DNA of 64,000 bases from Octopus vulgaris (Eukaryota), in NCBI GenBank assembly GCA_951406725.2, contig OX597830.1, positions 1,674,001 to 1,738,000 of the forward strand, in the 5' to 3' direction. Below are positions 1 to 64,000 of the stretch, piece after piece (position 1 is the first letter of the stretch; each line of letters starts with the position of its first letter). The notes under the pieces were generated by a model. It worked only from the letters and a program-made list of their open reading frames with translations. It did not search any database and was not told the DNA's origin. A program made the position numbers and the translations under genes.

Positions 1-40
1 GTCGTGTTCAGCAGTAAATATAGTGATAATACTAATAATA

Positions 41-207
41 ATGGTTTCAAATTTTGCCACAAGGGCCGCAATTTTGGGACAGAGAATGAGTCGATTACAT
101 TGACACCAGTACTCAACTGGTAATTAATTTATCGACCCCGAAAGGATGAACGGCAAAATCGACCTCGGCGGAATTTGAACACAGAATATAATAACAGAAG
201 AAATACC
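41..207 (-). mobile_element. tRNA-derived CORE-type SINE, 3' part (tail type A), interrupted at the head stem-loop
   Basis: Reverse complement carries the B-box GTTCAAATTCC and the core shared with 36157-36385. Tail is ...CCTTGTGGCAAAATTTGAAACCA followed by (TTA)n. Breaks off at AGAAGAAATAC, where the next SINE's 3' end begins. Confidence 0.85.
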
Positions 208-391
208 TATTTCTTTACTACCCACAAGGGGCTAAACATAGAGGGGACAACCAAGGACAGACAAACGGATTAAGTCAATTATATCGACCCCAGTGCGTAA
301 CTGGTACTTAATTTATCGACCCCAAAAGGACGAAAGGCAAAGTCGGCATCGGCGGAATTTGAACCCAGAACGTAACGGAAGACGAAATACG
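208..391 (-). mobile_element. tRNA-derived SINE, 3' part (Tx1-like tail type B); head lies at 5737-5794
   Basis: Colinear with the complete copy at 36157-36385 (B-box, core, tail GCCCCTTGTGGGTAGTAAAGAAATA). Ends at the TSD AGACGAAATACG (380-391). Confidence 0.9.
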
Positions 392-568
392 AATTTCTTT
401 ATTGCCCACCGGGGGCCAAACATAGATATGGACAGTACAACTGATGGGATCAGTGAATCGATATGATTTTACATAAATGTGACATCAAAAATAAAATACA
501 ATACATAAAAATCGAATGGAATACACAGTACAAAAACAATACAAATGAAGCGATGATCAAGTTACGTT

Positions 569-619
569 CCGATCCCACAAGCCCCGATCCCACAAGCCCC
601 GATCCCACAAGCCCCGATC
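569..619 (-). repeat. 15-bp tandem repeat (GGGGCTTGTGGGATC) x3 in the LINE 3' UTR
   Basis: GATCCCACAAGCCCC read directly at 571, 586 and 601 on the plus strand. Confidence 0.95.
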
Positions 620-669
620 TACCGCTGATACCTTTTTATTTTTCCTTTTTTTTTTTTTTCCTCGTCTAT

Positions 670-3600
670 TCACACGGTTCCTTGCACGCACAACACTCGT
701 GCAACATACTTCCATCTCTTTTGGAACGTACACTCTGACAGACCCCTCTTCTCCAGCCACAGTTTCCTTTTCAAATGAAAAGAAAAAAAGGATCGTAAAT
801 TGTCACCAGAGATAAAGTTGCCTGTCTTAATTCCTTTTATCCTAGTCTTCCATACTGCCTCTTTTGCTATTGCTACAACCGTGAGAAAACAATTCTTACC
901 TTCGTTCGTTAGAACTCCCGGTGGGTCAATTTTTATAATTGACTCAGTCGACAGCCGTACTCTTCCTTCGCCGGACAACAGATGTTCAGCATAAGCCCAC
1001 ATTTCAGTTATCTCCGGACACTGAACAATAGCGTGAGAGACGGTTTCCCTATCCCCCCCGCATCTTGGACAGGTCGGCGACTGACGTTTACCATGTCTTG
1101 CGAGCTTATCCCAAACGGGCAAGGCACCTCTGTAGCATTGCCAGGTTAAGGACTTTTGGAAGATGTCCAACGTTCTCAACCCGAATGTACGATGAAACAA
1201 GCTGTCCAGTTGAATAAATCCGAGACCTAGAGTCGACCCCAGGCCATCGTCGCATTCAGACTCTACCCACCCACTATATAAAATCCGTGTGGAACCCCCA
1301 CCGCTGGCGTTGCCCGAGCGCCGGAACAGCAAGAGGGCCTTACGGCAATCTTTATGCCACTCACTCGACCTCGGTCTACGAGAACACCAGGCTTCCTGTT
1401 CGCAAAAACTCTTGAACTCAGGGAACATTTGTCTGGCCAGCGGAGACCACACCCGTTCACTATCCAGGAGAATCCAGAGGTGCCTCAACCTCAACGCATG
1501 TCTGCGCATCATTAACCAAGGCATCCCTAAACCTCCATTTAAAGGCTTTTGACAGCAGACAGAGCGTTTCACAAGTGGCGACCTGCCCTTCCACAAAAAG
1601 CGAAAGAGCTGTCTCTCCAACCTGATCAACCACGAATCCGGACAGGACACGACGGTCAGGCGGTAGGTAATGACCGATGCGATAAACACATTGGCCACTT
1701 CCGCCCTCCCTTTCAGGGATAGCCACCGCCAAGACCAGGTCTTGACTACTGCAGCCACCCTGCTCAATACCTCCGTCCAGTTCTTCTCTATCTGGAGGCC
1801 TGGTCCAAACCAGACTCCCAGCAACTTAACCGGTCCCTCCGTCCAGCGCCTAACAACACTGTCTGAAGGCATCGACTTGCCAACCCAGGTGCCGAGCTGC
1901 AAGCCGACCGACTTTTCCCGGTTAATCTTTGCTCCTGCTACATCCTCGTAAGCCTCAATAGTCTTACCTACTTCACGTAGGCGTGCCACTGTGGTTACAC
2001 TGATAGTGATATCATCCGCGAAAGCCGTAACAAACTCCTCTAGTCCTGTTTCTCTCGGGATGCCACTCAACCTTTGCAGTAATGGCTCGAGAGCCATCAC
2101 ATACAAAAGTGGTGAAAGCGGACATCCTTGACGAACCGAGCGTCTGATGCAGAACGGCTTCGAAAGGAAACCGTTCACCCGAACTATCGAGTCAATGTTG
2201 TGGTACAAAGCGATAAACCACCTGAGGAAGCCAAGGCCCAGGCCAAACCGCGCAAGTACAGTCGCTAGGTATCGATGGTCAACCCTATCAAAAGCTTTAG
2301 ACTGGTCCAAATGCACCAATGCCCCACCTTTGCCAGATTTATTACCAAAACTCTCTATGGTATAGCGAATAAGATGGAGGGTATCCTGAATGGTTCTGCC
2401 TGGGATGGCACATGTCTGCGTCTCCCCGACTATACCATTCGCGACACGCGCCAACCTTTTTGCTAGAACCTTGGCCAAAATCTTCACTTCTGCGTTTAAC
2501 AGAGTGATGGGCCTGGAATTCTCTAGAACGTCCCCCTTGTCCGGGTCCTTTCTGACCAACGTCACTACTCCCCGGCGCACAGATCTGGGGATAAACCCAT
2601 TCTGTTTCCAGTTCGCGTACACGTCAGTCAGTAGTTGCCCGAACAAGTCTGGCATACATTTATACAGCTCGTACGGAAGACCATCAAGTCCCGGTGACTT
2701 ACCCGCTTTACAATCGGCCAAAGCCTCCATCACCTCCTCAGGTGTGATTGACCCTTCGCAAGACTCCGCATCCGACCCCGAGAGGCACGGCAGCCCGGAA
2801 AGAAAGTCCTCGAGGGCTCTCCCACCACCAGGACCGCCGTCACCCCCGAACAGCTGGGCGAAGTACTCCCGAAAGACCTCACACATTTTCTCGGGTTCGT
2901 TTATCAAGACACCATTTTGATTCGTCAAAGACCGAATAGAGGAACTATTTCCTTGCCGAGCTTCCACCACTCGGGCCCATCCAGCGGCTTTGATTCCTTC
3001 ACTTCCCATTGCACGTAACTTAGCTCTGGTAATACTTCCCATGTGGTGGGCTTCAAGATGCTGGTTTAACTCCAGTCTTTTCACCCTCGCTTGGTCTGTA
3101 TTACCAGTCCTCCAGGCTTCTTCTAGTTCCTTAACTAGACCATCTCCTATTTTACGTCCCTTCTTAGCTAAACTTATGCTAAACCTAATAGACTCATATT
3201 TGATGGCTCTTTTTAGGGCGTACCACCATTTGTTATTAATGATGGTACCTGTTAATGCCCTCTGTATTAACATCTTGATCCGCTTTCTGTACTCCTCAAT
3301 CGCCAAAAGGGACGTATTGAGTTTCCAGTAGCCAGATCTCTGTCTATGCAACTTATCTACCGTCAGTTTACAGGTAACCATCTTGTGGTCACTGTAGCTG
3401 ACTAGAAAAAACTGTGGACACTCAACTATGGACTTATCTTTTTCTCTAATTAAAATCCTATCTAGATATGTTCTGGTAGACCCGTCACTATTTGACCACG
3501 TCCACTGTGGAGTGTTCGGGTGCTCCAACCTATATGGATCTGCTAGCTGAAATTGACTTAGCAGATCCCGAAAGCCTGGGTTATATTTTCTGTTCATGTT

Positions 3601-4074
3601 CGAGTTTGAGCCAACACAATCTGTGTGTGCTGCACATATTGTATTAGAGTCTCCTAACACTACTAGTGAATGCGACGTGGCTAGGAACTTTCCTAGGCCA
3701 CGAAAATATTCAGTTTGCGGGCCAATAATGTTTGGTGCGTAAATAGCGACCAGCCTGATTGTCTTGCCACAACTGAATGTCAAGTCGAGAACGACCAGCC
3801 TGCCTTCTGGGTCAGAAAAAACCAACTTTTTCTCGGCTACCCGGTTTCTTTTTAGTAGGACCAACACCCCACCCCCACCTCCCGCCCGACTCGGAGAAAC
3901 GTATTTCTCGTAGCCGTTCAGGAGGGGGAGCAGATCTCTTGGCCCCTTCACTCGGGTTTCCGTTGCAACAATTACATCCAAATTTCTCGACCTGATGTCA
4001 TTCAGAAAGCGTCCTTGCTTCCAGCTTGACAACAGGCCATGAACATTTAAACAACCAATGTGAATAGCCATCAC
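670..4074 (-). CDS. Tx1-like ORF2: APE endonuclease + reverse transcriptase + C-terminal CCHC finger (1134 aa, uninterrupted)
   Basis: EN motifs NVHGL, ET, IYAPN, GDSN, TW, YLDRI, SDH. RT motifs KSPGLDG, RPITLLN, LDQSKAFDRV, VRQGCPLSP, FADD, LLGV. C-terminal CPRC-X7-HAIVQC. Confidence 0.95.
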   Translation of the reverse strand: MMAIHIGCLNVHGLLSSWKQGRFLNDIRSRNLDVIVATETRVKGPRDLLPLLNGYEKYVSPSRAGGGGGVLVLLKRNRVAEKKLVFSDPEGRLVVLDLTFSCGKTIRLVAIYAPNIIGPQTEYFRGLGKFLATSHSLVVLGDSNTICAAHTDCVGSNSNMNRKYNPGFRDLLSQFQLADPYRLEHPNTPQWTWSNSDGSTRTYLDRILIREKDKSIVECPQFFLVSYSDHKMVTCKLTVDKLHRQRSGYWKLNTSLLAIEEYRKRIKMLIQRALTGTIINNKWWYALKRAIKYESIRFSISLAKKGRKIGDGLVKELEEAWRTGNTDQARVKRLELNQHLEAHHMGSITRAKLRAMGSEGIKAAGWARVVEARQGNSSSIRSLTNQNGVLINEPEKMCEVFREYFAQLFGGDGGPGGGRALEDFLSGLPCLSGSDAESCEGSITPEEVMEALADCKAGKSPGLDGLPYELYKCMPDLFGQLLTDVYANWKQNGFIPRSVRRGVVTLVRKDPDKGDVLENSRPITLLNAEVKILAKVLAKRLARVANGIVGETQTCAIPGRTIQDTLHLIRYTIESFGNKSGKGGALVHLDQSKAFDRVDHRYLATVLARFGLGLGFLRWFIALYHNIDSIVRVNGFLSKPFCIRRSVRQGCPLSPLLYVMALEPLLQRLSGIPRETGLEEFVTAFADDITISVTTVARLREVGKTIEAYEDVAGAKINREKSVGLQLGTWVGKSMPSDSVVRRWTEGPVKLLGVWFGPGLQIEKNWTEVLSRVAAVVKTWSWRWLSLKGRAEVANVFIASVITYRLTVVSCPDSWLIRLERQLFRFLWKGRSPLVKRSVCCQKPLNGGLGMPWLMMRRHALRLRHLWILLDSERVWSPLARQMFPEFKSFCEQEAWCSRRPRSSEWHKDCRKALLLFRRSGNASGGGSTRILYSGWVESECDDGLGSTLGLGFIQLDSLFHRTFGLRTLDIFQKSLTWQCYRGALPVWDKLARHGKRQSPTCPRCGGDRETVSHAIVQCPEITEMWAYAEHLLSGEGRVRLSTESIIKIDPPGVLTNEGKNCFLTVVAIAKEAVWKTRIKGIKTGNFISGDNLRSFFSFHLKRKLWLEKRGLSECTFQKRWKYVARVLCVQGTV

Positions 4075-4180
4075 TTACCTGTTTAATTCGGATTGTCCGG
4101 TGGAGGGGGACCCTCCACCTTTTTTTGATCCAGGGTCGGAGGTGGACGGTCTTGGGAAATAGATTTGTCAAAATCCCGTC

Positions 4181-5215
4181 TCACCACCGACACAGAATTA
4201 TCAGGTGGAGGGGGAATCTCCACCTTTTCCTTTTCTCGCGGGATCTCAATGAAGATACAGTCTTTCTGTACTTATTTTGTAGAATTCTATAGGTCTTATT
4301 TGAGACTTCATATATGTCGTAATTGATAAATTCCTCTGAAAGGTTATCAATTTTTTTAACAGTCTTTATGAGTTGAATGTCTCTCATGAGCTCAGTATCT
4401 TTAGTGTATACGGCTATTATGCCTTTTTCTTCTTTTTCTCTTCTGGCAGTCTTTTTTGGTCGTTGTTCTGTAGTAGTCGCCGCTCTCGGCTGGGTTGCTG
4501 GTTGTATTTTTCTTTTGTTTGTTGTTTTTTTCTCATCTGTTTCTTCTTTATCTTCTTCCTCTTTGTCTTTTTTCTCCTCTTCCTCCTCTTCTTCATTTTC
4601 CTTGCAGTTCCTTCGAATATGGCCTAATTGACCACATAAAAAACATCGAGGTTTTCGGCCCTCAACAAACACCACGAGGTTCTCCTCCCCTACCTCAATT
4701 GTCTCAGGAATTGTTTGAATTATTTTAGGGTCCGCTTGAATGAGAAGATTAATTGTTTGACCATCCCAGCGTGGGTTTTCCGTAGCGGTAGCCTGGAGGA
4801 GAGTAATTTTTTCTACCTCTTTGATTAGGACTGCCGCCAACAACCACATAGGTTCGACCTCTGGCGGGACCCTTGTAATTTTTATTCGCGACGTCCTCAT
4901 CCCCATATAATAGGGGATTAACTCCACGTCGTTCGTTTTCAACGTTTCAACTGAGTTCTTGTGTGCTATTTCTTTATTGGTGAACCTTACTTCCACCGTT
5001 CCGAATTTTTTTCCTCTTCTCAGAAATACTACGTCGCCCAGTATTGGCTTTAAGCACTTTTCTATTTTCTCTTCTGACATTCTTTCAATTTTTCTTTTTT
5101 GTAGACAATATGTTTTGAAAATTATTGTTTTTTGCTTTTCTTCCTGTAATAACTTTTGCGGAGGTTCAAGTTTCACACCGTTGTCAGTTATTTCCATCAT
5201 TTTGCTGTATTTCAT
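4181..5215 (-). CDS. Tx1-like ORF1 (gag-like nucleic-acid-binding protein), central part
   Basis: CX2CX4HX4C knuckle CFLCGQLGHIRRNC, then acidic and basic tracts. Lies directly upstream of ORF2. True ends are probably shifted by frameshifts (see findings). Confidence 0.85.
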   Translation of the reverse strand: MKYSKMMEITDNGVKLEPPQKLLQEEKQKTIIFKTYCLQKRKIERMSEEKIEKCLKPILGDVVFLRRGKKFGTVEVRFTNKEIAHKNSVETLKTNDVELIPYYMGMRTSRIKITRVPPEVEPMWLLAAVLIKEVEKITLLQATATENPRWDGQTINLLIQADPKIIQTIPETIEVGEENLVVFVEGRKPRCFLCGQLGHIRRNCKENEEEEEEEKKDKEEEDKEETDEKKTTNKRKIQPATQPRAATTTEQRPKKTARREKEEKGIIAVYTKDTELMRDIQLIKTVKKIDNLSEEFINYDIYEVSNKTYRILQNKYRKTVSSLRSREKRKRWRFPLHLIILCRW

Positions 5216-5595
5216 AATTTCGCTTTTATTCGTCGACAGTATCTGGGTTCCACCCCAGCAGCCAACGCAAAATTTTTTTTTCCATTTTTTGGTTCTATCT
5301 GGATGCTAGGCACATCAATTATTCTCTTCGACACAATGCCTTTGTTCTCTGGCAGAGTCGGAAACTCTTCTGGTGAAAGTTCTGACGAGCTCTCAGACAC
5401 ATCTCCAAAAATATCAAATATATTATCCTCTCTGCTATTCCTTCTTGTAGCGGGGGAAACCCCTATTTCCTTGTCTGTATTTGGCTCCTCGCCGGACATG
5501 TATTTCCTCCTCTCAACAGGAGAAACAAGTATTTCTGCTCCAACGGTAGGCTCCATGCTAGACGACATTCTTCCCCCCAAAGGGGGAATGAACAA
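5212..5595 (-). CDS. Probable N-terminal part of ORF1, separated by a frameshift
   Basis: 127-aa ORF overlapping the ORF1 ATG. The ORF1 frame is open upstream (GGTQILSTNKSEIMK) and could be joined after KNFALAAG at the G-run near 5252-5256. Confidence 0.55.
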   Translation of the reverse strand: MFIPPLGGRMSSSMEPTVGAEILVSPVERRKYMSGEEPNTDKEIGVSPATRRNSREDNIFDIFGDVSESSSELSPEEFPTLPENKGIVSKRIIDVPSIQIEPKNGKKNFALAAGVEPRYCRRIKAKL

Positions 5596-5736
5596 CGCGT
5601 GCTACCACAAGCACTAAGTGTTTTCAATTGAAAACTCCAACAGTTAAGTTATTCAACAGTTTAACAAGAAACAACAGTTGTTAACAATATTAACACCACG
5701 AAACAGCAATTCTTACTTCACGAACACATGTGCAAC

Positions 5737-5794
5737 AGACGAAATACGGCTACGCATTTCGCCCAGCGTGCTAAAGTTTCTGCCAGCTCGCCGC
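5737..5794 (-). mobile_element. 5' head (A-box region) of the SINE interrupted by the Tx1 element
   Basis: Reverse complement GCGGCGAGCTGGCAGAAACTTTAGCACGCTGGGCGAAATGCGTAGCCGTATTTCGTCT matches the head at 36160-36218. Confidence 0.9.
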
Positions 5795-5803
5795 TTTCAT
5801 TTG

Positions 5804-5856
<53 letters not shown>

Positions 5857-6292
5857 CTACTCAATACCACAGACTTGCTTGTCAGTTGTTTGACCATAAC
5901 CGGATGAACGTTTCCCTTAGTGGCTGACGATATGTGCATCTCTGATCACGAGAAGTAGTGAGGGAATATCATAGCCATGTGTTGAGGGAAATTTTACGGG
6001 ATTTGAATAATTCACCTTTGGAAACAGGGGCATTTCGTTCAATATCTTTTAACAATCCTTATTGAGGTTCCTTTTGAGCTGGATGAGTTACTCGACCTGA
6101 AAAAAATTCTGAGCCCCACCTGCAAGGTCATGCACTGTTTATCTTGATATGAGATCACCATGACGGGTACATGACTGGTTGTGATGCATGTGCCTTGTGT
6201 ACCCTTATCAGACAGGCAGTGATGATGGGTATACAGGGCTTCTTATATTTTAACCCAGTGTCACTTTGATGGCATGCACTGCTCTCTCACTC
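5857..6292 (+). mobile_element. 5'-truncated 3' end of a Dong/R4-like LINE, embedded in (AAT)n
   Basis: Colinear with 31206-31669. Preceded by (AAT)n (5803-5856) and ends CTCTCTCACTC + (AAT)n. Confidence 0.7.
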
Positions 6293-7373
6293 AATAATAA
6301 TAAGTTAGCCGCATCGGATATCGATCGGATTTGATCTCAGAACCGAAACGAATGTAATTAAATGCCTACGCAGAGAGATAAATGGTGATTTAGGCGATCT
6401 TCCCATTATATGCGACAGGAATGGTAATAGAATTTTTATACAACAGCACCACATGTAAAAGCCGACTCGGGGCAGAAAGGAATCAGCTTTGAGTATAAAA
6501 GTGAACTTGTGTTAGATTATTTAGCTGATGTTTAAAATCTTTTACGCTGATGGAATAAATGGTTTGTCAACCTATTCCAAATCCAGATACATCTCAACCA
6601 AGTAAATATGTATTTGCATTAAATAGCAAAAAACATCGATCTGTAAGAGAAGCATATTTATTTGCTCATCTGTCTCGTAATATTGATGTTCTCCGATCCA
6701 TTAATGCACCTCACCACCTCAGACTCTTACAGACATCGAGAAGGCAAATATTTATAACGTTAATTAACTTTAAAATGTAGTTCAGCAACAACAACGTTTA
6801 TCTTTATTCTACTTCTTCCAACTAGAAATGTGCGCTGTGTGTGTGTGTGTGTGCATATATATATATATATATATATGCACACACACACACACACACACAG
6901 GTGTACTTATAGATCTTTTATGCCATAAGAATTTAGAAAGTTTGAGAGACGTGTAATATTTAGATTACAGCAATGGAACTCGAAACATAAATCTGTGAGT
7001 AATAGTCTTCGACTTGTTTTTTTTTCTATCTAAAGGGTTTCTTAACCCAATATTTCCACGCTTTTATAGCTGTACCTACTTCGAATTAAAAACGAATCCT
7101 GCAGACAAGCATGCCGACATACATATATACTGACATACATTACGTACATACACATAAATAAAGAGAAAACTGGAAAAATGTTTTATTTAATCCGCATTAC
7201 ATATGTTACGTTATTAATAGGAGTGACGCAGGTATACATGTCCTGTCTGTAATTCTTCAGATAGAAAACTAAACTATTATTTTAATTCTTGCTCAGAAGA
7301 ATTACTTATAGGAGATGGTTTACTTGTTTTTCTCCTTGAATATTTATGTGACTATTATTACTAAAGCCTATAC

Positions 7374-7580
7374 GGCGTCGGGCTGGCAGAATTTGTAGCA
7401 CGCTGGACGAAATACCTATCTCTGTTTCGTCTTACAGTACTGAACTCAAATTCCACCGAGGTGGACTTTTCCTTTTATCCTTTCGAGATCAATAAATTAA
7501 GTACCAGTGAAGCACTGGAGTGAATGTGATCGACTGCGCCCCTCCCCACAAATTTCAGTCCTTTTTCCTTCAGCCAGAAG
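7374..7580 (+). mobile_element. Diverged CORE-type tRNA SINE
   Basis: GCTGGCAGAAT..TAGCACGCTGG head, CTCAAATTCCACCGAGGTGGACTTT core, TAAATTAAGTACCAGT. Confidence 0.8.
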
Positions 7581-7828
7581 GTTTATTTATAAAACATATT
7601 TAATGCGTATTAAATAATACCAACATATTTCTTTAGCTTTATCTTTTAACATTTGTCAGCTTTTTATAACGTGAATTTACTGCAATAACTATTTTCCAAC
7701 ATCTAATTAATTGTAGTTCCCAGAATTTTCACCTGTCATATAGAATATAACATCTACAGATATACTTTCAAGTCCTGGAATATGCCGATGTGCTTGTCGT
7801 GGACACAGCCTGGTGTATATCTACATAT

Positions 7829-7862
<34 letters not shown>

Positions 7863-8180
7863 CAACAACAATTGAGGAACGGCTTCAATAGGCCATTCGA
7901 CCCACTAGGAAGAGCAGCCAGGACTCCAACCGCAAATAGTAGTAATTCCGAAATTTAAGGAAAAATACAATGTTTTTTTAATTTTCCTTAAATTTCGGAA
8001 TTACTACTATTTGCGTTTGGAGTCCTGGCTGCTCTTTCTAGTGGGTCGAATGGCCTATTGAAGCCGTTCCTCAATTGTTGTTGAATTTATTTATAGTCTT
8101 TGACTATTTCCTCTTTCTCACTAGACCGCTGGTGGCAAAATAATTTCTATTGAATTTTTTGCTACCCTAAATTGATTAAT
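7863..8180. repeat. Fold-back insert in (TA)n: 102-bp inverted repeat plus a unique ~100-bp tail
   Basis: Arms 7863-7964 and 7982-8083 (2 mismatches seen), 17-nt spacer, (TA)n on both sides. Confidence 0.9.
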
Positions 8181-8192
8181 TATATATATAAA

Positions 8193-8244
<52 letters not shown>

Positions 8245-8265
8245 TATATATACTATAATGGAGAA

Positions 8266-9235
8266 TATATACTACAATGGAGGCAAATTCCAGATGCACC
8301 ACCGACTTAGTTCTGCTGTCATCCCCCGTACGAGTGTCGATCGAGAAGGGGGTGAAGCAAGAAGATGCGATCTCTCCAAACATTTTCACCGCATGTCTCG
8401 AGCAGATCATCAGAGGCATCGACTGGCAAGGCAGTGTCAACATCAGTGGTGAGCTACTCACCCACTTCCTTTTTGCTGATGACATCGTAGTCATCGCTGA
8501 AACCACGGATCAGCTTCAGACCATGCTGACGGAGCTCGACATCAAAGCTCTATAGTAGGACTCAAGATGAACCGCAGGAAAACGAAGTTCATGCGGTCCG
8601 ACAACGTACCGAAAGATCGAATGGTGGTCGGCAGTGATGAAGTAGAGGAGGTAAAGGAATATGTCTACCTATGAACAGGAAGGGAATATGTGCCGAGATA
8701 TCGAAAAGGAGATCTTGCGGAGAGTAAGGGCCGGATGGAAGGCGTTCAATGGCATAAGGGATGTGCTCAAGGGAAGGTTGGACAGGACCACCCGCGCCAA
8801 CCTCATCAAGAGCACAGTTCTACCTGCAATGTTATATGGTAATGAAACATGGGCTACAACAAAGAGAGAAGAACAGAGACTGGTAACGGCTGAAAGAGCA
8901 ACGGAAAGGTCAATGCTTGGAATCTCGTTGAGAGAGCACATCAGTAACGAGGTCATCAGAAAGAAGTCCAGCGTGAGAGATGTCATTATATGATATATAC
9001 GCAGCAGGTTGAGATGGGCTGGACACGTCGCCCGGATCACCGATAATCGGTGGACCCGCGCGAGCGGAAACGACCACTCGGAAGGCCTCCACGACGATGG
9101 AGTTACGATTTTAGGAGGGCGATTGGGACCACATGGATGAAGAAGGCGTGATCCAGAGAGGAGTGGACAGCGTGTCGTGACCAGCGGTGTCAAATGGACA
9201 CCTGACGGACTGGTCGGTCAAGGTATTCAAGGTGT
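8266..9235 (+). mobile_element. 5'-truncated RTE-clade LINE (RT C-terminal half, with stops and frameshifts)
   Basis: GVKQEDAISP, LFADDIV, EYVYL, VLPAMLYGNETW, RWAGHVAR. 3' tail TCAAGGTATTCAAGGT. Candidate TSD TAATGGAGAA at 8256-8265 and 9236-9245. Confidence 0.88.
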
Positions 9236-9570
9236 TAATGGAGAAAGCTGCTTATTAATTAGGTATGTAACAATTACTAAAAGTACTAAAAGAAAGCAAT
9301 CATTAAAGGGTTGACCTCTGCAAATATTTTTATAAGTTTATATTCTAAGAAAGTTTCTTATCATATCGATCTCTCAAGTTTATTGAATTTTTTAACTCCA
9401 ATTTCTTGTAAATTTAAATATTTACTGCGTCCAGTTCATCACAAATCTAATTATTCATTGCGTTCACTGCAGAGTATTCCATTTTCATTTGCAAAGTCTC
9501 TCACATACTCCTTCAAGTTTTAATTCGCTATTAATGTATACGTAATGTAAAGACATTTTGTCTGATAATA

Positions 9571-9645
9571 ATTAGCTTAATTGGTTCAGAACACCGCGAC
9601 GCATAATCACGGAGGTGTGAGTTCGAGTATTATAGCCGGGTGCCA
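9571..9645 (+). mobile_element. tRNA-like SINE head or tRNA pseudogene
   Basis: A-box-like TAGCTTAATTGG, loop CGCATAA, B-box-like GAGTTCGAGT. Acceptor stem not recognisable. Confidence 0.5.
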
Positions 9646-9746
9646 ACACTTTTTTTTCTGCAAAATAGGGGTAGCTTATCCTGTTCAGGCTATATTATTA
9701 GCAGTATCCTGCGTTTGAGAATTTAAAAAATCATATATATATATAT

Positions 9747-10290
9747 ATACAAATAAATGAAAGAATGGAGTTGAACGACGAATTAACAAAATTCCTTTAT
9801 TTTATTTTCGACATATGTTTCGAAGGCTGCATATTCCTAATTTCGAAGGAAGAAGGGGTGCATTATGCCGCCTTCTCATCACGAAAAGTAAGGAACTTAT
9901 GTTAGCATCAAGATGCACAAAATCTTTTAGATGACTGCCCACACGGAGCTCATAGCGATAATGAGTGTTTCTTTAAAATATTCCGTTATAAGCAGTGACG
10001 TCAGAAATGGTTGAATGTAGAAGATTAATGCACCCCTTATTCCTTCGAAATTAGGAATATGCAGCCTTCGAAACATATGCCGAAAATAAAATAAAGGAAT
10101 TTTGTTAATTCGTCGTTCAACTCCATTCTTTCATTTATTTGTATTTAAAAAAACCCACACAAATTCCCACACGATAGCACGTGATCTCTGCCCTAGGCAT
10201 GTAGCTTCAACCGTGTTTTTCTGACGTGAATTTGCTACCCAGGTATCGGTTAACCGAATTATCCATAATAAGATAATTCATTCAACTACT
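9747..10290. mobile_element. Penelope-like pLTR relic in (TA)n, tail-to-tail arrangement with a 119-bp inverted repeat
   Basis: Arms 9747-9865 and 10026-10144 (2 mismatches seen). Contains a hammerhead-like fold. Flanked by (TA)n. Confidence 0.75.
9805..9887 (-). ncRNA. Type I minimal hammerhead ribozyme fold with a C3G core change
   Basis: Minus strand reads TTTTC-GTGATGA-GAAGGCGGCAT...ATGCAGCCTTC-GAAA-CATATG-TC-GAAAA: stem I, core, long stem II, palindromic stem III, GUC cleavage site. Confidence 0.7.
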
Positions 10291-11559
10291 ATATATATAT
10301 ATATATATATTTTAATAGTATGCAGCAGCATTCTCATGTAAAATCCATAAATACGTTATTCTTGTAGGAAGTGAGATTAATGTGTTAAGATTTGGGATTT
10401 AGTTGGTATGTAACCAGCTCTTTGTTATTGGTATGTTGCTCTCGGTCAGCTATCATCAAGCCTTCCTACAACAGATATTCGGTGGAATAACGTTTCACAT
10501 CTTCCCGAATTTTTCATCGTTCTGCTTTGCTGAGATTCTTACTACTCACTATAAAATACAGCAACGTCTCGTATGGATTACTCTATAGTCGTCTGGCCTT
10601 GCAGCGTGCTTTATGAGGCACAAGGAATGTCTGTTGACCGTATATTGTTGTGATGGCCATAAGAAGACTCAAGAATTGCGGACTCAAAGCATGAGACTTA
10701 ATTTAATATGAGTCAATGACTGTCACCTTTATAAGACTGAGGCAGGGAATCAATGCACCAGCTTTTTATAATCTTACTTCGTGTTTCCTCTCGCAGTTTT
10801 TGAGATTGTGATTCTTTTATTCTGAAAGAAGTATTAAGTAAATATTAGCAAAAGCAGCTTTTGAGGTTACTTCATTTGACTTAGATTCATTTTTACTTCT
10901 TTTTATTTTCTCTGAACATCTATTCACAGATTCGAAAACGAATTATTACCTGATAATCTTATATTATAAGAAGAGAAGAATTGCGTTTAAAAACTTACCT
11001 TCTTCGGTGTTTGTACCAAGTTCACAAAGCACATTCAGAACAATATCCCCCACCAATATATCATTGAGGCAGCTTAGGAATTACTTAAAATTACAAAATG
11101 TTTTCAAGTTCTATAGACGAAATGAAAATATAGTTTTCCAGTTAAGAAAGTGATCAGTATGTCAAATTTGACATAAATGGACTGTCAAAGATGGAGCTAA
11201 ACGGATGATTGATATAAGTAGCATATACGTGTGTGTAAGAAGTAACAACTAATTGTGTGTTCGCGTGTATATACATATATATATGTATATATATATTTAT
11301 ATATACAGTTAATCGTTACTCCACGCGCACACACAGACACACACAAGCACACACGCAGCGAGTCTATGAGTGCAATAAATGTAACTATACAGCTTTGTAT
11401 GTCATAGATTAGTGATATATAAACTTAGTAACTGTACAAAAATGCCATGCCAGAAATTTTTTCATATATTTTTCTTTAAAGAAGCAGCAGCTGTCTTTCT
11501 CTCTAAAATATTGGCTGATATTTCCATGTCAAATTACTTTCTCTTTCCTATTTTCTCCT

Positions 11560-12850
11560 ATGGTAGCACGGCAGATCCAATAATTTGATTGTGCTTAATT
11601 GTCTCAAGAGGGAGACAATGAACTACGGTCGTGTTTCCCAGTGTGAATGACACATTTGAGGGAGACGTCAATGTCACCGCTCACCCTGCTAGACATAACT
11701 GCTAAAGACTGGGCAGTATATTTCAGGATATACAAAAATACGATTGGAAACGGCTTCTGTTAAAAGTTTGCTCACATGTCATATGCGAATCTTTGAATAT
11801 AGTTGAAGACGTTCACTGGGATAGAAATATATATCACGTGGTTTTAGAACGTGTGCACAGACGAACGTTCTGAGGTTATCGTCTTTAAATAATTATAAGA
11901 TGTTTTCAATAGACTAAAACTGACGATATCTTCTTCTGCCAAAGTTGTGCTACTGCAGTTTGATTTTATTTTTATAGCATTCTTTCCAGTATTTCCAGTA
12001 ACTCATGAAAGTTTCAAAAATACAAATTCATTCAGTTACGTCTCCACAAATGAAGTCAATGTCTTTTCCTTGTTTGCCATCCTGATTTATATGTAAAATT
12101 TCTATAGCAGTATCGTAGAGCTTGCAGAAGCATTTAAAACAAACTTTTCTTGTGACAGGCAACGACCCTCTGCAGAAAAGAGTTTGCTTTTAAATTTTGA
12201 GACTCTGTAACTCGCAGAGTAATGTAGTGTATAAAGTAGGAATTTTGATATTGTTATCAACAAAACTGCTGCTAAACTGGAGACTGTTGCTTAACAAACC
12301 CTTCAACGACAATGTGATGATGATACCATGTGAATTTGCAAATAAATTATTTCCTTTGCATGTGTATTACCTGACCATTTTTCAAACCTCTCATGTATCA
12401 TACTGCTGAAAAGATTTTTATTTCCAAAGTAATATTTTAATACCTTTCTCTTTTCAATGGCATTTACCGAAAATATCTCTCTCGTGGATTTACTTTTCTT
12501 TAACAAGCTCACATCGGTCATCAATAAAGCCTTCTTACATCACGTAATTGACTTCTCATGCTGCATGTTAAACACATTTTGATGTGGGACATCATGCACA
12601 ACTGGTTTTCAAAACCTTTCACTATTTCGTCCATCCGGCAAAATAGTTTTATTACTGAGAGCAACTGACTTAAAATATCTCTATCAGCCTAAAGGAGAAA
12701 TATATCAACTGAGAATAGTAATAGTGTGTCTTCAAATATAAATGATTTCCACATTAACCTATTCGATTTGATGTCTTCTGTAAAGCAATGAGTCAAAAAT
12801 CATGTTTAGCTGTATTTTTGTACCTTATCTAAAGTATGGTGCCATTCAAA
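11560..12850 (-). pseudogene. Possible ancient hAT (Buster/Charlie-like) transposase fossil
   Basis: Minus-strand peptide KLFSAEGRCLSQEKF (~12145-12190) resembles hAT L..HTEVRWLSRGK. Weak YPE and HE-like traces lie in the expected order. No TIRs found. Confidence 0.3.
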
Positions 12851-14625
12851 TGCCTCCTTCGCTATTTGTAATTAAAGCATATCAATATATTATTATACAC
12901 ATATGCTTCCGGGAACTTTCGTGTAAAGTGCACTTTTAAATTTTATAGCATAATAACTTCATATTATGAGATATTTTCACCTAACTCAACGATCGTTTGA
13001 AGCAATATAACCATATTCCAATTAATTTCTGTAATATTGAGGAATTTTGTTTATATTCATTTGGTGAAGGGGCGAAAAATGAGCAATGCCATGTGAATCA
13101 ATTCGACAATTTTCTAACTTAAATGATAAGAGATAACTAAAATATACCAGAAAAATCTTAATAAACGATGTTGAAACAAAATAATATAAAAAACTTATAA
13201 AAAATTCTTTTTTAAATTATAAATTTTACATCCTAACAGTGAAACGGAAATTACTTGCTACAAAAAATAAGATGATGACATATAAAAAAATGCTTTTCTT
13301 GAAAAATAAATGTTTAATTTGTATTTTTGATTTACTGTGGTGTAAACAGTTTTGACGGCATTAAAACAGACGACATGTAAAAGTACATATTTTTAAAATA
13401 TGTTCCTAAAACAGAAACAAATATTTGTTTAAATGACGAATTGAAAACAGAAGCGACTCGGTACTGAGAAATATATTTATTTTCAGTGTAACCCTCTCAA
13501 ATTTGAAATCTACAAGGAAAATCATCTTTTTGTTGCGACAAAAACTAAGCTTTAACATTTTAAATGCCAATCTCAGGATTTCGGTTACAAGCATAATTTT
13601 AATGTTTTCTATATTTCCTCCAAAGTACTTAAGTGCCCAAGCAGGGCAGTTATAAAGTCATATGCCTGGAACCGAAACCATTGCTGTGTGAGTAAGGACC
13701 AAAATATAAATGTTGACCATTGAGTTGCAGAATTTCAATTGTAGAAAATCAAAACCTATATGAAATCTGGTTACAATTTAGAATGAAACTGTTGTGGACT
13801 GGAACTAAACTATTTTCATTTTTTTGTCATTAAATTAGCTGATGGAAAAGTAGTAAGACAAATTTAAGCCAAGAATAGAAACCAGATGGAAATGGTGCAG
13901 CATCAAGATTTATGAGTTCTTTTATCAAAGCTGAAACTAAATATCGCAAATTTTGGCGCTGGTCGTCAGTAAGAAGGATTATATTAACAAACGATAACTG
14001 CTATCTTAATGATTCTTGCTTTAATCATATTCATAAATAATGGCTGCTATTTTAATTATCCTTGCTATGATAATGATAATGCCAGCAATAGTCAATATCT
14101 TCGATAATGATTATTCTTACTGTTGAAGTCATATTAATACATTTTCTACCTTTTAGAAAGTTTAATTTTCCAGTGTAGCTTTTCAGTGCTTGAATCTAAT
14201 GAGATGACATGAAAGCGATGTGGGCAAAGGAAATTTTCTATTGTTGTTGTAATTCTTTGCAGAAAGATGTGTTCAAATGAGCTTTCTGTTCGATTTCGTG
14301 AAAATAATTGCGATGTCAACATAGAACTCTTCAGACTTCAGAGCCATAACTTAACGTCTTCGTTGTCCTGCAGTCAAGTATTCCTCTATGTAAGAGACCC
14401 TTAAAAGGTTTCAAAAGTAAATAGTTGCTATCATTCTTCACTCCTGATTAAATAAGTCAAACATTTACATATACTTTATTTTCCAAATATATAAAATCAC
14501 AAACACTGGATTATAAATTTGTTTTGAGGAGAAAATAATTCTAAATTTTCCGGTAGAATATTTCAGAAGAAACAGGTTGTTTCTTAGGGTTGGGAATCTA
14601 CTTATTCAGCAATAAATAACTCACC

Positions 14626-14692
<67 letters not shown>

Positions 14693-16711
14693 TTTCCCGT
14701 CCCCCACTCTCTCTCTCTCTGACGTAAGATCCAAACGAAATCATTAAACATCTCTTTTCCTGAAGATATCAACATTTATTCCACAGTTTAAACTTACTCC
14801 ATTCCTCACCTTTTGCCACTAAGGTCCTCATTAATTCTCTCCGATTCTTCTGTTTTACTTTATAACAATGACTTTCTTGTGTAATCCTCCCATGACAAAT
14901 AGCATATCGATTTCTTCCACTAGCAGCAAAGTTCTTTCCAAATAACCTGGACATTTCGAAATATTACTTTCAAACATTCGGCTAAATATTTTCCTGGAAT
15001 GCTGTTGGAAATTTTGCTATAGAAGCTGTATTGTAGTTAAAGATGATGTCGCAGAAGTAAATTCCCTCTAAACCTCTGTTCTCTGTTTTCAGCGTGATTT
15101 CTAACTTCTGTATCAAGAGGCAATATTTTTCCTGATAAGTTACCTTCAACACATTGCATCACAAATCATTCTTCCCCGTGAACTATTTATGCAAACCTTT
15201 TTACTATTTCATGTGATATATGTGCTTCTTGATAATAAATACGTTGAGCCGGAACATTCTTTCTCTCGAACAATTTACGAGAAAATAAAATGAAGATATA
15301 TATTTCCTACATGCAGTGTTTAAATCTTTAAGACTGGAGAATGTTGTCTGATGCCATAACCTGCATGTAGTAATAACACACTGAGTAATGAAATCAAAAG
15401 TGTATTTATTTGAATTTAATTGAAGGAGAAATTATTTCACGAAATCTCCTGCTGATTTCTTGTTGGAAATAGTTTTTTTCCCTACAATAATGATTAATTC
15501 CTTTGAATTCGTTTAATTTTCCCTGGAACATAACATATTTCATCCAACACAACAGCCGATGTATCAACCTATTTCTTCAGATAAATTATTTTAAACAGTT
15601 ACTTGCGCTTCTATTGAATATTCCCGGTTGAAATTCCCATTTCATATGAAGTTGCTAAAGAATTTCTTTTCTAAGCGAAATAAATTGAAATTGTAGCTTT
15701 CCTTACAACATCTAATGATAAATTTATTGTAAACTGCTTCGTGAATTCTCAGTTTTAATGGTTATGCATGAGAAAGAGAATGTGTTTGGGATACAAGTTT
15801 GTTTCGCGGATTAAAATAAGTTTTGTTCTAACAAGTATTTCTATTTTTTAAAATTTTTCCGTGAGATAAATCAAAGCCCGGACAAAATGCTAAAGATCTT
15901 ATTTCTTTTCCTTTGGAACGGCAGAACTAAAATCCTCTCTATAATATAGCATCGTTATTTTTAAAGCACATTACCGTATATAATTCGAGCCCTTATCTTT
16001 TAACTATTAACCGGATTTTACCCTTCAAATTAAACGTGAAAATGAAAATGACTGATTCAACTGCCACTCATTTATCATCTCTTAAAATAATTTTAAAAAA
16101 CTTCAAGTCCACGAGTGGTCATCTACATAGTTGTTCCGCCTACTAGAAATAACAACCAAGTCTCCTATATATTACATCCAAACGTCTTACCAAAGAAATA
16201 AAATGGACAATGAAGTTACTTTTGCCTACGAATTAGCTGACAAGAATTAAATTACCAATTGCTAGAAGGAAAGTTCTTCTGTTCGCCTCTTCTCAACTCT
16301 TCAGATCCTCTATAACGAGATTTTCAACCATCAATCAGTTTTATGATGCATCTCATTTCACAGAACAAAAGCATTTAACCAATGGACCATATCTCCTGGG
16401 GGTTTGTCCTGCATCTATACCGGACAGCTCTTCAAACTAGCAGACCATCAGTTGCATCACACTTCATAGACGGGAGAGTTTGCAAATCATATGAACACGT
16501 TTTCTTACCAGAAAGTCTTCGCTAAAACAAATTCAAGATCTCTGTAAACAAACCACATCCAAACACAGATTTGTTTTCAGTTGATAAAATGGCCGAGTTC
16601 ATTAACACAAATTTTCCAAAAATTCAACTACTAACAATAATTAATCTGTCAAACAGACTTAACTTAAAATGCATCGTTCCTCAGTATGCTAGAGATAGCA
16701 GCCAATGATAG

Positions 16712-17380
16712 CAGGCATGGCTGAGTAGTAGAAAATTTGCTTCTCAACCATGTAGTTTCGAGTTCATTCCCATGACGTGGCAACTTAGGCAATTATCTTC
16801 CACAATAGCCTTGGACTGACCAAAGTAGATTTGGCAGAGGGAAACTGAAAGAAGCCCATCGTGTATATGTATTTATATATACATATGTGTGTGTAAAAGT
16901 ATATGCATCTCTCTCTCTCTCTCTCTCTCTCTAAATATATATATATATATATATATATAGGGAGAGTTTACAAAAAAACGAAGACAGGTGGTGTACAAAA
17001 CAAACAGATGTATTAGTATAACGCTCTGGAATAGAAAAAAGTATTTTACATTTCAAGCCTACGCGCTTCTACAGAAAGGGACACAGAAAAAACAAGGAGA
17101 CAAAAAGTGTGTGTAGTGGCTAACGATCTATCATGGATATATATATATATATACATACATATATATGTCATGATCTAGGAGTGACTTTGCATCTGCCTAT
17201 GTTCAATACCACAGCTTCACAACCGGTATTAATATGATTACGACCTGACGGTTTGGCAAAAGCAACCGATAGAATAACTACTAACTTTAAAATATAAGTA
17301 CCTGGGGTTGATTCTTCAAGGTGATGCCCCAGCATGGCCGCAGTCTAAAGACTGAAACAATCGAAAAGTATAAGATAGAA
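16712..17380 (+). mobile_element. Second tRNA-SINE family (microsatellite middle, CCCCAGCATGGCCGCAGTC..GACTGAAACA tail), interrupted
   Basis: Head GCAGGCATGGCTGAGTAGTAG..GAGTTCATTCCC and GGAAACTGAAAGAAGCCC. Tail at 17327-17370. Related head near 49290-49430. Confidence 0.6.
16960..17136 (-). mobile_element. Penelope-like solo pLTR relic in (TA)n with a degenerate hammerhead
   Basis: Between (TA)n tracts. Minus strand CTTT-CTGTAGA-AGCGCGTAGGCTT-GAAA-TG-TA-AAA at 17044-17078. Confidence 0.5.
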
Positions 17381-17445
17381 AACGAATTTGGAACCCGGCT
17401 TGTTCAGTCATATTACGTTTGGGTTTCATCAGTAATTGTTTCAAA

Positions 17446-17642
17446 TGTTAGCGCAAAACCAGCAGTTTAAAGGAGAAGGCCTAATTAATTACATTGACCC
17501 CATGGATTCACTTGTGCTGAGGTTAATTACATTGACTGCGAAATGATGAAAACCAAAGTTGTCCTTTCTGGTATTTGAAATCAGAAACGTAACGTCCCGG
17601 AAGAATTGTCGTTGAGTAGAAGCGTTAACCATTTTGCCACCT
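17446..17642 (-). mobile_element. Diverged CORE-type SINE (tail type A)
   Basis: GTTTCAAATGTTAGCGCAAAACCAGCAG tail, GGTATTTGAAATCAGAA B-box, TTAACCATTTTGCCAC head, all in reverse orientation. Confidence 0.6.
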
Positions 17643-17774
17643 CGCGGACTTACACTTAATGCAGGACCACAGCATAGTAACAACAACAACAACAACGACG
17701 ACGACAGAAACAACAATAACAACAAAAATAGTAGCAACTGCAAAAGCGGCAGCAATTATTTAACATCATTTTTG

Positions 17775-18262
17775 ACTGCGCCAGACTGCCGATTCGGTTG
17801 CCTTGGTCTCCGATCTGCAGTGGACCTGACCCTGCCGGCCTATCTGTCGTCGGTCTCCTCATACGAATGTCCAATGCACTGGGGCGGCATCAAATGCAAG
17901 TCCAACCTCGCACGGCCAGATACATCATTAGACCAGCACCATCTTGCCTGCCTCAGTTTCGCTTGGCAGCCAAATACCGGCGCATTATCTACGCTAGCCT
18001 TCCAGATGATGAGTGCACCCGTATCGGAGTGTACCGACGCTTCGGTCTCTGCGTCTGTGAGATGAACAATTGTCGCTACCGAGCAGTAGAAGATGAATTC
18101 GTCCTACATCCTTTATCCTGCAGCTTTAGCGTGAGCTGATTAACCCGACACGCCGCTCTGGATGACATATTCAGAAGAGGTCCTTACGCGGCTGGTTTCC
18201 CGTCTCAACTTGAGCTAGCAGGTCTCGACTGCGAGAATGGTAAGCGACCAGACGGAATAGCC
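17775..18262 (+). pseudogene. Fragment of an RLE-type non-LTR retrotransposon (CRE-like)
   Basis: CRFGCLGLRS, then across frames H(P)LSC..RHAALDDIFRR..AGFPSQLELAGLDCENGKRPDG (RH and KRPDG motifs of a restriction-like endonuclease). GC-rich relative to flanks. Confidence 0.7.
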
Positions 18263-18273
18263 CTCTGTTTTCT

Positions 18274-18306
<33 letters not shown>

Positions 18307-19303
18307 GTGTGTGTGTGTGTGCGTGTGTGTGTGTGTGTGTGTGTGAATTAATCCTGATAAAGTAATGTATGTTGAGACACTCACGTGTTTAATGAAATGT
18401 GAAATATTTTAACGTTAAATACATTTCCTATGAAGAATCCCAAGATAAAACCTGGCATCTATTTTATCAATCAGAAACATGAAAGGCACCGTTAACAAGG
18501 ACCGGATGTGAACTCGCAGTTAGAAGATTACAATCTTAGTGGCATTTTATCTGGCACTCTGTTATTTCTTCCTCTCCCACGTCTTTGATTAAACTCCATA
18601 ATAAACGTGCGAAATTGCCTTAGCTTCTGCTGAACATTGCAGATTTCAGTGAGCCTTAATTATGCGTCAAACCGTCTTTCAGCACTCATCTAATTATCTC
18701 GTTAGTATTTTACCGCTTTTTGTTAACAGTATCCCTGTTTTAATTTTCATTAACCGTTCAAACAAAGTGAATAGATTCTTATCAAAGCCGATATTTCGAA
18801 ACATTAAAATTTCAACTCTATCCTTCATTCAAATGTGTCTTGAACCCATTCATTATGCAATTTATTTCTCGAGATTAAGTGGATTTTGTGTTTATGATTA
18901 ACGGATAGCAGCGTGACAATATATAAGCAAAAACATATTGGATATATCGAGATACGATTGGTTGATAGTGCATTCGTCTATGATTAGTAACTAAACAATC
19001 TATTGTAATATGTGTCACATTTTCATCTATTCACTATTGAATAGATGTATGTTTTAGCTGGGATATTATCACATTACTTCCATTCATTAAACCTTTGAAT
19101 ATTAATTAAGCATTTCGACTTACTTACTCTCCTGAAGGGATGAAAAGCGGTGACGCTTGTTTCAGCAAAAATTGGAGAATTTTGAATCAAGGCAATAAAT
19201 GTTTGAATTAAAGAACTTCAATTCTTCAAATGTTTGGAAGTAAAAAATATAAAAAGAAACTTCAGTGAACAGTCACAACACATCATAATGATGATAGTAT
19301 CAC

Positions 19304-19378
19304 GGGCATATGGTGTACTGGTTAAGAGCGCGGGCTACTAACCACAAGATTCCGAGATCGATTCCAGGCAGTTACCTC
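19304..19378 (+). mobile_element. Short tRNA-derived element with (AAT)n tail
   Basis: TGGTGTACTGGTTAAGAGCG A-box/D-arm, GGGCTACTAACC anticodon arm, GAGATCGATTCC T-arm, followed directly by (AAT)n. Confidence 0.65.
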
Positions 19379-19414
<36 letters not shown>

Positions 19415-19425
19415 TATACCCCCAA

Positions 19426-19471
19426 GACACCTGATGAAGACTGGAGAGTATATCAGCGGAAACGTTGTGTT
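19426..19471 (+). ncRNA. Minimal hammerhead ribozyme fold (Penelope pLTR type)
   Basis: GACAC-CTGATGA-AGACTGG..TCAGCG-GAAA-CG-TT-GTGTT. Intact CUGAUGA/GAAA core, stem I GACAC/GTGTT, palindromic AACGTT, imperfect stem II. Confidence 0.65.
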
Positions 19472-19550
19472 AACAACAAACAAGACGAGGACAAATATCC
19501 GTCAAATGTAAATAATGTGAATAATGTATATCACTACTACTACTGACTAC

Positions 19551-19597
<47 letters not shown>

Positions 19598-21554
19598 GTT
19601 TCAAATTTTGGTACAAGACCAATAAATTTAAGAGAGCAGTTCAGTTCATTATATTGAATGCAATATTCAACTACTACTTATTTTATCGACCCATTTATAT
19701 TTGTGTAGGTTATGGTGTGTATGTGTGTGTGTGTTGAATATTAAAATTCATCAGTGTTTATAGAATAGTTATAACATAATTTCGAAAAATGAAAGTAATT
19801 GTCCCTGTTTCTCATATGATAACCATAAATATGCATCGTGCAATCCTTTCGAATTCTAGATCCACATTCTCATTATTCTGAGATTTAGGGTTTTTCGATT
19901 TTACATTACTTAGAAAGTTTCCCAGCGCCCAAAACTGCATGCAGTCACCGATTTATTACTGATGTATATATTTCAAGGGATGCTTTCAATTACTTTGCTT
20001 AGGAATAGCAAAGACTATATTTGAGAGAAATTGTTAAAATTAAAATCTAATATTATGTTTTTAATAAATGTTAAAGATGTAGTGAGTATTTCCCATGATG
20101 TTTGTAGCCTTACGCATTTAGCCCCGCACACATACACACAAACTGGCCCGACTAATGCAATTGATGCTAGACCTGAACATCTCTAAGTTATTGCGTGCAC
20201 AATAGATTAATAATTGGATTCTAATTCGTAGAATAGTAGAAACACTGGCAAACGGAAATGTGTTAATGGAATAAAATAGCAGAGAAAAATGTTACAATTT
20301 TGCAAAACTCAGAATAAAAAAACATCTCATTTTATTTAAATTCTATAAATATTACTTAAACAGATATTAGTTTTAATCTCTTGGTAATTGGCAATGCCTC
20401 ACATGTACACGATGACAACATAATTTATATCATGGCATTACACCAATATGAACAGACAAACAATACGTAGAGTTACTATGCAAAATAAAATAAGTCATCT
20501 TCTGAATTTGAACTTTTGTATTATGACTTTCTTGTCTGTGATTGTTTCACCTGTGATGTTTTTCAGCGACATTTTTTCGTTGGGCTACATCTGTCATGTA
20601 AAAGATAAATCTGGATGCACAGCCTTGTTTACATCGCAAGACCAAGAAAAGCTTAACTGTGATTATTGCAGAATCGTTTTCTATGAACCACGAGTTCTAC
20701 CTCAGAGTGAACTCTCTATAACCAAATTGATAAACACCTGGTGACATGTTGCATGAATGCTTCTGGAAATATATTTCTGCAAGGTAGGTGACTAAATATT
20801 TCCATTATATCCAAGATAGAGTGGTAGGTGTTAATACAATATTTCTAACTGTAGGAATGGGTAGATATTAAAGAGATGATCAACAACTGTTATCTTAAGA
20901 TATCGTTCATGTACATGAGAAGTTGAGAATTGAAACAGCATAGTTTAGAAATAAAGATTACCACATTAGGCTTACACATGTTTTTTGTTGTTTTTTTTTC
21001 TTGTTTTTTGTTGTTGTTGTTATCTGAATGAATTTTTGTTCCTTTAAACTTTGTTGATTTCTTGACATTGTCTTTTGGGCAAAGATATTCCAGCCATGCC
21101 CTTTCTGCCTTTCTCTTCGTAAAATGGTTATCCTCTATGAATTACCACTTTCAGATAACAAGTCGAATGACCCCATACAGATTATTCCACTGAATTGATA
21201 GTTGTAAGCAGTCGAGTAATAGATAAGCGTAAGAGTATGACAGGAGAAACCAATCGGACGACGAGTACGGTTGGAATTGTTCGTGGTAGCAATGAAATAT
21301 GCGAACGAGACATTCTAAGACTGGAGATTCGTAGCAATTGCACTTGAGCACGAATGAGTCGGTGCTAATAATCGATAGGTAGTACTCTCTACAAACAGTA
21401 AAGAATTTATCTTCATCGTCCAACGCAAATTGCTGATGTTTTACAGAAATATCTAAAAATATTTCTGTTTATCGTTTTTCCTCTCACAATTTTCTCTTTG
21501 TTTTCATCATTGTTAACTCGTCTTCCGCTCCTCTCTCTCTCTCTCTCTCTCTCT

Positions 21555-21591
<37 letters not shown>

Positions 21592-21760
21592 CTTCTCTGC
21601 CTATCTCTCTCCTTATCTCTTTCTGTGTTTCATTAGCAATCTGTCTTCCGATAAATTGTTTGGAAAATATAGAAATAGATAAGACGCTCAGTTTGAACGG
21701 ATTTCTCTCCAGACAAACTGACTACTTCTTAAATACACATCTACGAATGTATGTATGTAT

Positions 21761-21836
<76 letters not shown>

Positions 21837-22634
21837 CATTTATACACAGATGTATACATACACACACACACATAAATATATGAATACATAGACATAAATG
21901 TATATATCTCTGTACATATATTTATATTTGATTTTGTGTGTCTGTTTTCTGTGTGTATGTGTGTACACAGATATAGACTGACAGACAGACATATAAATAG
22001 TTCCATGGAGAAAGTGCGAAATTAATATGGTGTGAAGAGTAAACTAGCTGGCTGTCATAAAAGTTTTGACCCAGTCTTTTCTAAACAGACACTGAAATCC
22101 CAAGTCACTTTGATTCTTCAATCACTGCTCATTATTTGATCAATACCAGGTGGAAACAAAAGAGCTGCTCCATAACAAACCTCTCGATAACAAATCGAAT
22201 TCTTTTATCCTTTCTCTGATGCTCTCATTCTACAATGACGCTTATTGTCCTAATTTTCTATCTTTTATCAATATATTTTATTTCCGCAGTTATGAACATT
22301 GCCTATTTGAAAACCAGCGCAGTCAACCAACTGGAACCTAGCGAATCAATAAGCGAGCCTCTTTCACGTTATTCCCATTTACTAATTCTGAATGTTTTCA
22401 GGCCCGGTTCCAATCAATCGGGACTAACCAGGGGCTAAAAAATACAAACGAAAACAAGTTATTAGTATCCCAGCCTCAGGCTATATTTATCTTGAGGTGG
22501 TGGCATGTGTGTGAGAGGCGTGTGTGGAGTGTGTCTGCGGTGGTGGAGCGTGTTTGTGTACGGGGGCGCGTGTGTTGCTTAAGGCTTGGCCTTCGATTTT
22601 TAAAATTAACTTTTATAAATCATTCAATCTTGCA

Positions 22635-22835
22635 ACGAGTAAGCTGAATCGCGAGGCAAAATGTTTAGCGGCATTACGTCCGCCTTTACGTTCTGAGTTC
22701 AAATTCCGCCTAGGTCCATTTTGCTTTTCATCCTCCGGGATCGATAAAATAAATATTAGTTGAGCATCTGAGTCCATGGAATCGACTTAACCCCTTCCTG
22801 AAATTACTGATCTTCTGCCAAAATTTGAAACCAGT
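22635..22835 (+). mobile_element. CORE-type SINE (tail type A)
   Basis: CTGAGTTCAAATTCCGCC..TTTCATCCTCCGGGATCGATAAAAT..GCCAAAATTTGAAACCA. Confidence 0.8.
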
Positions 22836-24099
22836 ATTTTGAAACCTGTAGCTTTAGCTACCCTTGTTAATGCACTCAACAATATAACTTCCCATTCGGT
22901 GCCAACAGGCAACTTGACATTCAGTTGTACACTTCTTGGTATTACGGGCAGAAATTGTACGAAGAGAAGCGACTTTAACCTCAAACCCAATCAGCTCAAA
23001 CAGACACCCCTGAGAAGTAGAAAATATTAAGAGGAGCTTCTAGAATTTTGTTTATATATTTTCGTTTTCTGTTTCCCTTTCTTTCTCTCTCCATCTCCTC
23101 TTCTCTCTTTCTTTCTCTCTATCCCTCTTCTTTTTCTTGCATCAATCTCACTTCACACCTATCTCCAAAGTCACCAACCTCGTTTACATTATTAAAACAC
23201 CTGGAGACGTGCACGTCTCCCACGTTTACAAAGAAACCTAAGCACAGGACCATCCTCATCCAATTACCAGTCACCGTGTTTATAATCTTGTTTCCCCTGT
23301 AAGCATATTGACTTCTCCTATACTCTTGACTTGTATTCCACCACCAAAAACCACAAGTTCTACTCAGAGATTCCTGTCGATTTAACGTTTTTGTCCGACC
23401 ATTGCTTAGTTCACATGTTGCTAATGTGTAATAATGTCAGGAGGCCACCAAATAGTTTTATTTAACTTATTTGTTTTGTTACATTTTACAGACAATCTGA
23501 TTTCGGTCAGCTCCATCTCGTGGACCGATAACATCCTACCTACATCCCTCACAACAACAAAACTCCTACCCACAATGCCCAAAGCCTATTTCCGAACACC
23601 ATCAAAATTAATCCTTCAAATCTTTCTCTTGTAGCATTATTTTTAAATGGGGTTCACCATAGAGACAGAAAGAAAGAAAGACAGAGACAAAGGGAGACAG
23701 AAAGAGAATGAGTGTATACAATTTATAAACTGTGTTTGCATGTATATATATATATGCGTGTGTGCATGTCTGCATTGGCTGTAGTGTAGAGTGTTACGAA
23801 TACATTACATTGAAACAACGTCTGTATACTCCAGCCAGAACATCACTTCACTTGTCGTTTAAAAGCAGATGAATAGGGACTTGAGTTCTTCTTTAGGATC
23901 TCAACAAGTGCATAGGGGTTAAGTTTATCTAAGAAAATAAAAAAAAAGGAGTAAGTGTTCTTTTGCATTTTCTCTGACATTTCAATGATTCGATCCACCA
24001 CAACGGTGAATGGGAAACAACTGTCAATGATATTTCTGAGCATAGATAGTTTTTCACGTTCTCGCACCTCATAAAATACAGCCACCTTCATGTTTTTTG

Positions 24100-24870
24100 C
24101 CAAGATCTCCTATATTTAACTCAAAATTTCTTCCTAGGTTTATTTCTTCAACCAAAAGTTTTAGTACTCCTATCGGTAAATCAAACTAAACTGTATCAGT
24201 CCGTCTGCTACGAAACTATCACCCTCACATTCACTATTTAAAACACGATGGAAGCATATGTAAGTAAACCTTCCCCCATTTATCTGATTTACTCTTTCTC
24301 TCCTCTCTATGATCATCATGTTCGTGTTTTTAAGGAATTAGACTTTTGAATATTTCTTCTTCTCATACTGCGCCAATAGTATCTGGTTCTTGAGAAATTT
24401 TGTATATTTTCAGATATCTACTTTGACAAACTCCTACTTATTTCCGTGTTTTATCATACTACTGTACAGTGTGCACTGTAGACTGTTCCCTTCAAATGTT
24501 TATTCCTCAGGTCATATTAAATCTCCAGCATTCTTAATTTTCAATTAATATCTTCAGTTTCTGTTACTTCTATCCCCGCCACGCACATATCTATACACAG
24601 TATGCAATTGCCCACTTTTTTTGGCCTTTTTCGAAATTAATTGTCTTTCCGTAAGAAATTTAATGATTATTGCATTTGGAACTCGGTAATATCTCGCCAG
24701 CGTCACTGGAAAATATCCGTCCGTGTTTTCTCTCTCTATATATATACAACAATGAAAATTATGTTCCTCGCTCTTATCATGTCCATTGCTGATATCCTTT
24801 TCCAGTGGATTGTCACAATATCTTCTGCAATAAATGTTCATGCTGCATCTTCATTACCCTTCTGTCCCAC
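24100..24870 (-). pseudogene. Highly decayed RTE-like RT fragment
   Basis: Minus-strand traces FIAEDIV (LFADDIV-like) and LKGTVYSA (KGxVYxA-like) in the expected order. Confidence 0.35.
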
Positions 24871-25221
24871 CGTACTTTTCCATTAAGGAGCAGATGGTGT
24901 CTCTACAGTGCTCACTCAACTTTTGACCTGAAATCTAGTAATAAAAACATTACTAAACAAAAAAATCAACTTCGCACAGTTAAAAACTTTGAAGAGATCA
25001 TCAGTAGTTATATAAAACGGACAACAAAACCGAAGTTTAAAATTTGAAATTACAAAAAAATGACGTGCTTAATAATTTAATAATTTCTTTAACTTGCAGA
25101 AATAGAGAATTCTGTACAGCATACACACACACACACAAGCGCGCGCACGCACACACACACACATAAGTACGTGAGTTAATGTTTAGAGAGAGACAACCTG
25201 CAATATTTTCCCTTCATGGGA

Positions 25222-25412
25222 AGGCGGTGAGCAACCAGAATCGCCAGGACAACGGACAAAATGCTTAGTGGGATTTCGTCCATCTTTACGTTATAAGTTC
25301 AAATTCCGTCGAGATCAACTTTGCCTTTCATCTCCTATGGTAGATAAAACAGGTACTATTTGAGTACAAGGAGCGATGTAATCGACTTATCCCCACTTCC
25401 CAAAATTGCAGG
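25222..25412 (+). mobile_element. CORE-type SINE
   Basis: AGGCGGTGAGC head, AGTTCAAATTCCGTCGAG B-box/core, GATGTAATCGACTT. Confidence 0.8.
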
Positions 25413-26836
25413 TCATAGAACCCAATTTTTACCTTCACTGAACCCAATATTTACTTTCGTTTTGATGTTGACTTTTAGTTACTGCACAACCAGCAATTCT
25501 AACATAATTCTAATACTAAAGTCTCATTATTGCAACAGAAATCAATAAACCAAGTGTTCAAATCTTGATAATTTTAATTGAAACTTACTATACGTTCAGA
25601 TCTGTAACTGAAGATTTAACAGAAGCAACAATGTTCAAGAAAGAATATTCTATGACAAGTTTTAGTGTCAGTTTAGCTCCAACTAATAATAGTAAATGAC
25701 AAACGGAAATAATAGTTTCTGTATTTTATCGTTGTAGCAAACTTCTTTCTTAAAATTCCCTAAAAATCATCAGGAATCGTACATTGATACGCTTCGAATT
25801 CTGTAAGTAGGAGTTAGAAATATATTTGTTTTCGTACACGCATGTGTGTGGGCGGAGTATGACCATTAGTTATAAGTTGTGTATGTATGTCTTGTGAATC
25901 TATAACAGTGTGTGATAACGTTTGTGTCTGTATGTGTGTGTATTGTGTGATAGAGAATTGATGAAAGATGTGAGCCATGCAAGATATCTTTAAATAGACA
26001 TGGATGTATCTATTTTGTTTGGTTTTTTTGTTGTGTAACGTATATTGTCTATTGTCGTGTGTATATGTTAAGTCATGAATGCATTGTATACATCTTTTGT
26101 TTAGGTATTATATGAATAGATACGTCTTTGTGGCTCTTTATTTCATTCTATGCTGTACACCCCTAATAGTAAGTTATTGGACAGTTTCTATACCGTAACA
26201 GGTTTATCTATGAAAAGCAATTGAGCTTCACCGAACCTTGGTCCATTTCTAAAGAAAGGGCTCATGTGTGGAGTACTCCACGAGTCCTGTCCAAACGTAA
26301 TCGTTACTGAGAGCGAAAGAGAGAGAGGGGGAGGAGAGACAGACACATAGGTAAACAAAGAGAAGCAGATAAAGACAGACAGAAGTGAAAGAGAAAGTAA
26401 AACGGAGAGATCGAAAGAAAATCTAAAGGGAAATATATATATATGGGTATATATGCACATGTAGTAAGCTACATGTGATAAAGAAAAAGTTCCAAGTACT
26501 CAATACTTAGTCAAATATTTATTACGGTGTGGTGGTGTACTCAACTTACTAACCCATGGCATTCAGTCTTTAACAAAATTTTGTTAATTGCAATCAACAG
26601 ACAGCGTATTCTAAGGAACATACGTTTCGCGTGACAACTTTCGGTTATACACGCAAGCAGAATATGGTACAAAAGCCGTCATTTTTTTATTTTCTTTTTA
26701 CGCATTCATTGAGAGAACTCCTTTAGATTAATTATTAAAGGTTGAGAATGCTGAAATATTGCCAAATTTTAAAATTTAATTGTTTTTTGCACGTCTGCAT
26801 ATGTGTTTGAGTATGTGTGTGTGTAGTATATGTGGT

Positions 26837-26902
<66 letters not shown>

Positions 26903-27299
26903 CGTTTTCATAATGCCCTTCCTTGTGTGTGTTGTTTGGATTGACTTCAAATTCTATGTAACAACCAAAACAAGAAAATATATATATCTCAGTATTGACC
27001 CTCCATAGAAATGATTGATGAAAGCGCTGCTGCTAAACTAAACAGCCCAGATCACCTGGTTATTCCCTGCATTCTGGTTCTGTCTTTCAATAAGGATATG
27101 TCTCCAAGATGGACTTCGTTATAGAATAATTGAATTTATTGCTGACAAGTTACTTCTTAAATAATTCAAATGAGTTAATTAAACAGAAATTGTCTTCATT
27201 AAGATTAATTGTCTCGGAAATACTGTGAAATAGGAAATCTTTGTTTCATTATTATTAATTCCGCATGATGATAGTGATGATGATGATGGCAATGATAAC

Positions 27300-27333
<34 letters not shown>

Positions 27334-27367
27334 TTTTTAAAGGATTGACGTAACTCCTCACAAAGGT

Positions 27368-30173
27368 AAATAGAGAATACGAAGAGCGCGATGTGACTGC
27401 AATAGATGTTTTATTAGTTGAACGCTATTTCGACAGCTTGCCTGTCTTTGTTATGTTCAAAAGGAAAAGTGATACATAGAAATTCAAATTGCAAATTTGA
27501 ACGGGGACACCCAGCGTTCCCACGTTGATAGAATGACATCATTGTATTCAATTTTCAAGTTTACAATTGGAAAAAGAGAAAAAAAGAAAAAAGAGAAAAA
27601 CAAGAAAATAAAATAAAAGGAAAATCTCGTCAGACAGGTATTAAGGTAAGTCTTAAAACAATTGGCAAGAAGTCCTGGAATAACGTCACAAACTCCCAGC
27701 ATTACGACACTCCGTCGTCTAGCTAATAATGATGCGATTGTTATTAAAATATCGGAGGATTATGCATTTATGTAATTATGGGCAAAAGTGAGCAAAGTGT
27801 AATTATGGGCAAAACTGCTTGTGAAGGAGTTTTAAGTGACGAAACTTCACATGAAGAATTACCTGTCGATCCAGACTCCAATAAAAAGAAGAACTTGGCA
27901 AATTAATTCCGGAAATGGAGGAAAACAATATCATTAATAAGGTTGAATCCAGGATTTTATGGTCAAAAAGAAGAAATTCTTCTTTATGCCTTTAACCCTC
28001 CAACGCGGAGTATTGGCCACTTATAGTTGAATTCCATGTCGCATAATTTTTGGCTTCTGTACTTATACTCTGCCATGAATGTCCCCCTTTCATTAGTTCC
28101 TTTTGTGTTGATCTCCGCCACCAGTTCTTAGGCCTACCTCTCCTTCCTTCTATATACATCTAGTTGTAAACTTGAAAATTGAAGACGATGATGTCATTCT
28201 ATCAACGTGGGAACGCTGGGTGTCCCCGTTCAAATTTTTAATTTGAACTTCTATGTATCACTTTTCATTTTGAAAGGTAAGTTGTCGAAATATCGTTCAA
28301 CCAATATATGGTCTCTCCAAAATGCACAAAAATTTCAAAAGATTTCCTCCAATGCGCCCAATTTGCAGCTGATATGATGGTTGTACAGCCAAACTTTCGG
28401 AGTGGCTGCATGGCTTTCTATTCCCTGTCGCAAAAAGATCAAGTTCCGATATTTGGGATACTTTTGACTTTGTGTCTAAAATCAACAACTTTTTTTAAAC
28501 CTCGAAGCCATGTCGAAAACTGTTTTTTGGTAACCGTGGATATTTCTTCCTTATATTCCAATATTAACCACGATAAAGAGCTAAGAGAATGGATGAATGT
28601 TTTCGGAAAACGGTCAATCAAAAGTACTCCATCTAATTTTGTCTGTAGGCTATTGAGGTTTGTGTTAGAAACTAACACAATGAAGCTTCGACAAAAATGT
28701 TACCACTAGACGAGGGGTTGTGCCATGGGTACCCACATGGCAGTTAATTTCGCTAATGTCTTCATAATGAAATTTGAGACACAGTCACGGAAGACATTCA
28801 AATCCCTACATGGTCATAAACCAATACTACGGTTTACGGTTCATTGATGATATCTTTTTTGCCTGGGAAGAATCACAGGATAGTTTATTGACTTCTTGCA
28901 TTTCTGTGACTGTTATGCTAAAAACGTTTTAAGTCCAACGTAAAATTTACGTCTAGTTTTTCAACAACTAGCATTGAAGTTTTGACACAAAGTTAAGTTT
29001 TTTGGAGGCAGAATAGTGACAGTTATTTTGCAAGCCCATGTCATCTCACATTAACCTCCACCGCTGCTCCAATCATCCACATCATATAATTCGGTCAAAT
29101 CAGAAACCCCCAATTTTTGAGGATAAACAATTTCCTACTGACATAGGGGTTTACTGGAAACATGCAAATGCTTTTATACATCATTATGTCAAACGCATTT
29201 ACAGTGAATCACAATTAAAGGAAATTGCAAAAGACTTGGCGAAGATTAGCAAGGAAAGTCAAACGTGCACGTATAATTTTAGCAAACAAAGTACTTGTGA
29301 CAGAATTCCTTTAGGGATAAAGTGGCACCGAAATCTCGCTGGCATTTCAAAAGTGTTACATGAACGTTACCCGTATGTAGCGGAAAATTATTCTAGTTTC
29401 AAATATTTTCTCAGCTGTCTATTGTAGCCCTTAGACGGAATGAAGCTATAATAAAACATTGAGCCTCTACTACAGACTCCAAGAAAGCTAACATGGCAGT
29501 TTCTGCACCTTGAAAAATCCAAGAGAGGTAAACCCTGATGAGTCAAATGAATCCCATCAGGAATCATAACAGAAATATTATCATTTTCACGGAAGAAAGC
29601 CATTTGGTGTAGGCAGTAGAATGCACCAAACACAACTTGATTTATGTAGGTTGTGCAACGGAACAATTAACCAAAAGATTCAATGGGCGTAGATGTGACG
29701 TCAGTCACAATAACAGTAGTTCGATAGAACTTGCTGAACATTTTGCTTCAAACGGCTGCAATTTTGAAAAAGAATTAAAAGTGCGTATTCTCAGAAAATA
29801 TTCTGAATCTGCTAAACTTTCGGTACTCAATATTCATGAGGAGATATAAGTTTGTGATTTATTAAAATTACGCCATGAAGGGATAAATAAAATGACAGAA
29901 TTTCATCACATTTACACAAAACTGTTTGATTAGATATACTTCTTTTCCCCTTCTTCTTTTTCTTTTTTCTCTTTTTTCCTTTCTTCTACCTTTTACTCTT
30001 TGTAAACGAGAAAAGTGCATCAACGTGGGAAAGCCGATAGCTCTCGGTGAAATTTTGAATTTATATCTATCACTTTTCATTCTGAACTCGACAACGAGAC
30101 AGACAAGCCGTCGAAATATCGTTCAACCAATAAATTGTTTATTAGAATCACATCGCAGTCTTTGTATTGTCTT
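27368..30173 (+). mobile_element. Decayed Penelope-like element (RT + GIY-YIG) with one inverted and two direct pLTR copies
   Basis: RT motifs LVTVDISSLYSNI, GCAMGT..AVNFAN, RFIDDIF. GIY-YIG-like IYVG..KRFN..LAEHF (29637-29849). pLTR copies at ~27368-27567 (inverted), ~28164-28305 and ~30000-30173, sharing TCGAAATA(T/G)CGTTCAAC. Confidence 0.85.
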
Positions 30174-30222
30174 ATAATAATAATAATAATAATAACAATA
30201 ATAACAATAATAACAATAGTAA

Positions 30223-30254
<32 letters not shown>

Positions 30255-30260
30255 AGAAGA

Positions 30261-31158
30261 CAAAGCCCTGACCCAGTAATGGCTAATGGCCTCTGGCTTA
30301 AAATCTGAAACAGAAGGGTTTATCATAGCAGCTCAAGATCAATGCCTACCAACATGGAACTACCAGGCCAACATATTAAAGAACGGCAGTAGCCCAACAT
30401 GTCGTGTATGTCAACAACAAAATGAAACCATTGATCATGTTGTCTCCAAGTGCAGTCTTCTAGCGCTTACAGAGTATCTCAACAGACACGATAGAGCTGC
30501 ACAATATATTCACTGGGTAATCTGCAAAAATCTGGATTTGCCCCATGAAAAAAACTGGTGGGAACACAAACCACCCCCAGTGCTTGAAAATGACCACATC
30601 TCACTCCTCTGGAACTTCACCATTCAAACTGACAGAAAGATAGATGCAAATAGGCCAGACATCATATTGAAAGACTTCAAACAAAGAACATGCCTCCTCA
30701 TTGATATGACTGTCCCAATCGATATAAACGTATCTGTCAAGACCTACCAAAAACTGAGCAAATATAAAGATCTTGAAATAGAAATCAGCAAAATGTGGAA
30801 CCTGAAGACTAAAACAATACCTGTTGTCATAGGTGCCCTGGGAATGATAGCGAAAGGGGCTGATTGCTACCTAACTCAGATACCAGGAAACCCAAAAATG
30901 GCAGAAATTCAAAAGATAGTGCTCATGGGAACTGCTCATATCCTACGCAAAATACTTTCTTATGTAATCTCAAGTTTTAAAACAAACATAATTTTTGTAT
31001 GGTTTTTTAGACATTCACTAGTACAACACTAAATACAAAACCAAATATATGGCACACTAGGCATAACAACAACATGAACTTCCAACCTGTTGTCTCTTGA
31101 GGTCTCTGGGTGAGACTTGGAGACAACTTGTACAAATGTAAAGCAAAAGTCAAACATA

Positions 31159-31159
<1 letters not shown>
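30261..31159 (+). mobile_element. 5'-truncated Dong/R4-like RLE non-LTR retrotransposon (ORF 30286-31032), ending in (AAT)n
   Basis: ETEGFIIAAQDQ, CRVC..ETIDHVVSKC finger, RHD, RPDI, IDMTVP, KYKDL, PVVIGALG, GTAHILRK. (AAT)n at 31160-31205. Confidence 0.9.
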
Positions 31160-31205
<46 letters not shown>

Positions 31206-31208
<3 letters not shown>

Positions 31209-31669
31209 GATGGGCTACAGCAAATATTCTGCTCAATACCACATATTTGCTTGTCAGTTGTTTGACCTTAAACGGTTGAGCATGTCCCTTAGTGGCTGAC
31301 GATATGTGCTTCTCTGATCACGAGCAGAAGTAGTGGGGGAGCATCATAGCCATGTGTTGAGAGGGATTCTTTGGGGTTTGAATAATTCACCTCTGGAAAC
31401 TTAGGTGGTTCTTTCAACATCCTTAAACAACCCTTATTGAGGGACCTTTTGAGCGGGATGGGCTACTCAACCTGAAGAAAATTCTAACTGGGCCCCACCT
31501 GCAAGGTCATGCACTGTTTATCTTGATATGAGACCACCATGTCGCGCACATATGGTTGTGATGCATGTGCCTGGTGTACCCTTATCAGACGGGTAGTCAT
31601 GATGGGTATATTGGACTTCGTATATTTTACCCCAGTGTCACTTTGATGGCATGAACTGCTCTCTCACTC
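31206..31669 (+). mobile_element. 3' end of a second Dong/R4-like family in (AAT)n
   Basis: Second copy of 5857-6292. Starts with ATGGGC(T)ACAGCAAATATTCTG = MGTANIL, matching the ORF end MGTAHIL of the neighbouring element. (AAT)n on both sides. Confidence 0.7.
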
Positions 31670-31717
<48 letters not shown>

Positions 31718-31724
31718 TATAATA

Positions 31725-32080
31725 AACTTGAGCCAACTTGTACAAATGCAAAGCAATAGTCAAACATATAATAATAATGATAATGATAATAGTTGATATG
31801 ACTGTCCCAGTCGACATAAATGTATCTGTCAAGACTTACCAAAAACTGAGCAAGTATGAAGACCTTAAAATATAAATTGGCAAAATGTGGAGCCTGAAGA
31901 TTAAAACAATACCTGTTGTCATCGGTGTCCTAGGAATGATAACAAAAAGGACTGATTCCTACCCAGCTCAGATACCAGGAAAACCCAAAATGGCAGAAAT
32001 TCAAACAATATTGCTCATGGGAACTACCCATAACCTACCAAAATACTATACAATCTCAAATCTTAAAACAAACTTATAAT
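31725..32080 (+). mobile_element. Two further Dong/R4-like fragments: a terminal ~45 bp and an endonuclease C-terminus
   Basis: 31725-31770 duplicates the 3' terminus at ~31115-31159. 31792-32050 encodes VDMTVPVDINVSVKTYQKLSKY..PVVIGVLG..LMGTTH. Confidence 0.85.
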
Positions 32081-32403
32081 CATCTTATGTTTTCTTAAAC
32101 ATACTTGAGAACAATACTTTGTGCAAAACTAAATAAAGCATTCTGTCACAAGGTTTCTGCATTGTTTTCTTACTTCAAACAGTACAGCTTTGTTTATTAA
32201 AAGTTGTTCGGCACATCCCCTCACTCACTTCTTTCCACCAGCCAGTTCATCAGTCATAATATTGTTATACTCTCAATGGTCCTGGAGGAATTGGTTGAGG
32301 CAACTTGTGTACAGTTTGTACATAATGCTTAGGCAAGCAATGAGCCTTCAGTTTCCTGCCACCTCAGTGATTTTATTAATGACAACACGATTTGTCCCTG
32401 CTC

Positions 32404-32579
32404 TATGTATGTATGTATGTATGTATGTATGTATGTATGTATGTATGTATGTATGTATGTATGTATGTATGTATGTATGTATGTATGTATGTATGTATGT
32501 ATGTATGTGTGTGTATGTATGTATGTATGTATGTATGTATGTATGTATGTATGTATGTATGTGTGTGTGTGTGTGTGTG
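32404..32579. repeat. (TATG)n/(TG)n microsatellite, representative of many tracts
   Basis: Read directly. Other tracts include (CT)n ~14630-14688, (TA)n ~21783-21834, (TG)n ~26839-26900, (GATA)n ~34637-34703, compound ~48252-48402, (TACA)n ~54018-54160, (TA)n ~58187-58252. Confidence 0.98.
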
Positions 32580-33350
32580 GAGAGAAAATGAAGTCATTCT
32601 TTTAGAATAGGGGAGCTCACATCAACTACATGTAAATATTTTGTTTAAACCCCCTTGCAATCATACACACACATACACATACACACACACAAACACACAC
32701 ATGTATATATATATATATATATATATAATACTTTAGCAAACCCATGAGCGTCAGAACCATCCCCAATATCATCACGACAGTTGTCATGACTTATTAGCAG
32801 CAATCCACCATTATTAGCCAAGCTTGGAACTTTTAGACTGACTCCACCGTCTTAGAATGTTAATTGAAACTAAACAGTAACCAGAATTGTACCACCCACT
32901 AAATCCATCAATGCGCCATACTGTATATACTTTAATCCGATTATATAGAATCTGCCTTAACAAACGAAGGAGCCTCTATGTGGTCTACCAACCTGCTAAA
33001 AGCAGTAGTCTGATTCTAAAAGATACTTTAAAAAAAGGACAAATATGATATCTCGCCCCTTGATACACTGTTTCAAAAACATGAAATCCAGAGGGTTCTC
33101 GGCTGGAATGACTTCAGGTTTTGCGGTTTATCTCGGCCTAATTAACAATGTTTTATATGCATTCTTGTACACCATCTCTCTGGCACCAGTATAAGAACCG
33201 ACAACACACACATGTATATGTATGTGTGTATGTGTGTGTGTGTGTGCGTGTGTTATACTACATCCAGAATATCTTTGATAAATGATCTTCGTCCCTTTCA
33301 GGTCGATAAATATAATGTTAGCGAAGTCATATCATCGTTTCTCCTGCTCC

Positions 33351-33388
<38 letters not shown>

Positions 33389-34637
33389 ATGACTATTTTA
33401 AGGGGACTAGAAAGAATTACTTATACCTTGGCCCCACTACTCCTTTCATCACATGTCTGTGAAGTACAAAGAAGTGAGAAAAAATTGCATTTTCCAAGAA
33501 GAATATGAAACTTCTTTCTCGTTGTTTTATTTCGGGAGTCCTCCGTTTACCTTTTAATTAAGTGAATTTGATTAATAACTATATATACCCTTTTGAGGTA
33601 TATTATAAGTTTGAGGGAAAAAATGAAGAAAATCTCCCGCAGTACTTGGCTTATATTATATTTAAATACCACAAAATGATTAAATGGACATTAGACCTCA
33701 GTGATATTTGAACTCAGACAGCGGAGATACAGCTTAAAAAATTGAAAACAGAAAAAAACAAAAAAAAAAACATATATAATTTCCATCTCTCAAAATGCTG
33801 GCAGCAGAAATGTCAGTTTGCTAGACTAAGTCTTTGACTCAATACTGTCAGACTTCAATTTACCGATTTCAAACTTTGCAATAGATTTCTATGCCTCCTG
33901 GGCTCAACTAATATAACGGCTGTAAAATATTTTCATCCAATTCACTCAATGATGATCCTTCTTCACAAACATTGGCCTTACGCCAGGTGAAAAATGAATG
34001 ATAGATAAATTCAGCGCAAGACTTTGTTGATGATCGACGGTTATAATATTCTCTGCATAAGAACCGCCCCAACAGCCAGTGGTCATCGGGAAAATATCAA
34101 AGTTGAAATGTAACACTAAAACACTGTGTACGATGCTACATGTAAATATATTGTATAGAACTTTGGATAAACATTAAGCAGCCTCCGGTTGTCATCTTCG
34201 ACGTCTGCAGATGACAAGTAGTCTTCACTACTGAAAGCACGGTTCCACCTAAACATAAAGAGGTGAAAGTTAGTCAACAAGCATTAAATTAGTTCATAGA
34301 ACGTAACTTTCAACAATTCAAAACCATGTTTCTTGTCATAGAACTCTTTATTCCAGTCTTATGGTTTTCTGTTATATTCCTGCAAGTACTCCACACCATC
34401 ATAATATGAAATATATTCAAATTATCTCAAATCACCAATAAGCTGTCAAAAAGCAGACATTTTTCGAAGTTAAACACCCAAAGATTTTGCTTCCATTTAT
34501 GGTACATCTTAGGAATTATTATTTACATGATATGTAAATAAAGGTATTTACATATTTATTAAAGTAAGGTGAAGTGAAATAGAATGTGATACACATGCAG
34601 ATACACGGGCACACGTAATTCATATATGGATATAGAT

Positions 34638-34704
<67 letters not shown>

Positions 34705-34835
34705 TCCAAACAGAGTGACGAAAGAGAGACTGCAATGGAAAAGAGAGTATTTAGAGAAAAAGACAAAGATGACACACACACATATATACATACATACATG
34801 TATATATATATATACATACATGTATATATATATAT

Positions 34836-34868
<33 letters not shown>

Positions 34869-36156
34869 CATGCGTTCATAAACGTATATATACATGCATA
34901 ACTAAATCGCTGAGTGCGAGGCAGAAATTAATGAGAAAATGATCGAGGGATTGCGATAAGATACTGAGAGACTCTGAGAGAGAGAGAGAGAAAGAGGGAG
35001 AGGAGAACGGTGAAGTAAGCCACGTTGGCTCTCTTGAAGCTACTAATGTTGTTCTATGTAAAATATACATGTATGAATGATTACACAGAGAATTTGGCTG
35101 ATTTACATTTTTGATATCTTAACAGGACACTGAACAGAATAGAGATTCGCGCTAAGTCACTAAATCTGTGCATCTTAATTTTGAGAAAATCGGAATAAAT
35201 TATATTTTATAGCTATAAAAATATGTAAGTAATTTTATTTCTGTTCACAATTACTGAATTATAGAAAGATTAAGTCAGCCCCACATACTCAATGGCAGAG
35301 TGATAGAAGCACGCACATAACCAGACATGCAAATATATGTGTGTGTGTGTGTGTATTTATACTTTTACATAAATGCATATTTATATACACACGCAAACTG
35401 CTGCAGACATCGATACATGTGTATATGTATGTGTATGTTTCTCTGTATATATGTACGTATATATGAATGGATGGATGTATAGATGCATATTTGTGCATCT
35501 GTTTGTGGTTTTATCTATGTAAATGATGTATATGCTTGTATATATGACTGTATATAAACGTATATGCATGTGCATATATATACATAGACATACTTTCATG
35601 TGTTTGTATTTATATAAATATGTATGTGTGTGTGTATGTGTGTGAGAATTTGTTTCGTCCCGGAGAGAGGTCGCCATTTAAAATGTTTAGTTGCCATAAA
35701 AATGATATTATTTCTAATAATGGTTGTTTATGGTTTATATTTCTAGACAGCATGCAGTGTAACAGGTTTATTTAACAGCATTCACTTTCGTGTATTCGGG
35801 GTTTCGCTTGTGCCACTTGTTGTTATTGTTGTTATTGACATTGTGGGGGGTGATGGTGGTGAGCAGAGGACAAGATGATTGTAAAATAGAGGTAATTATG
35901 CAACATTAGTGGTCTTATAATTTGGTGTTCAAACTTGTTTAACAGTAGTGTAAACGTGGATCGAATACGAATTATTTTTAGTGTGGAGGGATCTGAGTGG
36001 ATGTCTATTGGTTCAGAGGATGATTCCAAGAATTGTTTGATAACTTCAGTTTCTCTCACAAATGAAGAAGATACAATGCGTTGGTCTCATACTTCTTTTA
36101 GTCTTAGTGACCCAGTCCCGGAGAATGTAACAGTACTCTTGATCTTCACAAATTCT

Positions 36157-36385
36157 AGGGCGGCGAGCTGGTTGAAGCGTTAGCACGCCGGGCGAAATGC
36201 GTGGCCGTATTTCGTCTGCCGTTACATTCTGAGTTCAAATTCCGCCGAGGTCGACTTTACCTTTCATCCTTTCGGGGTCGATAAATTAAGTACCAGTTAC
36301 GCACTGGGGTCGATGTAATCGACTTAATCCCTTTGTCCTTGTTTGTCCACTCTATGTTTAGCCCCTTGTGGGTAGTAAAGAAATA
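36157..36385 (+). mobile_element. Complete young CORE-type tRNA SINE with Tx1-like tail and 16-bp TSD
   Basis: Perfect TSD GATCTTCACAAATTCT at 36141-36156 and 36386-36401. A-box-like head, B-box GAGTTCAAATTCC, tail GCCCCTTGTGGGTAGTAAAGAAATA with no poly-A. Confidence 0.93.
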
Positions 36386-39300
36386 GATCTTCACAAATTC
36401 TCTCTTTCCCCTTCAGCCCTAAGACATGTTAGATAGACGGGTTTAGCTAGTGATTTTCTGGAATTGCTGCAAAGGGACGAGTTCGTTTGCACAGGGAAAG
36501 CACTTCCTCCGAACGGGACTCTCATACCAAGTACCTTAGGAGGTTGGGTAGATTTATTTTCTTTATACATGCTATAAACAGCAGCAAAACTAATATTCCA
36601 ATAATTAACAATCAGGATGTATTCACTCAATTTCCTTGAAACAGCAAATCTTCTACAAATCGTATCCCACCGCCAGGAAACAACCAATTGTCTAACGTAA
36701 TTCGAGATACGTTGAGGTAGGAAAAAGAAATACAATAATATGAATATAGATTGACGCCATTTAGCTACAGCTATGCTTAGGTGGCCTAGGGCTAAAAAGC
36801 AACAACAACATAATTTTCATCCTTCATTGGATGTATCTCTCTCTCACACACATACGCACACTCAAACATGTGCACAAATACTCATGTATATTTACAGATA
36901 TATATAATAAAATACGCTGGATATATATATGATAAAAGCGCACGAGTGGAGAGAGATAGGGAGAGAGAGGGGGAGAGAGAAGAAGAAGAAGAAGAAGAAG
37001 AAGACGGAGGAGGAAGAGGAGGGGGAGGAGGAGGAGAAGAAAGAAAAAAGAAAGGCAGGGAAGGGAAAAGTTTGGTAAATCTTCAAACTTCCGCAAGTTT
37101 TTGTGGGAAATATTTGAAAACAAAAAATCCACGAAAATGCCTGGAAAAGAAATATAAAAGCAGTCGGGTGAGAAATAATTTGTTTGAGGATAGGACCGCA
37201 GCTATAAGTATTTGAACTATAACTATTTTAGCTATAACTATTTTAACTACATGCCTATCGAAATATTTCCTGAATTTGGGTCTTTGTAAGAAATGATTTT
37301 GTATTGAATTTAAGAATAATTTAGTTGTATTTTACCAAGTATTGAGTTAGAAGGGGAGTGCAAACCAAAACAAAATGAGATCGTCGGTATACGCGCTGTC
37401 AAGCAAACTCATGCTCACATCAAATGTGCGCTATGGATCTGACTTATTCATCCAAGCTGCGCTATTGCCATAGAGTAGGGCCTTTCTAACATAAATCTGA
37501 TCTCTATGCTTGTGGCTTATGAACGTATAGAACTTACTTCTCTGATATGTCAACATAACCAAAAACCTGTCTGAATGCATTTCCTCATTACCCTAAAACA
37601 GTACATGTCAAAGCTTCTGTCTTTCCAAAACTCATGAGATACCTCTCCCTCGCCAGGGACACATGATATAGCTTTCATAGTGAAATCTTTACAGTAGTTG
37701 TTATCCTTTGAGACCTGCTAATGTCTGCTCCAGCCTGAGAACTTTGGCAACATCAGTGAGGTTTCATTTGACACTTTACATCGACAAAACATCTCTTCCA
37801 CAAAACCATAAGATTAAAACTGTCCAATTATAAATCCTATTTCCTTTTGCTGGCAGCCTCTTGGTAGTCCAGAGTATTCCATCATATACCTATTAAACCC
37901 ACTGTCTGATTCCTGGGGCCTCGAATGCTTTAAGCTAGTGGTTTTCAAGTGGAATCTCAAAGTTGTTATATAGAATATATAGAATCTCTGGCGAATCTCT
38001 TGTAAAAATTCTCATCTTAGTCAGTGCTAAAGCAAAATTACAAATCCTGGTATTTCGTTTTTAAATTCGGGGCCTGCATCAACTTTGTTCAATGATCTCC
38101 CTGTTGCAAGTTCAAGTAATAACTACAGGTAGGATGGTGCTTTCTGCACTGGTATCTATCAAGACGTTTGGTACCCTCGATCTCCGAGCATAAGATATGG
38201 CATCCAAGAAAAGAAACCTGTGGTGTAGACCAGCTGTTGTGGCGTTCATCATTCATTTTTGTTCATAGCAACATATTTTCTAACCTGTTTTAATCGCAAA
38301 GATGAGAAAAAATCATTCCACAGAAAATGTAAAAGTTGCTTATTTATTTCAGCAAATTAGGATCACTGCTTCGAAATAATACGGATTGCTTGAATGATCT
38401 TAATTCATCGGGGTTTTTCAACTCACTACATATTTGAGGCCCTACCGTTGTTGTAATTAGTATACAGATCACTACATGTGATATGTGGTATAAAAGAAAA
38501 TGCAAGCTGTAAGGTTATTGCCACAGGAAACACACCTATTTCTATACAGTGATTTTAATATTCTATCTAATACTTCTGCTTTGTTTGTTACTCAAAATAT
38601 TCCAGTGCCTCTTTTGAGTGTTGATGTTTCACTTTATATTATATATATATATATATATTGCATCGTCTAAGCCACACAAACTCACCAATTATCTGGTAGA
38701 ACATGTCTGCCTTTTATCAAAACAGCAACCCACCTACTCTCTAGTTAGTGCACCAAAGATTATTATTACATTTTAAATGGCTTTCAAATAAATAGCTTTT
38801 AAAACCATTTCGTTGCCACTACATATTTTCCTTTAAATATATATATATAATTTTTTTATAAAACACCAACCTAAACAATCTCTTTCATGCATGTTTCCTA
38901 TAAATTAGTAATAAAATATTCATAGATATCTGAACTGAAATATAAAAAACAAAATAAGAACATAAATACATAGGCCAACATCTATCAGACTTCAATAACA
39001 ACATTACCATTAAAATACAACTTCACTTCTAATAGAACCATTAAAGAAAGAACAAAGCAAGAAACCAAAAATGTTTCCACAATCTATGAACTATTAATCA
39101 CCTATTGATCTTTTCTAACTAAAAAAAAAAAAAAAGATGGTTTCACGACTAGTCTCTCCATATAATCTTAGAACGATTCTTTTTAATTTATAATCTGATA
39201 CCAACTTGTCTTAGCAGAGAGAAGGACATAAAATAAAAACATTTTAAAATATTAAATAAGATAACATGAAAAATTATTTAAAACAAAAAAAGGTTTGCCA

Positions 39301-39896
39301 ATTTTTAATTTGGTTAAGTGAGATCTAATATTGGTGGAGGACGTTAGATGTATAAACTAGTTTTATGTTTATCAATATGTATATTTATGCATGAGATGCA
39401 ACATTTTAGTATTTTTATTAAAATAGGGCAGGAAATTTGATGATGACACACAGACATCAATATTAACAATATTGGAGAAACATAGGCACTCAATGCTATG
39501 AAAACATTCTGCCAAAAACCAGTAACCCTCAAGTAAGACCCACGGTGGACTTTTACTCCCAAATCTGGGTAGGTTAAAGTGTGGTGAAGGCGCACTCGGC
39601 TGATTTTCTTAGTGTCGATATTATATAGTTGAAAGACTTATTTCTGTAGGCAAATATTGGCAATGCCGTTATATCATTATTAAAATAGATAATTAACAGA
39701 ATTCAAGGAGTTCAATTAAGCAGAACATGTCATTTTAAATTGCTATCGTTTAATTATCGTTTAATTACACTAAATGGGGACAGAGCTTTGGGAAAATAGA
39801 CGAATCTATTTCAATATCATATAATTTTGGTATTTACTGTGTGTATACCTTAATTGCGTTAGTGGATACTTTTAACATAACCTTTATATGTATGTA

Positions 39897-39940
<44 letters not shown>

Positions 39941-40209
39941 TATAATCGTTATTATTATTTAAAATAGGTTATGTCTATTGTATAAAATATGTAACTTTTG
40001 TCACACTCTCGTGAGTATAGTAATGCTATTAAAGCGTTTCTAGGTGCTAATATATTTAATACATTAGAACATTAGAAAAGTTTAAAAGATATGAGGTTAG
40101 GAAATAATATTTTTGATAGTAACAAATATTATATTAATAGATTAATATAGTAGTATAGTGTAGTTTATAAACTGAATAGTGTTTAGGTGTTAATATAAAA
40201 TAATACATT

Positions 40210-40497
40210 TGGGTTCAAATTCCGCTGGGGTCGATAAAATAAGTACCTGTTGAACAGTGAGGGAGATGTAATCTATTTACCTCTCTCCGCAAAATTGCTG
40301 GCCTTGTGCCAAAATTTGAAATCTATGTATATTGAACTGGCAGAATGGATAGCACGCTGGACAAAATGCTTAGCAGCATTTCAACCGTCTTTAACTTGTG
40401 AGTTCAAATTCCGCTGAGGTCGAGTTCGCTTTTCATCCCTTCTGGGTCGATAAAATAAGTACCAGTTGAATACTTAGGTCGATGTAATCGACATAAC
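40210..40497 (+). mobile_element. Two tandem partial CORE-type SINEs
   Basis: 40210-40322 (B-box, internally deleted core, tail A) and ~40335-40497 (head plus core). Confidence 0.8.
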
Positions 40498-40549
40498 CTT
40501 TCTAAAACTAATCTAAAACTGATCTTACTTTACAGAAGAGAAATTTTTC

Positions 40550-40897
40550 TTGCTACATTTCCATCCCGGTAACCAACTACTTGCCAAAGATTGGCGCCAA
40601 AACTATCCCGTACCCTCTTCCTTCAGTCCAGACATTGCTCCCTGTGAGTTTTGGTTGTACTCCAAAATGAAGGAGAATCTCAGGTTAGTTGTTTCGAAGA
40701 TGAAGGAGGCTGTGACAAGGGTCCTGAACATCTTCACTTTAGAGGACTTCCATAAGGCCTTCACGGAGCGATGGAACATTAAAACAAGTGCACTGAAGTG
40801 AGAGGATGCTAGCTTCAAGAAGAATAGAGTTCCGTACTTCTTTGAAGTTAACAAATGTCCCCTCTGAAAAAGTCTCAAAAGTTCTGGAGTGCATCAT
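40550..40897 (+). pseudogene. Mariner transposase 3' fragment with degenerate right end
   Basis: PSSFSPDIAPCEFWLYSKMK matches the mariner PPYSPDLAPxDFxLFxxLK motif. A possible TIR relic follows. Confidence 0.75.
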
Positions 40898-42573
40898 GTG
40901 CCTACATTTGTGTTAAGGACATTAACGTAACCATATCAGTTATTATCGATATTGTTTAAGCGCCTGGCAGATTGGGTGGCTATATAAGTATCTCCCTCGT
41001 TGCTTCATGCATATTGGGTGTACGTAAAGGTGGAGTTTAATCACTGATACAAAGATTCTTTGCTTTTTTTATATAGACATGTATGCATGTATGAGTCTGC
41101 ATGTATGTTTATATGTATGCCTGTGTATTTATACACGTATAGGTGTGTAGTCACATATGTATGTGTGCGTGCGCGCAGTAACGCAGCCGTTACTGTACTT
41201 TGACAATAATAATGTATTTTGTCTTTCTCTGGGTGGACAAAAAGAAAAGATGCCAGCAGAATAGTTTGAAATATTGACGAATTCTTGCATGAAACAAATG
41301 GCAGCTGAATTGCCTAAAGAGCTATAAATAGCTGCTAGCTGTGTTTAACAATAAAACTTTGTGAAATTTCTCAAGTGATTCGTGCAGCTAGCATAAAGGT
41401 ATGTTTATTTAGATTAATTCCTTAATTGCACAGTAAGCAGTTCTGTTATACTGCCTCTTATATCGTCTGTTGAGTGGAAAATGTAAATTATAAATGTGTA
41501 TTTCTGTTTTCAGTTTTCCGTATACAGAGAGAAAGAAAGGATAAGTCATTGAATCAGGCAATATCAATGGAGTTTCGTTGAACAATTAGGCATTTACTGA
41601 GGAAGTCATCAGCTGCTTCCCATTAACGATATATTTCTGTGTCATGTTTTGAGTTAATTTCTTTCATTGCGACTTCATAAGTACTTACGTGTGTGCGCGC
41701 TCGCGTTTTTGTAATTCTCAACACTGCTTGAATTCGAAAAAGGTAAGTATATATTCAAATATTATAAATCCTTATCCTATGGTTGAAATAAGAGTAGATA
41801 TGAAAGAAACGTTGTGAAATACACAAATATATAATTAATCTATCCTATATAATGACTGCGTTTTATAGAGACTGAACGCTGCTACGAGTACTGGTTCTCT
41901 GAGGAGAAGGCAACAAGCCGTGAAGCAGTCCGTCAGGAGACTTACACCTTTTTCACTGAACGGCAATAGTATAGAATAAAATATTTCCATTCTCCTTTCA
42001 CCCAAAAGGGAGGCTTAAAACTTATGTGTCTGTGTATATATGTACGTGTGCATGTTTGTGTGTGAGCACGCGCGCGTCTCTGTATGTGTGTGAGCGTATG
42101 TGTATGTGTCCCTGTGTGTGTTTCTGTGCGTAAACTGGGTTACATTAATGCATGACATGACATTACAAAACTGCTAAATAATCAATAAAAGAAATATGTT
42201 TTATGGTTGACGTTTATCAGGCTTTACAGCTGGTTTCTAATGAAACAAACGTTAGTCTATATGCAGTGTGCTGTGATATCAGATGGAACGAGATGTTGGT
42301 TTTAGCAGCAAAGATTTCATCAACATGCAATCTTCAGATTATAGAAAAATCATAAGAAATTATTATTGATTCGAATGAAACCCAAATACTAGTTATGGAA
42401 TATTAATATACTTTCTTCCATTACGGTAGATTCCTTAAAGTTTTGGAATCTTTATAGGAGAGATAACAGACAAGTGTGTTTAGGATTTTTTCTGTTATAT
42501 ATATTTTTCTTCTAAGTAACATGTGTCCATGCGTCTGTGCGTATATATGCTGGTATATGTTTATGTATATGCA

Positions 42574-42617
<44 letters not shown>

Positions 42618-45489
42618 CAAAGATATATATGTATATTTATATATTTATATTTATGTATATATATATACACGCACATATATACGCAACAGACATATACATA
42701 TGTGTGTGTGTGTGTGTGTATGAAGACACATGTGTGTATAGATATGTAGATAAAGCTCTCTCTTTGAGATTTCCTACAACATTGCTCCAGCACTGAAATA
42801 CAAACATTTATAGGCGGTATTTTGTATTTTGTTTTTGCAAAGAAGTGTGCTGTGGATATGGTACTTGCTGGCAAGGTATTATCGTTATCTGTCTGTGATT
42901 TAGATAGTAAATTCTGCTTGATATGATTGTTGTTTCCAAATGCTACTCCAGAGATGATAATGAAATGAAAAATATCTTATCGGAATGTTCCTCTTTCATT
43001 CTCTTTATCTTCTTTATCAGCAACGAGCAACGTATGTGGATACACACGCTCCGGCTAGCATAAGAATACACTCATACACATATGTAAGTATATATATGCG
43101 TATTTGTGTGCGGCTGTAAGCATGAATTCACGTATCAGTCATATATATATATATACGCATATGTATTTATATACATATTTACATACGCGTCTCTATGTGC
43201 GTTTCTGTATATGTCTGATTGTGTCTCTGTGTGTTGTATATCAGAATACATAGGCACACACAAGCATACATACATGTGTGCATGTGTGTGTGTGTATGCA
43301 TATGCACATCTATATATGAATATGTCTGTGTGTAAAAGTACATTTATATGCATTGCATAATTGTAACGAAAGAGACATATGTATGCATACAGCCCTACAA
43401 ACATACAAATGTGTGTGTATGGGTGAATGTATTTACGAATCAATGGACGTAGGCAGCTCTATGTCTTTACATTTAACTTAACAATGTAACAAAAGCAACG
43501 ACAACAACAGTAACAACAACCTCAAAAGTGGCAATAGCAATAGCATCAACAACAACACCAAGGACAACAGAACATCGTTTGCCTGTGCGTATCCGTCCGA
43601 GATCCATTGACAAGATCTTATACATATTCCAACTTTACTTCTACCATTTATTAAAAGAATTTCTCTACAGAATCTAGAGACAAACAACCTGATATTTTAT
43701 TTGATATTGGAATTGTTACTATTTTATGACACATAGTCGGAATGAAGTTCGATAAAATTAGCAGATATCTTCGCAAATAAATAGACATATTTAAAGTTAG
43801 CCACATATTCACTGAATTGATTTCATTCCAGTTTGGAAGATAGTTTTTTTTTATTGCATTATTGCTGTGAAGATATGGCAGTACTCTCTTTCTATCTCTG
43901 TATGAAATGGTTTATGCTATGTCTGTATATACATACACATGGCTACATACGTGTGCATGTATAGAGACATACATATAATATATATGTATATAAAAACTTA
44001 TATATATATATGATATGTATATATGTTATATACTACTTACATATATATAAACTATTGTATATATCTTAACAGTTGTGTTTTTGCTGGGTTTTTTTGTAGG
44101 TTTTGTTTTCTTCTTTTTTGAAATATGCCATTTTCTAACAATCCAATCATCGGACATATTTTTCTCAAATAATCCAGTTTGCTAATCAATGCAAGAGCGG
44201 CGGCGGAGTCGGAGTCACCGCCAGGAGGTTATATTATTATAGACCGGAGTGTCAGCGTGTGCTTCGCTGTATAGATATGTGTGCAGATGTCTACCAAATG
44301 GGTTTTTATAAAACATATTTCATTCGAAGCTTCTTTTTGAATTCGACATGCTATATGTGCAGTCACTCACACAAAGAGACACCTGCACACACACACACAC
44401 ACACATACACACACACACACACATATAAATATATATTCACAGAAACTTGCCTGGAAATATAACTCTCAATGCGCAGTGATACACATGTATGTAGGAATGT
44501 GTGCGTATGTGTGTGTGTGTGTATATGCGTGCATGTGTATGCATATATGTCCCTTGTATGGGTATGCGTGTGTGTGCATGCATGAATACGTGTGACCTTT
44601 AGAATTTGAACAAGTTTATTGCTTTCATAATAACTTGATCAAACTCGTTTCCTACAAAATATTTCTCTCCATTTCTGTGATTCAACCTCCAACACTTTTC
44701 CATGCATTTTTCTTTCGATTTTTCTTTTTGGGATTTTGGAATACGTTTTGTGGGGTGAGTTCCCAATTTTTGTAGTAAATCTTTTGTGATATTTTCTATC
44801 GTTGCGAATCGGTAAACTTCCATAATTTGGACTTTCGATATAAAAAGAAAGTCCCCAGAAGTTAGTCTTGAATCGAAGGAATTTCGATAATGTCCGTTTT
44901 AAAAGTGAAAATTTAGAACTCCCTCCCACTCTCTCTCACTCTTTCTATCCCTCTCTATGCGTGTGTGTGTGTATGTGCATGTGTGATATGTGTGCGTATC
45001 TGTGTATACTGTGCTTGTGTGTGCATATTGTTCAAACCACGTGTCAAGCATTAGCCTATTGCCCAAAGTGCTGCACGCCGTGGATTTCCCGATTTAAAGG
45101 TGAGGTTTATGTCAATTGAGGGAGGACAGTTTTGTTCGTTTTTCATGGAGTTAATTTTAGAAATACGTAACCATTCCATAGTACAATAACCAAAGCTAGC
45201 TGTTGTTGTCGTCGTCGTTGCTGTTGTTGCTGCTGTTGTTATTGTCATGCTTACAAATCCGTTTTTGACCCAGTTGACCTATGTCATAATATATCAGCAA
45301 CAACATAATCTAATACACCCTTCTTAATCAAAATAGTGTGATGTGATTTGGAGAAGATATGCCTGTTATTTCTAGCAAGTTGTGCCAAGACATTTAGAGC
45401 TCCCGTTTATGACGGCGTCAGGAGAGTGGCGTAACATCAAAGTTAATAAATTGGTTGTACATATGGAAATTTACTGAAATATATATATA

Positions 45490-45874
45490 CTAGCTTAAGG
45501 TGACCCGCTCTACGCGCGGGTGAGGTTGTGGTTGTTATTTTCTGTTGCTTCCTTTCTGTTTCTTATCACCACATTCTCCCTCTTTGTTTCTCTATCCTTT
45601 CTCTCTCTCACTTTCGCACTCTCTTACTCTTCCTTTCTCTCGGACTTTCCCTAGCTTTCTCTTACTCTCTATCTTTCTCTATCTCTCTCCCATTTATAAA
45701 CAACAAAAGATCTTGAGTAAGTTGAGAAAGGGAAATATTTTTACGCTTTTTAAACCCTCCGTCGTTATTCTCATTCACTCATTATTACTTTCTCCTTTCC
45801 TTTCACATTCTCTCTATAACGTCGTTTGATAGCGTCTACTATCTTTCCTCCGCCGCCTTCGCAGCGCTGTCACA

Positions 45875-45910
<36 letters not shown>

Positions 45911-46130
45911 GTCTGTCTGCATTCATAGAGAGAATTATCACCACCACCACACTATCATGAGAATCTTTCTCTCTATATATAGATAGAGAGAGAGGGGGAG
46001 AGAGAAAGTAATAATGAGTGAATGAGAATAACGACGAAGGGTTTAAAAAGCGTAAAAATATTGAAGGCGGCGGAGGAAATATAGTAGACGCTATCAAACG
46101 ACGTTATAGAGAGAATGTGAAAGGAAGGGA

Positions 46131-46166
<36 letters not shown>

Positions 46167-46397
46167 GAAAACAGTTAGATAATAGAATGAGAGTAGACTT
46201 GTCAAAATGTGCGTTTTTTGCCCTAGTAACCACACCTTTTAAGATAGGGATTTCTAACCTAACCCACTCTCATCCTCACCTCTTTTTACATGTCCCTGTA
46301 CATTTTGGAGTCAATCCAACGGGATCTAGTGGCCTTTAACCCGTTCCAATACCAAACACAAACAAACTTTTCGCATTTCAGAATTATAATATAGAGA
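45490..46397 (-). mobile_element. Non-autonomous Helitron
   Basis: Minus strand begins TC (after A) at 46397 and ends ACCCGC..GCGGGT hairpin (45503-45521) + 9 nt + CTAG (before T), i.e. an A^T insertion with no TSD. Confidence 0.75.
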
Positions 46398-46979
46398 TAT
46401 ATATTAAAATCTTTGTTTGTTCCACAAAACTGTAGAAATTAATGTGATGAACGCAGTTCCAATTTCTGAAATATTAATCTAATAAAAGGAATTATTCCTT
46501 CGTATAAAATGCCAGTCTCTTACAAAATCTATTCCAAAAACGTTGCTACATTACTCCTTATGGCCAGTTGAAAAAGGATCGACGAAATAAAGTAAGAAGC
46601 TTAAAAACACAATAGAATTCTTGTTTATTTAGAATATAGAGAAGAAACCCACAGCTAAATAATTCTTCGTTTACTAATAAGAAGCAGCAACGAACCAATA
46701 CTTCCACATACAGCTGATGGGTTTCATGTATTTTCTCCAACATTTTATTCCGTTAGTTTCTAGCTTCCAGAGTGAATTACAATTGATGACGTATCAGACA
46801 GCGTTTATGGGGCGTGAATTCTTTTCGATAAATGGTCTTGTTGAATGTGATAATATAAACTTTTTTTGAAAGAAGGAATGGAAACGAGATATAAATCAGA
46901 AAAGAAATCGATTTTTCTATCATTTTATGTTATATGACATTAAAATATAGGTATGTATGTATGAATGAATGTATATAAG

Positions 46980-47010
<31 letters not shown>

Positions 47011-47029
47011 TTATATATATATATAAAAG

Positions 47030-47790
47030 AAATTGTTGAATATAGTGCTTAGGCGCAAACTACAGCTAAGAATAAGAAAAGAAAGCCATCAGGTGTATGG
47101 TTGGCAGATTTCGGGAAGCATGGAACTTTTGAAGGGTGTAGTGTCTCAACAGCTAACGATTGATGTGGGTAGATTATTCCATACTTCAACAATTCTGAGC
47201 ATGAAAATATGTTTCCGAAAGTCATGGATGTTGAGTTGCTTTTTCATATTGTGAGCATGTCCACAAGCGTTTTGTCATATGGAATCCGAAAAAAGTGCCC
47301 AAGATTGTGGTTGGAAAGACGGTGGATAATCTTGTGGGTGTCTACCCGGTCAGTTGCCAGGCATCTGATCTTCAATGCGTCCATGGCCAGGGAAGCAAGA
47401 GTACGGTAAATGATTGACAGCCGGTATTCGTTTTGTTGCAGGTTTCTGAATACTTTCCAGGAAACTAATGTGCTGAACAAGAGAGGGGTTCCACACTGGT
47501 GATGCAAATTCTAAGTATGGATGCACCATTACGTTATCATATACAGTCTTAAACACATAGCTGGAGAGCGACTGACAAATGTCTTACTGAGTGATGCAAG
47601 GACACCTTCAGCCATCTTGGCAATCTTCGAGATGTCGTTTGTCCAATGCAGGTCGCTATTTACAATAATACCCAGATCACGTTCAGTAGCAGACTTCTTG
47701 CGATTAGTGTTGTTGAGGGAGTATGTAAAGGCATGTAAAGGCTGGGTTCTACCTTCCAAAGTGTTTGGTGACACACTTGTCCAAAGCTAG
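47030..47790 (-). pseudogene. CR1/L2-group LINE 3' fragment
   Basis: ERDLGIIVNSDLHW, HPYLEFASPVWNP, LESIQKPATKRIP in successive frames. Lies between (TA)n tracts. Confidence 0.8.
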
Positions 47791-47831
47791 CTTCAATCTG
47801 ATTTTTGTCTGTCTACTAAGAATCTCAACTA

Positions 47832-47907
<76 letters not shown>

Positions 47908-48250
47908 TTAAGGCACGATATATTGATTTATATGATCCCGTGATAGTTACAAAAAACTCCTTTAGTGGACCACAAACCACATAGCAAACCACTACATATA
48001 AAGTATCGGCCTTTGCAGTTGTAATCGCGTAAATCCTATCATTGAAGACTTATTTCCTGAGGAGTAGAAAATAAAGAAAGTCAGGAGGTATGAAATAAAG
48101 ATATTTAGTTCACCACTTGATATCCTAAAAATTACGATCACTAAAATAGATTATTTTTGAATCATTTTGGCTCCGAAACGATCGCCATCTTAGGGACATC
48201 AACTGCTGAAATAAATGTATTCATCTCATACCTCCCGACTCTCTTTATAT

Positions 48251-48404
<154 letters not shown>

Positions 48405-50197
48405 GATACGTACATGCATATATTATTTAGCAAATATAAAATTGACTGACTTCGAAGTTTCGGTCATCAACATATATAAAGCGTGAGATTAGAACATGGG
48501 TTATGTTACCACGCTCTTTGGCTCACGGGTGTTTCTGCTATAAGGAACTGAAAAATAATAGTTGACTTTTGTTTCTATATGAAACAGAAAGCTCGATGAA
48601 GATCATTTTGTGTCTAGTTTGAGCAGGTTAATAATTATGAAGAGGTTTTTTTCTTCCTCTAACTTGCTCTGCAATTTCGGGCTGCTGCTGCTGGTGACCT
48701 GTAATTTCAGAGACATGTTTATAATTCTCACCAATGCAGCGTCTTTGGTTTTTTAGTTCTAATGAGTCACATTTATGTTAGTAAGCATTATTATTTGATC
48801 GCAGACATGTGACTGATACATAACCGCAGACATATATCTAATCGAGTAGATGACTGTAGAAATTGAGGCAGTTAGCATTTCATTATATTTTGTATACCCA
48901 GACCCATATTATGAAATACGTCTTTCTTGTATTCAAGACAACAAGTTGTGACTGGAAGGACATTTGATTACTATTTCTAGATATTTGTCTGTCCCCGTAA
49001 ATTTCTTCTTACATCGAAATCTTTGGGTTATCTGTGTGGAATGTTCATTTGACATTATTTTTCTTTGCCACTCCAAGGGATCACACACCAAATCATCTTA
49101 AAAGAAAAATGTTTGCTTATATGAAATTGAATCAATGTCAAATGCCTTTGTGACGCACTGACATAAAGTTAAGTCACTGTTAGATCTCAATGTTTATTGA
49201 GAACATTCAATGGCCAGTACTGAAATTATTGATGTGTCGCAGACCAGCAATAAACAGAATCCTGAGTTACATGTAATTAAGAATAATATGGACATGGTTT
49301 TGTAGTTAAGTCGTTAGCTTCCAAACTACACAGTTTTTCGTTCAATCGAAATGCGAGATACTCTGGACGGCCTTGCGTTAACAAAATTTTTGTGAGAGAA
49401 ATTTAATAAACGGACACCGGGAGGAGACACGTTGGCAGGATCTTTCTGGTGTTAGATGCTAGATTTCATTCGGTGCCCAACTTAACACCGCCACCTGGCC
49501 AGGCTGTGATTTGTTCACTCTACGCTGTTGCCCCTATTTGATAGTGGTCACTGGCCTGAAGATAATTTGACCCTTTTCTACCATTTGTGGCAAAGAGCCT
49601 AAAAGTGTTCAAGTCTGCTGTCTCTCTTATCAGGCAATCATTGTTTTCTGATATATCTAACAATAACTCTAGTCAAATCAAGTTACTCTACAGACCATTT
49701 AAATATATTATACTTAATTTATGTTATCTTATATTATCATACAAAACATAATTTCAACGTTTAAAAATATATATTATGTATTATGTCATAAATGTAATTT
49801 TAATAAAGTATCTTCTGCATAATTCAAGTCATTTTAAAACTCCTATACAATATATCATACAGATCACTTCCAGATGTTTATTATCTTACAAATAAATCAT
49901 TTTAAAACATCATGTCTAATATATATTAACTTAAATTGCTATGTATTGTATAATTTAAGATAATCTTTAAATTACTTCATAAATATTATATTCATAATTT
50001 ATGTTCTACACATCCAAGATATTTTAAAATATCATATATGTGTGTGCGTATTTGTAGTCATATATATAAATATGCACATGCATATATAATTACATAGATA
50101 TATGTATATATAAATACATACATAATACACGCATACACATATACGCACACACACATACGTGTATATATATGTATATATATATATATATACATATACA

Positions 50198-50230
<33 letters not shown>

Positions 50231-50234
<4 letters not shown>

Positions 50235-50296
50235 CTCTACCACTGTTATTTGAGTCCTCTTTTTTCCACCTTGTTTCACATTTATGTGTTTACTCC

Positions 50297-50342
<46 letters not shown>

Positions 50343-50471
50343 GGAGTAAACACATAAATGTGAAACAAGGTGGAAAAAGAGGACTCAAATAACAGTGGTA
50401 AGTAATATGCTTTTGTTTAAAGCAGCAGAAAATTCAACAATTTGTTGAATTTTCTGCTGCTTTAAATAAAG
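50231..50471. repeat. Compound palindrome in (TA)n: A'-(TA)n-A-B-B'
   Basis: 50231-50298 is the reverse complement of ~50341-50407. 50411-50440 and 50442-50471 form a second hairpin. Confidence 0.9.
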
Positions 50472-50475
50472 TATA

Positions 50476-50526
<51 letters not shown>

Positions 50527-50539
50527 GGACGTATGTATA

Positions 50540-51190
50540 CAAGGTGTCCCAAAAGTGACTGATGAGTTTTAATTTTTAATAACTTACTTAACTTTACAAA
50601 TAAATGCATGAAATGTTGCTACAATATAAAGGACATAATGGAAATTAATATGAAGAAGTCAAATTTTGCAACACCCCCATATCACACATGAAAAAGGACA
50701 TCACTTAAATTAGAGCCATCTTCGGCTTCGCACGCATGTACTCTATCTAAAACTTGCACCGTAACACCATCCATACTTTCAGACTCCACTTCTCTGATTT
50801 CTTTACTGATGTTCTCCTTCAGTTGCACCAGGGTCTCTGTTTTGTTGACGTCAGCCCTCTCTCTCAGGTATTCCCACAAGATAAAATCCGAGTTAGTCAA
50901 GTCTGGGGAACGTGAAGGCCATTCAAAGTAAACCTCATACATGATTCCAGCAAGATGGGGCAACTGCTCATACCGCAAGAGAAACAATGCAGTTGCTATG
51001 GTAGTGCTTTGGAGAGGCAATAATCTTCTGTTACGGCAATTTCAACTGGCCTTCACATTCCTCAGACTTCACTATCCCGGTTTTTTTCTTCTGTGCATTG
51101 AAGGAGAACATGGAGTGAGAATTCAGAGAAATGGGGTCATATCCTTAGGAAAATACAAATTATCCCACAGATTACCTTTGCTTCCCCACT
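50540..51190 (-). pseudogene. Tc1/mariner-superfamily transposon relic (C-terminal transposase + terminal repeat)
   Basis: WPSRSPDLTNSDFILWEYLRERA in ORF 50682-51020. TA + CAAGGTGTCCCAAAAG terminus at 50538-50555. Possible N-terminus (RKFAVMFG) at ~52690-52790, beyond the minisatellite. Confidence 0.75.
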
Positions 51191-51328
51191 AACAATCAGA
51201 CCGATTTATCAACATTTATTCATAAGAAACAATTAGGACCAACGGGGTAGGGTTGGGTGTGTAGTCCACACAGGGCGGTCATTTGAAGGAGAAGCAAATG
51301 CATGCTGAAGGTAGGATTTATATAAAGA

Positions 51329-52681
51329 ACGGGTGGCATATTTGACCGCCGCACTCGTATCTGACGGGTGGCCTATTTGACCGCCGCATTCGCATCTGAC
51401 GGGTGGCCTATTTCACTGCCGCACTCGCATCTGACGGGTGGCCTATTTGACTGCCGCATTCGCATCTGACGGGTGGCCTATTTGACCGCCGCACTCGTAT
51501 CTGACGGGTGGCCTATTTGACCGCCGCATTCGCATCTGACGGGTGGCCTATTTGACTGCCGCACTCGCATCTGACGGGTGGCCTATTTGACTGCCGCATT
51601 CGCATCTGACGGGTGGCCTATTTGACTGCCGCATTCGCATCTGACGGGTGGCCTATTTGACTGCCGCACTCGCATCTGACGGGTGGCCTATTTGACTGCC
51701 GCATTCGCATCTGACGGGTGGCCTATTTGACTGCCGCACTCGCATCTGACTGGTGGCCTATTTGACTGCCGCACTCGCATCTGACGGGTGGCCTATTTGA
51801 CTGCCGCATTCGCATCTGACGGGTGGCCTATTTGACTGCCGCATTCGCATCTGACGGTTGGCCTATTTGACTGCCGCATTCGCATCAGACGGGTGGCCTA
51901 TTTGACTGCCGCATTCGCATCTGACGGGTGGCCTATTTGACTGCCGCATTCGCATCTGACGGGTGGCCTATTTGACTGCCGCACTCGCATCTGACGGGTG
52001 GCCTATTTGACTGCCGCATTCGCATCTGACGGGTGGCCTATTTGACTGCCGCACTCGCATCGTAAGTCTATTTCACAGACCTCAGTCTTCCACTGGTCTA
52101 TTGACTGCCGCATTCGCATCTGACGGGTGGCCTATTTGACGGGCCGCACTCGCATCTGACGGGTGGCCTATTTGACTGCCGCATTCGCATCTGACGGGTG
52201 GCCTATTTGACTGCCGCACTCGCCTCTGACGGGTGACCTATTTGAATGCCGCATTCGCATCTGGCGGGTGGCCTATTTGACTGCCGCACTCGCATCTGAC
52301 GGGTGGCCTATTTGACTGCCGCACTCGCATCTGACGGGTGGCCTATTTGACTGCCGCACTCGCATCTGACGGGTGGCCTATTTGACTGCCGCATTCGCAT
52401 CTGACGGGTGGCCTATTTGACTGCCGCATTCGCATCTGACGGGTGGTCTATTTGACTGCCGCACTCGCATCTGACGGGTGGCCTATTTGACCGCCGCATT
52501 CGCACTTGACGGGTGGCCTATTTGACTGCCGCACTCGCATCTGACGGGTGGCCTATTTGACTGCCAAACTCGCATCTGATGGGTGGCCTATTTGACTGCC
52601 GCACTCGCATCTGACGGGTGGCCTATTTGACTGCCGCACTCGCATCTGACGGGTGGCCTATTTGACTGCCGCATTCGCATC
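51329..52681. repeat. 35-bp GC-rich minisatellite, about 38 units, consensus CTGACGGGTGGCCTATTTGACTGCCGCA(T/C)TCGCAT
   Basis: Period of 35 read directly (51361, 51396, 51431...). Highly homogeneous, with one foreign insert at 52062-52097. Confidence 0.97.
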
Positions 52682-53048
52682 GGATCACGTAGAAAACAAC
52701 TCCAAACATTACTGCAAACTTTCGTATGAGATTTAGAGTTGGTCATCAGCTGCAACATCGTATTCTGTCACCATTGAATATATTTCAGCGATCATTGTAA
52801 CTATTTTGCTTACCTTCGTCAGATTTATCACGTAAACCTATCGTGTGTGTTTGCGTGTGTGTGTGCGTGTGTGTATGTGTGTGTGTATGTGCGTATGCGT
52901 GTGCGTGTGTGTGTGTGTATGTGTATGCGTGTGCATGTGTGTGTGTGTGTGTGTCTGTGTATTCATTATTATATTATTTTCTATTTCAAAATCAATTTGA
53001 TTTCTCTCATACCATCTTTCCCCTAGCGAAATACTTTATTTTTAAATT

Positions 53049-53246
53049 GGTTTAAAGTTTTGGCACAAGACCGGCTATTTCGCGAGAGGTAAGTCTATTT
53101 CACAGACCTCAGTCTTCCACTGGTACTTATTCGATCGACTTCGAAAGGTTGAAAGGCAAGGTCGACCTCGGCGGAATTTGAACTCAGAACGTAAAGACGG
53201 ACGAAATAACGCCCAGAATGCTAACGATTGTGCCAAATCACCGCCT
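53049..53246 (-). mobile_element. CORE-type SINE (tail type A)
   Basis: GGTTTAAAGTTTTGGCACAAG..GTCGACCTCGGCGGAATTTGAACTCAGAAC..TGCCAAATCACCGCC. Confidence 0.85.
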
Positions 53247-56200
53247 TGATTAATTTGTAAATTAAATCAACAAGGGCGCTTGTTTGCAGTCGTTCCATGC
53301 GCTAAATAAAACATGGAAATTCGTCTTAAATAAAAAAAAAACATCATCTGACTTTAGAGAAACATTAGATAGGATAATTCTCGATCCCGTATGTCAGCGA
53401 AAAAGGTAGGATTGTCATGGAAGGAACGTCATATAAGTCAGATTTGAATCGGAGTCAAACAACAACAATAACAACTCATTTACAGGTAAGTTAAAGTGAG
53501 AATATGCCACGCTCTTAAATTTCCTTCAAAATAATATTATATATCAAAATCTTGCCTCGGTTTTGCTAAGTAAATGTATTTTGTTACTTGAAAAGTCAAC
53601 CAGAGAACGGCAAAGTGCAAGTGACATCCGATGTTTTCCGTCAATGAAAGAATTAAATAAAGAATGATCAATATATTTTGCTTCGGGTTCAAACTGGATT
53701 TCCTCTTAGAGAAATTGAACTTGTGACATATATGGCAAACAGCGTTCACACTAGCCCCGCAGTAAATGTAACCTTTGGACAAACAATGAATGGAGAATTT
53801 CAATATTCAACACAAATACAAAGACTTGCACATTCCTATGTCTTTGCAGTCACATCGATGCCATATACAAATATACACACTTTTCTTGCTTGTTTCTTTT
53901 CAGCTTCTTTACACCGAGAGACTCTTTAAATTTCCTTTCGTTTGCACATATATCGATGTCTCAATGCACAAGTACATTGATAGATAGCGGCATACACACA
54001 TATATACACACGCGCATACACATACATACATACATACATACATACATACATACATACATACATACATACATACATTCATACATACATCCATCCATCCATC
54101 CATACATACATACATATATACATACATACATACATACATACATACATACATACATACATAAAATCATATATGCATACATATATGAATACATGCATCTGAC
54201 AAACTCATATGATAGTTGTTCCGAAACTATAGAATGGTAAATCACTAGGAGAGACCTGATTGTCTGTTATTAGTTTAGGAAACTCTGGTTCTACATAGAA
54301 ACGCATCAACATTTTTAAACAAAGCTGGACACTTAATTCGACATACCAGACTGGCTGACAGTTTCTCGGACAAGACTCCCGCCTAAGAATCTATAAACGC
54401 ATATGATAAATGCTACTGGCCCATAGCATTTTTAAGTGTTGTTAAGTATAATTTGTATACAAGTTTGTGTAAATGATTTTGTCGAAGTCACCTACCAAAC
54501 AAAGGATATGATGAGTACTGAGCTGGCAGGACCGAAAAAGAACATCTGGGTCAGTGCCACTCTCCTTTTCAACATCAAAAGCTTCTACAGAGAACTGAAG
54601 CAACATTGCCAAAAACTACTGTCCTCCATGGCGGGGTACAAGTGTTACTACACTTAGATTTCATCTGTTGTAGCTGATGTCATTAAAAGGCTGAATGCAG
54701 CATATTTAACACAACACTAAAACGCGTTTTATCTATTGGAATATTCCAGTGTAACAGTTTATCTGTAAAGCTGTTTGGAGAGGAAAATTTATGTCTTCTA
54801 CCGGTCTAAAGATTTATTCGAATAAAACCTACGATTCTAAATTGCAGTTATAATTGATCTGAACATCTTCAGAGTTAATAGCAAAAGAGTGTCATTAGAG
54901 TGAGTTATCATATTTCTTAATAAGGAAAACAGTTGACTAGGCAAGGACTATGGATACTACTGACCTAATTCACTATCTTACTCGAATTAAGTAAGCTACA
55001 AATATCGGTGAACTGATGAGAAGGTTGCATACGTTGGGGCTGTAAGTGAAACTAGAGTAACAAAAGAATAATTCATCTCATTTAGAAATGTAGGGTAGTC
55101 AACGCTGTTTATATTCAATATGGCCCCGTAATGGTGTCACAGTATCGGTTCCGGTTCAAACATTTGAAATATAAGACTAAGGATTTGAGAAGATTGATAA
55201 CTTGGACATCACGACTAAGGAGATATTAATCGCCGTTGCTAATTCGACAAGATTTAAGCTAAGCTGGAGGCTAGAGGCAGAGATATAAGTTCAATCCAAA
55301 CGACTTTTAAGTCATGCATCATATATCACTTAGACAACATCCCCCAAACAGCGCGTATTCTGCAATGAAATTAAGGATTTTCATGAGAATAGGTCGATAA
55401 ATCCTCCTTAACTACTCTGAGTAAACAACTGTTCCATTTGACCCAAGGAGTGTTGGAATAACTTGAAATTTGGCGGCGAAACATTCATCTCATGTGTAAA
55501 GTTAGATATACTGAAGTCTAGAGAATACTAACTCTGAAATAGCTAACCTCTTGTAGGCCTGTGCAAGGTAGATATAACTTTGCTGTTTGAGAGGCGGACA
55601 GAGGTACTTGATCAGTAAAATGGATTTGAATTTCTCCAAATGTTCTGAGATATCGATTATGACGCACTTGTCTATAAAATATCATTCATATCGTCATCGC
55701 TCTCGTCTTATATCTACCAGGTACGACCTTACCATGCGATATGATAATATTGCAAATATGATAGCCACCAACAGTCATAACAAACACACAACAGATTCAG
55801 GATATCTATACATTTCTAATATACGGCAAACGGAGTAGAACATAGAAAATAAATCACAGTCCGGTGTTAACACGTCAGAATTAAAATTGTTTTACGAGGC
55901 AAAAACAAGTTATTTACCTCTGCAGAGGTCGGCTGACCGGTGGGGGCGAACGTTTCGTCTACGTTTGGAGGAATGAAGCGTTTATTTTGGACTAAGGAGA
56001 AATTTAGTTTCTGTACTCCCGCTATAGGTACATATTTACATTCAACATGCATATTTACATACATACACACACACACATTTATATATATATTCATACATAC
56101 AAACATACATATATGAATGTATACATAGAAACACATATATACTCACACACACATGCATAAATACATAGAAACACAGAAATGCATAAATACATACGAAGAC

Positions 56201-57047
56201 ACATACATGCATGCACGCATAACAAACATACAAAAATCTGTAAAACCTTCCACTAATTTATGATTTAAATATCTGAGTACGTCTCCATATGAAACTATAA
56301 GCATGACAACACATGCATACAACAAGGCATACAAATCTGCACATATGCATACGTGCATACATACGTGCATCCATCCATCCATCCATCAATACATACATAG
56401 ATAAATACATAAATACATACATACATAAATACATAAATACATACATACATACATTCATACATACATACATACATACGTACATACATACATACATTCATAC
56501 ATAAATACATGACAACCCTGTTATATTCAGATTTCCAGTAAACGTGCTATTCTCTCTTGGAGAATAAATTTGAAAAATAAAACCAGAAGAACATACCCAA
56601 TAAATATGATTCCATCGATAGAATGTGAAAGCAGAATATTTTGATTACAACAAAAGAAACTCAATATGAAGAGAAATGTAATCAGTATATCTCTGCCATA
56701 TAACAGAATAAATAACGGTGAAAGTCAGGGAAAACGGGAAGTAAAAGTTGTACTCTCTAAATGAAGTATCTACTGTTAGGATAAATAAAAGATATGAGAT
56801 GAAGACTAGAATAACGTGATAGCCATAAACATGTATCTGTGGAAAAGTGGTAGCAGTAACCAATAGGCGTAGGGGGCCCTCTGTGTGGTCATTCAAGCTA
56901 TTAGAAATAGCAGTTAATTTTTTCAGTATGCATCATACCCTAAAGAAAGAACCTCTTACAGTACGTAGATTTCGATATTCTGCCTAACGTTGCATTGGTT
57001 CTTCGTGATCGGTGGTAAGAAACACTCAAGAAAGCTGAACAGCAGGT

Positions 57048-57104
57048 CTTAGAATGTAAGAAGTTAAGGGCTTCTTAGAAGCCCTTAACTTCTTACATTC
57101 TAAG
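57048..57104. repeat. Perfect 28-bp inverted repeat with a 1-nt loop
   Basis: CTTAGAATGTAAGAAGTTAAGGGCTTCT-T-AGAAGCCCTTAACTTCTTACATTCTAAG. Confidence 0.97.
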
Positions 57105-58170
57105 GCGTCCGGACCGCATCCACCACTTGACTCCTCGATGCCCTTCTGCTGACACGTTTTAACCACTTGGATATCGGAGACATTTATTTAAGATTCTAAG
57201 AGATTTCATAATGTTGTAATTCCACTACGTTGACTCGGCTTTCAAACTTATATTTAAATAAGACGTATCGTCGGTTTTCATGGTAGCGTAGACGTTTCGC
57301 CGGTGACACAAAGACTCGCTCAGAATCACTTCCCTTAATATTAAAATACAATAGTTTTGCGCTCAAGCGGTGTGGAAGTAATTTTTGTTGCTCTTCGACC
57401 AGATCCAACTGGAACACCTCCCTGCTGTCTCTGATATTGCTTTTAGGGCTTCAGTTCTGTTCTTGCCAGAGCCTGAAAGTTGTTTCATTTGATCGTAAGC
57501 AGATCAAGGTGAAGCACAGGTCAAGGCGTGGTTACTTTATATTGTTCTAAACAACAGAATAACCTAAACAGCAGCAACACAACATGAAAGCAATGACGAC
57601 GGCGACAACAACAAAAACTTTATTGACGTCAGCTGTGAAACAACAAAGGTTGATAGACTATTACGACCTCACTGCATGAGAACTACGAAAAGACAAGACT
57701 ATTTCCTATCAATAATATAAGTCAAGAGAAAACTGGAGTTTCAAGAATCGCGCCACTAAATTAACGGAAGAATTCTGCTGACGGTCTCTTGTTACATGTT
57801 TTGGTTTGTACTCGGAAATATTGCTACACAAAATGTAATAATATACTCCCAAACATATATATATATATATATGCACGTATGTACGCCCACACAGATATAT
57901 TTATATAGCTAGCTCATTAAGTAGACAGACACAGACACATGCTGACAGCTAACAAGTGTGTGTGTGTGTCTGTGTGTGCGTGTGTGCGCGTGTGTGTGTG
58001 AGAGAGAGGGAGAGTGAGAGAAAGAGAGAGAGAAAGACGGATTAAACTAAAATCAAGAAGTAACATCGACGAGCAGCCTTTAGATTTAATCGATGAAGTA
58101 AGAGGGTGTATATATGTCTGTGTAGGTGTTGTCATGTGTATATACATATATATGCATATAGGAATTATGT

Positions 58171-58263
<93 letters not shown>

Positions 58264-58639
58264 TGCAGCAAACAAAAACACATACACGCACACACACACA
58301 CAAATTCAAATATTCGAATGTGTCGAAGAAATGAGAGACAAATATTCAATACACGTTTTAGAGTATAATGTTTATAGAAGCTGAATGTTTATTTAATAAC
58401 TTAAGTTTCATTTTATTACCATCCACAGGCGTGAACTAATACAAGTTGGTTTTGCAGCATGTCTGTATTCAGAGTTGTAGGCGTGCATTCTTGCTGAGTT
58501 TCTGATTGGTCTGATCGATTATATCATTGTATCTCTTTATTAGCTTTTATTTATTGATTACTTCAGTAACCTAGTGTTTACTGTTGAATACGTTGATGAG
58601 GGAACATGTAGTTTGTATTTTGTTGCGTTCTTTTACATA

Positions 58640-58860
58640 TCATTATTATTATCATTATTATTATTATTATTATTATTCCTTCGTAACACAGTGTAGGTAA
58701 AAATTGTCCGGAGACTATAGTCATCTATCATGTCACAACAAGGACTGCAGACAGATAATACTTTCCTTAAGATGTGCGTTGTGCCTATAAGGATGCTTTT
58801 TTGCAAGACATCAATCTTGCATGGCATTTCCAGTTGCCTTAGAAAGTGTTGAAGCTGCAA
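58640..58860 (-). pseudogene. Dong/R4-like 3' fragment with (AAT)n tail
   Basis: LQKSILIGTTHILRKVL followed by (AAT)n on the minus strand. Confidence 0.7.
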
Positions 58861-59229
58861 TAGGATTGAGTACAATTGTTGGTAACAAACAGCCTCTCTC
58901 TCAGAGTGAATGGCATATTGTATGATGCCTGCGTGCGAACAGCCAAGCACGCTACATGGCAGAGAAACATATGCTGTGACTGCAGAGGGAATGTGAAATC
59001 TCCAAAGAAATGAAGCTATTATGGCCTTGTGATGCGTTTGGACGAGGACGGCTGCGTAAGGTTTTATCAGTCTCTCACTGTAGATGGAACCTGTGGAAGG
59101 CGTAGACTCAGGAGGATGAATTGGTGAAATATGTTCTTCTGTTGTTTAGTCTCAAGGAGGCGATGACAAGAGACCGACACTGTCGGCGATTTGCTGCGCT
59201 CGAGAAGATATGTGAAGGTAACTGGAATC

Positions 59230-59451
59230 GTAGTCGTGGCCAGCGCCAGTGACATATGGAAGGCACCAGTGCCAGTGACAGATAGAAAACAGCTAGTAAA
59301 CCTAGTGGAGTGGTTGGCGTTAGGAAGGGTATCCAATCATAGACACAAAACCAAAACAGCTGGAGCTTGGTGCAGCTCTCCGGTTTACCAGTTCCAGTCA
59401 AACCGTCTTACCCATACCAGTGAGGGAAACGGACGCGAAATGATGATGATG
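59230..59451 (+). mobile_element. SINE/RTE-related 3' segment with (TGA)n tail
   Basis: GTGGTTGGCGTTAGGAAGGGTATCCA..CCCATACCAG..ACGGACG..(ATG)n resembles RTE-derived SINE tails. Family assignment is from memory. Confidence 0.5.
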
Positions 59452-59568
59452 TGCATGTGTACACTTACATATATATATATATGTGTGTGTGTGTGTATAC
59501 ATATACATGTTGATCGTTGTATACAAACATGCATTCATTCATTCATTTATATGTACACACACACACAC

Positions 59569-59634
<66 letters not shown>

Positions 59635-59821
59635 AAAGAGAAAGTATGAAAGAGTGTTTCGTGACTTCTCTCCAATGAAATTTTGTCCCTTCTTACTAAT
59701 TATCATTTGGTCCACCATAAACATATCATTTAAAGTATGTCAGTGTGGGTTGTGCCATCTTTAACTGTATATAATCTATGGACTTTGTTATCATTTGCGT
59801 CCGTCTTATTTTATAACAGAA

Positions 59822-62766
59822 CTAGCAGAATTGCCCGGCGATGCTCGGGGCTGAATTGCTTGAAAGTACTGTTAATGATTGCACTGAATTATGATGATTA
59901 TTCAGGCAAATATTGATATAAGTTTACGGCGAATGAATGTATTTGTAAGTGTATAGAAAGCCGTGTAAAGGGGTTCCTACCCCCTCGTAGAATGGTGTAA
60001 GAATTGAATGCGAGGTTGCCTTGAAAAGAGCCATGATAATTTTCTCATAATTGTAAGAATTTGATAGTCGTGGAAGGCGGTGTAAAACGTTCGCAGGTGA
60101 ATAGGGTCTCTTCGTTTTGCACGAACGGCAGCGGATGTGCTATTACAAAACTTCATGCTGTGTTAAAAGCGAATGGATAGCCTATGTAGGCAAGAGGGGA
60201 ATGAAGCATGGGTAAGTAAATATGGGTAATTTATAAAATATAGAACAATAGCATCTATTCACCATATGTCAGACCAGCAAGACTGTAGTGGTGTTGAATA
60301 GATGAATCACAACACAGTGGTGGAGATGTTTTCATTGATGGGCGTTATGATTAAATTTGTTGTTGTATAAAATGATCTGTTGCTTAGTTTCCAAAGTGTA
60401 TGTTGCGATCGTGTTATCGCTTATGTAAACTTTAACAGTGAGAGTGTAGATGTAAGGGGTAGATGTGTCATGTACATTGGATATAGAAGATGAGGCTGGT
60501 GGTTTGATGATGAATGGATAGAAATAGAGGTGAGCGAAGGACAGGTGATGGTTAAGTGCGAATTAATGTCATGAAACGCCTAAAAATGTAAATGCCATCA
60601 TAGAGAGTCGTATGTAAGTGAAATACTAACGTGTTCGAAAATAGTAATCCTATAAACATAGTAATCCTATAAAACCTCCTTGTACACAATGTTTTTTGTT
60701 TTTCGTTGTGGAACGAATGCGAAAGCATCACTGTTGCTGCCGACACGCGAGCAGGCAACATAAAGCTGACCATGAGAGAAACATGGCTCTCCCAAATGTA
60801 TTCCCGCCACAGACAGTGTTTGACCCTGCGCTTTGTTAATTGACATTGAGAAACATGACCTTACTGGGAAATATGAAAGGTAGGTCTGCTCCTGATGGGA
60901 AAAGATGCATCCTAGGTATGAGCACAACGTTGCCTCGACCGCACCATGTGATAATGGTGGCCTCAATCAGATTGAGAGATAAGGACTTAACGATCAAACG
61001 TGTGCCATTGCATTGTTTTGGGGGAACCAAATTTCTAATGAGCATTATAGGGGCACCAACTTTAAGTTTGAGAATGTGTGGTGGTAGTCCGGGGGGCTCA
61101 AAGGAATTGAGTACCTCTATTGGATAGCTGATGACGTCAGGAGTTGTATCGATAGACTTATATACATAGACATCCCTAGGAATTAGTTTTAGCCTTTCAT
61201 CATTAATATGGTGAACAGTTTTATTCCTCGGGGCCAGAATAGCCCTTTGGCCAATCCAATCCATATTCTGATAATTAGCTTGTAGATCTGGGAACACTGC
61301 ATCTCTGAGATCAGAAGGCGTTTTAACAATGAGCTGTCCTGCCGCCTGGCAACAAAGTAGCCGCAATTCCAGATGATAGCACAGCTAGGGCAATGCCTTG
61401 TGTTCGCCTAATCTCAGCCAATATTAATTTGTTGACAAAAGTTTTCCCATTGCCCCCAGGAGCGTCCAGGAATAAAATCCTCCCAGCTTTGGCCCGGACT
61501 GAATTAACAACGGAGTTGTAAGCGAACTTCTGTTCTTGAAGGAGCTTTGGCTCATTGTCGGCTATGTACTCGGCAAGCTCGTCAACATTAAAACATGTCT
61601 CACGCAGCAAATGTGAAGAGAGAGTGTTTGTGCCTTCCCGGTTTGTTGAAGGTAGGCCATAGACCGGCAAGGCACTACCGCCCATATCAAGTACAGTATC
61701 TTCGAATGTAGTTTGTTACCACACAGCCACACCTGCCCCTATGTATATGTGTGTGTGTGTGTGCATATGTGTGTATGGGTAGATATATTATGCATGTATA
61801 TATGTGTATATATATGTGTGTACATATTACATGTACATCTACACATAAAATACAAAATACAAAGTTATATCTTGATATCGCTAGTGATAACAATACTCAA
61901 AATATATAACAGACTGGAATTGTAGGCCCGTCTCTTGCAATTTCGATCAATTGGATCTTGTCCTCCCTCTTGTATAGAAGTGTACGGCTGCAGCGAAATT
62001 CATTTTTGGACTTTCTTCTATGGAAGGCATTTTAACAAAAATGCTTCCGTAAAGACGGTGAAAATATTGTCAATTTCCCCAAACAGGGACACAATTCAAT
62101 TTTTAAACAATAACCAAAGCCCCTTCTCCGAAAGGGGGAGGGTTATGGTTTACAATTATTTAACAAATGCAACACAACAACGTTTCCCTGACGAGGAACC
62201 AACAAACGTGATTACAATAGTCAAACAGTAATAATAATAACAACAAACCTTTTTAATTTATCGCCATTTATGTGAAACCACTTCTTCAAGTTCAAGTCAT
62301 TGATGCAATTTTATACGAATTGCTAATACACACACACACATAATAAGGGTGAAAACTTGAATATTAATTTGATTAATAAGAATTGAAAACCAGTGGTGTA
62401 GCATAAAATACCATAGCGGATCTTCCTCTAGCAAAAACGATGACCAGTATTAATGGCTCATCCCTGTTATATAATACTTTCACTTTAATAGTTTCACACT
62501 TGCAAAGAGAAAGTAGGAGAAAGTGTGGTGGTAATAGCAGGAGTAAACCACTTGTAATGAGAGATGCAAATCGTAAAATATTCAGTTTTCTCAAATTTTT
62601 GCTTAATTGGGGGTCAAATTGAAAAAAACTTTACATGCCATGATCCAATCGAATCTACTTGGAAAAATCATAGGTAAATTCCAATTGAAGAAATTCTATA
62701 TTGTAGAATTGTATTAAAAAGAAACATGGGAACAGGCAGAGAAAATCTGCCTTTTATCATAAGAGA
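59822..62766 (-). mobile_element. Internally deleted Helitron carrying PIF1-helicase remnants
   Basis: Minus strand 5' TC at 62766 (after A). 3' GC hairpin CCGAGC..GCCGGG + CTAG at 59822-59825 (before T). Helicase fragments inside. Confidence 0.8.
60667..61685 (-). pseudogene. Helitron RepHel PIF1-like helicase, fragmented
   Basis: FLDAPGGNGKTF (Walker A), SSGIAATLLPGGRTAH, ILAPRN, LPPHILKLKVGAPIMLIRNL, CNGTRL, SINKAQGQTL, FSHGQLYVACSRVG, TKNIVYKEVL. The Walker B region is deleted. Confidence 0.92.
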
Positions 62767-63764
62767 TAATGCGATGTGAAGGAATTTCGTTGCAACTTCT
62801 AGCTTGTCGAGTGAGGGCGACGCTGATACAAAATATATGTAATTCATTTAGTTGAGCTCTCCTGCTTCTGGCGGCCGCCTCCGCCATCTTTCCATACGGC
62901 GCATTATTAGTTCATCACACAATAACCTCATAGTTGAAGAAATCTTATTACTCTACTAACACCTGCAACTGTCACCAACCTCATACTTTATTCCCCAACA
63001 AATACAAGTAGCAGTGAACTGTTGTGTCGATAATTTACTTCTGCTAAATTTATGCTGCACGTGTATGCCATATGTTAAAACTTCTAACGGTATTTATGAA
63101 TATTTCATATATGGATTTTCATTAGAATTTATTCTAGTTTCGCTGATTCGAATCATTTATCTTGCCTTTATTATGACTTTATGTCATTAATGTTTCATTA
63201 TGAAATTATTTAGTACAGAATACACTCTACAGAAGCTACACTATTAAAAAAAAGAAATGACAAGAAACTAATTTCGAACGACTGAAGTTTGTGAATAGCC
63301 GAAATAAATATAAAGTTGTTAGTAAAACTAATATGATTATAAGTTTTTATTCGTAGATATGTGTGAGGTTTAAGAGGGAATGTTTGTATCACGGATATCT
63401 TGACATGACATTAAAATTATTTTCTACCACTTTATGTCAATATTACGGCGATAATAGTGATGGCCATCTATCCTCTTTTAAGTTGCTCTTCTTTACAATT
63501 GAAAGCTGAAATATGTTGTTGGATGCTGTATGAAGCCTGCAGCACTGCCATCAAAACTCACCGAGCTGCTGAATTTAACTGGAAGCCATAGTTGCAAGGG
63601 GAAACCTAAATACACCCAAAGACCGAAATAACAGTTAATAAATTTCTTTGGATTGTGTGACATTAAGAAACGAAGACAATGAGTGAAGAGAATGCTACAC
63701 CACTCATTGACATGCATATGCACGTGTGTGTGTGTGTGTGTGTGTGTTGTGTTTGTGTTTTCTG

Positions 63765-63822
<58 letters not shown>

Positions 63823-64000
63823 AAGAATCAGAGATCTAATTCTCTGCAACAAAGCCACGGAGAATTTACTAATTTACACTTTTATCTGTATCAGCATGGA
63901 ACATACCAGTTAAGTTGATGTACTATAGTTTAAATCTGTCTGCATTTTAGAAGCAGAAGTTTCGTACCAAGCCATTCCTATATTTCTAATGATTAAGACT

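Follow-up and report, generated by a model that had tools for sequence, protein, structure and literature searches.

A Tx1-like LINE of Octopus vulgaris inserts in the head of an abundant SINE that carries a homologous, poly-A-free 3' tail

Target-sequence specificity is common in the Tx1 clade of LINEs, and sequence-specific elements include Tx1L in Tx1D (Xenopus), Keno (U2), and Kibi and Koshi (microsatellites) (PMC4494074). In crocodilians, Tx1-Mar LINEs and SINEU, a SINE that ends in poly-A, share a target inside Mariner (Kojima 2015, PMC4494074); in that account, different LINE families serve different SINE subsets, and the partnership is argued from the shared target. It is thus already known both that Tx1 elements can target other repeats and that they can drive SINEs (PMC4494074). 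Also known are L1-clade tails shared with three plant and algal SINEs, in the stringent pairs of maize (ZmSINE2/3 with LINE1-1_ZM) and Chlamydomonas (SINEX-3_CR with L1-1_CR), for which a common 3' end of ~45 nt and a hairpin with a compensatory change are described (PMC3747384, PMC3472496). For Octopus vulgaris, 13 recently active L1-Tx1 families have been listed in a report whose main text is silent on their targets (PMC13282606).

We analyzed a 64,000-nt stretch of Octopus vulgaris DNA (the window) together with copies of its repeats in the genome (2.80 Gb). As in the Tx1-Mar/SINEU system, a Tx1-like LINE and its putative passenger SINE share one target inside an interspersed repeat. Unlike in that system, where the repeat is the Mariner DNA transposon, the target here is the passenger SINE's own family, and unlike SINEU with its poly-A, this SINE has a tail homologous to that of the LINE and no poly-A (PMC4494074). 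The LINE resembles Tx1L, Keno, Kibi, and Koshi in being an L1-group, AP-endonuclease element with sequence-specific insertion; the account of those four names no SINE as a target and none that shares their tail (PMC4494074). Relative to the maize and Chlamydomonas pairs as described, the present case comes from an animal, lacks poly-A, and involves a tail found in at least four families (PMC3747384, PMC3472496). A Tx1-tailed SINE targeted to itself did not appear in the literature that we searched, and Repbase, Dfam, and the repeat library of PMC13282606 could contain these families.

Table 1. Positions of the LINE, its reading frames, and the associated SINE parts in the window
Feature	Positions	Strand	Basis
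Older headless SINE body with another tail, from SINE position 47/48 directly after the tail (left end approximate)	33..207	-	
Interrupted SINE: body plus LINE-like tail (242-208)	208..391	-	91% over 185 nt to 36206-36386
Target duplication, 3' copy, CGTATTTCGTCT in element sense, SINE positions 47-58	380..391	-	sequence
LINE 3' tail, poly-A-free, also found on the SINE; 4-bp hairpin predicted at 416-404	392..434	-	
Tx1-like (L1 group) LINE, full-length, young subfamily	392..5733	-	ORFs and domains; both ends set by genomic copies
ORF2, 1133 aa, open; AP-endonuclease, reverse transcriptase, zf-RVT	670..4071	-	ORF list, Pfam
ORF1, one CCHC knuckle; two reading frames in the window copy	4181..5601	-	zf-CCHC, E 5.6e-05
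SINE head hit by the LINE, positions 1-59, including the A-box-like part	5736..5794	-	90% to the intact SINE head at 36160
Target duplication, 5' copy, 12 bp	5737..5748	-	sequence
Solitary intact SINE, LINE-like tail, no poly-A; 16-bp duplication at 36141-36156 and 36386-36401	36157..36385	+	sequence

Judged by its encoded proteins, the LINE belongs to the L1 group, as the initial annotation had it. ORF2 has Exo_endo_phos, RVT_1, and zf-RVT domains (Pfam), and its closest solved structure is human L1 ORF2p (E 5.5e-62; R2, E 1.3e-20), so that the AP-endonuclease and a reverse transcriptase nearest to L1 both support the assignment. The zf-CCHC domain of ORF1 lies upstream of ORF2, and a CCHC-knuckle ORF1 in this position is a trait of Tx1-type elements. 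We label the LINE Tx1-like on account of its L1-group reverse transcriptase, its CCHC ORF1, and its target specificity, the tree having been built without named Tx1 references; the ESM Atlas and a protein search returned no clade name. Copies of the young subfamily are 98.4% alike (91 pairs). In the 3' UTR of the window LINE a 15-bp unit is repeated (window 569-620), and most other copies are ~30 bp shorter there. Four runs, under as many organism codes, yield contigs over the LINE, and one contig joins the LINE 5' end to the SINE head; these contigs are uninformative on transcription. Another repeat pair in the window (5804-6303 and 31164-31680, 85% over 519 nt) ends in (ATT)n and abuts the SINE head.

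The window LINE lies between a SINE head and a SINE body, and this arrangement recurs throughout the genome. We found 67 copies of the exact LINE tail (66 distinct sites once one duplicated pair was merged), and SINE position 47/48 follows the tail directly in 62 of the 66. One of the remaining sites continues into the same target at another LINE's 5' end and three into other DNA, one of these three being a SINE body with the LINE tail. For a set chosen independently of the tail, we used as query the older-variant 3' UTR upstream of the tail (36 matches, 30 fetched); 21/30 of these ends are at the SINE site, 5/30 at the regenerated site of another LINE, and 4/30 at other sequence. Six copies abut DNA downstream that encodes older-subfamily ORF1 (3 tested) and are therefore LINE-LINE tandems. 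Head-to-tail tandems of this kind, at a regenerated target, are seen at L153, L231, L234, L237, L238, and L239. The 5' region of the older subfamily is itself divergent, its ORF1 being just 40-50% identical to that of the young subfamily. In the SINE head, an inverted repeat of 12-13 bp (window 36190-36219; DNA fold z -1.81; 9/200 shuffles) has the target site at the edge of its loop. Partial complementarity between tail and target, seen by eye, was set aside because the same tail end occurs in families with other targets.

An arrangement this regular could also mean that head, LINE, and SINE body form one composite mobile unit whose targeting is merely inherited. A SINE head precedes 30/30 fetched full-length LINE 5' ends (two being one duplicated locus), and heads of the C type (head variants carry G or C at the cut) occur in 34/34 paired full-length young copies vs 42/139 free heads (p 3e-15), as such a unit would lead one to expect; selection of matching targets accounts for part of this pattern equally well. 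Three of the 34 paired copies have a C-type head over an old-type body. Differences between the two target duplications (32 pairs: 1 shared by both ends, 4 only at the 5' end, 7 only at the 3' end) are mostly unshared, which suggests that a few target bases travel with the RNA, a point also counted for the composite unit; at tandem LINE fronts, one variant base within the site is common to 4/5. These patterns hint at a LINE RNA with some bases of the target at either end. The composite unit is nevertheless contradicted by eight 5'-truncated young copies with a SINE head upstream (L030, L126, L131, L134, L140, L143, L145, and L154; two of them only ~40 nt long, with head joints that vary in position). 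Since 5'-truncated copies cannot carry a head, the head upstream of them is target. Moreover, in a comparison of 20 young copies, after three with rearranged flanks had been set aside, the last 150 nt of the LINE are 99.5% alike, whereas the next 150 nt, which are SINE, are 85.5% alike, with 0/190 pairs above 97%. Thus, the SINE is the target and not a part of the element, and we consider a composite unit very improbable.

Heads are scarcer in older copies. Among those at the SINE site, the upstream junction is visible in 16: 2 have an adjoining head, 2 have internal deletions, and 12 are headless, these 12 showing no flanking duplication around LINE plus SINE; the young truncated copies L127 and L142 are also headless. 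The headless older copies could owe their state to target DNA having been lost where the 5' end is truncated, or to insertions that came later. Transduction of 3' sequence is not supported as their origin: a duplication flanking LINE plus SINE was found in 0/18 head-poor copies (control 2/67), a count that also speaks against the composite unit.

The LINE and the SINE share not only a site but a 3' end. The initial annotation matched 209-242 to 393-426 at 29 of 34 positions and placed the same tail at 36351-36384; recomputation gave 29/34, and 36351-36384, once reverse-complemented, is identical to 209-242 (34/34). Both 209-242 and 393-426 are 3' ends on the minus strand, their match, 83% identical, extends over ~42 nt (window-level E 6e-6), and older variants of the LINE and SINE tails are 30-31/34 identical. 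That this poly-A-free tail is the true 3' end of the LINE was borne out by the UTR-selected copies of the older subfamily, of which 30/30 enter the tail (one with a deletion inside the hairpin) and 0/30 have poly-A. Genomic copies that share the tail end rule out that 392-430 is a chance match or a separate short SINE fragment. Across 96 ends (the exact-tail and UTR-chosen sets, with 7 sites common to both), no A run near the tail end exceeds 4 in 94/96, and the maximum is 7 in the other 2/96. At locus L147, a SINE body ends in the exact LINE-type tail, which suggests tail exchange.

Octopus SINEs were reportedly described by Ohshima and Okada in 1994. The SINE studied here fits the short, high-copy class flanked by target duplications: its exact tail occurs 6205 times genome-wide, and a duplication of at least 10 nt flanks 40/68 SINEs off the LINE site vs 15/670 mismatched controls. 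The 37 duplications that are not A/T-only measure 11-27 nt (median 16), and 32 of them start at or one base past the tail end. Of the features expected of a tRNA-derived head, an A-box-like word lies at SINE positions 10-20, and a B-box-like word, recognized by eye and one base off the search pattern, near 73-83; an Rfam search of the head gave no match up to E 10. The LINE target word directly follows 1937/6205 (31%) of the exact SINE tails in the LINE's register, with 0 in the reversed control. A second, independent sign of partnership is therefore supported, namely that LINE and SINE share an insertion site in the same register. SINE tails joined at this site give headless tandem arrays. 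A sample of 96 SINE tails, drawn entirely from the opening 50 Mb of contig C1, comprises 28 at the site, 3 in one full-length tandem, and 65 elsewhere. In a second, minor junction (L015, L113, L132, L137, L144, L249, and L284), the tail runs into SINE position 15, and the two sides share a short word where they meet.

Other LINE families end in the same way. Family 2, found by a search with a relative's sequence, has 55% ORF2 identity, and at 30/30 of its loci the end is a homologous tail that adjoins (TATC)n, a target comparable to the microsatellites described for Kibi and Koshi (PMC4494074). Its members (L251-L280, e.g. L252, L265) are young, with ORF2 intact, and tails of other families are stacked in the same (TATC)n tracts (L254, L276). 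Families 3 and 4 came to light in flanking sequence, and 30 loci of each were sampled (L287-L316 and L317-L346); their ORF2 identity to the window LINE is 70% and 64%, and both have the same tail, other targets, and the exact five-base SINE loop. Downstream of family 3 ends lie two or three repeats that recur, and downstream of family 4 ends mostly a short GGATG-like word. In a 17-row tree of this genome's families and unnamed proteins, families 1, 3, and 4 cluster (98/100). At least four families whose targets differ and whose ORF2 identities are 55-70% thus have a homologous tail, and tail recognition is likely clade-wide, as judged from these sequences, because three sister families with other targets carry the tail.

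These families bear directly on the claim, made in the initial annotation, that the LINE is the autonomous partner of the tail-B SINEs, that is, on a one-to-one stringent pair in which the LINE family donated the tail and moves all of these SINEs. The close identity of the two tails, closer still between older variants, their common junction register, and the SINE body with an exact LINE tail at L147 are what such a pair would produce. However, the three sister families match the SINE tail as well or better, families 3 and 4 with the SINE's exact loop; over the last 46 nt of the SINE, the window LINE matches 37 positions, the older subfamily 39, family 3 37-41, and family 4 38-39. A pattern guessed for a LINE that would end in precisely the SINE tail had given 6 matches, all SINEs, and the closer tails came from the survey of loci. 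In addition, 65/96 sampled SINE tails lie outside the LINE site while the LINE itself is rarely outside it, and only 15 exact SINE tails are followed by the base of the young subfamily vs 1937 by that of the older. The partner claim is therefore not supported as worded, and we regard a one-to-one pair as improbable. The tail alone does not identify its donor, and by these matches the window LINE is not the best candidate.

The initial annotation had further proposed that both tails keep a GCCC/GGG(C/U) stem. A minimum-energy fold does predict this stem for both, as the same hairpin with a 4-bp stem and a 5-base loop, but the two tails argue only faintly for calling the end structured, because both have folding energies typical of shuffles (z 0.10 and 0.45). 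RNAalifold on 18 tails recovered the same 4 pairs, with 94% of alignment cells paired. Covariation, which the initial annotation suggested looking for, was found to the extent that one pair of this alignment has changed on both sides, but 47/500 shuffles reach its score; the change is a C-G to G-C flip within family 4, and family 2 tails break the covarying pair unless the register slips. Old-type SINE tails, presumably homologous to the LINE-like tail, carry an identical loop word on a stem with pairs flipped, and their middle pair is kept in 53/55 (0/2000 shuffles), the 55 being related tails chosen by the loop word from 145. We consider the predicted tail hairpin likely to be real. A second hairpin, ~25 nt upstream of the tail (window 459-447, minus strand; also in the 3' UTRs of L035 and L151), is conserved among the LINE families, one pair being apparently compensatory, and is absent from the SINE tail.

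The base that follows the tail (SINE position 47) distinguishes the LINE subfamilies, being C for the young subfamily and mostly G for the older. SINE arrays have G after the tail in 74/83 cases, and G-type heads are found in 36/39 arrays vs 55/100 solitary SINEs (p 2e-5). From these heads and junctions, and from the mere 15 C junctions, the older subfamily (G at 47) is likely the maker of most SINE arrays, and the young subfamily of the window is probably a minor SINE carrier.

In form, a full head followed by headless units, the arrays are like those of Scapharca broughtonii (PMC11481361) and the squamate SINE satellites (PMC10702118); no site-specific LINE is tied to those arrays in the accounts given, whereas the junction here is the LINE's target nucleotide. 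One could accordingly suppose that the LINE only invades the SINE, that sister families move the SINE, and that arrays arise by read-through of a few multimer masters or by tandem duplication. The nearest loop is that of families 3 and 4, SINE-derived tandem repeats formed by recombination are described (PMC10702118), as are headless clam arrays (PMC11481361), and some of our arrays have near-identical units: B-B arrays of near-identical units (L070, L090, L190) can come from duplication or read-through, and the trimer at L070 has a duplication around the whole array. Against this stand the junctions, which fall on the LINE's own nucleotide, and the diversity of downstream units, which derive from several older tail types. 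The 23 old-type bodies that follow a LINE-like tail are 78.6% alike on average (maximum 90.5%) and therefore reflect separate events and not one master dimer. Furthermore, 0/59 other ends of families 3 and 4 lie at the SINE site (60 loci shown), and the first head is C-type in 8/14 arrays with a C junction base. A LINE that only invades the SINE is thus an unlikely account of the data.

We conclude, with a probability of roughly three in four, that a Tx1-like LINE uses, almost exclusively, one position in the SINE head for its insertions, and that several members of its clade likely copy this abundant SINE by way of the tail, since the SINE tail is homologous to those of the LINE and its sister families. 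We infer stringent tail recognition by the LINE clade. In the mechanism that we propose, the ORF2 endonuclease would nick at SINE position 46/47, and ORF2 would bind the short 3' hairpin and begin reverse transcription at the tail end. SINE RNA carried by the window LINE's family would land in the head of another SINE, where the end of the SINE cDNA would pair with the matching head upstream to give a head-body-tail-body array with 184-bp units; when sister families are the carriers, or when microhomology does the priming, SINE RNA would land at other sites. The older subfamily (G at 47) would make most SINE-in-SINE junctions, and the young subfamily would favor C-type heads.

More tentatively, and with considerable doubt on our part, we postulate that the LINE both farms and polices its own parasite. 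It would amplify the SINE, use each copy as a safe landing site, and silence that copy by landing between the A and B boxes. LINE RNA might run from the SINE head into the SINE body, so that both junctions would be RNA-templated and the target regenerated for the next LINE or SINE, and LINE subfamilies and head variants (G vs C at the cut) might chase each other over time.

If our main reading is true, an animal L1-group lineage joins a very short list of lineages with tail-dependent, poly-A-free choice of RNA, and such an animal case bears on whether stringent recognition, discussed in PMC3747384, is ancestral for L1. A passenger whose target is its own family would close a loop that we did not find in the literature searched, and it would offer a concrete mechanism for headless SINE arrays. 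Finally, close families with one tail and different targets (the SINE head, (TATC)n, and others), some of them young and with open ORF2, would form a natural series in which recognition of RNA can be separated from targeting of DNA.
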